A stretch of DNA of 64,000 bases from Bdellovibrionales bacterium RIFOXYD12_FULL_39_22. Lineage in GTDB: Bacteria; Bdellovibrionota; Bacteriovoracia; Bacteriovoracales; Bacteriovoracaceae. Positions within the stretch are counted from its first letter, which is position 1; every line of letters starts with the position of its first letter. Made by a program: the position numbers and the translations under genes. The stretch lies in NCBI GenBank assembly GCA_001770205.1, contig MEQL01000051.1, forward strand, positions 1 to 64,000, written 5' to 3'. Positions 1-64,000 of the stretch are shown in pieces. Under the pieces are notes generated by a model. The model saw only the letters and a list, made by a program, of their open reading frames with translations. It searched no databases and was not told where the DNA came from.

Positions 1-1
1 T

Positions 2-169
2 GGCCCACTTTTATTTTACATAATTGGTATTACCTATCCAGAAAATGATGAAGAAAATTATTCAGAACTTGCACTTGTGGTAAACCAGGCCACGGCCAGC
101 GAAATAACAAAAGATCAATTGATTGCCTGGTTCGATCTACACAAAATTCCATACGATGAAGAAGAATAA
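2..169 (+). CDS. 3' end of a probable Doc/Fic-family toxin (partial)
   Basis: Open frame from the window edge: GPLLFYIIGITYPENDEENYSELALVVNQATASEITKDQLIAWFDLHKIPYDEEE*. The tail resembles the Doc C-terminus (..vA.geit.eel..Wf). The catalytic motif would lie outside the window. Confidence 0.45.
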   Translation, partial: GPLLFYIIGITYPENDEENYSELALVVNQATASEITKDQLIAWFDLHKIPYDEEE

Positions 170-347
170 TCATTCCTCTGCGCAAACATCGCATAAAGAT
201 GTTTGATGATTTCGATTTTTTTTAGCCAGTTGTCTGGCGAATTATGGCCACGAATTATAACCACGTCCCCGAAAATATTGAATTCTGCACAACAAAAACA
301 ACAATTCTAATCAATATAAAATTACTACCGTAGTATATACAACCACA

Positions 348-377
348 TTGACCAAGAGTACGCTTCGTGGTACTCTT
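348..377 (+). promoter_or_regulatory. sigma70 promoter with overlapping palindromic operator for the antitoxin gene
   Basis: TTGACC(348-353)-17 nt-TACTCT(371-376) with extended TG. Perfect inverted repeat AAGAGTAC(354-361)-N8-GTACTCTT(370-377). RBS GGGAGG before ATG 398. Confidence 0.75.
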
Positions 378-397
378 AAAGCGATCGGGAGGTCAAC

Positions 398-652
398 ATG
401 CAAAGTGCAAATGCAAAGAAATTTAGATCAGAGCTTAAAGATTATATGGATGCGGCCGTTGGCGAACCAGTACGCATTAACCGTCGAGATGGCCAAAGCT
501 TTATTTTGATGGCAGAAGAGATATATGATGAATTTAGAAATGAGATTCAGTCTCTACAAAGACGACTTCTTGGCATGAATGAAATTGTCGATGGAAAGAC
601 CAAGCCTATTGCCCGCGGAGAAGATCGCACCGCGCGTTTCAAGAAGAAGTAA
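398..652 (+). CDS. Phd/YefM-family antitoxin
   Basis: 84 aa with Phd-like N-terminus (ANAKKFRSELKDYMDAAVGEPVRINRRDGQSFILM); strong RBS. Confidence 0.85.
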   Translation: MQSANAKKFRSELKDYMDAAVGEPVRINRRDGQSFILMAEEIYDEFRNEIQSLQRRLLGMNEIVDGKTKPIARGEDRTARFKKK

Positions 653-916
653 TGGCAATTAATTTAAAGCAAACATCACAATTCGAAATAATTCGTGCTC
701 AAATCGAACAGCACCTTTACGATTCAGTATTAGAAATTGAAAAAAATATTGAACTTGCATTACGATCAGCCCGAGCAAACTTCTGGATCAGCACACGATT
801 TGTTTTAAATTCGAAGTTTATGTCATCAATTTTCCCTCGAATATAGATTCCGCCACATTGATGAAAACGAGGGTATGTTCCTCGTTGCAAGTCTCGTCGG
901 GATCTTTGCTCGATAG
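652..916 (+). pseudogene. possible degenerate/frameshifted RelE/ParE-like toxin partner
   Basis: TAATG coupling to the antitoxin. The 64-aa ORF stops at 846. The +1 frame 809-916 reads IRSLCHQFSLEYRFRHIDENEGMFLVASLVGIFAR*, loosely like a RelE/ParE C-terminus. Confidence 0.3.
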
Positions 917-961
917 GGGCCTGACGTGTCAGGAGCGTCATATGGACAATCATTGAACCAT

Positions 962-2530
962 CTAATTACACGGTAGACGAATTGAAAAACAACTTCCATG
1001 TCCGAGAGTAGAGGTGACATCTATCGTGCCAGAATGATTTAAAGTGATAATTCGGTGTGTAACTGCCAAGCCTAGTCCAGTTCCTTCATTGGGAGATTTG
1101 GTAGTAAAAAAAGGCTCAAAAATTCTTTTTAAAACTTTTGGCTCCATGCCCTGGCCGTTGTCTTCTATCTCTATCAATATGGCGTTTCCATCCTTTTTTA
1201 AACGCAAAGTAATTTGAGGTGGGCGAGTGCTAGGATTGGTATGCATTGCTTGCGCTGCATTTTTTAATAGGTTCAAAAAGACTTGTTCCATTTCACCAAA
1301 GATTATCGGAATTGCCGGAAGATCATTGGCAAATTCACGAACTATTTTAATGGCCTTAAAATCATACTTCTTTTTAAGACTATAATCGTTGGCAGCAAGT
1401 TCGATGGACTGTTCTATCAAAGTATCTAAGGTGATGGCTATTTTTGTATCTTTGCTATTGCGACTAAATTGTAACATGCTGTGAATAATACGAGAGGCAC
1501 GGGCCACGGCGGTTTTTATATCAGCGATAAAAGTATCAATCTCTCTACGTTTGCAATAGGCGCTAATTTTTTCTAGATCGGTACCAACCTCCTTGGCAAT
1601 GGCCAGATTTGCAGTCATTTCAGGTGAAAAACGCCGTTCAATATTTTGAGCTGCTTGTGTAATAATGCCCAAGGGATTGTTTATTTCATGGGCCATGCCT
1701 GCGGCCAAACCACCAAGAGAAATCATCTTTTCCGTTTGTAGCATGAGTGATTGAATATTGTTTTTCTCGCGCATATTTTCAATGGCCTGTGCCGAGGCCT
1801 GCTCGCGGGCCTTTTCTCCTTTGGTATAAAGATTAGAAATAATTAGCGCGGCAATAATCATTAGTGCCCATAGCACTAGATGAGAAATTGTCACAATCTT
1901 AACTCCCTGTGCAGAAACCAATTGGTGTTTGTGCAGAGGTACGGAAACACTAATTCCTCCGCGAATATCTCCTAATTTGTATCCTTGCGACTCATGACAT
2001 TTTAAACATCCTTGCTCAGTTATGACTGGACGCATATAGCGCAAATAATCACCAGAAGGGGAGGTTACAATTTCTGTCATTTCCGAACTGCCATTTTCAA
2101 AAGAAGTTAAGGCCATTTTTTCCCAAGCATCAGGCGCATTTGCCGGGCGCAGAGGGCGAAGACTGGTGATGTGTCCTTTTACTCCAAATTCGTCCTTTGC
2201 TATTTCGTGAACTTGCCTCGTCATGTAGGCCGGGTTTATCAGCGTCAATTTTTTTCCGTTGGAGGTGGAGATATCTCGTTCTTTTATATGCGCCAGAAAT
2301 GGATTGGGAGGAGTATTGGCAGTAACTTCAACATAAGTACCACCATGCTCTGCGGCCCATCGTCGGTAGGCCAAATCCTTACTGTAAGCAGCATCGGCCT
2401 CAATTTTGGCCAAGGAGAAAATATGACTGTTTTCTTCATGAATATTCCACAAAAGTGATAGTGCTGTCAGTATGGTCAATAAAATTATAGTCAGTACAGT
2501 AAGTGTTTTAGTGGAAATAAATTTCTTCAT
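962..2530 (-). CDS. sensor histidine kinase with periplasmic c-heme DUF3365/Tll0287-like domain
   Basis: Two TM helices, periplasmic CLKCH, H-box AHEINNPL, N/G1/F/G2 boxes. Confidence 0.9.
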   Translation of the reverse strand: MKKFISTKTLTVLTIILLTILTALSLLWNIHEENSHIFSLAKIEADAAYSKDLAYRRWAAEHGGTYVEVTANTPPNPFLAHIKERDISTSNGKKLTLINPAYMTRQVHEIAKDEFGVKGHITSLRPLRPANAPDAWEKMALTSFENGSSEMTEIVTSPSGDYLRYMRPVITEQGCLKCHESQGYKLGDIRGGISVSVPLHKHQLVSAQGVKIVTISHLVLWALMIIAALIISNLYTKGEKAREQASAQAIENMREKNNIQSLMLQTEKMISLGGLAAGMAHEINNPLGIITQAAQNIERRFSPEMTANLAIAKEVGTDLEKISAYCKRREIDTFIADIKTAVARASRIIHSMLQFSRNSKDTKIAITLDTLIEQSIELAANDYSLKKKYDFKAIKIVREFANDLPAIPIIFGEMEQVFLNLLKNAAQAMHTNPSTRPPQITLRLKKDGNAILIEIEDNGQGMEPKVLKRIFEPFFTTKSPNEGTGLGLAVTHRIITLNHSGTIDVTSTLGHGSCFSIRLPCN

Positions 2531-4473
2531 TATTTTTGCTCACGATCTAGCATTTCGCGTATCTTGTAGAGAAATTCAATAGGCCGCACAGGCTTCATCA
2601 TTAATTCTAAATTTGCCTCCATTTTTCCGCGATTGTAGGCCACCTCTGAAGAGTAGCCGGTAGTAAAAAGAGCTTTAATTTCTGGCCTTATTGCTCGAAT
2701 TTCTTCATAGGCAGCAACTCCATTTTTTCGAGGCATAATGGTATCAAAAAATAGTAAGTCAACTTCATCGGCATGCAGTTTAAATTTATCGACTGCGTCT
2801 TGGCCATCTACGGCCGTGATTACACGGTATCCAAAATCGCGAAGAAAAATTTCTGCAAGACCTAACAGAGAAGCATCATCATCGGCAACCAATATAGCTT
2901 CATTGCCACCTTTGGGATATTCTTCGGCGCCAGTAGCACTTATGCCGATAATTTTTTCTTTATCCATGAGGGGAAGAAAGATTTTAAAAGTAGTTCCCTT
3001 TTCTTTATCACTTTCAACGTTGATAAAACCACCATGTTGCCGAACAATGCCATCAACAATGGCCAGGCCAAGGCCTGTGCCTACACCGACCGCTTTTGTT
3101 GTAAAGAAGGCTTCAAAAATTTTACTTTTTGTTTCCGGATCCATTCCTTCGCCGGTATCGGATACGATAAGTATGGCAAAACCATTCGGATGAGATGCAT
3201 CTCCTTTTTGTATGTCCGTTCGAATAATTATTTCTCCACCGCCAGGCATAGCGTCACGCGCATTAGATGCCAAGTTCATTAAAATTTGCTCAATTTGGCA
3301 ACTGTCTGCGTAAATAGGGACAGGGGAGTCGTGACAAGAAGTCGTCAGAGAAATATCGTCACTAAGCAATCTTTTTAAGAAGCTTTGAGATTGAGTGATA
3401 ATAGTGTTTAGGTCAACATATTTAGCAATAACTTCTTGTTGGTGACAAAAAGAGAGTAGACTGCGAGTCAATTTTTTTGCCCGATCGGAGGCCTGTTGTA
3501 CTTGCGTTAAAATTTGGGTTGAAGGGACATCACTACTTATTTTTCGGCGCAATAAATCAGAAAAACCGATAATCGCAGTTAGAATATTATTAAAATCATG
3601 CGCAACACCACCCGCCAATTGGCCGATTGTTTCAAGCTTTTGAGCTTGTCGTAATTGTTCTTCAAGTTTTCTTCGCTCTGAAATATCTTCGGTAAAAATA
3701 ATTATTGCTGGCCCCTCCGCCAAAGTTATGGAGCCGACCGTTATGTTGGCCGGAAAAGTTGAAAAATCTTTGCGCATGGCCTTTGTTTCAAATTTAATGC
3801 CATTTACAAGGAGTGCAAAATCATTTTCTGCTAATTGCTTTTGCAAATCTCGCTCAGCTCCAGACGCAAAAAGCTCCTCACTTAGTTTTCCCACCATTTC
3901 TTTAGAATTTTTAAAAGCATAGATGCGAATGGCCGCATTATTAACATAATTAATTCTATTATCTTTGATCAAAATAATTGGCAGTGGAGAGCTTTCAATC
4001 AAAGTTCGAAACTTTATTTCGCTATACCAAATATCCTTGCTTTTTTGAATGATGGCACCTTCTAAGTCTTTGACATATTTTTTATTTTCCACTCGCAAGC
4101 GGGCATGTTCCAGAGTTCGCTGTAACACAATTTCTACTTCACCAGTCTCTTGTAAAGGCTTTAAAAGATAATCCCATGCTCCATGATGAATGGCCTCAAT
4201 GGCATCTTTAATGTTACCAGTTCCAGAAACTACAACTGTGGGAATTTCCGGTGCCAATTGTTTCAGGTTGGAGATTAAAGTTAGGCCATTCATTTCCGGC
4301 ATTCGTAAATCGGTAAAGACAATATCTGGACGATGTTTAGCAAATAGTGAGAGGGCCTCTTTTCCATTGAGTGCAGAAATAACACTGTGTCCACGATCCT
4401 CTAAGAGTGCTTTGAAATTGCGCAAGATAGCTTCTTCATCATCAACAATCAATATTTTTATAGGTGCAGACAT
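2530..4473 (-). CDS. hybrid histidine kinase REC-PAS-HisKA-HATPase-REC
   Basis: N-terminal REC (DD...TDLRMP), PAS, AHDFNNIL H-box, GTGLGL, C-terminal REC; TAATG-coupled to the downstream kinase. Confidence 0.92.
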   Translation of the reverse strand: MSAPIKILIVDDEEAILRNFKALLEDRGHSVISALNGKEALSLFAKHRPDIVFTDLRMPEMNGLTLISNLKQLAPEIPTVVVSGTGNIKDAIEAIHHGAWDYLLKPLQETGEVEIVLQRTLEHARLRVENKKYVKDLEGAIIQKSKDIWYSEIKFRTLIESSPLPIILIKDNRINYVNNAAIRIYAFKNSKEMVGKLSEELFASGAERDLQKQLAENDFALLVNGIKFETKAMRKDFSTFPANITVGSITLAEGPAIIIFTEDISERRKLEEQLRQAQKLETIGQLAGGVAHDFNNILTAIIGFSDLLRRKISSDVPSTQILTQVQQASDRAKKLTRSLLSFCHQQEVIAKYVDLNTIITQSQSFLKRLLSDDISLTTSCHDSPVPIYADSCQIEQILMNLASNARDAMPGGGEIIIRTDIQKGDASHPNGFAILIVSDTGEGMDPETKSKIFEAFFTTKAVGVGTGLGLAIVDGIVRQHGGFINVESDKEKGTTFKIFLPLMDKEKIIGISATGAEEYPKGGNEAILVADDDASLLGLAEIFLRDFGYRVITAVDGQDAVDKFKLHADEVDLLFFDTIMPRKNGVAAYEEIRAIRPEIKALFTTGYSSEVAYNRGKMEANLELMMKPVRPIEFLYKIREMLDREQK

Positions 4474-4586
4474 AAGGGCCCTCTCAAGCGTTTATTCGAT
4501 AAATTAATTTAATATAAGCTATCTCGGAGTATTCTTATTTTCAATAGTAGAAATTAGAAGAGAAGGGGATAATAAAAAAATTATGG

Positions 4587-5354
4587 TTATCTTAATAGTT
4601 GTTCTAGTTCTAGTGAAGCATTACTCTTTTCATCACGATACTTTATTATAAGTGCACAATTTGTATGTAACCCCATTTTCTCTCCCCAGGAGTGAGTATC
4701 ACCCAGAGGCCTGCTACCCGGAATTACCACTGCACAAGGAGGAATTTCAGCACCACGCTCTAAAATGCGCTGATGAACGGTGTCATAAACGGTGACTCCC
4801 TTGGAGAGAATAACCCCCGGAGCAATAACCGCTGATTGCTTAACCACAACGCCTTCTACAATTATAGATCCAGCACCCACAAAGACGTTATCTTCAATTA
4901 TCACCGGCCGTTGTCCAATTGGTTCAAGCACGCCACCAATTTGGACTCCGGCCGAAAGATGGACATTTTTGCCAATTTGAGCGCAAGAACCGACCAGCAC
5001 ATTACTATCGATCATGGTACCACTGTCGATATATGCTCCAACATTTATATAGGATGGAGGCATAATTATAACGCCGGTGGCAACATAGCTACCACGCCGT
5101 ACTGCCGACCCACCTGGAACAATTCTAACTCCGCGGGCCACGCTAAAGGTCTGCGGCAGCAGAGTATCTTTGTCAATGAACCCGTTGTGTTCAATCAAAA
5201 CACCGGCACGAAACGCTGCCAAAATAGACTCTTTTATTTTGCTGTTGCTCAACCAAGATTTTGTTGACTCATTAAAATACGCCGAACGCAGCTGTCCGGA
5301 TTCAAGTTGATTTAGAACCTCCTCAAATGATTTATCTAGATTAGGAGTATTCAT
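4587..5354 (-). CDS. dapD: tetrahydrodipicolinate N-succinyltransferase
   Basis: Hexapeptide repeats, RIVPGGSAVRRGSY, VGSCAQIGKNVHLSAGVQIGGVLEP; dap operon context. Confidence 0.93.
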   Translation of the reverse strand: MNTPNLDKSFEEVLNQLESGQLRSAYFNESTKSWLSNSKIKESILAAFRAGVLIEHNGFIDKDTLLPQTFSVARGVRIVPGGSAVRRGSYVATGVIIMPPSYINVGAYIDSGTMIDSNVLVGSCAQIGKNVHLSAGVQIGGVLEPIGQRPVIIEDNVFVGAGSIIVEGVVVKQSAVIAPGVILSKGVTVYDTVHQRILERGAEIPPCAVVIPGSRPLGDTHSWGEKMGLHTNCALIIKYRDEKSNASLELEQLLR

Positions 5355-6259
5355 TTAGTAAACCACTTTCGAATTTCTCGGTCGCTCTCTTCGAGAAGCT
5401 CGGTACTTTTTAAATCCAAAGCAGAAAGAGGTAAACGCATCTTATTAGAACTAATTCGACCTAAACGATGTAAAATTGCTTTGGCCGGGATTGGATTGCT
5501 GGCCGTAAAAAGTGAATCAGAGGCCTTTTGCCACATCTTGCCTTCTACCGTCTCTGGAGTAATTTTTAACTCTAAAGACATTTTAGTATAAAGATTAGTT
5601 TCCGCCGGCCAAACATTAGACGCCACCGAGATTAGGCCTGCGGCACCCAAGGAGGCATGCCCTGGTAACATTCCATCGTCTCCACTAAAAATTTTAAGCT
5701 GGGGAGCATCCTCCCGATATCGACTAAATTCTAGATTGCTACCACTGGCCTCTTTGATGGCCCAAGCGTTGGGATGTTTTGCAAGTCGCTTGGCGGTATT
5801 GTGGTTTAGTGCTATCCCGGCCCGTCCAGGAATGTTATATAGCATCACCGGACGTGAAGAGAGATCCATTAGTGTTTTAAACCATTGATACTGTCCCTCT
5901 TCTCCAGGTTTTGCGTAAATAGGAGTGGGCATAAGATAACAATCGACATCCAAAGTTTCTAAATAGCGCATCCAAGCAGAACTCTCTTGGATATTGTGGC
6001 CACTAACTCCCACCATAATGGGAACGGGAAAATTTTGTTCGAGCGCAATTTTTAAGATTGTCTTTTTTTCATCGAGATTTAAATTTAATGCTTCCCCTGT
6101 ACTTCCTAGGAGCAACAATCCGTTATGGGCCGCTGCTTGCTCTTTTAGCAGAACTTGCAGGGATTTAACATCCAAGGTGTCATTTTCTGTAAGTGGAGTG
6201 ATAAGCGCTGTCCAAAGTGAAAAATCATGGATGTTTTTTTTAAGATTACTACTTTTCAT
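5351..6259 (-). CDS. dapA: 4-hydroxy-tetrahydrodipicolinate synthase
   Basis: GSTGE, LYNIPGR, AIKEAS, SGDD, NPIPAK motifs. Start moved to ATG 6259 (RBS AGGAG). Confidence 0.93.
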   Translation of the reverse strand: MKSSNLKKNIHDFSLWTALITPLTENDTLDVKSLQVLLKEQAAAHNGLLLLGSTGEALNLNLDEKKTILKIALEQNFPVPIMVGVSGHNIQESSAWMRYLETLDVDCYLMPTPIYAKPGEEGQYQWFKTLMDLSSRPVMLYNIPGRAGIALNHNTAKRLAKHPNAWAIKEASGSNLEFSRYREDAPQLKIFSGDDGMLPGHASLGAAGLISVASNVWPAETNLYTKMSLELKITPETVEGKMWQKASDSLFTASNPIPAKAILHRLGRISSNKMRLPLSALDLKSTELLEESDREIRKWFTK

Positions 6260-6935
6260 ATAAATATTCTCCTGCCAAATTAGAAAAATAATGTAGTCCG
6301 TAGGGGAGAGAAGGATCACTTAAAAGCTTTTTTGCTGCCCATATTGCGCCTTGTGCAAAAATTTTTCGATCATGGGCCACATGTTTCAAGGTAATACTTT
6401 CAAAGGGAGTGTTAAGTGTTAACTCGTGAATACCGACTACTTCACCTTCTCGATGGCCTGTAATGGAAATTTTTTTTGGGTCATCTATTATTTTTGCCCA
6501 GGCCAGTGCCGTTCCACTTGGGTTATCTACTTTCTTTGTGTGATGTGTTTCATTTAACGTATAACTGTAATCATTTAAAATATTTTTAGCATGAGAGAGT
6601 TCTTTCAGCATTCGATTGGCCAAGGCCATGCCTAGGGAAAAATTAGAAGCGTAAATCCACCTAATCCCATTGGATTTAAGTCTGGTATCTAAATTCTCCG
6701 GAAGAATAAGTCCTGTACTGCCAGCGGCCAGTGGAATTTTACTGGCAATAAGCAGATCAAGTTGGGATAAAAATATTTCTCCCGGTGTAAAATTAATTAT
6801 GACATCGTGTCCGCTCAAAGTTGTGAGGGTGGGAGGATTTTCCAGATTAAAAATAGAAAAAGCATATGACTCCTGAGTAAGAAGATCTGCAACATGATGG
6901 CCTGTTTTTCCATTTCCGATAAGCGCAACTTTCAC
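6249..6935 (-). CDS. dapB: 4-hydroxy-tetrahydrodipicolinate reductase
   Basis: GNGKTG Rossmann motif, ASNFSLG, ETHHTKKVDNPSGTA, FAQGA. Confidence 0.93.
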   Translation of the reverse strand: MKVALIGNGKTGHHVADLLTQESYAFSIFNLENPPTLTTLSGHDVIINFTPGEIFLSQLDLLIASKIPLAAGSTGLILPENLDTRLKSNGIRWIYASNFSLGMALANRMLKELSHAKNILNDYSYTLNETHHTKKVDNPSGTALAWAKIIDDPKKISITGHREGEVVGIHELTLNTPFESITLKHVAHDRKIFAQGAIWAAKKLLSDPSLPYGLHYFSNLAGEYLYEK

Positions 6936-6936
6936 G

Positions 6937-7929
6937 TTATTTTCCTAAGTATTTATGAAATAATTCAAGATTTAAGATTGCCGCCCCGGCGGCACCACGA
7001 ACAAGATTATGTCCCATGGCCACTAACGAGATTTGACGAGGATCTTCGGAAACACGAATCCTGCCGATATGAGTTCGATTGTCAAAATCTGTTAAATCTC
7101 GAGTTGGGCGAGGGGAGAAATTATCAAAATGTAGTTGATAGGCCTGGGGAAATTTTTCGGCGTATGTGATAAATAACTTTTCAATCTCTTGCTTTGAAAT
7201 GTTCTCCGTGAAATGGACATTAGCAATCACTGTATGGCCGTGCTTGACAGGAATACGGTTGACATTGACGGTAGTCGTAAAAGTGGCCGGCAAAGAAGTT
7301 GATCCCAAAATCTTTTTTACCTCATTTTGAATCTTTTCCTCTTCTCCTAAAATATTAGGAATACAATCACCCAGAATATCTAGCGAAGGAAGTCCGGGAT
7401 ATCCGGCGCCACTAATGGCCTGTAGAGTTACGGCCGTAATATGCTTTATTTTATAAGTTGCATATAGCGGGAAAATGGCCATCGCCAAAAAAACAGTTGA
7501 ACAGTTGGGGTTGGTTACCATTTTGCCGGTAGTTTTTTGCTGTGCCACGATTTCTAGATGAGAAGGATTAATTTCAGGAATTAAAAGAGGAACATATTTA
7601 TTCATTCGAAAAGTAGAAGCATTACTGATTACATGAATTCCCTTACTGGCCAGATTTGGTTCAATTTCAGCGGCGACCTCTGAAGGTAGGGCCGACAATG
7701 CGTAAGGAGAGGTAATTTCACTAGTAGATTTAAAACGCATTTGAAAAACAGAGGAGGGGATTTTTGTGCGCTCAAACCAAGTGGATACTTCGCCGTAAGA
7801 CTTATTTAAGTTTTTATCGGAGGCAACAATTTCTGCGACATAAAAATGGGGATGATCAGAGAGCATGGCAATCATTTTTTGGCCAACGACACCAGTAGAA
7901 CCCAAGATTGCCACAGGGATTTTATTCAT
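6937..7929 (-). CDS. asd: aspartate-semialdehyde dehydrogenase (archaeal/fungal-like subtype)
   Basis: LGSTGVVGQ, NPNCST, QAISGAGYPG, HNLVRGAAG. Start at ATG 7929 with RBS AGGAG. Confidence 0.93.
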   Translation of the reverse strand: MNKIPVAILGSTGVVGQKMIAMLSDHPHFYVAEIVASDKNLNKSYGEVSTWFERTKIPSSVFQMRFKSTSEITSPYALSALPSEVAAEIEPNLASKGIHVISNASTFRMNKYVPLLIPEINPSHLEIVAQQKTTGKMVTNPNCSTVFLAMAIFPLYATYKIKHITAVTLQAISGAGYPGLPSLDILGDCIPNILGEEEKIQNEVKKILGSTSLPATFTTTVNVNRIPVKHGHTVIANVHFTENISKQEIEKLFITYAEKFPQAYQLHFDNFSPRPTRDLTDFDNRTHIGRIRVSEDPRQISLVAMGHNLVRGAAGAAILNLELFHKYLGK

Positions 7930-8103
7930 AACAATTCTCCTAAGCGAATACGGAATATTGATGGGCAAAAGGTAACAAAGAATCCTTAAAGATTCAAACT
8001 TTAGTTTACTTCGTAGATTCCCAGGTTTTTGTTTATTTTGAAACTTTTTCAAATTGCTTACTTAAGATTTAAGAAGTTTATTCAATTGTCGAAGAGGTTG
8101 GGT

Positions 8104-9405
8104 ATGGTGCGATCTATTCTTATTCTTTTCCTGCTTTCGTTATTGCTTGCTTCCTGTCATTGGGTTGAGCAAAAACTTCCCGCAAGTGATGGCCGCATTA
8201 TTGCCTCTATTATTTCGACAGAAGAGACTGAGAAGCTTGTTGCCCACACTCTTCTGAATCAGCAGAAACTTTTTCCCAACGATAATTTCTCTTCCGCGGC
8301 AACTACCTCTTCTTTATGGAATGATGAAATTGGAAGGATTCTTTCCAACACAAGTATTAACTCTGTTGAAGCATATCTCGATGGCCTACTTGAAACTAAT
8401 AAAGGAATTAGCAATATTGCTTTTATTCTATCTGGCAAAAATGGATTGCCCATTTACTCTTATCGCTTCGGCGAAATTAATTATCCTACGCGTAAAGATC
8501 AAAGTATTCGGGAAAATCTATCCTTTGAAGCTCTAATTCCAGTAGATGCATCATCACAACTAATAACCACCATTACCGTTTTGAATTTGGTTACGAGAGG
8601 ACTGCTTAAATTGGAGTCAACTACTGGCCAATTGCTTGGATGGAAAAATTTTTCCTCCATTACCCTAGAGGATTTGCTTTCTCAAACTTCTGGACTCCCC
8701 GGACACCATCCGAAAGAAAGATGCAGCACAAATTCTAATATGGCAATTGGAGAATGCGTCGGGCGAATTTATAAATTGGCCCTAGAAATTGAAAAAAATA
8801 TTGGTGTTCCTAAGGCAAAGAAAATTTTTTGGTATGGGCCTTATCATCTACAAATTGTTGGCCGCATGGTTGAGGTTGCTCTCTCACGCAAACTCAAACG
8901 TCCACTAGTGTGGAATCAGATTTTTGAGGAATTTATCAAAAATCCATTGCAGCTAAATCCGAAAACTCAATATTATAGCGATTCTATCAAGCGTACGGGC
9001 ATTATCAATCCATCCCTCGCAAATGGCCTGCTTATTAACATGCAAGATTACTATAAGCTCATGTATTATTTGGTAGAATTAGGGAAAAGTAGTAAGTGGC
9101 ATCATTTAGTTGATAGGGTAGTGGAGTCACATAATGAGTTTTCTAAAAAAATCCAATTGCCTTCCAATATGAGTAGAAAAAACTATGATTATGGATTGGG
9201 AGTTTGGCGCAACCAAGAGATTGTCTCAGCTGAAGGCAAATTCGGCTGGTATCCTTGGTTTAACTTAAACAAAGGATATTTTGCATTAATAGGAATGATG
9301 GCATACTCCGAAAATGGAATTGGTTGTGATAATATTTTTAAAATATCTCTTGAAATCTCCTCTCGAATCAATGACATTATAGTTAAAGAAACACAACCTC
9401 GGTAA
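8104..9405 (+). CDS. beta-lactamase/serine-hydrolase fold lipoprotein lacking the SxxK motif
   Basis: Lipobox LLLASC; ITLEDLLSQTSGL, FWYG and EGKFGWYPW family motifs. The SxxK position reads IPVDASSQLI. Probable start ATG 8104. Confidence 0.8.
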   Translation: MVRSILILFLLSLLLASCHWVEQKLPASDGRIIASIISTEETEKLVAHTLLNQQKLFPNDNFSSAATTSSLWNDEIGRILSNTSINSVEAYLDGLLETNKGISNIAFILSGKNGLPIYSYRFGEINYPTRKDQSIRENLSFEALIPVDASSQLITTITVLNLVTRGLLKLESTTGQLLGWKNFSSITLEDLLSQTSGLPGHHPKERCSTNSNMAIGECVGRIYKLALEIEKNIGVPKAKKIFWYGPYHLQIVGRMVEVALSRKLKRPLVWNQIFEEFIKNPLQLNPKTQYYSDSIKRTGIINPSLANGLLINMQDYYKLMYYLVELGKSSKWHHLVDRVVESHNEFSKKIQLPSNMSRKNYDYGLGVWRNQEIVSAEGKFGWYPWFNLNKGYFALIGMMAYSENGIGCDNIFKISLEISSRINDIIVKETQPR

Positions 9406-9415
9406 AACTTCCCAT

Positions 9416-10636
9416 ATGCTCCAACACAATTTTAAGCTCGTCTATTTTCTTGATGCACTTTTTTTTGCACTAATGACGGGAGCTGGAGAAGTTTATTTTA
9501 GCGCCTATGCTTTGCGCCTCGGACACTCTGAATTACAGGCCAGTCTTCTGGCAACAGTACCATTTGTTATTGGTGGACTTCTGCAAGCTGTGGCACCTAT
9601 AGGCTTAGCTAAAATTAAATCATATCGCACCTGGGCAGTTTTATGTGCATTTTCACAGGCAGTATTATTTCTTCCTCTGGTTTTCTTTCAATCTTTTTTA
9701 CAAAACAATTACAGTGTTCTGTTTTTGGTTGTAACAATGTATCACATCTTTGGCCTAACAATTTCTCCGGCCTGGGTCACTTGGCTTTCTAGATTGATAG
9801 ACAAAGAAAAAACAGCACTATTTTTTAGTGTTCGCAATAGTATTACCTCGTTTTTCATGCTGGCCGGGATTGTGGCCGTTGGTGTGCTATTACAATACGG
9901 TAAATTACAAAATATCGATTTGAAAATTTTCCAAATCGTTTTTTTTGCATGCTTTTTATTTCGAGCAATTTCTACCTTTATGCTCTTTAAACATCCTTCT
10001 GTGGAGTTTAGCGATGAGAAGAAGACCTTTCGGCAGGTGCTTTTTTTAAAAATTCCAAATGATTTTTTGAAAAAAATTACTTCATTTACAGTAATTTTTA
10101 AAGCAGGTGTTTTTATTTCTGCGGGTTTCTTTGCGCCCTACATGTTGAAGGTTCTGAAATTTTCCTATTTCGAGTACATGATAATAATTGCTTCCTCTTT
10201 TTTTGGAAGAATTATTTTTTTACAAATATTTCGCAAATATTTCTCTAACGTTGATAGAAGACGGGTCTATTTGCTATCGGCGGTAGGCATCTCGATAATT
10301 CCAGCACTATGGACTCTATCTACCAGCATAAAATATCTTTTTATACTCGAACTGCTGACAGGAATTTTTTGGGGTGCACACGAATTGTCATTTTTTCTTA
10401 TTGTCTTCAAAGAAGCAAAAGATGATTTTAAAACATCTTTTATGAGTTACTTCAATTTTTACCATACAATTGCTATTGGAATTGGAGTAGGGGTGGGAGT
10501 AATTATATTTAATTTTTTAGAAAATCAAGGCACTCCATCGTATGTCTATATTACTATCTTTCTAACTTCATCCCTTATACGTTTGGGGTCGTTTTTACTT
10601 TTTCCATCCAAAAACCTAAACCTAACATCAAAATAA
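9416..10636 (+). CDS. MFS transporter
   Basis: 406 aa with about 12 hydrophobic segments. Confidence 0.85.
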   Translation: MLQHNFKLVYFLDALFFALMTGAGEVYFSAYALRLGHSELQASLLATVPFVIGGLLQAVAPIGLAKIKSYRTWAVLCAFSQAVLFLPLVFFQSFLQNNYSVLFLVVTMYHIFGLTISPAWVTWLSRLIDKEKTALFFSVRNSITSFFMLAGIVAVGVLLQYGKLQNIDLKIFQIVFFACFLFRAISTFMLFKHPSVEFSDEKKTFRQVLFLKIPNDFLKKITSFTVIFKAGVFISAGFFAPYMLKVLKFSYFEYMIIIASSFFGRIIFLQIFRKYFSNVDRRRVYLLSAVGISIIPALWTLSTSIKYLFILELLTGIFWGAHELSFFLIVFKEAKDDFKTSFMSYFNFYHTIAIGIGVGVGVIIFNFLENQGTPSYVYITIFLTSSLIRLGSFLLFPSKNLNLTSK

Positions 10637-10641
10637 TTAAG

Positions 10642-10683
10642 ATAAGCTATGAGGTATAATTCCTATTATACCTCATAGCTTAT
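10642..10683. terminator. long hairpin between convergent genes (probable bidirectional terminator)
   Basis: Perfect 19-bp inverted repeat ATAAGCTATGAGGTATAAT-TCCT-ATTATACCTCATAGCTTAT. Confidence 0.75.
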
Positions 10684-12488
10684 TCGTCTTTCAAAAATAG
10701 ATTTGGCAAAAAATATCCAGACGAAATCTTCCGCCGGCCAATGATTGGGCCAACTGATGCCTGTAATATTCTCTGTCCCACTTCTGCAGAATCCATTTCG
10801 GGATTTTTTGCCAACATTATTGCCGCATAGGCCGCAATAATTGGTGTAGCATAACTAGTTCCGGAAGCGCCTACCAGCGAATCTCCGCCATCATAAAGAT
10901 ATAAGTTCTCGCTATAAGTTGCAGTTTTGATTATTTTCCCGAAAGCACGTGTTAAGATGGCATTTTCACTAATTCCACTTATTGATAAAACATTAGGCAA
11001 ATTTGCCGGAAACTCTTTCTCCAAATCTTGATTGCGTGCAATATCATTAGATGAGGCTCCCAATATAATTACCCCTTGAGCAAAGGCCCGATCGATAGCA
11101 TTTTGTAGATAGGTTCGAGACTTCTCATAGTCGCCATCAATGAATTTAAAAAAAGTTCGATAAGTTTCACTTATTCCAAAAGACATGTTAATAACTCTGG
11201 CCCCACGCAAAACAGCATAATCGATAGCGTCCGCAACGCGCTTAAAATATAAGTCATCCGATTTCCCATCAAAAGAATCAACTGTTATGGGTAGGATTTT
11301 TATAGGATGTGGCCTAGTCTCATCATAAGCAGAAATCAGTGCTACCATTGAAGCAACTCTAGTTTCGTGCAATCCATTGGCCGAATTATGTGTGCCGTAA
11401 TTAGTGCCATTTCCTAAAAACAGATTTAATCCGTTATAATCATCAACATAACCGTTACCATCATCATCAAAACTGTTGTCGGGAATTTCTTTTTTATTTT
11501 GGTCAATCATACCAAGAAAATTTGCTGGATTAATTTCTGCGCCAACTATGGCCACGGTTTGCGAGCGAACTCGACCATCTAAAACGGATTGATGACTCCA
11601 TTGTAATTTATCTAGCACTCCCCTATTTTGTTCTTCCATTTTTTTTTGCCAAGTAGAAGAATCTTTAAGTTGTCCGTCTATATCATTGGCCTGAGCATAG
11701 GCCTGAGGAGAGTTGCAAATTGGTGAGACGATCGGCAATTTTTCAAATTTTTTAGTGGCATGATTAAAAACATTAGAACTTTGCCAATTAAAACATTTTA
11801 ATGCCTTCTCCTGGCCCATTCCTTGAGGGGTACTAATCAGTGGAATATCTTCGATCTTGTAGACACAGGAGATAAATTCTAAAGACGTGTTTGTTGCAGA
11901 TTCAGCTTCTTCATAGTAACTGGCCGAGCCAGGCGTATCCCTAACATAGAGAACTGGGACCAACGGCAATTTTTGATAATACAGTGATTCGCTATCTTCG
12001 GAATAAGAACCAGCAACACTGTTCCAACGATAGAGATCATGACGAGTATGTGAAGGTTTTGTAATCAACCATGAATTGTATAGTGGATCAACATCAATGG
12101 AATCAATCACCATTTGTGGATGGATAAACTTAACATTTTGTCGTCCAAAAAACTCGCGAACCGTCCCAAAATGAAAAGAATCTTTAGTACTCTCCCACAT
12201 ACAACCCCTAATAAATTGCACAATACCAAACTTTAACAAATTATCCACGGAGTCAGTGGTATACCTTAGGTAGACGCGAGACTTAAGATTGCGTCCAAAA
12301 CTACCTTGAATATCTAAATCCTTAACTAAAATTTCAAAACTTTTAAGAGAACAACTCTGAGTTATCTGACAATTTTGATTTTGATAGATTTCACTTTGTC
12401 TAATTGTCTCGTAGGTTTTTGCCAAAAGGAAGGAAGAAAAAGAAAAAAAAGTAGCGATAAATATAATTTTTTTCACAATGAAAAACAT
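10680..12488 (-). CDS. secreted S8 (subtilisin-like) protein with uncharacterised N-terminal domain
   Basis: Signal peptide; DDDGNGYVDD insert, HETRVAS, INMSFG, GTSYATP. The triad Asp position is Gly. Confidence 0.8.
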   Translation of the reverse strand: MFFIVKKIIFIATFFSFSSFLLAKTYETIRQSEIYQNQNCQITQSCSLKSFEILVKDLDIQGSFGRNLKSRVYLRYTTDSVDNLLKFGIVQFIRGCMWESTKDSFHFGTVREFFGRQNVKFIHPQMVIDSIDVDPLYNSWLITKPSHTRHDLYRWNSVAGSYSEDSESLYYQKLPLVPVLYVRDTPGSASYYEEAESATNTSLEFISCVYKIEDIPLISTPQGMGQEKALKCFNWQSSNVFNHATKKFEKLPIVSPICNSPQAYAQANDIDGQLKDSSTWQKKMEEQNRGVLDKLQWSHQSVLDGRVRSQTVAIVGAEINPANFLGMIDQNKKEIPDNSFDDDGNGYVDDYNGLNLFLGNGTNYGTHNSANGLHETRVASMVALISAYDETRPHPIKILPITVDSFDGKSDDLYFKRVADAIDYAVLRGARVINMSFGISETYRTFFKFIDGDYEKSRTYLQNAIDRAFAQGVIILGASSNDIARNQDLEKEFPANLPNVLSISGISENAILTRAFGKIIKTATYSENLYLYDGGDSLVGASGTSYATPIIAAYAAIMLAKNPEMDSAEVGQRILQASVGPIIGRRKISSGYFLPNLFLKDE

Positions 12489-12605
12489 CAGTTGATGCTA
12501 ACATTTTATAAAAACAGTGTCCTACAAAAATTTGCTAAGACATATTTTGTTAGAACAATAAAATCTTGTTAAGTTTGTTGCTTGTAATACCGATCTCTTC
12601 TTCAC

Positions 12606-13313
12606 ATGAAACAAGTTTTAGATGAAAAAAAATTTGAAGCGGAAATGGCCAATATCGGAATGGCCTCATTGTCAGTAATACATGAGATAAAAAATCCAGT
12701 AACACTAATTCACGGTTATGCGGAGATGCTTAGAGAAGGTAATTTACCAGCAGAAAAAGTGGCAAAGCTGGGAGAAAAAATTGAAAAATCTGCTCTTAAA
12801 ATTTTGGACATCATCGCCAGCGTTCGCGCTCTAATTAAAAACGAGCATAGCACAAATGAGCAGATAAAAATCTCAGAGATAATTGCCGAAGTCAGTGGCC
12901 AATTGCATTCAAAAATAATCGCTGAAAAAATTAAATTAACTACTGAGAATGATCTCAATATCTCTGGAAATAAAACCCAAATCTATCAAGTTTTTTATAA
13001 TCTTATAAATAACGCTATCGATGCCATTGCGCCTCTTTCGGAAAAATGGATAAAAATTAGTTGTCAGCAAAATGGCCCCAAAGATCTTGCTATTTATATT
13101 ATTGATTCTGGAAAAATCGATCCATCCATAATTGATAAAATCTTTCTTCCTCTTTTTTCTACCAAATTATCTTCTGGAAAAGGGACAGGAATTGGCCTTT
13201 ATCTGGTAAAGCGCATTGTAGAATCACATGGTGGCACTGTTGGGGTGGATAAATCGGCCGCCAACACCACTTTTGTTATTCGACTCATTTCCGACCAGGA
13301 TGGTCGGCTTTAG
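12606..13313 (+). CDS. histidine kinase without sensor domain (HisKA-HATPase)
   Basis: IHEIKNP at about residue 26, NLINNAIDA, GTGIGLY; no TM or sensor domain. Confidence 0.85.
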   Translation: MKQVLDEKKFEAEMANIGMASLSVIHEIKNPVTLIHGYAEMLREGNLPAEKVAKLGEKIEKSALKILDIIASVRALIKNEHSTNEQIKISEIIAEVSGQLHSKIIAEKIKLTTENDLNISGNKTQIYQVFYNLINNAIDAIAPLSEKWIKISCQQNGPKDLAIYIIDSGKIDPSIIDKIFLPLFSTKLSSGKGTGIGLYLVKRIVESHGGTVGVDKSAANTTFVIRLISDQDGRL

Positions 13314-13350
13314 ATAAGCACTTAATTCCCCTCTGCAAAATTACTTTCAT

Positions 13351-13378
13351 CTCGTAGATAATAAAGATTATATGAGAA
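13351..13378. other. dif-like tyrosine-recombinase crossover/binding site
   Basis: CTCGTAGATAA-TAAAGA-TTATATGAGAA: 11-6-11 layout with the inner ATAA/TTAT of dif sites, 7/11 arm symmetry, overlapping the recombinase ATG. Confidence 0.55.
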
Positions 13379-14379
13379 GCAAAGAAGTGATTGAATATCA
13401 GATTACTAAAAATGATCGACAAGCTGATTTTCAACTAATAGATAACAATCAAGAAGCACAAAAACTTGATTATGAATTTTTTAAAAATTTCCCCTCTTTG
13501 CATACACAAAAATCATATCGTAATGACATAAAGCAATTTTTAAAATTTCTAGCTACCAATTTTCCTATCGTTCAAAATATTGCGCAGACAGAAAAATTTC
13601 ATTTAGTAGCATATCGAAATTGGTTAGAAGATCAAGCACACTTTGCCCCCAAATCAATCAACCGAAAATTGGCGGCCGTCTCCAGTTATTTTGATTTTTT
13701 ATGTGAAAAAGGATTTGTCGAACACAATCCATGCGAGAATATTCGCCGACCTCGCCAAGAAGTAGTCACCGAGACCAACGATCTATCTGACGATGAAGTT
13801 CGAGAACTTTTTCGAGTAGTTGATGAAAAGGCCTCTCCCCTGCATCGAGCAATAATCTACCTATTCTTTTCTACTGGAATTCGTAAATCTGAGTTAATAA
13901 ATCTGAAGTTGAAAGATTATAAAAGTATCGATGGCCATAAAATTATAAACATCAAGGCCAAAGGTGGTAAATATCTACAAAAAGTTATTCACCCAACATG
14001 TGATGAAGTTTTACAGGAATATCTAAGCTGGATGCATAACAGCGGAAAAGATCTAGAAGATGATGATTGGATCTTTCGCCCAACTAAAAATCCTTCGGGA
14101 CATCATGCTTCCTTAGATAAAACACTACGCCCAAAATCTGTTGATTATATTGTTGCCAAATATGCTAAGATGGCCGGAATTAGCAAACGCATCTCCCCTC
14201 ACTCTGCGCGCGCTACTTATATTGGTTCAGCGTTAGAAAATGGAGAAGATTTATTTCGCGTTTCTCAAGATGTTGGACACGCTAGTGTCAAAACTACCCA
14301 GGAATATAATAAACGGCGAGCAAAACTTAAAGAGTCCCCGGCCTATAATTTGGCATTCCTTGATAAAAAAATTGCGTAA
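13372..14379 (+). CDS. XerC/XerD-like tyrosine recombinase
   Basis: N-terminal SAM-like domain (SINRKLAAVSSYFDFL); catalytic residues TGIRKSEL, KGGK, HSAR, GHAS, TQEY all intact. Confidence 0.92.
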   Translation: MRSKEVIEYQITKNDRQADFQLIDNNQEAQKLDYEFFKNFPSLHTQKSYRNDIKQFLKFLATNFPIVQNIAQTEKFHLVAYRNWLEDQAHFAPKSINRKLAAVSSYFDFLCEKGFVEHNPCENIRRPRQEVVTETNDLSDDEVRELFRVVDEKASPLHRAIIYLFFSTGIRKSELINLKLKDYKSIDGHKIINIKAKGGKYLQKVIHPTCDEVLQEYLSWMHNSGKDLEDDDWIFRPTKNPSGHHASLDKTLRPKSVDYIVAKYAKMAGISKRISPHSARATYIGSALENGEDLFRVSQDVGHASVKTTQEYNKRRAKLKESPAYNLAFLDKKIA

Positions 14380-14473
14380 TTTTTTCATTAAAGTTAATTT
14401 TTTGTTGCCACTTGACTCCATTATGACGTAATTGCACACCATGTTGATCTTTCCATCAAACAAGGAGTTTCCT

Positions 14474-14749
14474 ATGAAAACAAGTGGATTATCTTTACTT
14501 TTGGCCTCTTTTTTACTTTTTGCCCCGGCAATTCTCCAAGCTGCCGACTATGGCAGTTGTGAAGAAATGGTTTGTAAAACCATTGGATATGATTTCGGTG
14601 ATAGTTACTCTTTTGCTTTTCCTAAACAGTGCTACGAAAAATTAGAGTGCAAAATTATGGAATGGGACGAGTTAACTGAAGAGTGTGTAGCTACCGATAG
14701 TCGCTTAATTTATCAACCCATTCAATGTCGAGATATTCCGCCAATGTAG
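14474..14749 (+). CDS. small secreted Cys-rich hypothetical protein
   Basis: RBS AAGGAG, ATG 14474, signal peptide, six Cys in the ~68-aa mature part. Confidence 0.75.
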   Translation: MKTSGLSLLLASFLLFAPAILQAADYGSCEEMVCKTIGYDFGDSYSFAFPKQCYEKLECKIMEWDELTEECVATDSRLIYQPIQCRDIPPM

Positions 14750-14757
14750 ATATCAGA

Positions 14758-15414
14758 TCATGGCCCTGGAAGTAGTGCTATATCGAGTTTTTTATAGTGA
14801 TCTAAAACATTAGCTGAAAGCAACAGTGGGCCACTGACCTCTAGGCCAAATCTTCCTCCCAAACCGGCCCAGGCGAGCGAGGTGGCCAATACTTGATCTT
14901 TTTTTATTGCATTAGAACGTAATAGTGCCTTGCCGTTAATTACAATTAGTTCCATCTCCTCAAACATAGGAGAACTGACTACCACAAAATCTGAAGATTT
15001 ACCTCCCACGTATCCCGGGCCGGCCTGCACCACGATGAGCCTTTGAGAGATAAATTCACGTTGCGGAGAAATCCAACGAGCACTGCCACGAACCAGAGTA
15101 AAATTTTGTAAATTCTCCGCAGTTTTCTCTAACGAAATCGCTGGTGAATTAATAGATAATAGCGATAACGGGCCTATCACCAAAAAAGTTTCATCTGCTG
15201 GTAGATATATTTTTATGATTGAATCAACATCAGTTCCAATAGAACCACTGTAAGGGATTTTGTCTCCTAAAACCAATACTCGCTGGCCGTACGTTGCGAC
15301 TCCTTTGATAGCAACTACTTCCCCATAATAATCTGTAGCAAATCCCAAGGTGTAGGAAATAAAATTTAAAATAAAAACAAAGAAAAATAAAAAAATATTT
15401 CTATTGAATCTCAT
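14758..15414 (-). CDS. secreted FecR-domain-like protein
   Basis: Signal/TM segment followed by LGDKI..IGTDVDS..FLVIGPLS..LVRGSARW..GGKSSDFVV (degenerate GVRGTxF). Probable start 15414. Confidence 0.6.
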   Translation of the reverse strand: MRFNRNIFLFFFVFILNFISYTLGFATDYYGEVVAIKGVATYGQRVLVLGDKIPYSGSIGTDVDSIIKIYLPADETFLVIGPLSLLSINSPAISLEKTAENLQNFTLVRGSARWISPQREFISQRLIVVQAGPGYVGGKSSDFVVVSSPMFEEMELIVINGKALLRSNAIKKDQVLATSLAWAGLGGRFGLEVSGPLLLSANVLDHYKKLDIALLPGP

Positions 15415-16444
15415 GCCTATACTCCAAAGAAAATTTTGTAATTGCTTCATAATCATTGAGGTCGTGAGTCACCGCGGCTTCTACACTCGGAGAAAGATAA
15501 GACGCTACATCATAAAAAAAACACAATTTTGATTTTGAAAGAAAATTGAATCCAATTCCCATCCCAAAGGTTGAAGCGATCAACTCTCCATAATTATCAC
15601 TCTTGATTCCCTTCTCATCCAACAAACCAATCCGTTCTCCCGATGAACCACGAACAAATAAACTTAAAGCATTATGTTGATAATCGGCCGTCCAGTCAAA
15701 AACTTGATAGCTACCACTAGTATCAAGAGAATTTGCAGTTAAAATATTATGCAGTTTTAGCGAAATTTCCAAAAGATCGGTGTTAAAAAAAACAGGTCCG
15801 ACTTTGGCCTTCACATACGGTGTCATCTGCCAATTAATAAGGCCCAGATCATTTATTATTGGGTAAAAGAAATATAACCCGACCACCACTGGCCGATATA
15901 TCGCATAATCCCAATTCGAGATAAAAAGAGTACCGCTGTTAATATTGCTAGAGGGATAGGTCATTTGTCGTACTCCCACACTGTAATTAAATTTTTTGCC
16001 AAAAAAAGAGTATAGAATAAGAAGATCCAAACGAGTTTCCGATCCTTCATCCGTTCGTAGATAGGTGTGAAAATAGTCCAATTTAAAATCTAAAAGAGTA
16101 CGAGGCCTATCTGTTTGTCGTTTCCATCGCTGCACCCAAAGCGAAAAATCAGAGCCTAATGACTTATCTGCTTGCGTATCATAAAGAGAAAGTTGAAATG
16201 AAGAAATAATAGAGTACTGAATTTTAAGCGGTAAAGGATCGGGAAATTTTTTTTTCAACCAATAGTCTACATCTTTTGCCCTACCAATATTTTCCTCCTC
16301 ACTGAAAACAGTATTAGTAGGCGGGTAATAATTTAGTGGAAAATAATTACTACCATAGGGGATAAAAAACGACTCCTCACTACCACATAGATTACTTATT
16401 GTAAGTACCGTGCAGAGAACGACAATTATCCCTATCCTTATCAA
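15401..16444 (-). CDS. hypothetical exported protein, probable outer-membrane beta-barrel
   Basis: Signal-like N-terminus, aromatic-rich alternating strands, C-terminal FSLEYRH; TTG start overlaps the upstream TGA. Confidence 0.55.
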   Translation of the reverse strand: MIRIGIIVVLCTVLTISNLCGSEESFFIPYGSNYFPLNYYPPTNTVFSEEENIGRAKDVDYWLKKKFPDPLPLKIQYSIISSFQLSLYDTQADKSLGSDFSLWVQRWKRQTDRPRTLLDFKLDYFHTYLRTDEGSETRLDLLILYSFFGKKFNYSVGVRQMTYPSSNINSGTLFISNWDYAIYRPVVVGLYFFYPIINDLGLINWQMTPYVKAKVGPVFFNTDLLEISLKLHNILTANSLDTSGSYQVFDWTADYQHNALSLFVRGSSGERIGLLDEKGIKSDNYGELIASTFGMGIGFNFLSKSKLCFFYDVASYLSPSVEAAVTHDLNDYEAITKFSLEYRHEIQ

Positions 16445-18882
16445 TGGCCAGCTCCCCCATTTTCACTTTTCTCTAGTACGGCCAAAGCAATTTTTTCGGC
16501 AGTAATAGGCATCGATTTAATTCGAATGCCCAATGCATCTTCTACAGCATTTCCAACCATTGGTGCGGCCGGAATCATGGTGTGCTCTCCTACTCCTCTT
16601 GCTCCGAATGGGCCATCTGGCTGTGGCCTTTCCACAATAATAGAAATAATTTCTTCTGGTACATCTAAAGTGGTAGGAATTTTATAATCGGTAAAATTAG
16701 AATTTAATAACTTTCCTTTGTCATCAAAACGCATATCCTCATAAAGCACCGTGGCCAGTCCTTGCAAAAGTCCGCCAGTAATTTGGCCTTTGACTAAATC
16801 TGGGTTCAGAGCACATCCAGCATCTACGGCAAAGGCAACTTTATTAATTTTAATTTTACCACTCTCTTTATCAATGGCCAGATCAACTGCTGCAGCACCA
16901 ACCGTATAGTGAACGTTGGGTTTCCCTCCTTGTCCAGTGGCCGGATCACTCATGGCCGAAGCAAATTCTGGCATGAACATTCCTCGGCCAATAATAGGCC
17001 CTCCGCGAAAAGTACCATCTTTTTGTCCAATCCCATTGATAATAAACTCGGAAAATTTTAAAGAAAATTTTCCATCTTTCTTGGATTTTACGGCCTCATC
17101 TTCTAGATATAGATCCTCTTGTTGCATTTCCAAGGCCCGCGCAACTAATTTAAAAATTTGATCTCTCGCATCTTCTGCCGCTCGCTTGACCGCATTTCCA
17201 CAAGACCAAGTTATATGTGAGGCCACGGTTTGCCACTCATAGGGATTGCGATCGGTGTCGGGAGTTTCACAGCGAATTTTATGCGGAGGAACAGATAAAA
17301 TTTCGGCGGCAATCTGTGCCATAACAGTGAAATAGCCTTGGCCAATTTCCATGGCCGATAGCAAAATATTTAAACTTCCATCTTCATTAAATTTTAAAAA
17401 ACAAGAAGAAGAGGCATTAGGGGGCATGGCCGGGGCCTTCCAAAATAGAGAAAAACCTTTTCCATGAACAATGTTGGATTTATTCTTATTATCCTCTGGA
17501 TATTTTTTCCCCCACTCTATTGCTTTTGCTACTTTGGTTATACATTCATGTAATCCATTGGGATTCATACTAGCACCATAGGCCAATTTATCTCCCTCTG
17601 CGATCGCATTTTTTAAACGAAAATCCACAGCATCTAATTTTAATTTTTTGGCCATCTCGTTAATGTGCGACTCCAGTCCAAATAGAAATTCTGAATAACC
17701 AAACCCACGATATGGCCCACCAGGTGGCAAATTAGTATAGACACAAACTGAATCAATTTTTACGTTGGCAATTCGGTAAGGGCCAGTGGCGGAAAGGCCG
17801 GCAGCATTAACCACGTTTGCGCCATATTCTACATACGCCCCCGCATCCCAATAAAGTAACTGCTCTAGCGCTGTAATCGTTCCATCTTTTTTTACTCCCA
17901 TTTTAATTTTAGCATGCACTCCTTGGCGCTGATAGGTATTATAAAACTCTTGTGAGCGACTCCAAATTACTTTTACTGGCAGGCCGCGCACACAGGTGGC
18001 CAAGGCCGCCGCCAAAATTTCCATGGAGACTCCGGCCTTTCCACCAAAACCTCCTCCTACATAGGGAGTGATAACTCGAATATCTTTGTGGGTAAAACCC
18101 AATGGGGCCAAGGCCTCAACAAAAAGATGTCGCTGTGTATGAGGTGATTGCGATGCTGTCCACATAGTAAGACGGCCAGAGTGATCGCACAATCCAACCG
18201 AGGCATGAGTTTCAATTGCACAGTGAGCATAGCGAGGAACGGTATATTCATCTTCTAAGATATAGTCGGCCTCTTGAAAACCACTTTCCAAATCGCCCTT
18301 TCTAATTTTACGAAAATGGGCAATATTGGAGTTATCTTGCGGAAAAAACCAAGGAACATGAGTATATTCGGAGAGTTTAGGGTGAATCATATTTTTAGGA
18401 TTATGGCCAAATTCCTTCTCACTACTTCGTTTATTTTCTTTTTTACTGCTTAATCCCAAGGCATCATAAACGGACAAAATTGGTTTAAGCTCTTCATATT
18501 TTACTTCCACCAATTTGGCGGCCCTTTGGGCGGTGGCCTCGTCACGAGCGATAACTGCCGCGACTTGCTCTCCGATAAAACGCACCCGATCCTGGGCAAA
18601 AATATAGCGATCATGCATATAAAGGCCAAAGCGGAAAGGAAATTCATTTCCCGTAACTACACGAACTACTCCTGGAATTTTTTCTGCCTTTTTCGTATTG
18701 ATAGATAAAATTTTTGCATGAGCATAAGGTGATTCTACAATAGCAGCATAAAGTAGAGAATTTCCAAAATCAATATCATCGACATATTTTGCCGCCCCAG
18801 TAATCTTCTCTTTCCCATCCACTCGTTTTGTATTTTTTCCAATGTATTTGAATTTAGCAGATGCCTGATTATCTTCCTTCAC
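16441..18882 (-). CDS. molybdenum hydroxylase (xanthine dehydrogenase family) large Mo-binding subunit
   Basis: RVDGKEKITGAAKY, ASQSPH, GGGFGGK, YRGFG, EIGQG, GPFGARGVGE. Probable GTG start 18882 after AAAGGAGG. Confidence 0.92.
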   Translation of the reverse strand: MKEDNQASAKFKYIGKNTKRVDGKEKITGAAKYVDDIDFGNSLLYAAIVESPYAHAKILSINTKKAEKIPGVVRVVTGNEFPFRFGLYMHDRYIFAQDRVRFIGEQVAAVIARDEATAQRAAKLVEVKYEELKPILSVYDALGLSSKKENKRSSEKEFGHNPKNMIHPKLSEYTHVPWFFPQDNSNIAHFRKIRKGDLESGFQEADYILEDEYTVPRYAHCAIETHASVGLCDHSGRLTMWTASQSPHTQRHLFVEALAPLGFTHKDIRVITPYVGGGFGGKAGVSMEILAAALATCVRGLPVKVIWSRSQEFYNTYQRQGVHAKIKMGVKKDGTITALEQLLYWDAGAYVEYGANVVNAAGLSATGPYRIANVKIDSVCVYTNLPPGGPYRGFGYSEFLFGLESHINEMAKKLKLDAVDFRLKNAIAEGDKLAYGASMNPNGLHECITKVAKAIEWGKKYPEDNKNKSNIVHGKGFSLFWKAPAMPPNASSSCFLKFNEDGSLNILLSAMEIGQGYFTVMAQIAAEILSVPPHKIRCETPDTDRNPYEWQTVASHITWSCGNAVKRAAEDARDQIFKLVARALEMQQEDLYLEDEAVKSKKDGKFSLKFSEFIINGIGQKDGTFRGGPIIGRGMFMPEFASAMSDPATGQGGKPNVHYTVGAAAVDLAIDKESGKIKINKVAFAVDAGCALNPDLVKGQITGGLLQGLATVLYEDMRFDDKGKLLNSNFTDYKIPTTLDVPEEIISIIVERPQPDGPFGARGVGEHTMIPAAPMVGNAVEDALGIRIKSMPITAEKIALAVLEKSENGGAGH

Positions 18883-19363
18883 AACCACATCCTCCTTTCT
18901 TCCCCTCATGTTCACACTTGCAAACCTGTGCAATAGCATCAATGATGGGAGTATATCCGGTACAACGACAAAGATTTCCGGCCAATGCCTCCCGTATCTC
19001 TTCCACTGATGGACAACAATTGTTTTCTAACAACTCATGGGCCGCAACAATAAATCCTGGAGCGCAATAGCCACATTGAAAAGAGTTATTATCCAGGAGT
19101 TTTTCTTGAATAGGAGAGATTCCATTTTGCATTAATCCTTCCAGCGTAGTGATCTCATGGCCTGCGACTTCTACCGCTAGCACTAGACAACTTTTCACAC
19201 TTTTACCATCAAGTAAAATAGTGCAAGCGCCACAATCTCCTCGATCACAACCACATTTGGGACTGGTGAGACCTAAGCGTTTGCGCAATACCTCAAGTAA
19301 AATTTCAGAAGGGTTAACTTCTAATGATCGTTTTTCGCCGTTTAATACAAATGAGATTTTCAT
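18869..19363 (-). CDS. molybdenum hydroxylase 2x[2Fe-2S] subunit
   Basis: CGCDRGDCGACT, QCGYC, NLCRCTGY. Confidence 0.95.
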   Translation of the reverse strand: MKISFVLNGEKRSLEVNPSEILLEVLRKRLGLTSPKCGCDRGDCGACTILLDGKSVKSCLVLAVEVAGHEITTLEGLMQNGISPIQEKLLDNNSFQCGYCAPGFIVAAHELLENNCCPSVEEIREALAGNLCRCTGYTPIIDAIAQVCKCEHEGKKGGCGCEGR

Positions 19364-20256
19364 AGATGAGTGATTCCATAGTGAGGCCCATGGCCTTTTA
19401 ATCTTTCGTCTGCAATTATTAATGCACGGCCTAACATCACTTTTGACATGTGCATTCGATATTTGGCAGTAGCACGAATATCGGTAATAGGAGATATTTC
19501 TTGCTCCACCAAATCATATGCCTGTTTTAAAAGCGCAGTATTAATTTCATGGCCATTTAAAAGCTTTTCAATTTTTCCTGCGCGCACCGGTATTGGTGCA
19601 ACTGCTCCAAATGCAATTCGATATTGTTTGTTAGCAAGTGCCAACACGGAAATAGAGGCCTGGGCCAAATCCTCTCCTTGGTAGCGGCCAAGCTTTATGT
19701 AGCATCCGGCCTGTTCATTGGACGGAAGAGGAATAGTTACTCCCAGCACCAACTCTCCTTTTTTAAGGGCCGTCTTTTTGGGTGCTACAAACCATTTGCT
19801 TATTGGTACCACTCTACTTCCTCCTTTCAATGATCTTAGTTCCACCTTGGCATCATAAACTGCCAAGATGGTACCACTATCCATGGATGGAACTGCTGAG
19901 CAAATGTTTCCCACCAGCGTGGCCCGATTACGAATGGCCACTGAGGCCACCGTTTTGCTCATCTCCATTACTAGCGGTAGGCGCTTATTGATTAGCTCAC
20001 TATTAATTAAATCCGAAAAGGTAACAAGTGCTCCCAAGAAAATACTTTTTTTATCTTTTGCCAGTGCTATGGAATTGAGTCCTTTAATGTTTTTTAGATC
20101 GATCAAATTTTTGCAAATAGCGCGCTCTTCTTTTAGGTTGCAGATGAGATCAGTTCCTCCGGCCAGAGGGAGAGCATTTTTTTCTTTTGCTAGCAGGGAA
20201 AGCGCCCCTTTTAAATCATTTGGGCAATGATAAACAAAGTCTGATGTTATGGCCAT
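19360..20256 (-). CDS. molybdenum hydroxylase FAD-binding subunit
   Basis: AGGTDL, IRNRATLVGNI, PITDIRATAKYR. Probable start 20256. Confidence 0.93.
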   Translation of the reverse strand: MAITSDFVYHCPNDLKGALSLLAKEKNALPLAGGTDLICNLKEERAICKNLIDLKNIKGLNSIALAKDKKSIFLGALVTFSDLINSELINKRLPLVMEMSKTVASVAIRNRATLVGNICSAVPSMDSGTILAVYDAKVELRSLKGGSRVVPISKWFVAPKKTALKKGELVLGVTIPLPSNEQAGCYIKLGRYQGEDLAQASISVLALANKQYRIAFGAVAPIPVRAGKIEKLLNGHEINTALLKQAYDLVEQEISPITDIRATAKYRMHMSKVMLGRALIIADERLKGHGPHYGITHL

Positions 20257-21074
20257 TTGCTCTCTCCGGTCATGGCCACAATTCGGCACATTGCTGATTC
20301 TAATTCAATGCCTTTTAACGGAAAACATCCAATCCAAGCGCGCTTATTTTTTATCAAATTTATTTCTCCACCTAAGTTTTCTGCATGCACAATGCCTTTG
20401 GGGAAAAGTTTTAAATGCATTACTTGATAATAAATATCTTGTGGAAAAAATTCATCCCAACTTTTTCCATACTCACTTTTTATTTTTGCCTCTGCTTCCA
20501 AAAATTTACTTGGATGCCATTGGCGAATAATTGTATTCATGGGGTGATCCGCGCTACCACAATCTACTCCAATCCAATTAATCTCCATATCCATGCACCA
20601 CTGATGAAATTCTGGAGCAGGCCCTGGGTGTTTTACAAAATAGCGAATTTCATCACAATTTGGTTGATCCCAGGCATATCTGTTATAACCAGTATTGATA
20701 ATTAAAATATCTCCTTTTTTTACCTCTACTCGATCCGTGATCATCTTTGGTGTATATAGACTATAATCAGAAACAGCATCAGAAATATCTACGACAACTC
20801 CTGGCCCTACCCACTCATCAAGAGGAACCTTCCCAATGGCCCTTCCCGCAGAATAAAAGTGAATCTCTCCATCCATATGGGTTCCCACATGATTGGAAGT
20901 GGTAATAATTTGGCCATTGGCGCCCTGCCCCATATGTGCTCCTGCAATTCGTTTAAAATATTGAATCCCAAAAGGCATATAGGAAGGCCAGGGAGGAGTG
21001 TGAATACTCAAATCCTGTGTCAAATCATAAATGCGAAATCCATTCATCATTTCTAAAAATTTGGTTGATTCCAT
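20247..21074 (-). CDS. cyclase / kynurenine-formamidase-family metal-dependent amidohydrolase
   Basis: HVGTHMDGEIH metal motif, GDILIINTG, HAENLGG. ATG 21074 with RBS AGGAG. Confidence 0.9.
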   Translation of the reverse strand: MESTKFLEMMNGFRIYDLTQDLSIHTPPWPSYMPFGIQYFKRIAGAHMGQGANGQIITTSNHVGTHMDGEIHFYSAGRAIGKVPLDEWVGPGVVVDISDAVSDYSLYTPKMITDRVEVKKGDILIINTGYNRYAWDQPNCDEIRYFVKHPGPAPEFHQWCMDMEINWIGVDCGSADHPMNTIIRQWHPSKFLEAEAKIKSEYGKSWDEFFPQDIYYQVMHLKLFPKGIVHAENLGGEINLIKNKRAWIGCFPLKGIELESAMCRIVAMTGESKWP

Positions 21075-21168
21075 TTTATTTCTCCTAATCAAAGTGTGAT
21101 CTTAAAAGGATAAGAAATTAGATAGAAGTACGCAATGAATTTCAGTGAGCTATATTAGATATGGATCT

Positions 21169-22578
21169 TTAATGGGATAATAACCCTTTCACAAATTCTT
21201 CATAGGCCAATTTAAAAGGCATGGCCGGTGCAGATAAGACTCCGGCACCTACCTGTCCTATCCCTGCTTTCTTGTGAGCAACTCCCGTATCAATAAAGGG
21301 CAAAATATTCTTTTCCACCACCTTAATTAGATCGATTCCCGTAGGAGTTCCTCGGAAATTTAAGTAAGGAATTTGATAAACACTGTTTTCTCCTACCGAA
21401 ATTTCATACATCTGCATCGTATAATTGATAGCATCTTGAGCTACCCCGCCCACAAATTGCACAATGGCCGGTGAGGCGGCAATCGCAAATCCACCTAGCC
21501 CGGCAGTTTCGGTTATTGCACTATCTCCAATATCTGGATTGGCATCTGCTTTTGAAAAACCGGGGAAAAAGAGAGCATCTGGAACTTCTGCCGGGCCGAC
21601 AAACCACCGGCCATTCATCGCAGATAATTGAATCCCAAAATCAGTTCCATTTCGCGCCATGGCCGTCAACATAGAACTATTTTCAATTCCGCGCGCAGCA
21701 TCCAACGAAACTTTGGAGGCCGGCATAGAAAGATTTAAAAAGAAATGATCATTACCATTAATAAAATTTAAAACATCAATTTGCGCTTGACGCTCGGCCT
21801 TGGTTTTTAAAATATGAGGAGCAATACTACGATAAAACAAGGATGTCCCTGCACGATTTCTATTATGTAATTCATCTCCCATATGCAATGCCTGAGCAAT
21901 AATATTTTTTAAATCCACTGGCCCTGCAAAAGAGATTGCTTCTTTCAATATTGGGTATAAAGTCTTTTCCATCCAGCGAAGCTTGGTGATAACTTCCAAA
22001 GAATAGGCACCATAGCGCAAAACTTTACCCAAACCTTCATTCATGGTGCAATATGCGCGATTTTTATATTCGCTATTTTCCAAAATAAAAACTGGCATTG
22101 AAAAAGAAACCACACCGGCCATCGGCCCAACAGTTTGATGTTCGTGACAAGGAGAATATTCAACTTGAGAAGAAGCGGCCAAACTTGCTGCATCCTCCTC
22201 ATTATGGGCCAACCCCTCATATAACAATGCCCCAATAATCGCCCCCCTCATAGGTCCACACATTCGTGCCCACTCAATAGGTGGGCCGGCATGTAAGATT
22301 AGATTTTTTTTCATCCCAGGAATAACCTCTCCTGCCTGGGCCAGGCCGATTAACATCGGCCTTCCTCTATTTACAATTGCTAGCGCTTTGAGATTAGCGG
22401 CCTCAATTTTACTTCGATTTTTCTCCAATAGTTCTTGAAGTTTTTTGTCAAAAACCAGCGGAGGTTTCCAATCTACGTGCAATGACTTTGCCCCATGTGC
22501 TAGTGCGGTTTGGTGAAAACTTTCAATGCCCAAATTTATAATTTTTAATTTTTCTTTTAATAATTTATTACTACTCAT
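21169..22578 (-). CDS. DUF1116 family protein (YahG/YlbE-like)
   Basis: ILHAGPP, PCHEHQTVGPMAG, NEGLGKVLRYGA, MGDELHNRN, DIGDSAITET. Carries the YahG-type N-terminal extension (INLGIESF...VDWKPP). Confidence 0.9.
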   Translation of the reverse strand: MSSNKLLKEKLKIINLGIESFHQTALAHGAKSLHVDWKPPLVFDKKLQELLEKNRSKIEAANLKALAIVNRGRPMLIGLAQAGEVIPGMKKNLILHAGPPIEWARMCGPMRGAIIGALLYEGLAHNEEDAASLAASSQVEYSPCHEHQTVGPMAGVVSFSMPVFILENSEYKNRAYCTMNEGLGKVLRYGAYSLEVITKLRWMEKTLYPILKEAISFAGPVDLKNIIAQALHMGDELHNRNRAGTSLFYRSIAPHILKTKAERQAQIDVLNFINGNDHFFLNLSMPASKVSLDAARGIENSSMLTAMARNGTDFGIQLSAMNGRWFVGPAEVPDALFFPGFSKADANPDIGDSAITETAGLGGFAIAASPAIVQFVGGVAQDAINYTMQMYEISVGENSVYQIPYLNFRGTPTGIDLIKVVEKNILPFIDTGVAHKKAGIGQVGAGVLSAPAMPFKLAYEEFVKGLLSH

Positions 22579-22580
22579 CT

Positions 22581-24116
22581 TTAAATTCCTCTAATGATTT
22601 TAGTTGCCAAATGTGCGGCCTGTGCATTGGTAAAAACAACCACTACCCCACTCTCCTTGAGCATTTTAATCAACTCTTGTCGGTTTTGAGGATCACTATC
22701 AGTTCCAGTGACAAAACAGATAATGGGAATATGAGGCGCAAGTTTTTTTGCTTTTACTACCGTGGGAATAAACTCTCTTTGCGGATCTAAATTAGCTCCA
22801 TGTCCAATTACCAAGTCCAAAATTATAAGAGCGGTATCTGGCCGAGCAATTTCTTCTAAAATACGACGATTTCGCAAAGAAAAATCAATCATGGGGTGAG
22901 GTCGGCCCTTGGTAAATTCATCTTCTCCCAAATCAACAATACAATTTCCCTGCGAAATATTAGAATTGGCCAAAGTGGCAATCCCACTGGCCGGAGTATT
23001 AGAATATAGGGAGCTAATACCTGCTTCTTGTAAAATAAGTTGCGTCTCATAACAAAAAGTTCCACCGCTATATAGCGCCCGAATGTATTTGTCGCCAGAT
23101 GTTACATTTTTTATAGAGGTAACATCGTTATTGCATTCTAATTGCGCCCTAGGATCTACTAACCGACATGCCAGCAATGCTCCCTCTTCTAGCGTTTTTC
23201 CATAAATCATGTGATGTTTTTCTACGATCTCTTTTGTGGCGCCTAAAAAAACTGCCACCACCGGATACTTACAGCTGGCCACTTTTTTTCCAATTTCCTC
23301 TAAAACAGTCTGATGTGGCGGCTTGGCCACTAGCAAAATAACTTTGGTATTTTCGTCTTGTTCGAGCATTTCAAAGGCCTGCAAAAAAGAGATGCCTCCG
23401 ATTTTTTCTTTTATATCTCGTCCCCCAGTGCCCAATGCATGAGAAATTCCGCCTCCCATATTGTGAATAAGTGATGTTACTTCCTGCATTCCAGTGCCAG
23501 AGGCGCCGACAACTCCAATTTTACCAAGGCGCACGCTATTGGCGAAGGCCAGAGGAACTCCTCCAATAATTGCCGTACCACAATCTGGCCCCATCACCAA
23601 AAGCTGCCTTTTTTGCGCCAAAAGTTTTAATTTCAGTTCTTCTTCTATGGTTATGTTGTCTGAAAATAGCATCACATTCTGGCCAACGGTAAGAGCGGAA
23701 AAAGCTTGGGAATATGCGAATTTACCAGCAGTGGAGATTACTACTAAATTAGCACTTGGCATGATTTTGTATGCACTCTCCAATGATGTAACGGCAAAAC
23801 TGCCATTTTTCTCAGAGGATAATGTACCTCGTTTTTTTTTGGATTGAAGGAGTAATTCCTCTGCTTCATTTAATCTTTTGCTAGCAATTTCTTCATCACG
23901 GCCCAAGAGTACCAGTAATAAATCACTATCGGATACATTTGCAAAATCTTCGATATAAAGTCCTGCCGCCTTTAAAATTAATAAATTTTCCGCACTGCCC
24001 ATAACTACTGCAGAATCAATTACGCCCTCCATCTCTCTGATCTTCTTAGAAATGATCATCAAGGAGATGGAATCGAAATAATCACCTTTTTTTACAATTC
24101 CTTTAGTTACACTCAT
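22581..24116 (-). CDS. fdrA: FdrA/YahF acyl-CoA-synthetase-like protein
   Basis: YFDSISLM, FSDN, MGPDCGTA, GASGTGMQE, GTGGRD, SGGTFC, DLGEDEFTKGRPHPMID. Probable start 24116. Confidence 0.9.
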   Translation of the reverse strand: MSVTKGIVKKGDYFDSISLMIISKKIREMEGVIDSAVVMGSAENLLILKAAGLYIEDFANVSDSDLLLVLLGRDEEIASKRLNEAEELLLQSKKKRGTLSSEKNGSFAVTSLESAYKIMPSANLVVISTAGKFAYSQAFSALTVGQNVMLFSDNITIEEELKLKLLAQKRQLLVMGPDCGTAIIGGVPLAFANSVRLGKIGVVGASGTGMQEVTSLIHNMGGGISHALGTGGRDIKEKIGGISFLQAFEMLEQDENTKVILLVAKPPHQTVLEEIGKKVASCKYPVVAVFLGATKEIVEKHHMIYGKTLEEGALLACRLVDPRAQLECNNDVTSIKNVTSGDKYIRALYSGGTFCYETQLILQEAGISSLYSNTPASGIATLANSNISQGNCIVDLGEDEFTKGRPHPMIDFSLRNRRILEEIARPDTALIILDLVIGHGANLDPQREFIPTVVKAKKLAPHIPIICFVTGTDSDPQNRQELIKMLKESGVVVVFTNAQAAHLATKIIRGI

Positions 24117-24987
24117 AAAAAAACTCCAATTTATCATTGCGTTCAAGCGTCATACAAAGGCCTACCATAAAATCAACCCCGGAGGAACTTCCATAGGTGG
24201 ACAAATGATCTACGGCCGTCGATAACCTTTCTATCGGCCCTTGATTTAAGGCAGAGAGCAACTCTTTTACGGTAATAGATACTCTTCCTCTACTGGCCCA
24301 AAATAACTGCGCCGTGGAAATCAAATTTGGTCCTTGCGCCAGATGGAAAATCATTTCACCTACTTTATCTGGATTAAAACAAGTCTCTTTTCTTGTCAGA
24401 TAGATAAAACGCAATCCTACCATTACTCCCGTCAAGAAATCATCTCCTGTAGGCGTTAACCCCCCCCCCAGGCCCGCAAGCACGACAACTCCTTCTTTCC
24501 AACTGGAAGAAAAAAACAATGCAACACCTTGTACAAAATGATTCAACAAAGTGCGATCAAAGGTACTTCTTTTCAAAGCACTTATATCGCTACCACTACC
24601 CACGTCCTGCAAAAGATAAACGCTATCTGCACACTTTGCATAACTTAAAATTAATTTTTTAAACTCAGCTACCCGACATCCCCAATCCTTCTCACTCTCA
24701 ATTTCCATTTTTGAGCAATAAACTTTTCTAACGTTAGCTGGGAAATTGGGTAATATCTCAACACTAACAACAGACTCTTGGCGGTAATAATCAAGAATTG
24801 GAGGACAAACTTCAATATTCCCAGGCCCTGCGCCAATCACTGATGAAACGAGTGAAATAAGCCTTTCACTGTTTGGATCATAAAAGTTGATCACCGATGA
24901 AAAGCATGAATGCTTGAGGTAGCTACCAGCAACAATTGCGTCTCCACAACTAATAATTAAATGATTACTACTTTGACTGTTGATCAT
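24103..24987 (-). CDS. DUF2877 family protein (YahE/YlbF-like)
   Basis: GLGGGLTPTGDDFLTG and GSSSGVDFMVG motifs; adjacent to FdrA/DUF1116 genes. Confidence 0.85.
   Translation of the reverse strand: MINSQSSNHLIISCGDAIVAGSYLKHSCFSSVINFYDPNSERLISLVSSVIGAGPGNIEVCPPILDYYRQESVVSVEILPNFPANVRKVYCSKMEIESEKDWGCRVAEFKKLILSYAKCADSVYLLQDVGSGSDISALKRSTFDRTLLNHFVQGVALFFSSSWKEGVVVLAGLGGGLTPTGDDFLTGVMVGLRFIYLTRKETCFNPDKVGEMIFHLAQGPNLISTAQLFWASRGRVSITVKELLSALNQGPIERLSTAVDHLSTYGSSSGVDFMVGLCMTLERNDKLEFFYECN
24460..24469 (-). repeat. G10 homopolymer tract inside the DUF2877 gene
   Basis: Ten consecutive C on the plus strand (coding CTG GGG GGG GGG TTA); currently in frame. Confidence 0.9.
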
Positions 24988-25549
24988 CTTTTAAAAGTTT
25001 TACCATCTGTTTGAATTCTACCGAATCGGCCCGCTGCAAAAGATAAAATAGCAACGTTTCGGTATTTAAAATATAAGCACCGGCGCGTTCCATCAGTTCT
25101 AGGCCATTTTTCCAACGCAGCTTATTCGAGGAGAGGCAACAATCATTAACCACAACAACTTTGTATTTTTTTTTGATTAGATCTAATACTGTTTGCAAAA
25201 CACAGATGTGAGTTTCTAGGCCAAAAACAATGGCCAAGGGCCGCTTTTTTTTATTAAGTTTTTTTAAATTCTCCAAAAAAGTTGAAGTTTTGCAACAACT
25301 AAAAGTAACCTTATCTGTAAATGCTGGCCCATCCCAAATTGCCAAGATGTCCCGGTCGGTAGGGCCTAATCCTTTCACGTAATGTTCAGTCCCAATCATT
25401 GGTACTTTGAGCATTTTCAGCATCGAAATCGTTAGCAAAATATTCTTTTTTGCCACTTTTAAAACTTTCTCCTCGATGAGTGGATAAAATTTCTCCTGAA
25501 GATCGACCACTACTAAAAAAGCATTCTCTGCCTTCAACTTCTCCCACAT
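24968..25549 (-). CDS. isochorismatase-family cysteine hydrolase
   Basis: VVDLQEK, DKVTFSC, GLETHICVLQT (Asp-Lys-Cys triad). ATG 25549 with RBS GGAGG. Confidence 0.9.
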   Translation of the reverse strand: MWEKLKAENAFLVVVDLQEKFYPLIEEKVLKVAKKNILLTISMLKMLKVPMIGTEHYVKGLGPTDRDILAIWDGPAFTDKVTFSCCKTSTFLENLKKLNKKKRPLAIVFGLETHICVLQTVLDLIKKKYKVVVVNDCCLSSNKLRWKNGLELMERAGAYILNTETLLFYLLQRADSVEFKQMVKLLKDDQQSK

Positions 25550-25745
25550 ATAAACCTCCATGATTTGATAAATTTGTTAAATTTCTGAAATACTTTTTTT
25601 TATCCATGAAAATATTACTCTTTTTCCCTAGATCGTTAAGTAGTTTTATCAAAACAGAGCTATTTTTCTCCAAGATCTTCAGCAATCGTTGATTTGTCCC
25701 AAATAATCGTGTAGTCTCCGGTAGGCCACTTATCTCTGGGGGAGT

Positions 25746-27533
25746 ATGAAAAAAAACGCGTATCTTTTTCTACTATTTCTAGTCTCATCCATCTCTAGTT
25801 CAACTCCTCTTTTTGCCTCTTTGGAGCAAGCAAAGTCTTATCAGTTTCCCGGCAACTACCTAGCAGAAAATCTATATGCTAATCCAACTATTTTACAGGC
25901 CTTTTATTGGTACATTCCCGATCCTGACTCTGGACATAAAGGGCCAGAATCCAATCTCTGGCAATATATCTCCTACACTATGGCAGACGAATTCAAGCAA
26001 CATGGCTTTACCCACGTCTGGCTTCCACCCATGTCCAAGGCGTTTAGTCCCACCAACGAATACAACGTTGGTTACGCCGTTTACGACCATTACGACTTAG
26101 GAGAGTTTCATCAAATGGGCCGCGTGCGTACCAAGTATGGAACCAAACAAGAACTTTTGGCGGCAGTTGAGGCACTACATTCTCGCGGCATCATGGTTAT
26201 TGGCGACATCGTAATGAATCACATGTTGGGAGCAGATCAAGCCGAAAATGTCCCCTACTCTCATGGGTTCATCGTAAACAAGAACAACACAGTAAGCTAC
26301 ATCGGCAGTGGTGAAATTGCGGCCTACCTAAATTTTAATTTCCAAAATAAAAATGACCCAGATCCTCGTGGTACTCGACACTCTAGTTTTGTTTGGAACA
26401 AAGATCACTTTAACGGGCTTGAAATTTTTGACCGCTTCTATCTTTTTCAAGGGAAGTCTATAAATAAAGTAGCATATTTTGGTGATCTTTCCAGCATGCC
26501 CTCGGAAGCACAAAATATCTACAAATCTATTCGCAGCGACATAATTTTAGGCGCCAATTTAGACTTTCAAAATCCGGAAGTTCGTGAAGAAATGATTCGC
26601 TGGACAAAATGGCTCATCAACGAAGTTGGACTAGATGGTTTTCGCATAGATGCAGTCAGACACATCGATACTCCTTTTATTTCCGAATGGGCCTTTGCTA
26701 TTCAGAAGTACATGTCCGACATTGGAAAATTTGACGGTATGCTGATGTTTGGAGAATCTTGGGATGGATGGGCCGAAAGATTAAGTGCCTATCTCGAGGG
26801 AAATCCGGCCAATAATGGCCTTTTTTACAATCAAGGTGATGGCGCAACCAATTATTGCGGAATTGGTAATGCCATGTCCCTTTTTGACGTTCCACTTCAC
26901 TACGACTTTCAAAAAGTAGCAAAAGAAAATAATAGTTATCCTCCGACTCGAATTAGTGATCTACCATACCGTGGTTTATTGGCACGAAATCCTCGTTACG
27001 CCATTACTTTTGTTGACAACCACGACACTATTCCTACTCAAGAATTGGGAAGCTACATTCCTCTACATACGAAATTGCAAGCTTATACTTTTATTTTACT
27101 CAATGAATTTGGCGTTCCTACCGTTTACTACGAAGATATGTACAAAGGAAATTTTGTCAGCAATTATAAGCATGATAACTTTCACGTCTTAAACGAAGGA
27201 ATAAAAAAATTAGTCTATCTTCGACGACGTTATGCCTATGGGCCTGGAGAATATTTTATTGACTACGCCAAACCTGGCATCCTTGGATATAAGCGACAAG
27301 GACGCTCTGATCGACAGGCCGAAAGCGGATTGATCTATCTTATTCGTGAATTTAATTCCAAAGATAATGGACTGATAATACCCACTGATAATCGTAAGTG
27401 GGTATTGGCCGCAGGATCTGGCAACTTTAATAACGGACGTTTTTATCTTAACGATGACTCTGATTGGGCGGTGTGGATTCCCTCTCCTGAAAATGGAATT
27501 CCGGCCACTCAATTACCCTGGAGTTTAAAGTAA
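25746..27533 (+). CDS. secreted alpha-amylase (GH13, liquefying-amylase-like)
   Basis: Signal peptide, GYAVYDHYDLGEF, RTKYGT, DIVMNH, GFRIDAVRH, FGESW, FVDNHD. Confidence 0.92.
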   Translation: MKKNAYLFLLFLVSSISSSTPLFASLEQAKSYQFPGNYLAENLYANPTILQAFYWYIPDPDSGHKGPESNLWQYISYTMADEFKQHGFTHVWLPPMSKAFSPTNEYNVGYAVYDHYDLGEFHQMGRVRTKYGTKQELLAAVEALHSRGIMVIGDIVMNHMLGADQAENVPYSHGFIVNKNNTVSYIGSGEIAAYLNFNFQNKNDPDPRGTRHSSFVWNKDHFNGLEIFDRFYLFQGKSINKVAYFGDLSSMPSEAQNIYKSIRSDIILGANLDFQNPEVREEMIRWTKWLINEVGLDGFRIDAVRHIDTPFISEWAFAIQKYMSDIGKFDGMLMFGESWDGWAERLSAYLEGNPANNGLFYNQGDGATNYCGIGNAMSLFDVPLHYDFQKVAKENNSYPPTRISDLPYRGLLARNPRYAITFVDNHDTIPTQELGSYIPLHTKLQAYTFILLNEFGVPTVYYEDMYKGNFVSNYKHDNFHVLNEGIKKLVYLRRRYAYGPGEYFIDYAKPGILGYKRQGRSDRQAESGLIYLIREFNSKDNGLIIPTDNRKWVLAAGSGNFNNGRFYLNDDSDWAVWIPSPENGIPATQLPWSLK

Positions 27534-27549
27534 AAAAATGAGGTAAACT

Positions 27550-27960
27550 ATGAACAATAAAATATTACTTATATGCACTATCTTTCTATTATCTTTTGGA
27601 GCATCCTCGGCTGAGTGGAGAGTTTATGCTTCCTGCGATGATGGTTCGGCCGTACTTGATAAAAACAATTTATTAGAAGGTGAGTTTCAACTTGTAATCC
27701 GTAATAGGCAAATTGTTGACTACTTTGAACAAATTGGCGCAAACCACGCTAACGGCCGAGGAGAGGCAATTACTCTTTTAACTCAACAATCAGAATATAG
27801 TTGGTCGAAGATAAGTGATCGCAATATTGAATATCTCGTTGGGCGTTACTATAACCAACTAATTTATCAAGTATATGAGGGAACTATTTCTCCAAATGGA
27901 AAATGGATGCGTGGCCAGATGTTTGCCGATTGGATTTTCCGTAACTGTCAATTTTTTTAG
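27550..27960 (+). CDS. secreted hypothetical protein
   Basis: RBS GAGG, signal peptide, a Cys near each end. Confidence 0.75.
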   Translation: MNNKILLICTIFLLSFGASSAEWRVYASCDDGSAVLDKNNLLEGEFQLVIRNRQIVDYFEQIGANHANGRGEAITLLTQQSEYSWSKISDRNIEYLVGRYYNQLIYQVYEGTISPNGKWMRGQMFADWIFRNCQFF

Positions 27961-28021
27961 TTTCTATTTGCCTCTCCCGTTCAAAATTGCCCTCTAAATT
28001 GCCTACTTGATCTGTGATACT

Positions 28022-28035
28022 CTGTTTATAAACAG
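28022..28035. promoter_or_regulatory. perfect 14-bp palindrome, possible operator upstream of the subtilase
   Basis: CTGTTTATAAACAG overlapping the end of a TG-A-TACTCT extended -10-like element. Confidence 0.3.
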
Positions 28036-28062
28036 GCAGCAAAATAAAACAAGGATGTTTTT

Positions 28063-29703
28063 TTGAGAATACTATTTTCCTCCGCATTGGCCGCGGCCCT
28101 TTTTATAACCTTAAATTTATCTCTACACGCTGATATTGTTCCCGATGAATTTATTGTAAGAGTCGAAGATAATACAAAATTTGATCTGCAAAAGGCGGCC
28201 TCTTTTTTTACTCAAAACACCCAAATTGAAGCAAAAAAAGTAGTTCCCATCAAAATAGCAAAATCTATTTTTCTCTCCATCAAACTGAAACAAAGTGATG
28301 TATTAACCTTTTTATCCAAGAAAAAAGGCCAATTTAAATATGTTGAGGCCAATTATCGATGGAAAATAATGACTCAAGACGAACTATATCCAAAGCAATG
28401 GAACTTAGAAAATACTGGAAATAACTACTCCAATCCCATCACAAATAGTGTCAAAGGGGCGGATCTGGATATTGTGCGCGCCTGGGAAATTAGCAAAGGT
28501 GATAGGCAAATTAAAATTGCAGTTATCGATACCGGAATTGATTATAATCACCCGGACCTTAGCGATAACATTTGGATAAATGGCCAAGAGTTCAGAGGAC
28601 AGGCCAATATAGACGATGATAAGAATGGTTACATCGACGATATCTATGGATATAATTTTGTAAAAAACAGTGGAGATCCGATGGATGATCAAGGCCATGG
28701 TACTCACTGTGCAGGGATCATAGGTGCCGCCCATAATAATTTTGGCATCGCCGGGGTTATGGCCAATGTCTCCTTAATGGCACTAAAGTTTATCGATAAA
28801 AATGGAGATGGAAGTACCGAAGGTGCCTTACGCGCAATTGAGTATGCTTTGGCCCAAGAAGTAGATGTACTCTCCAATTCCTGGGGAGGAGGTGAATATT
28901 CTCAGGCCCTCTTTGACGCTATTGCGGAAGCAAACAAAGAAGGAATTATCTTTGTGGCCGCCGCCGGAAATTTTGGCGAAAATAACGACAACCTACATCT
29001 CTACCCGGCCAGTTATAAACTCCCTAATATTGTCTCCGTAGGATCACATGGTGCCGACGATGAACTCTCCACCTTCTCCTCCTACGGAGAACAAAGTGTA
29101 GATCTGGCCGCTCCCGGAGAGAAAATTTTATCATCCCTTCCCAAAAATAAATATGGCATGCTCTCAGGAACTTCCATGGCCGCTCCTCATGTTGCCGGAA
29201 TGGCCGGCCTCTATCTTTCCGTTTTTGGAAAAACTCTACCTGCGCAGTTAAAAGAAGAACTACAAAAAAGCGCAATACATCATCCCTCATATCGCAAACA
29301 AACTATCTCCGGAGGACGCGCCAACGCCTATAATCTTTTGGCAAAAATATATCCACCTCGATTTATAATTCCCGAAAGTAGTTGGATTGACTATCCATTA
29401 CAAGATTCAGATGTTTTTGAAACAAAACATAACTACAACTCTTATGACTATTTATCTAAAACTTATCAAATAGCTAACGCCAGATATGTCCGGCCAATTA
29501 TAAAAAAAATGGAGTTGCGCGAATTAAGCGATATACTACAAATTAAAAATGGAAAGAATAAAACCTACGACAGACTCTCCGGAATTGCCGAAAATCTCCC
29601 AGGCGATTACGTTGACGGTGATACCATTAAACTAAGGTTTAGCTCAAAAACTGCTGGCGACAAATGGGGAATTTTGATTGAAAAGCTCCAATACATTCCC
29701 TAA
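28063..29703 (+). CDS. secreted S8 subtilisin-like serine protease with C-terminal CUB-like domain
   Basis: IAVIDTG, HGTHCAG, AAGN, GTSMAAPH intact; pro-domain; TTG start with AAGGA. Confidence 0.93.
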   Translation: MRILFSSALAAALFITLNLSLHADIVPDEFIVRVEDNTKFDLQKAASFFTQNTQIEAKKVVPIKIAKSIFLSIKLKQSDVLTFLSKKKGQFKYVEANYRWKIMTQDELYPKQWNLENTGNNYSNPITNSVKGADLDIVRAWEISKGDRQIKIAVIDTGIDYNHPDLSDNIWINGQEFRGQANIDDDKNGYIDDIYGYNFVKNSGDPMDDQGHGTHCAGIIGAAHNNFGIAGVMANVSLMALKFIDKNGDGSTEGALRAIEYALAQEVDVLSNSWGGGEYSQALFDAIAEANKEGIIFVAAAGNFGENNDNLHLYPASYKLPNIVSVGSHGADDELSTFSSYGEQSVDLAAPGEKILSSLPKNKYGMLSGTSMAAPHVAGMAGLYLSVFGKTLPAQLKEELQKSAIHHPSYRKQTISGGRANAYNLLAKIYPPRFIIPESSWIDYPLQDSDVFETKHNYNSYDYLSKTYQIANARYVRPIIKKMELRELSDILQIKNGKNKTYDRLSGIAENLPGDYVDGDTIKLRFSSKTAGDKWGILIEKLQYIP

Positions 29704-30284
29704 TTGTGGCATTCTGCACATTGCTTAGGTGGATTGGTATTACCCTGAGCATGCTGTTCTTTGTGACAACCTAGACAAAGTTTATGCGCAAGCGTCTTTT
29801 GCAAAACCTTATCCTCGAAAGTTTTTGGAAAACCTTCCGGAAAGTGACAGACCTGGCATTTTCCAAAGGCCATATAGGCCGAGTTAACCGAATGACTTGC
29901 ATGATCAAAAGAGACAGCTCCTCTATTATTGGTAAATTCAAATTGATCTAGGCCAGACGCTTGAGAGCCAGGAAAAGACTGCTTGCTAATCTCATCAATA
30001 TTAGAAACACCATCACCATCCGAATCCAAGGCCGAAGCAAAATCAAAATCAACTTTCCCGCCCTGTTTGACAGATTCTCGCAACGCCAATCCATAATTGT
30101 TCAAAAAATCAGCGACTAGAGGCAGATGGCAAGTGGCGCAATTATTAAGTTGTCCATTTCGGGCGTCTGGATATTTATCCATCATGGCCTGCTGATATCC
30201 TGGCGTCGCATAGAGCGCAGAAATCGGCCAGAAAATAATTGACGCAAAAAGTACTATGAGGATAAATCCGCAACTCTTTCTCAT
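29700..30284 (-). CDS. periplasmic tetraheme c-type cytochrome (monoheme + DSDGDG loop + c7-like triheme)
   Basis: Signal peptide; CATCH, CQVCH, CLGCH, CAECH; GAVSFDHASH and AH axial-ligand motifs. Confidence 0.88.
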   Translation of the reverse strand: MRKSCGFILIVLFASIIFWPISALYATPGYQQAMMDKYPDARNGQLNNCATCHLPLVADFLNNYGLALRESVKQGGKVDFDFASALDSDGDGVSNIDEISKQSFPGSQASGLDQFEFTNNRGAVSFDHASHSVNSAYMAFGKCQVCHFPEGFPKTFEDKVLQKTLAHKLCLGCHKEQHAQGNTNPPKQCAECHN

Positions 30285-30488
30285 TTTGTATGCTCCTTGA
30301 TTAACAATCCAATAGTTGAGGTAAAAGAATAGAGGTTTTTTATCACATGCCCTTAATCGTCGTCAATTGCTACCTGAGATCAACCACGGTCTTGATAAGA
30401 TTTTATTAAACAAGGATAATCTGCTCTTTTTTTCTGCTCACACTTTGCTATAATAGAGACAACTGAAGTTTTATAGGAGGATATTTTT

Positions 30489-31448
30489 TTGTCTGAATAT
30501 GTTCAATACGCTTTACTTGATATTTATCCAGATGAAGAGTTGCCTGGCGATGTCTATCTTTTCGTCAATAACCACCATCTAAAATATAAGCCTCGAAATG
30601 ATGTAATCTCTAAGGCAAAATATGAAGAATTTGTTAAACGACAAGTGACATTTGTTTATATTTTAAAAAGCGAAGAATCTCTATTTGCAAAATGGTCCGA
30701 AGGCCTAAAGCAAACTAAAAAACAAGAAATTATTTCTCGCATTGGCCCCGAAAATAGCGATTTAGCAGATGCCTATTTTTCTACCCGCAGTACGCTTATG
30801 GAATTTGTGACCAAAGAGGTCTCCAACCAAACAGTCAAGGCCATTTTGGATAGAACTCGTAATGTTATTTCTGTCATTCAATCTAAAAAAACAGCGGATA
30901 AGTTAATTGGAAAAATGTTTCTCTACGGCCAAGGGCTGGCCGATCATGGAATGAATGTGGCAAGTCTTTCTACCTATCTGGCCATAAATATCGGCTACGA
31001 ACAGCACGCTCTGCTAGAAACAATTTATACCGGTGGACTTTTGCATGATTTTGGAAAAACTCGCATTGATAAGCGTTATCTCGAAGATATTAACTCTCCC
31101 GAGTATGAAACTGCTATGAAAAAACATCCAACACTGGGAAAAACCTCTCTCATTGTAGACAATGGCCTATCCGATGAAGTTCTGAGAATTGTAGTTGAAC
31201 ATCATGAAAATGTTGATGGCACAGGCCACCCTCGTGGCCTAAATGGTAGTCGTATCTATGAACTAACCAAAATTGTTTCTATCGCCAACGCTTTTGACAA
31301 TTTAGTGCAAAAAGATGATGGGCCAATCTCCATCGCCGAAAAGCAAAAAAAAGCAATCAAACGCCTAGAGCTAGAGGTAAAATCGGGGAAAATTTTTGAT
31401 ACTCGCATCCTTAGCAAATCATTGAAAGCTCTAGATCTTATTTTATAG
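30489..31448 (+). CDS. HD-GYP domain protein
   Basis: LLHDFGK, KKHP, HHENVDGTGHPRGL; TTG start with AGGAGG. Confidence 0.88.
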   Translation: MSEYVQYALLDIYPDEELPGDVYLFVNNHHLKYKPRNDVISKAKYEEFVKRQVTFVYILKSEESLFAKWSEGLKQTKKQEIISRIGPENSDLADAYFSTRSTLMEFVTKEVSNQTVKAILDRTRNVISVIQSKKTADKLIGKMFLYGQGLADHGMNVASLSTYLAINIGYEQHALLETIYTGGLLHDFGKTRIDKRYLEDINSPEYETAMKKHPTLGKTSLIVDNGLSDEVLRIVVEHHENVDGTGHPRGLNGSRIYELTKIVSIANAFDNLVQKDDGPISIAEKQKKAIKRLELEVKSGKIFDTRILSKSLKALDLIL

Positions 31449-31452
31449 ATAA

Positions 31453-32922
31453 TTAAGATAAAGAATAATTAGGCGCCTCTTTAGTAATTTGCACATCATG
31501 CGGGTGATTTTCCCGCAAAGAAGCGGCAGAAATAGTGATAAATCGTGCCTTGGCCTGCAAATCCCGCAAATCACTAGCACCCACGTATCCCATTCCCGAC
31601 TTTATTCCTCCAATCAACTGATAGATATTCTGCGATAATGGCCCACGATGAGGAACTTGGCCTTCAATTCCCTCTGGAACCAATTTATTCATATCGGTAA
31701 TTTTACCTTGCCCATAGCGATCTTTTGAGCCGTGAACCATGGCACCCAAAGAACCCATTCCCCGATATACCTTGTAGGCTCGCCCTTTGTACAAAACCAT
31801 CTCGCCAGGACTTTCATCGGTCCCAGCAAAAAGCGAACCGATCATGACGCTATCAGCTCCGGCCGCTAATGCTTTGACAATATCTCCTGAATACTTAATC
31901 CCACCATCCGCAATAAGTGCCACTCCGGCCGCTTTGCAAACTTTAGAACATTCTAAAACCGCACTAAATTGAGGAACACCAATTCCGGCCACTACCCTAG
32001 TAGTACAAATAGAACCCGGGCCAATTCCTACTTTTACACCATCTACTCCGGCCGCAATCAAGGCTTGACAAGCATCGGCAGTCGCTACATTCCCGGCCAC
32101 CAATTGAATTTGAGAAAACATTTTCTTCACCTGCCCGGCCATTTCAATAACTCCACGTGAATGGCCATGCGCAGTATCAATTACTAAAACGTCGACATCC
32201 ATCTCTGCCAAAAGTTTGGCCCGCGCTAACTCATGCGGCCCAACACCAATGGCCGCCGCCACTCGCAGTCGGCCTTGTGAATCTTTATTGGCCAATGGAT
32301 AATCAATGTTTTTTTGAATATCGCTAATGGTTATAAGTCCTTTTAAATGGCCTTCTCTATCTATCACCGGCAATTTCTCTATTCGATGTTTTTTCAATAA
32401 CTGTTTGGCCTCGCTCATCGAAATATTAGGCGACGCGGTGATCAGTCGTTCAGAAGGCGTCATTACCTCTTTTACTTTTATGGTGAGGTCACTCTCATAG
32501 CGCATATCTCTATTCGTCAAAATTCCTACTAACTTTTTTTTCTCATCCACCACGGGAAGTCCCGTTACGTGATGGGCAGAGGCCAAGGCCATCACCTCTA
32601 ACAATGTAGCATCCGGGCCAGTTACAATAGGATGTAAAATAATCCCAGAAACGGCCTTCTTTACTTTTTCCACTTCAGCGGCCTGCAAGTTAGGAGCTAA
32701 ATTTTTATGAAGAACACCAATCCCTCCCTCGCGGGCCATAACAATAGCAGTGGCCGCTTCGGTAACCGTATCCATGGCCGCGGAAGAAAGGGGAATATTT
32801 ATCTCAATATTACGAGTAAATTTTGTTCGAAGTAAAACATCACTGGGTAAGAACTCGGAGTATGCGGGAAGCAAAAGCACATCATCGTAAGTCAAACCTA
32901 CATCGGAGGAGAGCGTGGCCAT
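31453..32922 (-). CDS. guaB: IMP dehydrogenase
   Basis: [12 protein letters not shown] pair, [31 protein letters not shown]. Confidence 0.97.
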
Positions 32923-32935
32923 ATCAACATCCTTG

Positions 32936-35287
32936 TTACTGCACTGCCGGCAGCAAAGTTAGCATTTGAGAGGAGATGATCTTCTCATCTTTAGCAAAAG
33001 TTTTCAAGTTATCCTCAAACTGCTCGATGTAATTTTCAATCTGCTCTCCAAAGTCATACATACTATGATCCACAATTCTTCGAGACAGATGTCGATGCCC
33101 TTTGTAAAGCAAAGAGAGATAACTTTGCACAATATTTTGCACCTCGTTACTTAAGGCCGCCAATTGTGTTTGTGCTTTGCCAATATCGTTAATATTTTTG
33201 GTATAGCGATCCAGCGCGTTGGCCTCTCTTGGAAGATTTAAACTCAACTCATACTCTCTTAACTGCAAGGAGGTAGGATTAAATTCTGAACCTAAAAGTG
33301 CTGCTCGCTGTCCTAAAGATCTGGCCAAGAAAAACAGATCGGTCCCCTCTACCGGTAATCTAAAAAAAAGATGCGATAGATCCACAAAACCAGTTATAAC
33401 ACCAACTCCCGGCACAGCATAAAGCAAACTTCCACCCATGCGGGCCAGCGTTTCATCTCGCACATCTCTTTTATCTTGAGTAGTTTTGGCATTAGCGTAT
33501 TCCAACGCCCCCACTGTCGCCTCCGCAAAAACGTTAAGTCCAATTAAAAGATAAAACATCGTTCCGTTTTTTATCATCTCAACAATCTTACCGTGGGTGA
33601 TTTCATTAAAACGATCCACCGCCGCCTTGGTAAATTCCGCATTAACAATTTTTTCTACCGGAGATTTTATTCCATTTAATCTCTCCGTAAAAGCAATGTA
33701 CAATCTTCCCAGCATTGAAAGTTTTTGTCCGGCAATGGTTGTTGCAGGCGGCATATTGGGAACTATTGGGACAATAGGCGAACGAGGCATGATTATAGCA
33801 CCACCTTCTCCCGCGGCCATTTTCATTCTAATTCCTGATTGAATAAGTTTGTCGATAACATTTTTATTAAGCCAAGATGAGGATAACTTAGAGGTGGCAG
33901 ATAGCGTATTTAGAATCGGTCCAGCAGTTACAGTGGAATTGGCCAGAAGGCGTAAAAAAAGCAGATCCTCGCCGGCCAAAGAGGAGATTAACATCAGTGT
34001 TGACTGCGAAAGATTTCCTTTTTCGGTAGCATATTTTAATTCTAAATTAGAGTAAGTTCCATGGCGAGTTATTCCATATAATTTGGAAAGGTTGATGCTG
34101 TAACTGCTACCTCCTTGTCCTACCTCCACAATATTTTCTTCTAATACCTGTTGCACATTGGCCACCTCGATGGCCGAAGGACTCTCTACTTTGCCAAGGT
34201 TAATTTCAATTCTGACTTTTTTTGCGAAGGCCTGCAATTGCGGATCTAATACCACCGCCCCCGGATCGGCAATTATCTGCATAAGCATGGCCTCATTTAA
34301 ATATTCGTTGCTAACTCTCTCTCGCAATTTTTCGTAATTTTGCTGCAGTTGGGCCACATTTTCGGCCACTTCAATTCCACTATCTACGATCATGCCAAGC
34401 GCTTTAATATCCTCTGGCCCAATCATCCTAGTGCTATCATTTGCCAATGATTGTGCTGCCAACACCTCGGGTTTTAACTCGACAAAAAGTCGAGGAAATT
34501 GCGGTATGGTATTTCCCGGAATAGTGATCTCTTCTCCCGTTTGCAGTTGTACTTTTTGGCCATCTTTGCGTGCCACTGGAATTTGGGGAATTCCGCCTGG
34601 GGTTTGCGGCATCTGTGGCCCAGGAATTACTGGCGTTATGGCCCTGTCCTTGCTTGATTCTAGCAGCTGATTAATTACTCCATCTTTTTCATTAGAGGGG
34701 GCAATCCTGGCCTTTTTTAAATTTTCGTCTGTTAGTGCCCATTGGGCAAAGGCATACTCTTCTACCGAAGGGTAGATAATATTGACTCGCTCCGGATGGC
34801 CTGGAGAAAAATAGTTTTTAAGTAACTTTTCAACAAAGATAATTTCCGTATCGTTGGGTACATTTATATCTATTCTCGAATCCATTAATGCTTCCGAAAG
34901 CAACATCGAAGCACGCACATAAGGCCGCTGCTTATATTGGATTGCCATTACACTATTTACCACCTTTTTAAATTGATATTCCCTAATAATATCTGCTGCT
35001 TTATCTATCTTATTTACAACCACATCGCTTAAGGATTGATCATTACGAATGACATCTCGCAAAATTTCATAAGCAACTTTCCAATTTTTTTTGTCCATCA
35101 ATAAATATTGCGCAAAGTAAATTTTGGCATTAGTCGAAAGATAAAGTGAAATATCTTCTGCAGCAACTTCCGATAATACTCCAGTAACATCTTCCGCGTG
35201 ATTATTCGGGGCGGCCAATAACGATTGAGTTATCAGCAAAAAAGATAAAAATAGAACAAAAGATTTTTTAATGTGTTTTATAAACAT
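32936..35287 (-). CDS. large secreted hypothetical protein
   Basis: 783 aa, signal peptide, Pro/Gln-rich linkers, Gly/Ala-rich hydrophobic helices in the C-terminal third. Confidence 0.8.
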   Translation of the reverse strand: MFIKHIKKSFVLFLSFLLITQSLLAAPNNHAEDVTGVLSEVAAEDISLYLSTNAKIYFAQYLLMDKKNWKVAYEILRDVIRNDQSLSDVVVNKIDKAADIIREYQFKKVVNSVMAIQYKQRPYVRASMLLSEALMDSRIDINVPNDTEIIFVEKLLKNYFSPGHPERVNIIYPSVEEYAFAQWALTDENLKKARIAPSNEKDGVINQLLESSKDRAITPVIPGPQMPQTPGGIPQIPVARKDGQKVQLQTGEEITIPGNTIPQFPRLFVELKPEVLAAQSLANDSTRMIGPEDIKALGMIVDSGIEVAENVAQLQQNYEKLRERVSNEYLNEAMLMQIIADPGAVVLDPQLQAFAKKVRIEINLGKVESPSAIEVANVQQVLEENIVEVGQGGSSYSINLSKLYGITRHGTYSNLELKYATEKGNLSQSTLMLISSLAGEDLLFLRLLANSTVTAGPILNTLSATSKLSSSWLNKNVIDKLIQSGIRMKMAAGEGGAIIMPRSPIVPIVPNMPPATTIAGQKLSMLGRLYIAFTERLNGIKSPVEKIVNAEFTKAAVDRFNEITHGKIVEMIKNGTMFYLLIGLNVFAEATVGALEYANAKTTQDKRDVRDETLARMGGSLLYAVPGVGVITGFVDLSHLFFRLPVEGTDLFFLARSLGQRAALLGSEFNPTSLQLREYELSLNLPREANALDRYTKNINDIGKAQTQLAALSNEVQNIVQSYLSLLYKGHRHLSRRIVDHSMYDFGEQIENYIEQFEDNLKTFAKDEKIISSQMLTLLPAVQ

Positions 35288-35399
35288 TTGGTACTCCCTT
35301 AGCTTATGGACAGATCTAAGACGATTCTACGACACTCTGCATTATCTTACTATAATCATGAAGCTTTTTGAATTTTTTACACAGTGCGCAAGGTATTGA

Positions 35400-35930
35400 C
35401 TAGGACAACTCTTCAAAGGTTCCTCTTTCCAAATTTTTACGTACTTTAGGCGCTTTAAATAGTTGATTATGAAAGGAAATATAGATAGCAGGAGCGACAA
35501 TTTTGCTAGCAAAAATGGCCTCTACAAAGTTTTGAAAGGCATCTGAGTCATCAAGTCCCAAAGGCCTCATGGCACCGGTGAAAATAACAGGATGCTTAAC
35601 ATCAACGAGACGTTCATAACAGTACTTGGCAGAATCGGCCATGGTATCTGTGCCGTGCAAAACAACCACGGGACAATCACTTTTTAGATGTTTTTTTATA
35701 CAGACACTAATAAATTCTCGGTCATCATCATCCATATAAAGAGAATCTTTGGCCAAAATAGAGTATTGAATTATCTCGGTATAAGGCAATCGCAATTTGG
35801 AAATAATCTTGTCATGAATTATGGATTCTTTATTTGATAAACTACCATCACGCTCATCATAGGTTTTTTCAATAGTTCCACCGGTAGTTAAAACTATGAT
35901 TTTTTTCTTCTGGCGCATTTTAAACCCCAT
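35400..35930 (-). CDS. short-chain L-asparaginase (N-terminal domain only)
   Basis: TTGGTIEK, KDSLYM, HGTDTM, TGAMRP; 176 aa. Confidence 0.88.
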   Translation of the reverse strand: MGFKMRQKKKIIVLTTGGTIEKTYDERDGSLSNKESIIHDKIISKLRLPYTEIIQYSILAKDSLYMDDDDREFISVCIKKHLKSDCPVVVLHGTDTMADSAKYCYERLVDVKHPVIFTGAMRPLGLDDSDAFQNFVEAIFASKIVAPAIYISFHNQLFKAPKVRKNLERGTFEELS

Positions 35931-36011
35931 TTTGCTGCAAAATTGTCTTATGACTAATATAAACGCAGAAATGATATCAAATTTTTTTATAAAAAGTCTA
36001 TTGCTCCACCC

Positions 36012-36039
36012 TTGACGTTAATAAATTAGACACTAGATT
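36012..36039 (+). promoter_or_regulatory. candidate htpG promoter
   Basis: (CCC)TTGACG-16 nt-TAGATT upstream of RBS AAGGAG. Confidence 0.35.
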
Positions 36040-36088
36040 GATCTAACATTTTTTATCTACTTTTTTACACTACCAAGGAGTGTTGGCC

Positions 36089-38047
36089 ATGTCAGAAAGA
36101 AAAGGAACTATTTCCGTTGCAACTTCAGATATCTTCCCTATCATCAAAAAGTGGCTCTATTCAGAGCATGACATTTTTTTGCGAGAATTGGTGGCAAATG
36201 CTACTGATGCTATCACCAAACGGGCAACGCTAGCTCGTACTAGAAATGAAGAAATACCTACCGGAAAAATTAGTGTAGTGGTGGACAAAGATAATAAAAC
36301 TATAAAAATTTCTGATAACGGTATCGGCATGACCGAAGCAGAGGTAGAAAAATATATTGCACAGTTGGCATTTTCTGGAGCAGAAGAATTTGTAAAACAG
36401 ATCAAGGCACAAGGAGAGGCCACCAAAGACGACATCATTGGTAAGTTTGGACTGGGTTTTTACTCCTCTTTCATGGTGGCAGATAAAGTGGTTATTGATT
36501 CTCTTTCTATGGAAAAAGGGGCGGTGGCCACTTCTTGGTCCTGCGCCGGTGATACAGAGTATCAATTTTCTAGCTCTTCTCGTACTGAAGTAGGAACCTC
36601 CATCACTTTGCATGTTAACAAAGATGGAGAAGAGTTTTTAAGTGGATACAAAGTCAGCTCAACTTTAAAAAACTTTTGTGATTTTATGCCCTATCCTATT
36701 GCAGTGAGTGATCTTCACCGCATTGCTGAAGACAAAAAGCATAACGAAAAAATGCGGGCCGAAGGTAAAGATGAAAAGGATATATATCCGGTAGAGGAAG
36801 AGAGCATTGTTAATGAAACTAGACCACTTTGGAAAAAAGATCCTAAAGATATTTCCGATGATGATTATAAGGCCTTTTTTCGCAAATTATATCCAATGGA
36901 ACCTGAACCACTTTTTTGGCTCCATCTCAACGTAGATCATCCTTTTACACTCGAAGGAATTTTGTTTTTTCCTAAAATTAATCCTACAAAACCATTTAAT
37001 GACTCTAATATTAAGCTTTATTGCAAACAGGTTTTTGTTTCCGACAACGTTAAAAATATTATCCCCGAGTTTTTATCGCTACTAAAGGGAACCATTGATT
37101 CCCCTGATATCCCTCTGAATGTTTCTCGCTCTGCCCTACAAGGAGATCCTAACGTTAAAAAAATTTCTAACTACATTGTAAAAAAAGTGGCAGAATCCTT
37201 AAAAAAACTCTTTAAAAATGATCGCCCAAAATTTGAAGCGATATGGGAAGACATTGCGCTTTTTGTAAAATATGGAGCTATCTCTGATAACAAATTTGAT
37301 GAACAGATGCGCGAGCATATTCTTTTCAAAGTAGAAGATAAAACTTATAAGACAATGCAAGAATATGCCGACAGCATACCACAGGTATTTCAAGAAAAAC
37401 TTAAAGATACTATCGTATACTTTGAAAAAAATGCTAGTGATTGGAGCTTGCGCAAACAACTCAAAGATGAGGGCATTTTTGTTATAGAGACAGATGATCA
37501 TATTGACCCACATTTTTTACAACATGTAGAGGCAAAAAAATTGGGAGACAAAACGGTACGTTTTGCTTCGATTGATGCTGAATTTGGGAAAATCTTATCC
37601 AGTGAAAATTCCACCGATGAAGATATTATGATCAAAGAGCTTTTCAAGAAAGTTTTGGTGGGAGCAGAAGATAAAAAAGATGAAAAAGATAGTTTTTCTA
37701 GCTCCATGGAAGTAGAAATTGAAAAACTAAAAAACTCTAAAGCTCCGGCCTATTTTAGAATTGATGAACAGATGAAGCGCTTTAAAAATATGGCAAAATC
37801 GATGGGACAAGAAATGCATTTCCCAATGAAAAAAACTCTAGTGATTAACCCCAATAGTCAACTTATTCAAAATGCCCTGAAAATTTCCAAACGCAACAAC
37901 CAAGAAGAGCTAGTAAAAAAACTCTGCCACCACGTCGAAGATCTGGCCACCATTGCCAGCACTGGACTGAAAAACGAGGATAAGGAGGGATTTGTAATCC
38001 GCAGCCAGGAATTAATGTCAGAGTTGACTTCGCTAGCGCTAAGTTAA
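36089..38047 (+). CDS. htpG: Hsp90 chaperone HtpG
   Basis: IFLRELVANATDA, DNGIGMT, IIGKFGLGFYSSF, IPLNVSRSALQ; ATG 36089. Confidence 0.96.
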   Translation: MSERKGTISVATSDIFPIIKKWLYSEHDIFLRELVANATDAITKRATLARTRNEEIPTGKISVVVDKDNKTIKISDNGIGMTEAEVEKYIAQLAFSGAEEFVKQIKAQGEATKDDIIGKFGLGFYSSFMVADKVVIDSLSMEKGAVATSWSCAGDTEYQFSSSSRTEVGTSITLHVNKDGEEFLSGYKVSSTLKNFCDFMPYPIAVSDLHRIAEDKKHNEKMRAEGKDEKDIYPVEEESIVNETRPLWKKDPKDISDDDYKAFFRKLYPMEPEPLFWLHLNVDHPFTLEGILFFPKINPTKPFNDSNIKLYCKQVFVSDNVKNIIPEFLSLLKGTIDSPDIPLNVSRSALQGDPNVKKISNYIVKKVAESLKKLFKNDRPKFEAIWEDIALFVKYGAISDNKFDEQMREHILFKVEDKTYKTMQEYADSIPQVFQEKLKDTIVYFEKNASDWSLRKQLKDEGIFVIETDDHIDPHFLQHVEAKKLGDKTVRFASIDAEFGKILSSENSTDEDIMIKELFKKVLVGAEDKKDEKDSFSSSMEVEIEKLKNSKAPAYFRIDEQMKRFKNMAKSMGQEMHFPMKKTLVINPNSQLIQNALKISKRNNQEELVKKLCHHVEDLATIASTGLKNEDKEGFVIRSQELMSELTSLALS

Positions 38048-38137
38048 AAGCTCTTTCCAAACTCAATGGTTATAACTATTAGCGCAAAGAGCACAATCCA
38101 ATTTCTATCCATATGAAGTTTACATCCTTGTAAATCC

Positions 38138-38164
38138 AAAGAAGGCCGATCCTGGCCTTCTTTT
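38138..38164. terminator. intrinsic terminator, likely bidirectional
   Basis: AAAGAAGGCC-GATCCT-GGCCTTCTTT(T) between convergent htpG and kinase genes. Confidence 0.75.
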
Positions 38165-38213
38165 GCGTAATACTTATTAATTAAGACTATTTTCGCATTG
38201 CTTGAAATTTTAT

Positions 38214-39071
38214 TCAAGCAATAGTTGTTGGTAGCGAGATAAAAAAAGTTGTTCCTTCTCCTGGGCCGGCGGAGGAGCATGAAATCGTTCCATTATGCTC
38301 TTTTACCCATTCATAACTTAGCGTCATTCCTAGGCCCGTTCCACGATTTGGACATTTGGTAGTAAAAAATGGATCGAAAATTTTTTCCACATATTCGGAA
38401 GCAATGCCAGAGGCGTTGTCCTTAAAAATTATTTGTACACTTTTGTGATCAGGCGCATTCTCCGTAATGATGTTTAATTTTTTTGCTCTATGATCCTTAA
38501 CATTTTCAAAAGCGTCCTTGGCATTCACAATTAAATTTTCAAAGACATTTTCTAATTTTGCGCTATCACCTTTTATTGGGAAAATTTTGTTATCTAAATT
38601 TAAGTCTAATGTAATATCACAACCTTTCAGCTGAGGGCGAAGTAATATAAGTGAATTGCGGATAACGTCGTTAACATTGACAGGGCCCTTCCCATATTCT
38701 GCCGCACGAGCGTGGCCAAACTTGCTTAGCTGTTCAATAATTGTCCCCATTCGCTTAGCACTTTTAATGATAAGATCAATATGTCTTTCAATTTTCTCAT
38801 TAGTATGGGGAATCTCTCGACGTAAGATGGTAGAAAAACCTAAAATTGTGGTAAGAGGATTATTTAGTTCATGCGCAATTCCAGACATCATCGTAGTAAG
38901 TGCGGCCATTTTTGATGCCTGAAAAAATTGTCTTTGCGCTTCTAATTGCTCCATCTCCTTATGCTTTTGTCGCTCATCCAGTATTGCTAAATTATGCATT
39001 CTTCTGCAGGCAGCAACTGCAAACATGCCCGTAACGACACCAAGTAATACTCCCAATAAAAATGTGTACAT
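38214..39071 (-). CDS. single-TM histidine kinase
   Basis: N-terminal [25 protein letters not shown]. Confidence 0.88.
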
Positions 39072-39169
39072 AAAAAAATTATCTCATAGTTTATTTATAA
39101 ATCAAATCACCTTGCAATTATTTGCTGCACATTCTTATTGGAATATTTAAAAGGCCAGGCAATTGCTTT

Positions 39170-39691
39170 TTATAAGTTAACCACACTCTCCATTTTGATT
39201 TTACTCTTATTAAAGTTAAGTATTTTCTCTTTTATCAAATCTTCACCATCCCCATTTTCAGGATTAACTCCATCTCTGTTTGAGGCCAAGATATTAGAGT
39301 TGTCGAATCCCTTCCCTAAAGTGTGAGAACGGCGATTGTATGGAATATGATTTTCTGTTCGTTCTTCCTCTTCTTTACAACCAATACACAAAGTGGCAGT
39401 CGGACGTGCCAATAGTCTTGCATGTTCTATTTCTCCTCCACACTCATCGCATAATCCAAAGGTCCCCTGATTAATTTTCCGCATGGCCTCTTTAATTTTT
39501 TTGCAATAAAAATTTTTCCGTCCATCAAGTTTTAAACGCAGTACGTTGTTGCGATCTTCTACCTGCCTATCCATTTCATCTCCACCATTTTCTGGAATAG
39601 ATTCCTGCAAATAAGTTCTTTCTTCGGCCAACTGTTCATGCAATAGTTTAGAAAAAAAAGCGCGGAACTGATTTAGTTCTGATGTGCCCAT
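39170..39691 (-). CDS. dksA: DksA/TraR C4 zinc-finger protein
   Basis: Coiled-coil tip GDEMDR, CDECG...RLLARPTATLCIGCKE; C-terminal extension. Confidence 0.88.
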   Translation of the reverse strand: MGTSELNQFRAFFSKLLHEQLAEERTYLQESIPENGGDEMDRQVEDRNNVLRLKLDGRKNFYCKKIKEAMRKINQGTFGLCDECGGEIEHARLLARPTATLCIGCKEEEERTENHIPYNRRSHTLGKGFDNSNILASNRDGVNPENGDGEDLIKEKILNFNKSKIKMESVVNL

Positions 39692-39794
39692 ATAAAAACT
39701 CCATTTTTTATTTTACGATTTTTTCCATCCTAGAAAAAATATCGTAAAAGGCGATCTTCCTTCCTGGAAGATCTTGTTGTTACTTTTACTCTTT

Positions 39795-39810
39795 TGCGAA
39801 AAGAGTGCCA
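39795..39810 (-). promoter_or_regulatory. sigma54-type promoter upstream of dksA
   Basis: Minus strand TGGCACTCTTTTCGCA = GG-N10-GC with TGGCAC -24 element. Confidence 0.55.
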
Positions 39811-39906
39811 AGAAAAGGCCAGCTGTTTGTCAACAGTTAGCGACTAGGATGGATTTGTAAATGTCACCAGTGGAGCTGCTTTATCCCCAGAAAAATTTAT
39901 ACTATC

Positions 39907-40902
39907 CTAGGCAATATAATGAGGATTGGGCCTTGATAGGTAGTTGCGCACATAATCTGTGACTCCGGCCTCGAGGGTAGAGAATTTAAATTTTGGCAAC
40001 AATCGATGAAATTTTTGCATCTCTGCTTGAGTGAAATACTGATATTGGTTTTTAATTTCCTCTGGCATATCGATATATGTAATTTTTACTTTTTTATCCA
40101 TGGCCGAAAAAGTGGAACGCACTAAATCATTAAAAGAGCGGGCCTTGCCTGTGCCCAAATTATAGATTCCGGAATGATTAGATTTGCCTCGTCTTTTTTG
40201 AGTCATTAGTTCAACCATTGCACGCACAACATCTTTAACGTAAATAAAATCACGCAGCTGTTCTCCATCAGCAAAACCTTCTTTATGAGAGCGAAATAAG
40301 CGAACCTCTTGGCCACTTTGAATTTGTTCAAAGGCCTTATGTACCATTGAGCGCATACTGCCTTTGTGATATTCATTAGGCCCATAGACATTAAAAAATT
40401 TTAGGCCTATCCAAAAAGTTGGATATCGTTTCTGTGACAAAACCCACTGATCAAAAAGCTGCTTAGAAAAACCGTAGGGATTTAAGGGCAAAAGATTGCC
40501 AAGTGCGGACTGATTATCATCATATCCTAGCTCTCCATCTCCATAGGTCGCGGCAGAACTAGCATAAATTATCGGAACATTTCGCTGCGTGGCCCAAGAG
40601 AATAACCTCTTTGAATAGTCGACATTATTTCTCATTAAATAATCGACATCCATTTCGGTAGTAGAAGAACAGGCACCCATATGAAAGATAAACTTGACTG
40701 AAGAGAGAAGGCGCTCATGTGCTTTATCAAACAACTCATCGGCATGGATGTAGTCAATGGCACCCATGCCGCGCAAATTTCTCCATTTGTCGGTGCTATG
40801 TAGACGGTCAACAATAATCAAATGATTTCTGCCAGAAGAGCTTAGCTCGTGGGCCAAAACGCTCCCAATAAACCCAGCTCCGCCTGTTATCAAAATGGCC
40901 AT
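39907..40902 (-). CDS. hldD: ADP-L-glycero-D-manno-heptose 6-epimerase
   Basis: ITGGAGFIGS, HMGACSSTTE, YASSAATYG, YGFSK, FFNVYGPNEYHKGSM, RDFIYVKD. Confidence 0.95.
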   Translation of the reverse strand: MAILITGGAGFIGSVLAHELSSSGRNHLIIVDRLHSTDKWRNLRGMGAIDYIHADELFDKAHERLLSSVKFIFHMGACSSTTEMDVDYLMRNNVDYSKRLFSWATQRNVPIIYASSAATYGDGELGYDDNQSALGNLLPLNPYGFSKQLFDQWVLSQKRYPTFWIGLKFFNVYGPNEYHKGSMRSMVHKAFEQIQSGQEVRLFRSHKEGFADGEQLRDFIYVKDVVRAMVELMTQKRRGKSNHSGIYNLGTGKARSFNDLVRSTFSAMDKKVKITYIDMPEEIKNQYQYFTQAEMQKFHRLLPKFKFSTLEAGVTDYVRNYLSRPNPHYIA

Positions 40903-40941
40903 CTACACACCACCGGAAAAATCTAAAAAAATGGACAATTA

Positions 40942-41478
40942 CTAATAGGCCATTGCCCCAAAAATCATCATTGAAAAATGCATTGCTAGTCCAAAACAAG
41001 CAGCTCCTTTGTAATTAAAGGACACTTGCTTGCCTTTAAGTGTGGCACTGAAAGTTGTATCTAGAAAATGGCCTTCTTGAAAATCTTTGTTATCTAAAGT
41101 AACCAGTACATCTTCATTATCAATAGAAAGCATGATCTGTTTTTGTTCAGCATTAATCCCTTTTACATAAATATTTGTTTCAACTGTACGCTCTCCGTCC
41201 ATTCTTGTGATCACTCCTCCAATGCGATTATCGACTTTTTTAAAGGTTGCTTTGATTGTTTGCTGATACTTTCTAACGATAAGCTCAGAAGTAAAAGAGG
41301 CCTCATCTAAAAATCCCCATACTGCAGAATTACCAATTGAGCCAGCAAATGCATGGTCAAATGCCTTAAGTTGCAAATTTACGCCAGTAATGTCTGTAAG
41401 AGCATGCTCTTCGTCTCCAGCATAAGCAAAAGGCATTACCAATAGCGTCAAGAGCATCATTCCTAAAATTTTTTTCAT
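40942..41478 (-). CDS. secreted hypothetical protein
   Basis: RBS AAGGAG, signal peptide, beta-rich sequence. Confidence 0.8.
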   Translation of the reverse strand: MKKILGMMLLTLLVMPFAYAGDEEHALTDITGVNLQLKAFDHAFAGSIGNSAVWGFLDEASFTSELIVRKYQQTIKATFKKVDNRIGGVITRMDGERTVETNIYVKGINAEQKQIMLSIDNEDVLVTLDNKDFQEGHFLDTTFSATLKGKQVSFNYKGAACFGLAMHFSMMIFGAMAY

Positions 41479-41612
41479 TTCAAACTCCTTTGTGTTGATT
41501 AATATTCTTTGGTAGCAATAAATACCAAACTATTCCGGTTGTTTATTTTCTGGCCGGATACTCCCGATAGTCAAGGAAAAATTTTAATTACCGAAAGAGT
41601 AGTTAGGATTAT

Positions 41613-42293
41613 ATGTATAAAAAGAGTTCATTTCTAAAAATGGCCATAATGTCTATGCTGGCCTCTTTGTTAATTGTCAGGCCAGCGGCGAGTGTGCCAA
41701 TTAATCTTATTACCTGCTTGGCATCAGAAGAAGATAGTATTTATAAGGAACACAATTTATCAGCGGAATACAAACTAAACCAGTGGTTTATAGTATATTT
41801 TGCATCTGCAACCAAAATGCAGCTACGGCCAGAATATTTTCAAAAAATATGTGGCAATAAAAGTGGTAATAAAAATATCTCGAGGGCCTTACTAAAAGAA
41901 ATTTTAACCAATGGCCCGACCATTTTTACTGTTAACAGCAACGAAAATGAGGCAATAAAACGTCTATTTCCCATCGATCGCGAAGAATTAAGTGGCGAAG
42001 TTGTTCGCCTTTTTTATCAATATCTAACAGATCTACAGGCAAAGGCCGCAACCTACGATTGTTTAGAAAAGTATATTCCAGAAATTACATATTTTTCGGA
42101 ACGTTTTAAATTTTTAGAGTCAGACTTAGATACAAAAAATCTTATTAGTAAAGAAGATTTGCCCAAAGTTTTTAAGATTTTTACCGCCCTTGATGGCATT
42201 GATGAAATTTATGCTAAATGTACCAAGGATTTTGCCAGGGAACAAAAACTCAGACGAAAAGCAGATGAGGCGGAAGCAAAAAATAATAATTAA
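41613..42293 (+). CDS. exported hypothetical protein
   Basis: Signal peptide, four Cys, helical. Confidence 0.75.
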   Translation: MYKKSSFLKMAIMSMLASLLIVRPAASVPINLITCLASEEDSIYKEHNLSAEYKLNQWFIVYFASATKMQLRPEYFQKICGNKSGNKNISRALLKEILTNGPTIFTVNSNENEAIKRLFPIDREELSGEVVRLFYQYLTDLQAKAATYDCLEKYIPEITYFSERFKFLESDLDTKNLISKEDLPKVFKIFTALDGIDEIYAKCTKDFAREQKLRRKADEAEAKNNN

Positions 42294-42301
42294 TTAATCA
42301 C

Positions 42302-43057
42302 TCAATCGGAAAGTAGAGTTAAAATTTCATGGCCACTTTCCGTAACCAAAATAGTATGTTCAAATTGCGCAGAAAGTTTTTTATCTTTCGTCATAACCGT
42401 CCAACCATCTTTTTGCACAGTGCCTTGTTTTTTACCTAAGTTGATCATTGGTTCAATAGTAAATGTCATGCCTGGCCGCATGATTACTCCAGTGCCACGA
42501 ACATTATTGTGTACAACTTGTGGTTCCTCATGAAATTCCCGGCCAATTCCATGGCCACAATAATCCTCCACCACACTATATCCATGGGCATGGGCCAGTT
42601 CTGCAATGCGAGCACCGATATTTCCTAAATGGGCATTGGGTTTTACTTCCGAAATTCCGGCCATCAAACATTCAAAAGTAACCTCCACCAATTTTTTTGC
42701 TATCGGCGAAACGGCCCCAACCAGAAACGTTTTATTGGTATCGCCATGAAATTTATTCAAATAGGTTGTAACGTCGATATTTATAATATCGCCCTCTTCT
42801 AAAATATCTGAAGGCGAGGGAATTCCATGACAAATAACGCTATTTAATGAGGTACAAATAGATTTGGGGAAACCGCGATAATTTAAAGGACTAGGCATGG
42901 CACCATGCTTAATAATAAATTCGTGGCAAAGATTATTTAACTCTTCTGTAGAGATTCCTGGACGAACATAGGGTTCAATATATTTAAGAGTTTTTGCCGC
43001 TAACTGGCAGCTCTTTCTCATCAATTCAATTTCACGCTTAGACTTTATATGAATCAT
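42302..43057 (-). CDS. map: type I methionine aminopeptidase
   Basis: ICHGIP, INIDVT, HGDT, GHGIG, FTIEPMIN, SAQFEHT; start 43057. Confidence 0.96.
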   Translation of the reverse strand: MIHIKSKREIELMRKSCQLAAKTLKYIEPYVRPGISTEELNNLCHEFIIKHGAMPSPLNYRGFPKSICTSLNSVICHGIPSPSDILEEGDIINIDVTTYLNKFHGDTNKTFLVGAVSPIAKKLVEVTFECLMAGISEVKPNAHLGNIGARIAELAHAHGYSVVEDYCGHGIGREFHEEPQVVHNNVRGTGVIMRPGMTFTIEPMINLGKKQGTVQKDGWTVMTKDKKLSAQFEHTILVTESGHEILTLLSD

Positions 43058-43135
43058 AGTAATAACTAAGAAATATCTGCTTTGCAATATACCTAGCGCT
43101 ATGTAAAATTACCAGATAATAAGTTGAGATTTTCC

Positions 43136-44080
43136 ATGAAAAACCAATACTGTTTCTACCGCACCACAATTTCTCCCTATCAAGCGGATGATTTTGCCAA
43201 ACAAGAACGGGCCAGTGTTGAGGCCATTGGCAATATAGACTATTGTTACACAATTCCGGATGATAATGATCAGAAAATAATTTTAGTAACTAATTCCCTT
43301 ACAAAAATGGACTCTCTTCAACTTGACTGGAAACGAGTGGTGCTACACATCCATCCAAATTCTGGATACGATAATTTACCTTACTCCTACGTCAAAAATG
43401 CTTCCTATCCGATTATTACGGGAAATCCTATTCGCGCTCAGGCCGTAAGCAATTATATCTTAAGTGCTATCTTTAAATATTTTACTACTTTTAATAGTCA
43501 ATCCAACTGGGATCCCAAGCGACATTGGCAGCATGATCTGATCTTTGAAAAAAAAATTTTAATTTTTGGCCTTGGCCACATAGGAAAAATTTTGCGACAG
43601 GCCCTAGCTCCGTTGGCCTTGTCTGTTGCCATCTATGATCCCTTTAAAGGATATACCCAACTGGCGCCCAATGAGTACAACGTTATTTTGCTAGCACAAG
43701 GACTCAATCCATCTTCCGCTAATTTTATCAATAAGGATTTCTTGGGCCAGTGTAAAGATGATCTTTTACTTATAAATGCTGCTCGCGGTGGATTAATTGT
43801 TTTAGATGATCTAATCATCTTTTTGCGACAAAACCCACGGGCCTATGCTTTTTTAGACGTATTCCCTACTGAACCGGCCAATTTTAGCACTCTTCAGGCA
43901 ATTGAGAATTTATCTACCACCTCACACATTGCAGGAGTCTACAATGGACTGGATATTGCTATTTTGAAGTTTGTTACAGAGGTGACAAGATTTTTTATCA
44001 CAGAAAAACCAAAGACTTTTCTGTCTCGCTATAACAACATTCATCTGCAAAATAAAATTGTGGGTGATCTTCTTGTATGA
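43136..44080 (+). CDS. D-isomer-specific 2-hydroxyacid dehydrogenase family protein
   Basis: GLGHIG, INAARG, LDVFPTEP, SHIAG. Confidence 0.85.
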   Translation: MKNQYCFYRTTISPYQADDFAKQERASVEAIGNIDYCYTIPDDNDQKIILVTNSLTKMDSLQLDWKRVVLHIHPNSGYDNLPYSYVKNASYPIITGNPIRAQAVSNYILSAIFKYFTTFNSQSNWDPKRHWQHDLIFEKKILIFGLGHIGKILRQALAPLALSVAIYDPFKGYTQLAPNEYNVILLAQGLNPSSANFINKDFLGQCKDDLLLINAARGGLIVLDDLIIFLRQNPRAYAFLDVFPTEPANFSTLQAIENLSTTSHIAGVYNGLDIAILKFVTEVTRFFITEKPKTFLSRYNNIHLQNKIVGDLLV

Positions 44081-44736
44081 ACTTTCCATTAGGCCACTCC
44101 ATTTTCCCCTCGTTGGAAAGTGCTTCGACAGATGGGATTATTGCCGTTGGTGGAGATTTAGAGATTGCGACTCTCTACGACGCTTATACTCATGGAATTT
44201 TCCCCTGGCCAATCTCGCACGAATATCCGTTGGCCTGGTTTGCGCCCGACCCACGAGGAATTTTGCAATATCAAAACCTACACATTTCCAAATCAATGCA
44301 AAAATTCATTAATAAAAACCTATATGAGGTGCGAATGAATTACAACTTCCAAGAAACCATAACTGCCTGTGCGAAAGCAAATAACCGCAAAGGCCAGAAA
44401 GGAACTTGGATTACTCCAGAAATTATTGAAGGATATTGCAAATTACATCAGGCCGGTTACGCCTACTCGGTAGAAGTTTACGATAATGAACTTTTGGTGG
44501 GAGGACTGTATGGTGTATGCATTAGTCGTTACATTTCCGGAGAGTCGATGTTTTACCTGCGTCCGAATTGTTCGAAGTTGGCACTATTTTATCTTATGAA
44601 TTATTTACAAGAAAAAATGATCAATTGGATTGATACTCAAATGATAACTCCCGTGGTGCGTTCAATGGGAGGAGAAGAGATAAGTAGAAGTGACTTCATG
44701 GCCATGCTAAAAAAATCACTCACTCATCAAAGTTAA
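44077..44736 (+). CDS. aat: leucyl/phenylalanyl-tRNA-protein transferase
   Basis: AVGGDL, GIFPW, PDPRGIL, TWIT, GGLYGV, GESMF. Confidence 0.95.
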   Translation: MNFPLGHSIFPSLESASTDGIIAVGGDLEIATLYDAYTHGIFPWPISHEYPLAWFAPDPRGILQYQNLHISKSMQKFINKNLYEVRMNYNFQETITACAKANNRKGQKGTWITPEIIEGYCKLHQAGYAYSVEVYDNELLVGGLYGVCISRYISGESMFYLRPNCSKLALFYLMNYLQEKMINWIDTQMITPVVRSMGGEEISRSDFMAMLKKSLTHQS

Positions 44737-45797
44737 ATTTTATACTTTAATAGATACTTACCAATGGCCTCTAAGGATAGTACCTCATCAACTCCTCCTT
44801 TCTCAATGGCAACTTTTGGCATTCCAAAAACAACACAGGACTCTTCGCTTTGCGCCAAATTAAAAGAACCAGCATCTTTCATTTCTTTCATACCAGAAGC
44901 GCCATCATCTCCCATCCCGGTGAGAATAATTCCTACGGCGTTGGGGCCTAATGTTTGAGCGGCACTACGAAAAAGCACATCTACTGACGGTTTATGACGA
45001 TTAACTGGCACCCCGTCATTTATATTTACAAAATAGCGTGTACCACTACGATTGATAATAAGATGTTTGCCTCCCGGGGCCAATAAAACTTGGCCAGATA
45101 AAATTGTGTCATCATTGGCCGCTTCTTTCACCATCAGATTAGATTCATTATTTAGACGATTGGCAAAAGAGGTAGTAAAACCTGGTGGCATATGCTGAAC
45201 AACGACTATGCCTGGAAGATTGGTGGGTAAATCTTTAAGCAAATTGGCCAAGGCCACAGTTCCTCCCGTCGAGGCACCAATTACAATTACCTTGTCAGTA
45301 GTTAAAAAATTAATACGTCCACTTTTTTGCCCGAGAACATTGTCCGTGCTATATTTTTTATCCACCTCAATCTTAGTAAGCTTAGGCCGCTTAACTTTAG
45401 AGACCACCGCTGTCTCCAGTTTTATTTTAATCTCTTCTCGTAAAGCGGCAATGGAGTCTTTTAACGCAGTAGTCGGTTTGGGGACATAATCGACGGCCCC
45501 TAAATCTAGCGCCTTTAATGCCAAATCCGAATTGTGCTGAGTCAGTGAACTTATTACCACTACTGGCATGGGCCGCAAGCGCATTAACTTTTCTAGAAAT
45601 GTAAGGCCATCCATTTTAGGCATTTCCACATCTAAGGTAATAACATCGGGTTGATGCTGAACAATTTTATCTGCACCAATATGAGGATCCGAGGCAGTTG
45701 CTACTACTTCAAAATTATCCAGGCCATTAATTAAATCGGCCAAAACTGTCCGCACCATGGCGGAATCATCAATTATAACCACCTTATATTTTTTCAT
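44733..45797 (-). CDS. cheB: chemotaxis methylesterase
   Basis: REC domain plus IGASTGG, QHMP, HKPSVDVLF, LTGMGDDG. Confidence 0.96.
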   Translation of the reverse strand: MKKYKVVIIDDSAMVRTVLADLINGLDNFEVVATASDPHIGADKIVQHQPDVITLDVEMPKMDGLTFLEKLMRLRPMPVVVISSLTQHNSDLALKALDLGAVDYVPKPTTALKDSIAALREEIKIKLETAVVSKVKRPKLTKIEVDKKYSTDNVLGQKSGRINFLTTDKVIVIGASTGGTVALANLLKDLPTNLPGIVVVQHMPPGFTTSFANRLNNESNLMVKEAANDDTILSGQVLLAPGGKHLIINRSGTRYFVNINDGVPVNRHKPSVDVLFRSAAQTLGPNAVGIILTGMGDDGASGMKEMKDAGSFNLAQSEESCVVFGMPKVAIEKGGVDEVLSLEAIGKYLLKYKI

Positions 45798-45812
45798 AAA
45801 AAAATATCTCGC

Positions 45813-46475
45813 TTAAAAAAAAGTAATTTTGTCATCCGTTTTATCACTTTTTGGCTCCTCTTTTTTCTCAGCAGCTGGAGCGGCCGCAGGAGGAGTTGTC
45901 GGACGAATGGACTTATGATAACGGCCCTCTTCTTGTAAGATGGCCTGTTTTTTCATGGAATCTAATCTAAAAAGTTTGACATTCCCAGTGGCCGGTTCAA
46001 AATAGATTTTTCGCGCATGATCTTTTCCCACATCTTCACTAATAATTTTTATCTCCTCTAACGCCAAATATTTTCGGGCAAATGCAATATTTTGAGCCCC
46101 AACTGCCACTGTTTTAAACTCCTCATCCAGGCCAGCAATCGATGCATTTTTAGTGAACATATTTGCTCCACCAAATATTTTGGCCACAAAACGCTCTCGC
46201 TTGGCCCCGGCACGTAAACACTCGTTAATCAAAATTTCCATGGAATTAATTCCATATTTGGCCTTGCCAAAAACTAATGAATCATCCTGTAACACTGGCC
46301 CTGGCAACATATAGTGATTCATGCCTCCTACTTTTGCCAACGGATCCATAAGGCAAACGGCAATACAAGATCCAAGAGTGGTAGTAATGATCTCGTTACG
46401 ATTTGAAACATAAAATTCGCCTTGCCCAATAAGTGCGACCTCTACTTTAAATTTAGCATCAAAAATTTTTCTCAT
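45813..46475 (-). CDS. cheD: chemoreceptor deamidase
   Basis: TTLGSCIAVC, GGMNHYMLP, AKIFGGA. Confidence 0.94.
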   Translation of the reverse strand: MRKIFDAKFKVEVALIGQGEFYVSNRNEIITTTLGSCIAVCLMDPLAKVGGMNHYMLPGPVLQDDSLVFGKAKYGINSMEILINECLRAGAKRERFVAKIFGGANMFTKNASIAGLDEEFKTVAVGAQNIAFARKYLALEEIKIISEDVGKDHARKIYFEPATGNVKLFRLDSMKKQAILQEEGRYHKSIRPTTPPAAAPAAEKKEEPKSDKTDDKITFF

Positions 46476-47323
46476 TTTTGTTCGCCTCTACTTCCCAATA
46501 CTTTTGAATAAACAGTATTTTTCATCGGTGCAAAAAGATTTGTGTATGCAAAAAGATTCTCACTATGTCCAATTACTAAAAAACCACTATCTTCTAAATT
46601 TTGATGAAACATTTCCATAATATGTTTTTTGGTACTCTCATCAAAATAGATCATTACATTGCGACAAAAAATTATGTCCAATCTATTTTTTAAAGGATAA
46701 CGACTATCCAATAAATTAATTCGCTTAAAGGTGACCAGTCGGCGCACCTCATCTTTAACCTGCATTATCCCCTCAGAAGGTGTCTGAAAATATTTGTCTG
46801 ATAAACTTTTTGGAACCTTCTTTAAAATATCTTCTCGCCTATACTGCCCAGTCTGCGCTTTTTTTAATACATCAGTATTTATGTCGGAGGCCAAAATTTT
46901 TATATCAACCCCTCGCATCCCCTTAAAATACTCTAACGCCGAAATGGCGATAGAATAAGGTTCTTCCCCTGAAGAACAGGCCGAACTCCAAATTCGCAGA
47001 CTGTTTTTTTTACCACTTTTAATTTTTTCCTCGATGGATGGAAAGGCCTTGTTGGCCAAAAAGTCAAAATGCTGCGTTTCGCGAAAAAAATAGGTCTCGT
47101 TGGTGGTTATCTTGTTAATAAATTTATCCAACTCAGCTCCAGCATTATCTGATTTTTCCAAATAATTAATATAGTCTGAGAAAGATTCCAATTTTAAATC
47201 TCGTAACCTGGCCGACAAACGGGATATAACCAGAGTTCTTTTATGCTCTTGCAATTTTATTCCCAGAAGCTTCAGCGTCATATCCTGGAAAACTTTAAAT
47301 TCTCTATCGGTTATTTCTGTCAT
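46472..47323 (-). CDS. cheR: chemotaxis methyltransferase
   Basis: TTNETYFFRE, WSSACSSGEEPYS, FCRNVMIYF. Confidence 0.96.
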   Translation of the reverse strand: MTEITDREFKVFQDMTLKLLGIKLQEHKRTLVISRLSARLRDLKLESFSDYINYLEKSDNAGAELDKFINKITTNETYFFRETQHFDFLANKAFPSIEEKIKSGKKNSLRIWSSACSSGEEPYSIAISALEYFKGMRGVDIKILASDINTDVLKKAQTGQYRREDILKKVPKSLSDKYFQTPSEGIMQVKDEVRRLVTFKRINLLDSRYPLKNRLDIIFCRNVMIYFDESTKKHIMEMFHQNLEDSGFLVIGHSENLFAYTNLFAPMKNTVYSKVLGSRGEQK

Positions 47324-47346
47324 AATAAATTTCGGCCACTATTTTG

Positions 47347-47868
47347 CTAAGCATCATGTTTGAAAATTTTATCTATATCTAAAATAATTATAAATTTTTC
47401 TCCAACCTTACCTACTCCATTTAAAAACTGGGTATCAATATTCATGGCCATTTCTGGCGTTTCTTGAATGGCCGCCTGCTCAATAGTCAACACATCACTT
47501 ATTTTATCAACGATCATACCGATGGTTTTCTCGTGCGTTTTAAAAATGATTATGACTGAGGACTTATTATACTCTACCTCTGGCATACCAAACTTAATTC
47601 GCGGGTCCATAATAGGAATAACGTTACCGCGCAAATTTAAAATCCCTTTAACGTAATGTGGCGTATTAGGCAGTGAAGTCAAAGTTCGATAGGCGGTAAT
47701 CTCCTGCACTTGCTTGATCTCTATCCCATACTCTTCTTGCCCAATGGCAAAGGTTACGTACTGATTACCACCCGAGGTAGAAGAATTTAACAGATTCATT
47801 AACGCTTCTTTAATATCTGCTTTTTTCTGTTTTACCTGTTCTTTTTTTTCTCCCAGTTCTTCGCTCAT
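47347..47868 (-). CDS. cheW: chemotaxis coupling protein
   Basis: EEYGIEI..VQEI, GILNLRGNVIPIMD. Confidence 0.95.
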   Translation of the reverse strand: MSEELGEKKEQVKQKKADIKEALMNLLNSSTSGGNQYVTFAIGQEEYGIEIKQVQEITAYRTLTSLPNTPHYVKGILNLRGNVIPIMDPRIKFGMPEVEYNKSSVIIIFKTHEKTIGMIVDKISDVLTIEQAAIQETPEMAMNIDTQFLNGVGKVGEKFIIILDIDKIFKHDA

Positions 47869-47905
47869 TATTTTTCTCCTTTATTTGCCAGTTATCTATA
47901 ATTAT

Positions 47906-50092
47906 TTAGCGCCCTTTATCGCTGCTGTGGAAAACTAAAACGCTATCACTACTTTGACTATTTTTAAAAAGGGCAACCATCTCAGATGGATCTATGATCG
48001 CGGCAATTCGCCCATTACCCAAAATAGTGGCCCCTGAAAGGCCTGCGGTTTTTTCATAGTTTTCTTCCAAACTTTTTAAAACAACTTGCTGTTGTCCAAT
48101 AATTTCATCAACCAGCAACGAATATTTTTTGTGATCTACATCAATATTTAAAATTAATCCATTGGTAGGATCTTTTTCTGCCCCGGCCACTAGCAAAATA
48201 TCTCCTAATCGGATGAGAGAGTTAGGCTTCCCTCGCACATTAACAAACTCTCCCTTGCCTTCGATGGTTCTAATTTGCTCGCGTCTGGGCCGAAAAATTT
48301 CATTCACCGCTAAAAGTGGAATAATAAATATTTCATTGCCAACTCTAAAAAGTAATCCATCAATAATTGCTAATGTCAGAGGTAATCTAATTACAAAAGA
48401 AGTACCAACTCCTCGCTCCGTATGAATATCGATCGAACCTCGCAACTCAGAGATGGCACGTTTTACGACATCCATTCCCACCCCACGGCCAGAAACATCG
48501 GTAACTACTTTGGCAGTAGAAAATCCTGGACGAAAAATCATCTGGTAAATCTGATCGTCAGTAACTGCTTCGTTTTTTTCAATCAACCCTTTTTCTATGG
48601 CCTTTTGCAAAATTGCCTCTCGATCAAGTCCTTTGCCATCGTCCGAGATCTCGATAAAAATCCCTCCCTCTTTTTGATAGGCCTTTAAATGGACAATCGC
48701 TTCTGCGGCCTTACCTAGACGAGTGCGCTCTTCTGGCATTTCAATGCCATGATCAATACTATTGCGGACTAGATGCTTAAGAGGATTGTTAATCTGTTCA
48801 ATAATATTTTTATCCAATTCCGTTTCCTGTCCCGTTAAAACTAAGCGAATATTTTTCCCTTGTTTTTTAGAGAGATCACGAACCATGCGATGGAATTGGG
48901 AAAAAACAGAATCCACAGGTACCATGCGCGTATTCATGGCACGATCTTGCAAATCATTAACGATGCGTGAAGTCTCTTCGCACTGCGAAACCATAAGTCT
49001 GCGCAAAGTACTATCGGAAATATCTTGCGCCAGAGTGCGTAATCTTGATTCATTAATTATTAGCTCTCCAATTAAATTAACTAGGGAGTCTAATTTTTCA
49101 ATATCCACCCTTACGGTGGTTGGAATATTTTTTCGCGCATTTTCCTGATCGGCCAAGGCCTTCTGAACATCTTCTTCACTAACTTTATTTTTAGCAATTA
49201 AAATATCACCCATGCGCTGCTGAGTTTCTGCCACTGCCGCAACTGTTTCTTCATCGACCTTTCCTCGGGCAATTAAAATATCTCCAATACGTTTTTCTGA
49301 AATTAATTTTTCATGTCCGGCCTCGGTATAACGGCCAGAAACATCAAAAATTTTGATATCACTTCGCCCTTTTACAAAAACAAATACGGCCATCAACTGC
49401 TCTTCACTAACGGTTGTTTTTAAAATTATCTCCCAAGAAAGATACAATTTTTCAAAATCAAAACGATCTACTTCCGGAATCATGTCTGTATTACAGGAAA
49501 TATTAATAATTTCGCCTTGTGCCTTCAGCTCTTGGATAAGATATAAAGGATCTGTTCCGGTGGTAAAAAGTTCTGGATCTAGGCGCAAAATAAGCTGGAA
49601 ATATTTGGCCGGTTTGGGATTGCTAGAAGTAGACACTGAAGGCAGCGGCACAGCAACGGCAGACGTGGCAGTTACCATTCCCGTGCCTGACTGCAAACGT
49701 GTCACGGCATTTGCCGCTTCTGAACCAATTTTATCTGGCACATCTTTTTGATTAGTGATTAGATACGTTAAATCATTTTTTATATCACTCGTGGCCGCAA
49801 ACATTAGATTAATCGTTTCGCTATTTAGTGGAGTCTTTTTGGATTTTATCAACTCTAAAGCAGATTCCAGGGAGTGGACAAATTTGGTCATATTATTGTA
49901 CCCCAAAGTGGCCGTACTGGCCTTCAGAGAGTGAATAATTCGAAAAATATCTCCAATTATGGGATAGAGCATATCTAGATCTTGAGAGGAATCCAAAAAT
50001 TCAAAGTTTTTATCCAAGGCCGCAATAAATTCCTGCGCCTCTTCTGCGAAAACTCTTATTAGCCTCTCGTTGTAATCGTTCTGATCACTCAT
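47906..50092 (-). CDS. cheA: chemotaxis histidine kinase with tandem MshEN-like motifs
   Basis: P1 (IFRIIHSLK), TVRVDIEKLD, HLVRNSIDHG, SGRGVGMDVV, P5; start 50092. Confidence 0.96.
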   Translation of the reverse strand: MSDQNDYNERLIRVFAEEAQEFIAALDKNFEFLDSSQDLDMLYPIIGDIFRIIHSLKASTATLGYNNMTKFVHSLESALELIKSKKTPLNSETINLMFAATSDIKNDLTYLITNQKDVPDKIGSEAANAVTRLQSGTGMVTATSAVAVPLPSVSTSSNPKPAKYFQLILRLDPELFTTGTDPLYLIQELKAQGEIINISCNTDMIPEVDRFDFEKLYLSWEIILKTTVSEEQLMAVFVFVKGRSDIKIFDVSGRYTEAGHEKLISEKRIGDILIARGKVDEETVAAVAETQQRMGDILIAKNKVSEEDVQKALADQENARKNIPTTVRVDIEKLDSLVNLIGELIINESRLRTLAQDISDSTLRRLMVSQCEETSRIVNDLQDRAMNTRMVPVDSVFSQFHRMVRDLSKKQGKNIRLVLTGQETELDKNIIEQINNPLKHLVRNSIDHGIEMPEERTRLGKAAEAIVHLKAYQKEGGIFIEISDDGKGLDREAILQKAIEKGLIEKNEAVTDDQIYQMIFRPGFSTAKVVTDVSGRGVGMDVVKRAISELRGSIDIHTERGVGTSFVIRLPLTLAIIDGLLFRVGNEIFIIPLLAVNEIFRPRREQIRTIEGKGEFVNVRGKPNSLIRLGDILLVAGAEKDPTNGLILNIDVDHKKYSLLVDEIIGQQQVVLKSLEENYEKTAGLSGATILGNGRIAAIIDPSEMVALFKNSQSSDSVLVFHSSDKGR

Positions 50093-50093
50093 T

Positions 50094-51770
50094 TTAAAAA
50101 TCCTCACCATTATCTAAAGATCCAGCACTACTTTGTGCTAAAATTGACTCCACTACATCCTCGCCACCACTTGAAGCTTTCTTGACGGCCTTGGAGGAAG
50201 CGGCCGGGGCAGGTACTGCCGCTTCTGTTTTTTTCGGCGCACTACTTAAAACTTCGGCCTTCACCACTACTTCCTCTTTTTTTCTTACCTCAACATGTGA
50301 CACCTTCTTTTCTTTGGTAGGCGTGGAAACTGAGGCCTTGCTCTTTTGACGTCCACCATTTTCATCTGCCAATTGCGTTGTAACTAGAATTTTCATCTGC
50401 CGCGCATCGGTGCTTAAATTTTCCGAAGAGGCAGAAATCTCTTCTACTAGTGAGGAGTTTTGCTGCGTAACAGAATCAAGCTCCATTACTGCTTTATTGA
50501 TTTGCTCAATTCCGGCATATTGTTCTTTTGAGGCCGCAGAAATTTCTCCCATAATGTCGGAAACTTGTTGAATGCTAGAAGTTATCTCTTTTAGCTTATT
50601 GGCATTATCCGTAACGAGCACTGCTCCTCGCTTTACTTTATCCAAACTATTATCAATCAAACTTTTTATATCTTTGGCGGCCTCCGATGAACGCTGTGCC
50701 AAATCACGTACCTCAATGGCCACCACGGCAAAGCCCTTGCCCTGTTCTCCGGCCTTGGCCGCTTCAATTGCCGCATTAATCGCTAAAATATTAGTTTGAA
50801 AGGAGATCTCTTCTACTAAATTTACAATTTCTGCTATCTTACCACTACTAGAAGCAATCTCACTCATGGCCTGCTGAACATTGGTAGAAAGCACATTACC
50901 ATCATTGGCCACAAGTACTGCTTGTGAAGAGAGTTGACTAGCACGCTGAGCATTATCTGTTGTCTGTTTTACAGTAGAAGTAATCTCCTCTAAGGTGGAG
51001 GCCGTCTCCTCTAGTGATGAGGCCTGCTCTTGGGTTCGTGATGATAACTCTTGATTGCCTGAGGCAATTTGTGCGGAAGTGTTTGTAATACTTTCCACCG
51101 AAGTCAAAAAAAGCTGGCCGACTTTTTTGACGGAAGAGTTCAAAAAGAAACTTAGTGCCATGGCAATAGCAAAAACCATAAATCCAAGGGTGATAATTAG
51201 CGTAATTACCTTTTCTTGCTCTTGCACTTTGGCCGTATATATCTCAATTTCTCCTTCTAATGTCTGGACAATTTTCTCTGATTTGCCTAAATATGAAGAA
51301 TAAAATCCATCTATTTTTTCATCCAAAGCAGCAAAAACTGTATTATCAGCATGTCCTACAATGGCCGCCCGCAGCTCTTGCTCAATCGTTTGCGCCAAGG
51401 AGTGAATTAGTTCCTTTAGTTGCGCAATTTCTTGTTTTTGTGCCATCTCAAATTTTAATTTATCTATTTCTTCTTCCGCTACCGTAATTCTTTTTTTAAT
51501 ATCTAAAAAATCTACATCTGTCTCCTCCCATACTTTTTCTTTCTCTTTTTTTACAATTACATCCATCGCAAGCAAAGTCAGTTCCCGGCCAATTTTTTCT
51601 AAATTTTTTAAAACAAAAATTTCATTTTGATGTTCCATCTGGACATGAAATGCTTCAATTAAACGATCAATTGACATTATGCTAATTCCCATCACCACCA
51701 CAAAAATAAAAATCATAACAAGAAAAGCGGCATTGATTTTACCGCCAACTTTCATCTTACCTACGTTCAT
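50094..51770 (-). CDS. methyl-accepting chemotaxis protein
   Basis: Two TMs, signalling tip QTNILAINAAIEAAKAGEQGKGFAVVA, long C-terminal tail ending NGEDF. Confidence 0.95.
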   Translation of the reverse strand: MNVGKMKVGGKINAAFLVMIFIFVVVMGISIMSIDRLIEAFHVQMEHQNEIFVLKNLEKIGRELTLLAMDVIVKKEKEKVWEETDVDFLDIKKRITVAEEEIDKLKFEMAQKQEIAQLKELIHSLAQTIEQELRAAIVGHADNTVFAALDEKIDGFYSSYLGKSEKIVQTLEGEIEIYTAKVQEQEKVITLIITLGFMVFAIAMALSFFLNSSVKKVGQLFLTSVESITNTSAQIASGNQELSSRTQEQASSLEETASTLEEITSTVKQTTDNAQRASQLSSQAVLVANDGNVLSTNVQQAMSEIASSSGKIAEIVNLVEEISFQTNILAINAAIEAAKAGEQGKGFAVVAIEVRDLAQRSSEAAKDIKSLIDNSLDKVKRGAVLVTDNANKLKEITSSIQQVSDIMGEISAASKEQYAGIEQINKAVMELDSVTQQNSSLVEEISASSENLSTDARQMKILVTTQLADENGGRQKSKASVSTPTKEKKVSHVEVRKKEEVVVKAEVLSSAPKKTEAAVPAPAASSKAVKKASSGGEDVVESILAQSSAGSLDNGEDF

Positions 51771-51826
51771 AGAATCATCTCCTAATTTTCATTTCATTAC
51801 ATGCATTTCCTCTAAATATCGCAAAA

Positions 51827-52219
51827 CTACTTTTTTAAAAATTTTAAAATTATTTTGGCAATCTCTTCTGGATCAAGTGGCTTGGTGATCCACCCTGCCG
51901 CCCCTAGATTTTTCCCTTGCATCTTAACATTAAAATCAGTCTCGGTAGTCAAAACTAAAATGGGAATATATTTGGTTGCCGGATTGCTTTTTAGTTTAGC
52001 AATAAGCTCAATCCCGTTCATATTTGGCATATTAATATCGGTGATAATCACATCGGGAATAATATTTGCTTCCACCGAATTGATTATCTGATTTAGGCCA
52101 TCTAATCCATCACTAGCGATAATAACATCGGCCTTTAAAATAGTTGCCGTCTCTTCAAAAATCATTCGATTCATTTTAGAATCATCAATTCCTGCAAAGG
52201 TTATTTTTTTTGTACTCAT
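51827..52219 (-). CDS. cheY: single-domain chemotaxis response regulator
   Basis: DDS, ITDINMPNMNG, LTTE, GWITKP; within the che cluster. Confidence 0.88.
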   Translation of the reverse strand: MSTKKITFAGIDDSKMNRMIFEETATILKADVIIASDGLDGLNQIINSVEANIIPDVIITDINMPNMNGIELIAKLKSNPATKYIPILVLTTETDFNVKMQGKNLGAAGWITKPLDPEEIAKIILKFLKK

Positions 52220-53025
52220 AATAGTCGCCCCTCAACTCCTAGTTCACGCAAAACCGTTAAAACGCTCTCTGTTTGACAAGAAATTCTAACGCTATATTGT
52301 GTAGATTTTTTTAAAGCGAGTAACCATTGAATCCCCGCGGTATCAATACTCTCCATTTTTAAAACCATATTATACTTACCACTCTCTTCTAACGTAATTT
52401 TATCCATAACCGCTTTCAATCTAGATATGACTAAATCGTCAACCACCTCCAGCACCGCACCAACCTCTTCGGTAATGGCAATTTTTTTCATTTCCACAAT
52501 CATCTCTTTAACCTTTTGCTCATTACTTTTGTCTATCTCCAAATGCTCGGCGATCTCATTATTGATAGCTTTAGCTGCATCTGTCTTTGCAAGTATTTCG
52601 ATATTGTCGCGCGAAATTTCTGTCGAAGCCGAGTGGACTACCTCTACACCTGTGCCCAGAATAGAAGAAATTCTGGCCGCAACATCTGCAACATCCGGCA
52701 TGAAGGCCAAATCTTTCCCCAATCCTTCAAGCCATGATTCCAGTGTAGTATGAACATCCAAAAATAGATCAATATGCTCACTAGATAGTTGTAACTTTTT
52801 TTCTCGCAAAAGATTTATGACATCTTCCACTTTGTGAACAAAATTACCTAATGAGTCAAGGCCCACCATTTTGGAAGACCCTTTAATATTGTGGGCATAA
52901 CGAAAAAGTTCATCAAAATCAGTCGGCACTGGATTTTGCTCTAGACGCAAACAAACTGCCTCCCACTTAGGAAACATCTCCAATACTTCCTCAAAGAAAA
53001 AATTTAGCATTTCATTATCGGCCAT
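52216..53025 (-). CDS. Hpt (CheA-P1-like) plus STAS-like fusion protein
   Basis: ELFRYAHNIKGSS...FVHKVED at the N-terminus; ESIDTAGIQWLLAL STAS-like C-terminus. Confidence 0.8.
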   Translation of the reverse strand: MADNEMLNFFFEEVLEMFPKWEAVCLRLEQNPVPTDFDELFRYAHNIKGSSKMVGLDSLGNFVHKVEDVINLLREKKLQLSSEHIDLFLDVHTTLESWLEGLGKDLAFMPDVADVAARISSILGTGVEVVHSASTEISRDNIEILAKTDAAKAINNEIAEHLEIDKSNEQKVKEMIVEMKKIAITEEVGAVLEVVDDLVISRLKAVMDKITLEESGKYNMVLKMESIDTAGIQWLLALKKSTQYSVRISCQTESVLTVLRELGVEGRLL

Positions 53026-53041
53026 GACTTCCTCTTTTAAG

Positions 53042-54382
53042 CTAAACTTTAGCTAAAACATCTAGCAGTCCCTGCAATGGGGCCCTAAAATTTCCTTTCC
53101 CATACTTTTTAGAAAAATCATTTTTTATTTTAGTCAAAAACTCCGCATTCAATTCCTGACAGCAAACTCTGTTTACAAAATCCTCGGCCACTATAAAGAT
53201 ACAGCCTATTTGCAATACGGCCGTCGGCCCTAGTCCTCGCGGAAAACCTCTTCCGTCAGGCCGTTCGTGATGAGATAAAATTATCGAACTAACATCTGGG
53301 AGCAAATCTTTTATTTTCGTTGCTAAATTAGCAGCAACAATTGGATGTTTTTTAATCTTCTCTTTTGTTTTCCAATCCAACGGAGAATTTTTTTCATCAT
53401 TTAAATCTTCTACTCGCGCCAACTCCTCACTATCTAGCGCAATGTCATGCAAAATAGCGGCAATACTTAGTTGTTGCAGTGTTGTCTTTGAATCACAGCG
53501 CATCTTATTGGCAATAAGGCCCGAAATATAAGAGATCATCAGGCAGTGGCCATAGAGATAACCCTTCTCTTTCATCATACTCATAACAGTATCTTTGAGC
53601 GCCGGGGCCTTATTGATAGTACGAATAGAGGTGGTAGAAACTTCATTTAACACGGCCACCGTACTTTGTTCCACATTTAAATGGCGAATCAGATCATGCA
53701 CTACTGCAATATCTTTTTCTGAAACATCAATCTCTTCACTATTGGCCTTCGCATCATCACGGGCCACCGCAACTGAAGAACGTAAGGTAGTGTAGACAAA
53801 ACTAGAAAAAGTGGCGAAATCACCTTCTTGCACAAAAAGATATTTTATTCCCTTGCCCTTATACTTTTCGATAATTTCCTGAGAGTACATCTCATCTTTA
53901 TTTATGATTTTAATCACTTTGTTGTCAGATAATTTAATAAAAACATCACAAGGAAGTGAATTAAATTTTTTAAAACGCTCTATACTCACCCGTACATATT
54001 TACCAATCTCTTTTTCTTCTTTTTTGGCCAGAGTGTCCTTAATGGCCTCTATCAAATCTTCTGCTGGCGCCGAAGCAGGAATATAACGATTAAGCGGATT
54101 GAGCAGATAAAAATCTTTGTCACATACCTCTTCATCGGATTTACTGGTGTACCATACAAAAACTACTTCCGAGCCAAGCTTCTCTTGAATTGATTTAAAA
54201 ATTACTGCTCCATTTCCATCTTTAAAAACAAATTCTGAAATTACTACATCGGGTATATTCCTTTGCAATACTTCCAAGGTCTCCGACACTGAAGAAGTTC
54301 TTATCACCTCAATAGCTGGATCAAGTTGAAGTTTATTAATATCTACTGCAATTCCCGCTAGCAATACCTTCATTTTCATCAA
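53042..54382 (-). CDS. degenerate REC plus HD-GYP-like protein
   Basis: REC lacking the phospho-Asp (VVISEF); ILHDIAL, KKHP, HHERPDGRGFPRGL. Confidence 0.82.
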   Translation of the reverse strand: MMKMKVLLAGIAVDINKLQLDPAIEVIRTSSVSETLEVLQRNIPDVVISEFVFKDGNGAVIFKSIQEKLGSEVVFVWYTSKSDEEVCDKDFYLLNPLNRYIPASAPAEDLIEAIKDTLAKKEEKEIGKYVRVSIERFKKFNSLPCDVFIKLSDNKVIKIINKDEMYSQEIIEKYKGKGIKYLFVQEGDFATFSSFVYTTLRSSVAVARDDAKANSEEIDVSEKDIAVVHDLIRHLNVEQSTVAVLNEVSTTSIRTINKAPALKDTVMSMMKEKGYLYGHCLMISYISGLIANKMRCDSKTTLQQLSIAAILHDIALDSEELARVEDLNDEKNSPLDWKTKEKIKKHPIVAANLATKIKDLLPDVSSIILSHHERPDGRGFPRGLGPTAVLQIGCIFIVAEDFVNRVCCQELNAEFLTKIKNDFSKKYGKGNFRAPLQGLLDVLAKV

Positions 54383-54626
54383 GTGAACCCTTGCAATAAG
54401 TTTATATAACTATCTGCACTATATTAATTTTACACGAGAGGTATCGGTGGAAGAAAGATAAATAATTACAAAACGATAAAAATAATATCATAATTTAGTA
54501 TAGGTATTTTTATACCTCTTTTACTAAATACCCGAGGATTGACGAGGGTTATTTTTATATTTTTTATTCCTACCAATAGGCAGTACCGGATCATTTGCTT
54601 CGGATTTACTTGAAATAGAGTTACAT

Positions 54627-54788
54627 CTAATTAACCGGAGAAAATTCGCTTTTACTAGCTCCACAGTCTGGACATTCCCAATCAGCAGGAACTTCTTCCC
54701 ACTCAGTACCGGCCGCAACATCATAATCAGGATCTCCCTTTTTTGGATTATAAATATACCCACAAACATTACAAACATATTTCTTCAT
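54627..54788 (-). CDS. rubredoxin (not in the ORF track)
   Basis: [63 protein letters not shown]. Confidence 0.95.
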
Positions 54789-54825
54789 ATACGCCAAACC
54801 TCCTTACCGTTAATCGTTTAACTTA

Positions 54826-56091
54826 CTATGATCTCTTTTTATAATCTTGGGAAGATTTTTTTAGTAAAATGCCTTTAAGATAGCTTCCCTCAGGAAAACC
54901 TTTTTTAGTCGGACAATCCTCCGCTAGGCCTATAAGACGTTCTACGAAAAAAACATTTGCTAATTTTTTTTGCTGCAAAATTTGCAAAATTTTATTTTCA
55001 AACTTCTTAGCAGAAACAGTGTGAGTATTTAAAAAGATCAACAAATGGCCATCGACAGATAGCAGTTTTTCCATCTTGGGTATCATTTTTTCATAATTGG
55101 ATAACGCCGAAGATATTTTTTGGCCATCTGAAGAAGCAGAAGGAGGATCACAAACTATCAGATCAAAACGCTCTTCTTTTTTCAGTAACTCTTCTAATCC
55201 TTTTTCCACTGAAACATTTAAGCCGTTGTGGATAAAGGAAGTAGGAAAATGGTTAGCGGCCATATTTTCTTCCAACCAACCTAGATATTTGCGTGAAATA
55301 TCCACCGAGGTAATAGAGGCCACACCACAAGACGCGGCCAGCAAAGAAAATGCACCAGTATAAGCGTAAAGATTTAAAACAGACGAAGACTTTTTAAATA
55401 ATGGAATAAGTTTTTTACGAATAGAGGCCATATCGGTGTAAAGGCCAAAATCATATCCTTCCCCCAAACGAATAAAATAGTTAACAGAAAACTCTTGCAA
55501 AGAAAATAGTGGTGGTAACGGTGTACTATTTATCTGCGAGGCCGGTTTTGTCAGCTGATGCAAAACAACTTTTTTATCATGACTTCGCCGCTGAACATAG
55601 AGATAAAATTTTTTGGAAGGGAAATGGCCGGCCAAGGAAGATAACAAAAAGGAACTAAGCAAATCTTCAAACTTATACCAAAAATCAGTATAATACTGAA
55701 AAAGTAAAACCGACCCCAATTGTTGAACAAAAAGTCCGGGTAACTCATCTCCTTCTCCAAAAATTAAAAAGTAATTCTCTCTTTCTTGTGCCGCTATTAA
55801 TTCAAGGCGCCTAACTAGTGCGGACTCAATTCGAAAGGATAGCTCCTGTGCAAAATTAAAAACCAATTTCTCGTTGGATGGTAAGAATCGCCATAAACGT
55901 GCTTTTATCTGTTTATGAGAAGGAGAATTTAGTAAGAGTGCTAGTGGGCGGCCCTCTTCATCTGTGCCTTGCAAAAAATCAACGCTGACGGGAAATTTTT
56001 TGGTAAAAGAATCTTCCGTAATCCAAAAATGGCCTTGTCTTAGCGCCTTGATGGCCAGAGGATGTAATTTAACCTGAGGAATGCTACTCAC
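54826..56091 (-). CDS. RlmI/RlmK-like class I SAM-dependent rRNA methyltransferase
   Basis: GDELPGL, GLYTDM, VLNLYAYTGAFS, FDLIVCDPPS, PEGSYLK. Confidence 0.88.
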   Translation of the reverse strand: MSSIPQVKLHPLAIKALRQGHFWITEDSFTKKFPVSVDFLQGTDEEGRPLALLLNSPSHKQIKARLWRFLPSNEKLVFNFAQELSFRIESALVRRLELIAAQERENYFLIFGEGDELPGLFVQQLGSVLLFQYYTDFWYKFEDLLSSFLLSSLAGHFPSKKFYLYVQRRSHDKKVVLHQLTKPASQINSTPLPPLFSLQEFSVNYFIRLGEGYDFGLYTDMASIRKKLIPLFKKSSSVLNLYAYTGAFSLLAASCGVASITSVDISRKYLGWLEENMAANHFPTSFIHNGLNVSVEKGLEELLKKEERFDLIVCDPPSASSDGQKISSALSNYEKMIPKMEKLLSVDGHLLIFLNTHTVSAKKFENKILQILQQKKLANVFFVERLIGLAEDCPTKKGFPEGSYLKGILLKKSSQDYKKRS

Positions 56092-56098
56092 AAACTCT

Positions 56099-56842
56099 CT
56101 ATTTTTTCGGAATAAAGGCGGTTATTTTTTTCTTCACCACAAAAGCATGAATAAATTTTCGCTCATTTTCACTTAGCGATAAGAATTTAATCCCGATTCC
56201 AGCAGGAGCATCAACAGTATCCTTTTTGCGCACCCAGGCAACTTCGCCAACTCCTTTCAAATGAGATATTTCTTCTCCTGTAAAGGAAATCTCAAACTCT
56301 ACTTTATGCCCAATTTCCACTGCTGCCGTGGTTCTAACAAAAATACCGCCCTGTCCAATATTAAGCACACTAAATGATCTCGCTTCTTCTAGTGAATCCA
56401 GCGACAGTTTTATATCCATTTCAACATCTAATCGATCATACTCTCTGGTATAAGTTGGTAACTTAGAAAGGCCCTCATTAATGGCCTTTTCAAAACTTTC
56501 AAAAGAAAATGGTTTTTTAATAAAAGAACATACCCCGCGTGCATACAAATCATCTAAATCCACATCATAGCCTGACATAAAAACTACAATTGGCTTAAGA
56601 GGATAAAACATCTTAACTCGATCTAAAAGTTCTGGCCCATTAAACTCTCCAGGCATTTCCACATCACTTATAATTAGATCAATATCATTTCCTTTTTCTG
56701 CAATGATCTTAAGTGCCTCCTCTCCATTTCTTGCATGCAAAGTGCTATGGCCTTCGTGCAATAATATTTCGGCCACTAATTCACGAACTCCATCATCATC
56801 ATCAACAATCAAAACAACTTTTTTTTGCACATTCCCATTCAT
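56099..56842 (-). CDS. response regulator REC-PilZ
   Basis: REC (DDD, SDVEMP) followed by REYDR and NIGQGG PilZ motifs, GIGIKF. Confidence 0.88.
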   Translation of the reverse strand: MNGNVQKKVVLIVDDDDGVRELVAEILLHEGHSTLHARNGEEALKIIAEKGNDIDLIISDVEMPGEFNGPELLDRVKMFYPLKPIVVFMSGYDVDLDDLYARGVCSFIKKPFSFESFEKAINEGLSKLPTYTREYDRLDVEMDIKLSLDSLEEARSFSVLNIGQGGIFVRTTAAVEIGHKVEFEISFTGEEISHLKGVGEVAWVRKKDTVDAPAGIGIKFLSLSENERKFIHAFVVKKKITAFIPKK

Positions 56843-56878
56843 GATTATCTCCCGAAATAAAAACGCATAAATAAAATA

Positions 56879-58786
56879 CTATGGCCTGGGCCAGATTCGA
56901 TCAGAACGAATCAGAAAATCATTTAAAAAAATCTTATTAATGCTATCTCGCCACCCGGCAATCATTTCATGATTTTCTGCTTGCGTGGAAAACTCCTGCC
57001 AAATATCATGTTCTTCCATTGGATCATTCTCTAGATGGTAGAGTAACTCCTGTCCACTTTTTTGTCGATAAAGATATTTATAGGGTGGGGTTATTACCCC
57101 CAAATATCTTCCGCCATAAGGCTGAACGACAAAGAGCGGCCCCTTTTTAGGATAAAACAAAGAGTCTCCCAAAAAATGATTTGGTACTGATAATCCTAAA
57201 ATTTCTAAAATAGTTGGCGCGATATCTAATTGGGAATGATACTCTTCAATCTGCTCTGGCACAAAGGCCGGGTTATTTTCCCATAACATCAGAAAGGGAG
57301 TCCGAAAGGTGGAATTATAATATCCGATATGCGTAGAATAACTTCCCTGCTCGCCAGCTGGATGTCCATGATCCCCAGTTACTATCACCAAAGAGTTTTT
57401 AAGGTAATCTCTTTTTTCCAGTTCCGTAAAAAAAGTTTTTAAATATTCATCAGTAACTCGAATAGAATTGGCCATAAATTCATGAGGAGAACTTTGTTTT
57501 TTGTAGATATATCGCTCATTTTCTGGAACTTCATTAAATGGCCCATGATTAGAGATGGTGGTAAGGGCCGCGAAAATTTTAAGTTCTTTTTTGCTTTGCT
57601 TTTCCTTATCTAAATATTGGAAAAATTTTTTATAAAAAAGAGAATCTGGAATCCCCCACCCCCAACGACTACTCTTGCGCTCACTTTTTTTCACAAAAGT
57701 ATTATCCATTGCATGAACATGCCTAAATCCAATATTAGAAACAAATTGCCCTGTATTATCAAAATTTATATTTTCAAATGCTTTAAAAAACATCGTCTCA
57801 TATCCGGCCTTATTTAAAATTTCAGGCAGACAATTTAAAGAGAGATTAGGAAAATTTGTAAATACCTTTCCGCGGGTGAGGGGAAGAATTGAACATAAAA
57901 TGGCCAACTGCCCCTTAGAAGTCTGCATCGAAGGCCCATAGAAATTTTTAAAATAAACACTTTTTTTAATTTTGCTATTATAAAAAGGAGTATACTCCAA
58001 TCCCGCCAAATTTTTATTTTGTACAAAATTAGCATTAAAAGATTCCACCATAATAATAAATATGTGCGGAGCTGCAATTTGTGGATAGCGAGGTCCTGTT
58101 ATTTTTTTTCCATCTGCAACTATTTCTTCTTTTTGGTAGGGATATGCCTCTTTGGCCAACAGCTCTACTTGCTGAGCGGATGGAGGAAAATAGTACGCTT
58201 GCACCGACTTAACAAAAAGGCCTATTTCGTCATAAGCGTATGCTGGAACAATTATCATCAAAAAATAGATGAATATTGATGTACTTAGCACTTTTAGCGA
58301 AACAGACCAACTCTCGCTACGATATTGAGAAAATTTCTTATATTTTACCTGCAGAAAAACAAAAACCAGTAGGGCAAAAAAAGTGATAACTAAATCTTTT
58401 GTTTTAAAAATGGCCAAAATCACAGAAAAACTCTCTGCCTGTGTCAAAAGGCCAAAATTATCTGCCGCTACCGAATAATCAAAATTCCAGGCCGTGCGCA
58501 AGTGATAATGGCCGGCAAAAATATAGTAAAAAAGAAAAAAAATATTAAGCCCGGCCTGCAGTAGAGGCAATTTGACGGTAAGCTGCTCAAATAGACGAAT
58601 AAAGCAAAAAAGCGCGGGATAAGCGGCCAACAATAAAAAAATTGAGGCCAAAGAAAAATCAATAGACCCAATCTCTCCTTTTAATTGCAAGCGCAGTAAA
58701 AAAAATGTGTATAAAATCCAGGCCAGCTTGATCGAAAAAGTAATTGGCCATGAAAAAAAAGATCTACTAAAGCTCTTAATCTCCAC
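56879..58786 (-). CDS. LTA-synthase/sulfatase-like membrane protein
   Basis: N-terminal TMs, IMVESF, QTSKG, TISNHGPF, TGDHG, SQLDIAPT. Probable GTG start 58786, just after the deoC stop. Confidence 0.85.
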   Translation of the reverse strand: MEIKSFSRSFFSWPITFSIKLAWILYTFFLLRLQLKGEIGSIDFSLASIFLLLAAYPALFCFIRLFEQLTVKLPLLQAGLNIFFLFYYIFAGHYHLRTAWNFDYSVAADNFGLLTQAESFSVILAIFKTKDLVITFFALLVFVFLQVKYKKFSQYRSESWSVSLKVLSTSIFIYFLMIIVPAYAYDEIGLFVKSVQAYYFPPSAQQVELLAKEAYPYQKEEIVADGKKITGPRYPQIAAPHIFIIMVESFNANFVQNKNLAGLEYTPFYNSKIKKSVYFKNFYGPSMQTSKGQLAILCSILPLTRGKVFTNFPNLSLNCLPEILNKAGYETMFFKAFENINFDNTGQFVSNIGFRHVHAMDNTFVKKSERKSSRWGWGIPDSLFYKKFFQYLDKEKQSKKELKIFAALTTISNHGPFNEVPENERYIYKKQSSPHEFMANSIRVTDEYLKTFFTELEKRDYLKNSLVIVTGDHGHPAGEQGSYSTHIGYYNSTFRTPFLMLWENNPAFVPEQIEEYHSQLDIAPTILEILGLSVPNHFLGDSLFYPKKGPLFVVQPYGGRYLGVITPPYKYLYRQKSGQELLYHLENDPMEEHDIWQEFSTQAENHEMIAGWRDSINKIFLNDFLIRSDRIWPRP

Positions 58787-58787
58787 G

Positions 58788-59486
58788 TTAATACCCACGG
58801 CCACCATCCTTAGAAGAAGAAACGTCTGCAGAGACAATGGCCACGCTGGCCGAGGCACCAATACGATTTGCTCCGGCCGCAATCATCGCCTCTGCCTCCT
58901 GACGTGTGCGAACTCCACCTGACGCCTTCACTCCCATTTTCTCTCCCACCACACGTCTCATTAGGGCAACATCATGAGTAGTAGCTCCCCCTTTACCAAA
59001 CCCGGTAGAAGTTTTCACAAAGGCGGCGCCCGCGGCCTTAGATAAAGCGCAAGCAATAATTTTTTCATCATCAGAAATATTGGACGCTTCAATAATTACT
59101 TTTGTTAGTGCCGGGGCGGCAGCAACAACTACCGCTTCAATATCTTCCAAAACACTTCTGTAATCGCGGGCCCTAAGTTGATCAAGATTAATAACCATAT
59201 CAATCTCTAACGCGCCCGCCTCTTTGGCCATTTTGGCCTCTTTTACTTTTTCCTCCGTAGCAACAATCCCAGTAGGAAATCCTACCACTGCAATAGGTAA
59301 AACTCCGCTCCCCTTAAGTTTTTTTGCCACAAGAGGAATGTTTTTGGAATAAACACAGACCGTCGCAAACTTATACTCAATGGCCTCCTCACAAACGGCC
59401 AAAATCTCCTCTTCGCTAGCGGTAGGCCTTAAAATGGTATGATCAATCATGCTGGCCAATTTTTGATTAAATAGCACTTTAGACAT
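58788..59486 (-). CDS. deoC: deoxyribose-phosphate aldolase
   Basis: IDHTIL, VVGFP, EIDMVIN, FVKTSTGF, VKASGGVR, RIGAS. Confidence 0.96.
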   Translation of the reverse strand: MSKVLFNQKLASMIDHTILRPTASEEEILAVCEEAIEYKFATVCVYSKNIPLVAKKLKGSGVLPIAVVGFPTGIVATEEKVKEAKMAKEAGALEIDMVINLDQLRARDYRSVLEDIEAVVVAAAPALTKVIIEASNISDDEKIIACALSKAAGAAFVKTSTGFGKGGATTHDVALMRRVVGEKMGVKASGGVRTRQEAEAMIAAGANRIGASASVAIVSADVSSSKDGGRGY

Positions 59487-59602
59487 AGAAAATATCCTTG
59501 ATAAAAATGTTATATAAAATTTTACTCTTCACCTCTAAGAGTACCTTGCCGGCCATCTATTGCCAATCACGTTTTTTGTAGATATTTATACTCTTCTTCA
59601 CT

Positions 59603-60190
59603 ATGAATTTTGAACAAATAAAATTATTTCTATACCAACAAGAAAAACTTCCACTTCCTGGCGTGCGCAGAGAGTTACTGATTGAAAAAATGGGCCAACT
59701 GGCACAACAAGGATTTGATTGTCAGAAGTGCTCTGGAAGTTGTTGTTCCTTTGAAAATAACTCCATGCAAATTGACCTATTGCAGGCCATCGACATTATT
59801 GATGATCTCAAACAAAAAAATCTTTTAACCAAAACACTTCTTGATAAAATAAATAATTCCATTGTGCAATACCGCTTAGACTACAATATCTCGACCAAGG
59901 CAAATTCACTGTTGAGAAAACGCTATACCTGCCCTTTTTACACTCATAACATTTGTGGATGTCTCCTTGGCCTTGAATATAAACCATATGGCTGTCTGGC
60001 CTTTAATCCAAATTCGGCCAATCAATGTCATTCTGATTATCAAACACAGTGCATACGCGACAATCTATTTGCTTCCGCCGAGGCCTTTGCCAACCAAAAA
60101 TTAGAAACTATTTTAAAATTCCATTTTCCCAAAAAAACAATTCCCGAAGTCGTTTGGTTTGTACTTACAAAACTTAACGGACTATGTTAA
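59603..60190 (+). CDS. YkgJ-like CxxCxxxCC Cys-cluster protein
   Basis: CQKCSGSCC, CPF, C..KPYGCLAF. Confidence 0.75.
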   Translation: MNFEQIKLFLYQQEKLPLPGVRRELLIEKMGQLAQQGFDCQKCSGSCCSFENNSMQIDLLQAIDIIDDLKQKNLLTKTLLDKINNSIVQYRLDYNISTKANSLLRKRYTCPFYTHNICGCLLGLEYKPYGCLAFNPNSANQCHSDYQTQCIRDNLFASAEAFANQKLETILKFHFPKKTIPEVVWFVLTKLNGLC

Positions 60191-60199
60191 ATCAACACA

Positions 60200-61264
60200 A
60201 TGTGTAAGCAACTGCAAACTTCTTCTTTTTCTCTACCTTATGTTACCTCCTCCCATTTGAAGCTCTCTGCTACTTTTAATAAATCAGCTTCCTCTTTCAT
60301 TGTAGAAGAACTGCCACTTTATTCTTTTTGGGGATCAGGCCAACATTTAATTTGTAAAGTGATTAAACAAGGAAAAAATACTCAAGAAGTTGTTCAGCTT
60401 ATTGGCCAGCATTTCAAATTACACTCAAAAGATATCGGCGTGGCCGGACAAAAGGATAAAGAAGGATTAACGTCTCAATATATTTCCCTCTCGGTCGGGG
60501 CAAAATTCCCCTTGGAAACGGCAAAAAAAATCGCGGCGGCCATATCTTCTGGCCCTTCTCTTCTAGTTACTCCTATCGGTTTCCATAATAATAAAATTCG
60601 CACCGGCCATTTAGCAGGAAATAAATTTATAATATCTTTAGAAAATGTAGCGGAAGACGATCTCTCTATAGCTCAACAGCTAATTGCCGAAATTGCTCAA
60701 AATGGCGTACCTAATTTTTATGGAAAGCAACGCTTTGGAGTTGAGCATAAAAATATCAAAAGAGGATTACAATTTTTATCTGGAGAAAGAAAAAATAATG
60801 GCCATTGGCAAAATAAATTTATCTCCAGTGCCTATCAATCATATCTGTTCAATCGATGGCTGGCAGCGCGAATTTCTGATGGACTATACAATAAAATAAT
60901 TCCCGGTGATATTTTTTTTAATATTGGCAAGAGCAGACCACTTACAACAGAAATTATATCCGATGCTCACAGAGAATTTGCCGAACATAAAATTGTCTAC
61001 ACTGGCCCCATCTATGGGCCACAAATGCTATCTCCAAAAGACGAAGCACTGGCCCGAGAAGAATCCATTTTGCTAGAAGAACAAATTGATAAATCACTCT
61101 TTAACACCAAAGAAACTCCAGGTGCTAGACGCGAGGCCTTGCTCTATCCAGCTATTAACGTTACTAATTATGATAAAGGCCACCAAAAATTACAATTATG
61201 CTTTACGCTACCACCAGGTGCCTATGCGACCATTGTCTTACGAGAGTTTTTAAAAAATGACTAG
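60200..61264 (+). CDS. truD: tRNA pseudouridine(13) synthase
   Basis: GSGQHL, AGQKD, GHLAGNKF, PNFYGKQRFG, SAYQSYLFN, LPPGAYAT. Confidence 0.93.
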   Translation: MCKQLQTSSFSLPYVTSSHLKLSATFNKSASSFIVEELPLYSFWGSGQHLICKVIKQGKNTQEVVQLIGQHFKLHSKDIGVAGQKDKEGLTSQYISLSVGAKFPLETAKKIAAAISSGPSLLVTPIGFHNNKIRTGHLAGNKFIISLENVAEDDLSIAQQLIAEIAQNGVPNFYGKQRFGVEHKNIKRGLQFLSGERKNNGHWQNKFISSAYQSYLFNRWLAARISDGLYNKIIPGDIFFNIGKSRPLTTEIISDAHREFAEHKIVYTGPIYGPQMLSPKDEALAREESILLEEQIDKSLFNTKETPGARREALLYPAINVTNYDKGHQKLQLCFTLPPGAYATIVLREFLKND

Positions 61265-62598
61265 GGATATGGTACTCGTTCTAGCATTGAGAGCATCTTG
61301 CGAAATTTTTCTTTGGTATACTTAGAACGCAATTTGATCATCGTCTGCAGGAGGTCAAACTTTCCTTCCGGTGCATTTAAAATTTCATGGACATAATCTT
61401 CGGCAATCATAAACATGGCCACTAGCGGAGATAGATTGGCCTGAAGATTGGAAGTAAATCCTATCCCGTTTAACTCACCATGATGTTGCCTGATTAATTG
61501 ATCGACTCCTAACGGCGCTCGCGGATATTTGGCGACTAGTTCTGCCGCGTCAAAAGCATGTCGACCAACTTTTAATTTATCATTATCCGAAATCGTACTA
61601 CTATCCAATTCGGCCTGAGAATTGATGCAAACTAGTTCATCACGATCTAAAGTTATATCATGGAAAAAGGCCAAAAAACCTAACTTGTCAGCTTGCTCGG
61701 AAGATCCCCACTCCACCTGTTTGTTTAAAAGATTAGTTATATAGGTAATCAGCAAACTATGTTTAAAGGCAAAAGATGATTGATTCTTCAAAAGACGAGC
61801 AAGCAACAATTTGAGTGTGGGGGAATCATTAATGCAAGTAACAATCGATTGAATGGTTACATCACAAAGCTGCACCACTTCTAGTGTTAATCCATCATTG
61901 TTAATTTTAAAAGAGGCCAGCTCCATTCCCACTTCTGTGGCCGATAAACGATCATCCTTATCTAAGTTTTTATCCGTTAAGCGCTCAAAAAGGCCCGAAG
62001 TTACTGCCGCCGTCACTTTCAAGCGATCGGCCTTATCGACATAAAAATCCATTGTTCCTTTCTCGATAAAATCATTAATCAAGGTCTCCTCAAATTCCAG
62101 GCCAGCAAAGAGCACTTTGGTATAGATAAAATTTCCCGCCGACTCTTTATGTCTTATGTAAACATCACAAGGCGCAGTATGAATATTTTTAAAATAAGAG
62201 GTGGGCATCGGAAAATAGTGCGGCACCATCTGCGTGGCCATATCTAGCGCCGTCACTCCAAGGGTCTTTGCCGCTAATTGCACCACATCACGCATTTCAG
62301 CATTTTCTTCCAAAAAATCTACATGCAAATCATTAATTCCTTCTTCTTTTCCTAAGACAATCATAGGAATAGTGCGCGAACTACCTTTTAAATCGGTGTA
62401 AAGTTGAAACGCCACATCTTTAGTGGCCACTTTAGCATAAGTAATGATCAGGGCAATTTTATCAATTACTTTTAAAACTTCCTGGGCCTTATCCAGACTA
62501 TTTTTTTTTATAACCCCCGCACCGGAATACATCTCCAAATTTAAAGAAAACATATCCTGCCTTTTTGCATTGTCATCCACGAGTAAAATAAGATTCAT
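61261..62598 (-). CDS. degenerate REC plus HD-GYP-like protein
   Basis: LLVDD N-terminus, FFHDITL, RH, QHHGELNGIGF (GYP motif lost). Probable start 62598. Confidence 0.75.
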   Translation of the reverse strand: MNLILLVDDNAKRQDMFSLNLEMYSGAGVIKKNSLDKAQEVLKVIDKIALIITYAKVATKDVAFQLYTDLKGSSRTIPMIVLGKEEGINDLHVDFLEENAEMRDVVQLAAKTLGVTALDMATQMVPHYFPMPTSYFKNIHTAPCDVYIRHKESAGNFIYTKVLFAGLEFEETLINDFIEKGTMDFYVDKADRLKVTAAVTSGLFERLTDKNLDKDDRLSATEVGMELASFKINNDGLTLEVVQLCDVTIQSIVTCINDSPTLKLLLARLLKNQSSFAFKHSLLITYITNLLNKQVEWGSSEQADKLGFLAFFHDITLDRDELVCINSQAELDSSTISDNDKLKVGRHAFDAAELVAKYPRAPLGVDQLIRQHHGELNGIGFTSNLQANLSPLVAMFMIAEDYVHEILNAPEGKFDLLQTMIKLRSKYTKEKFRKMLSMLERVPYP

Positions 62599-62695
62599 CG
62601 CTAAAACCTTCCTTATCCAAAAACCGGCAACATCCAATAACTTATTATCGGCCGAGCATAAATTTAAATCAAGTAAGAAAAATTAAAGAATTTAA

Positions 62696-64000
62696 CTACG
62701 ATATTTTTTGTTTTAGAATATCATTTAACTTTTTTATTAACAGATCATCTATTTTAGGAATAAGTGCGTCTGGCCCTTTTTTCAAAACAAATTTTTCCTC
62801 TTTTGAGTAGATCTTAGAAAGAGCACTCAAATTACCGGAGTAAATCTCTTTAATCAGTGATTCATCCTCACCCTCAAAAAAATAGGCCAAAATTTTTGCA
62901 GATAATGTTGGTAAAAAAGGACGCATCATCACACCGAGTACAAAAACCAGTAGCGCACTTTGAGCAATGGTCTCCTTGGCCGCACTCTCATCGGACTTTA
63001 TTTGTGCCCAGGGAGCACGATCAGAAAAAAAGTTATTGGACATATGGCCAATTGCCATTACTTCCTCTAATGCCTTTCTAATATGATAACTGTCCAAATC
63101 ACTATTAATTTTTTTTATTGATTCTAGAAGTTGTGCATTAATTGGCAATGAGGCAAATTGGGAAAAATAGCGAGACTCAATTCCCTGTGGCCAATTTTTT
63201 TGCCAAAACTTCAAAACGCGATTGACCAGATTCCCAACATTATTGGCCAGCTCATTGTTGATCTTGGCATGAAAATGATCCCAGGCAAAACTAGAATCAG
63301 CACTTTCCGGAATAATGGAAATCAGATAGTAGCGCAAAAAATCGGCCTCAAAATCATCTAATGCTGCTTTTGCATCAATGTACCAACCAGTTGATTTAGA
63401 AAATTGCTTACCCTCTAAATTAACATATTGATTGGCCGGAAGATCAGAGACGGCCTGAACACGGCCTGAGGCCAGCGACATTACAGGAAAAATAATTCCG
63501 TGAAAAATAATATTATCTTTTCCCACAAAATTAACAATAGTGGTATTAGCATTATCCCACCAATCATTTAAGTAGTGATCGGAACTTCCAATGGAGCGCA
63601 AATATTCCTTAGTATTAGAGACGTAACCAATCGGGGCATCAAACCAAACATAGAGTTTTTTGCCGGCGGCCTGCGCCAGTGGAACATCAATTCCCCAATC
63701 TAAATCGCGGGTAATGGCACGATCATGCAAATTTTCATTGGTTAGAGAATCTACAAATGGATAGACTGTTTTTCGCCAACTCTCTTTTTTGGGTTCAAAC
63801 CAGTGCCGAAACTCCTTATGAAATTTAGACAGCAGCAAGTAGTATTGCGAAACAGAGACCAGTTCAATATTATGACTGCCACAAATTTTACAAACAGGAT
63901 TTTTCAAACGAGAGGCCTCAATCCATAACCCGCAGGCCGGACACTCATCACCTCTGGCCGCACTATATCCACAAGAATAACAAACACCTTCCACAAAACG
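62696..64000 (-). CDS. metG: methionyl-tRNA synthetase (5' part outside window)
   Basis: Zn knuckles CYSC/CPAC/CKIC, ITRDLDWG, YVWFDAPIGY, GKDNIIFH, KQFSKS; frame open to the window edge. Confidence 0.96.
   Translation of the reverse strand, partial: RFVEGVCYSCGYSAARGDECPACGLWIEASRLKNPVCKICGSHNIELVSVSQYYLLLSKFHKEFRHWFEPKKESWRKTVYPFVDSLTNENLHDRAITRDLDWGIDVPLAQAAGKKLYVWFDAPIGYVSNTKEYLRSIGSSDHYLNDWWDNANTTIVNFVGKDNIIFHGIIFPVMSLASGRVQAVSDLPANQYVNLEGKQFSKSTGWYIDAKAALDDFEADFLRYYLISIIPESADSSFAWDHFHAKINNELANNVGNLVNRVLKFWQKNWPQGIESRYFSQFASLPINAQLLESIKKINSDLDSYHIRKALEEVMAIGHMSNNFFSDRAPWAQIKSDESAAKETIAQSALLVFVLGVMMRPFLPTLSAKILAYFFEGEDESLIKEIYSGNLSALSKIYSKEEKFVLKKGPDALIPKIDDLLIKKLNDILKQKIS

Follow-up and report, generated by a model that had tools for sequence, protein, structure and literature searches.

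A palindromic dif-like site and a candidate single Xer-type recombinase at a chromosomal locus of the Bacteriovoracaceae

The recombinase gene and its surroundings

The window, by which we mean the whole 64-kb stretch of DNA analyzed here, corresponds to positions 1 to 64,000 of contig C51 (80,983 bp) in a draft genome of 62 contigs that totals 3.95 Mb at 39% G+C and is 94.6% complete. On the plus strand at 13372-14379 lies the gene for a 335-amino-acid Xer-like tyrosine recombinase, P0001, and 2.7 kb upstream of that gene, at 10646-10679, lies a 34-bp dif-like site of which P0001 is the presumed cognate enzyme. A Pfam scan placed two genes between them, one for an S8 subtilase (10680-12488, minus strand) and one for a HisKA and HATPase fragment (12606-13313, plus strand), and a gene for an MFS transporter on the other side of the site (9416-10636, plus strand). 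The neighbors of the recombinase, which also include a xanthine-dehydrogenase-like protein, are ordinary cellular genes. No phage or transposon genes were found around the recombinase gene in the Pfam scan of its neighbors, and no tRNA was found between positions 1 and 30000 of the window. The initial annotation had described an intact 335-amino-acid tyrosine recombinase outside any tRNA, phage, or transposon context, and that description is borne out. We note that the 235-amino-acid product of 12606-13313 has HisKA and HATPase_c domains only, with no sensor or membrane part, and is a stand-alone or truncated histidine-kinase core encoded directly upstream of the recombinase gene. Three further open reading frames that adjoin the recombinase gene had no Pfam match (14432-14749, plus strand; 14758-15456, minus strand; 15401-16444, minus strand), and the start of the first resembles a signal peptide.

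P0001 matches PF02899 and PF00589 and consists of two domains only, an N-terminal SAM-like core-binding domain and a catalytic domain, with no arm-binding domain. All six catalytic residues are kept. Across 41 aligned Xer-type rows, R171, K197, H277, R280, and Y312 never vary, and H303 is invariant in the 13 rows of clade A, the clade to which P0001 itself belongs. The genome contains 12 matches to PF00589, among which P0001 is the only good Xer-like one. The earlier description of a "lone" recombinase holds for the sole good Xer-like gene but not for the genome's full set of 12 matches, nor for the family, which has a second, degenerate Xer-derived protein. No other protein of the genome matches the XerC, XerD, and XerA models as well as P0001 does, yet P0001 falls below every curated cutoff: it scored 148.7 bits against a cutoff of 335.15 for XerC (TIGR02224), 131.4 against 329.6 for XerD (TIGR02225), and 124.8 against 220 for XerA (NF040815). 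The XerS model (NF003462) gave 83 bits against a cutoff of 267 and aligned with residues 160 to 315 only. Among seven PDB matches to P0001 were archaeal XerA (5hxy, E value of 1.7e-16; 4a8e, 3.1e-16) and Escherichia coli XerD (1.8e-13), and the weakest was XerH (5jjv, 1.2e-6).

The palindromic site and its relatives

The site at 10646-10679, for which no strand is assigned, reads CTATGAGGTATAA-TTCCTA-TTATACCTCATAG. It is a perfect palindrome of the form 13-6-13, in which two perfectly symmetric 13-bp arms flank an asymmetric 6-bp center, TTCCTA. A canonical-style 28-mer, ATGAGGTATAA-TTCCTA-TTATACCTCAT, lies within it at 10649-10676 and is the only 11/11-symmetric site among the 329 ATAA-N6-TTAT sites in the genome. 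The perfect inverted repeat around the site extends over 10642-10683, and a repeat search returned 19-nt arms that are 100% complementary. The site fills the 43-bp gap between the convergent MFS-transporter and S8-peptidase genes, and the subtilase stop codon (10680-10682) overlaps the extended palindrome near its outer edge.

Twelve sites were used to build a covariance model, 34 nt long, which was searched in 101 Bacteriovoracaceae genomes. Within the window, the dif-like site was the sole strong match (43.5 bits, E value of 6e-10; next best, 10.2 bits), and in this genome as a whole the model found one site, reported on both strands. One site per genome is what we observe here and in most relatives, but the genome G007 has several. 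Across the family, the site was found in 46 of 101 genomes at an E value of ≤1e-3 and in 77 at an E value of ≤1, and about 35 of the 46 strong-site genomes had contributed no sequence to the model. In the alignment of the 12 model sites, the inner ATAA/TTAT shows little or no variation, and the outer arm positions vary, with 94.9% of cells complementary and 8 of 13 pairs changed on both sides, a count that is partly circular because the model sites were picked for palindromy. Among the best 30 sites, the 13-bp arms are symmetric at 13/13 positions in 17 and at no fewer than 10/13 in all 30; they fall into a few related arm types (CTCTACCCKATAA, YTACCCCATATAA, and CTATGNGGTATAA), and the center resembles TTNCCA. 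Palindromes near the orthologous gene read ATGTGGTATAA-CTTCCA-TTATACCACAT in G007, CTTCCCTATAA-CTTCCA-TTATAGGGAAG in G017, ATGAGTTATAA-TTTCTA-TTATAACTCAT in G021, and ACCCCATATAA-TTACCA-TTATATGGGGT in G003. The arms differ between genera (for example, the left arm in the window versus CTCTACCCGATAA), and the outer bases change on both arms together, which may point to ongoing coevolution of recombinase specificity and site.

A recombinase match at an E value of ≤1e-25 is present in 90 of the 101 family genomes. In 29 genomes a strong site and an orthologue share one contig, and in every one of the 29 they are between 60 bp and 37.5 kb apart. The distance is 60 bp in G017, 79 bp in G007, 1.0 kb in G094, 2.7 kb in the window, 4.7 kb in G059, 25.9 kb in G071, and 35 kb in G003. 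In six genomes belonging to five genera (G007, G087, G017, G048, G016, and G111), the site closely precedes the gene, 60 to 136 bp before its first aligned residue. In the remaining 17 genomes with a strong site, site and gene are on different contigs or no close orthologue was found. Some of the distribution speaks against a dif site: 22 of the 55 genomes without a strong site (E value of ≤1e-3) still carry an orthologue, three genomes have a strong site and no close orthologue (G047, G101, and G097), and the several extra related sites in G007 are at odds with a single copy.

The exact core ATAATGGAAGTTAT was also tried as a marker. It matched 18 of the 101 family genomes, its reversed control matched 14, and 6 of 22 matches had symmetric flanks. 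Because of the control matches and the few symmetric flanks, the exact core was dropped and the covariance model was used instead. In G003, a 9/11 site at 1,687,272, which adjoins a different recombinase, was rejected for an 11/11 site at 1,715,533. A search of public species genomes returned five related loci, one of which (L104) gave a site.

Position relative to the replication terminus

Four relatives have single-contig or near-closed chromosomes (G094, G003, G059, and G071), and two of these, G059 and G071, lay outside the training of the covariance model. In all four, the dif-like site is found at the GC-skew switch, 46 to 50% of the chromosome away from dnaA, where the skew maximum is a local one taken within 200 to 400 kb around each site and not over the whole chromosome. 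In G094 (3,810,309 bp; dnaA at 157), the site at 1,898,691 is 3.2 kb from the skew maximum at 1,901,925 and 49.8% from dnaA. In G003 (3,435,933 bp; dnaA at 187), the site at 1,715,530 is 49.9% from dnaA and 15.6 kb from a maximum at 1,731,123 that belongs to a flat plateau from 1.605 to 1.735 Mb. The site of G059 (2,483,271 bp; dnaA at about 565 kb) lies at 1,699,454, only 155 bp from the maximum at 1,699,609 and 45.7% from dnaA, and that of G071 (3,720,099 bp; dnaA at about 617 kb) lies at 2,410,585, which is 0.8 kb from the maximum at 2,411,425 and 48.2% from dnaA.

The contig that carries the window is less clear-cut. The 10.6 kb available left of 10646 have a GC skew of -0.004, compared with -0.115 on the right. 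The initial annotation had placed the recombinase gene near a skew switch; the drop to the right of 10646 agrees with that placement, but the 10.6 kb to the left is close to zero rather than positive. No positive-skew side is visible in this genome because the contig ends at base 1 of the window. The near-zero skew on the left counts against a dif site in this genome, as do the genes at 962-8052, which are on the minus strand.

A polar 7-mer, GGAGAGT, was counted in the stretches around the sites of the four genomes (loci L081-L100, L106-L125, and L178-L197) and in the window from 10680 to 64000. In the four genomes, 88% of its copies are on the leading strand (n = 252), with the strand switch at the site. 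Among all 105 orderings of its letters, which have a median of 60%, it is both the commonest and the most skewed. Rightward of the site on this contig, GGAGAGT favors the minus strand 17:5, as would be expected of a right replichore, and no copy occurs in the 10.6 kb on the left. The skew and the GGAGAGT pattern of this contig fit a terminus at or near the site but do not prove it. We note that GGAGAGT is a candidate FtsK-orienting polar sequence for the Bacteriovoracaceae. An FtsK with a gamma domain is encoded in the genome.

Xer proteins, alternative readings, and the proposed system

The initial annotation raised the matter of canonical xerC and xerD genes and of another dif elsewhere in the genome. 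No match to XerC or XerD above the cutoff was found in this genome at its 94.6% completeness, and the candidate for another dif is the palindrome at 10646-10679. The XerD model was also searched in a sample of 121 genomes of the phylum Bdellovibrionota, 17 of them Bacteriovoracaceae and 104 from other families. In the other families, 102 of 104 genomes matched at 1.6e-53 or better, mostly with two matches (XerC and XerD), and 35 genomes of the sample passed the strict XerD cutoff. None of the 17 Bacteriovoracaceae had a match better than 2.2e-50, and each had at most one or two weak matches.

Where P0001 belongs among Xer proteins was addressed with a tree of 50 proteins, with XerS, XerH, and XerA outside the tree and the PDB E values standing in for them. 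Four orthologue loci with full-length open frames (L019, L021, L024, and L028) were left out of the tree and of the catalytic-residue alignment because a stop was flagged inside the match. P0001 and its orthologues formed clade A (13 rows, support of 98), which grouped with a clade B of lower identity (8 rows). Clades A and B together (support of 99, branch length of 1.2) stood apart from the XerC-like rows (support of 97) and the XerD-like rows of the phylum. Measured against XerC and XerD, as the initial annotation had proposed, P0001 belongs to a separate, third Xer-like clade. Clade B includes third copies from two other families that keep XerCD, and because clade B coexists with XerC and XerD there, the third lineage predates the loss of XerCD. 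Clade B relatives of 395 to 410 amino acids (L032, L033, and L036; genomes G029, G037, and G033) are among those that coexist with XerC and XerD.

The second Xer-derived protein, P0122 (328 amino acids; G000:C2:26165-27148, equal to L157:2166-3149 on the minus strand of L157), is conserved across the family (23 of 24 genomes), also in genomes without an orthologue of P0001, and is present in the sister family as well. Pfam recognized its N-terminal SAM-like DNA-binding domain only, and PF00589 gave no match. When P0122 was aligned with XerA and 15 orthologues, the first catalytic arginine was replaced by lysine (asparagine or serine in two rows), the first histidine by lysine or arginine, and the second histidine by valine or leucine, and the second arginine was kept. 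The gene is not linked to the dif-like site and is 315 kb away from it in G003. P0122 is probably not a catalytic partner of P0001; it may descend from XerC or XerD and have taken on a new, noncatalytic role.

Which sequence at the locus is the site, and whether the palindrome is a recombination site at all, admit other answers. The initial annotation took as the dif-like site, and as an autoregulatory operator of the recombinase, a 28-mer read from the sequence at 13351-13378 on the plus strand, CTCGTAGATAA-TAAAGA-TTATATGAGAA. The 28-mer exists as described, with the ATG of the 335-amino-acid open reading frame inside its right arm; it has 11-6-11 geometry, an inner ATAA/TTAT, an arm symmetry of 7/11, and a position directly at the gene, and in the six other genomes noted above the real site does sit just upstream of the recombinase gene. 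Symmetry of at least 7/11, however, is found in 95 of the 329 ATAA-N6-TTAT 28-mers genome-wide, and the motif count in the window is 4 against 4.09 expected from shuffles. Moreover, no ATAA-N6-TTAT motif lies over or beside the start codon in any of 16 orthologue loci; at two of the loci a perfect palindrome precedes the first aligned residue by 87 to 118 nt, and another locus carries a 4/11 motif that is unrelated. The 28-mer, which had been expected to be conserved upstream of orthologues, is absent from all 16 upstream regions. Finally, the covariance model, run over the whole window with filters off, did not report 13351-13378 even at an E value of ≤10, and a far better, unique site lies 2.7 kb away. 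We judge the 28-mer to be a chance match outside the system and give almost no credence to its having either proposed role. Autoregulation likewise finds no support here, because the real site lies 2.7 kb upstream of the gene and two unrelated genes separate them. The palindrome at 10646-10679 could instead be a transcription terminator or a structural hairpin, unrelated to recombination. It lies in a 43-bp gap between convergent open reading frames, and a simple scan calls a terminator-like hairpin of 19 pairs, with a T-poor tail, on the minus strand. Both features count against a dif site. Terminators are not essentially single copy as this site is, nor would a terminator account for an inner TATAA-N6-TTATA and a TTNCCA-like center that are kept across genera while the outer arms vary symmetrically, or for coincidence with the skew switch in four genomes. 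The site precedes the recombinase gene, with no convergent pair around it, in G007, G017, G048, and others, and we consider a terminator very unlikely.

The remaining alternatives accept a recombination site and differ on the enzyme. Many tyrosine recombinases are integrases, and in G007 arrays of related sites are accompanied by a separate recombinase, such that the P0001 gene might be the integrase of a mobile element and the palindrome its attachment site. The P0001 gene, however, occurs once in almost every family genome and always lies close to the terminus, its product has a simple two-domain architecture without an arm-binding domain, and no tRNA, phage or transposon genes, or flanking direct repeats are found near it; an integrase seems to us scarcely tenable. 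Alternatively, P0001 and P0122 could form a two-protein system like XerC and XerD, with P0122 binding or regulating at dif without catalysis. The wide conservation of P0122, its N-terminal DNA-binding domain, and its retained second arginine favor such a pair. Perfectly symmetric arms argue instead for a single DNA-binding specificity, and the degenerate catalytic positions of P0122, its failure to match PF00589, and its distance from the site also weigh against a pair, which we regard as improbable.

The reading we favor, and think likely from the sequence comparisons, is that 10646-10679 serves as the dif site for chromosome dimer resolution, with P0001, the 335-amino-acid product of 13372-14379, as the one Xer-type recombinase that acts on it. 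The general idea of a self-contained, single-recombinase dif/Xer system, with which the initial annotation began, survives in this form on a unique conserved site, a terminus position in relatives, linkage, and the lack of XerC and XerD. From sequence we infer binding and catalysis by P0001 at the site, its homotetramer, and its dependence on FtsK. Four identical protomers would each occupy one of the four identical 13-bp half-sites in two sister dif copies; arms that do not differ are expected of a single DNA-binding specificity. Tyr312 and the R-K-H-R-H active site would then exchange strands across TTCCTA, the asymmetry of which would fix the alignment of the two dif sites, and a chromosome dimer would be converted to monomers. 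Recombination is probably coupled to FtsK translocation at the septum. We speculate further, and with considerable doubt, that the Bacteriovoracaceae, and probably the whole order, dropped XerCD/dif for a single recombinase of the third lineage acting on a loxP-like symmetric 13-6-13 dif, with recombinase and site specificity coevolving and with P0122 as a relic of the old pair that is perhaps a noncatalytic regulator, for example, of FtsK coupling.

Cre/loxP and Flp/FRT combine symmetric 13-bp arms and an asymmetric spacer with a homotetramer of one recombinase. The likeness to the proposed system is one of architecture only: the spacer is 8 bp there and 6 bp here, and the site here is chromosomal and, in relatives, at the terminus. 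Cre was not among the PDB matches to P0001 at an E value of ≤1e-5. Archaeal XerA is likewise a single recombinase, provides the solved structures closest to P0001 by sequence, and acts on a dif with an inner ATAA/TTAT. XerA is not known to need FtsK, however, whereas this genome encodes FtsK with its gamma domain, and P0001 falls short of the XerA model cutoff and comes from a bacterial lineage whose sister families have XerCD.

XerH/difH of the Campylobacterota (Helicobacter and Campylobacter) was defined by Carnoy and Roten (PMC2731167). It resembles the proposed system in having one Xer-type recombinase in place of XerCD, inverted arms around a 6-bp center, and a site that lies near the skew peak (here in four relatives) and is often but not always beside the gene; the site-to-gene distance ranges from 16 bp to about 215 kb for difH (PMC2731167, Table 2) and from 60 bp to 37.5 kb here. 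P0001 is nevertheless distant from XerH (an E value of 1.2e-6 for 5jjv versus 1.7e-16 for XerA). The inner arms given for difH are TGAAAA/TTTTCA (PMC2731167) versus TATAA/TTATA here, which sets the site here apart from the difH type (TGAAAAC...TTTTCAAA), and the arms here keep perfect symmetry for 13 bp. In streptococci and lactococci, XerS/difSL also pairs one recombinase with a site directly upstream, as in the six genomes with the site 60 to 136 bp from the gene, but P0001 scores far below the XerS cutoff, and the site and gene in the window are 2.7 kb apart. The difSL site is 31 bp and asymmetric (PMC2731167 and PMC3025954).

The canonical XerC/XerD-dif of E. coli and Bdellovibrio bacteriovorus HD100 shares with the site described here an 11-6-11 layout, an inner ATAA/TTAT, a terminus position (here seen in relatives), and low G+C. 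Its arms, however, are specific for XerC and XerD, whereas the arms here are identical and the Bacteriovoracaceae have no proteins of XerC or XerD grade. HD100, a member of the same phylum, is listed with a canonical dif and XerCD (PMC2731167, Table 1), and a 2023 review repeats dif/XerCD for Bdellovibrio (PMC11318664). Neither Bdellovibrio nor Bacteriovorax appears in the main text of Kono et al. (PMC3025954) or of Smyshlyaev et al. (PMC8138268). In the literature searched, no description of Xer/dif or of dimer resolution was found for Bacteriovorax, Halobacteriovorax, or the Bacteriovoracaceae, in keeping with the initial annotation's statement that none was recognized for the lineage, and supplementary tables could list such genomes. 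If the proposal is correct, the system would be, as far as these main texts go, a fourth, independent case of single-recombinase dimer resolution beside XerS, XerH, and XerA, hosted by predatory bacteria whose sister families keep XerCD. Arms that vary between genera and yet stay symmetric would provide a natural series for the coevolution of recombinase and site, and a 34-bp site with one 335-amino-acid enzyme could serve as an orthogonal recombination tool. The dif-like site would also mark the replication terminus in Bacteriovoracaceae assemblies, and the annotation of these genes as XerC, XerD, or "integrase" would be corrected.

We note, separately, that G007 contains at least seven copies of a second, related site type, CTATTCCTAATAA-CTCCCC-TTATTAGGAATAA (L158:811-12066, L159:2592-10033, L160:5029-5062, and L161:3143-6542). 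Three contigs each carry two or three directly oriented copies spaced 2.4 to 8.8 kb apart, in a layout that resembles cassette arrays or modules flanked by dif-like sites. One of the second-type sites is near a separate tyrosine recombinase of 331 amino acids, which is absent from the genome of the window and has a 48%-identical homologue in G003, beside the 9/11 site.
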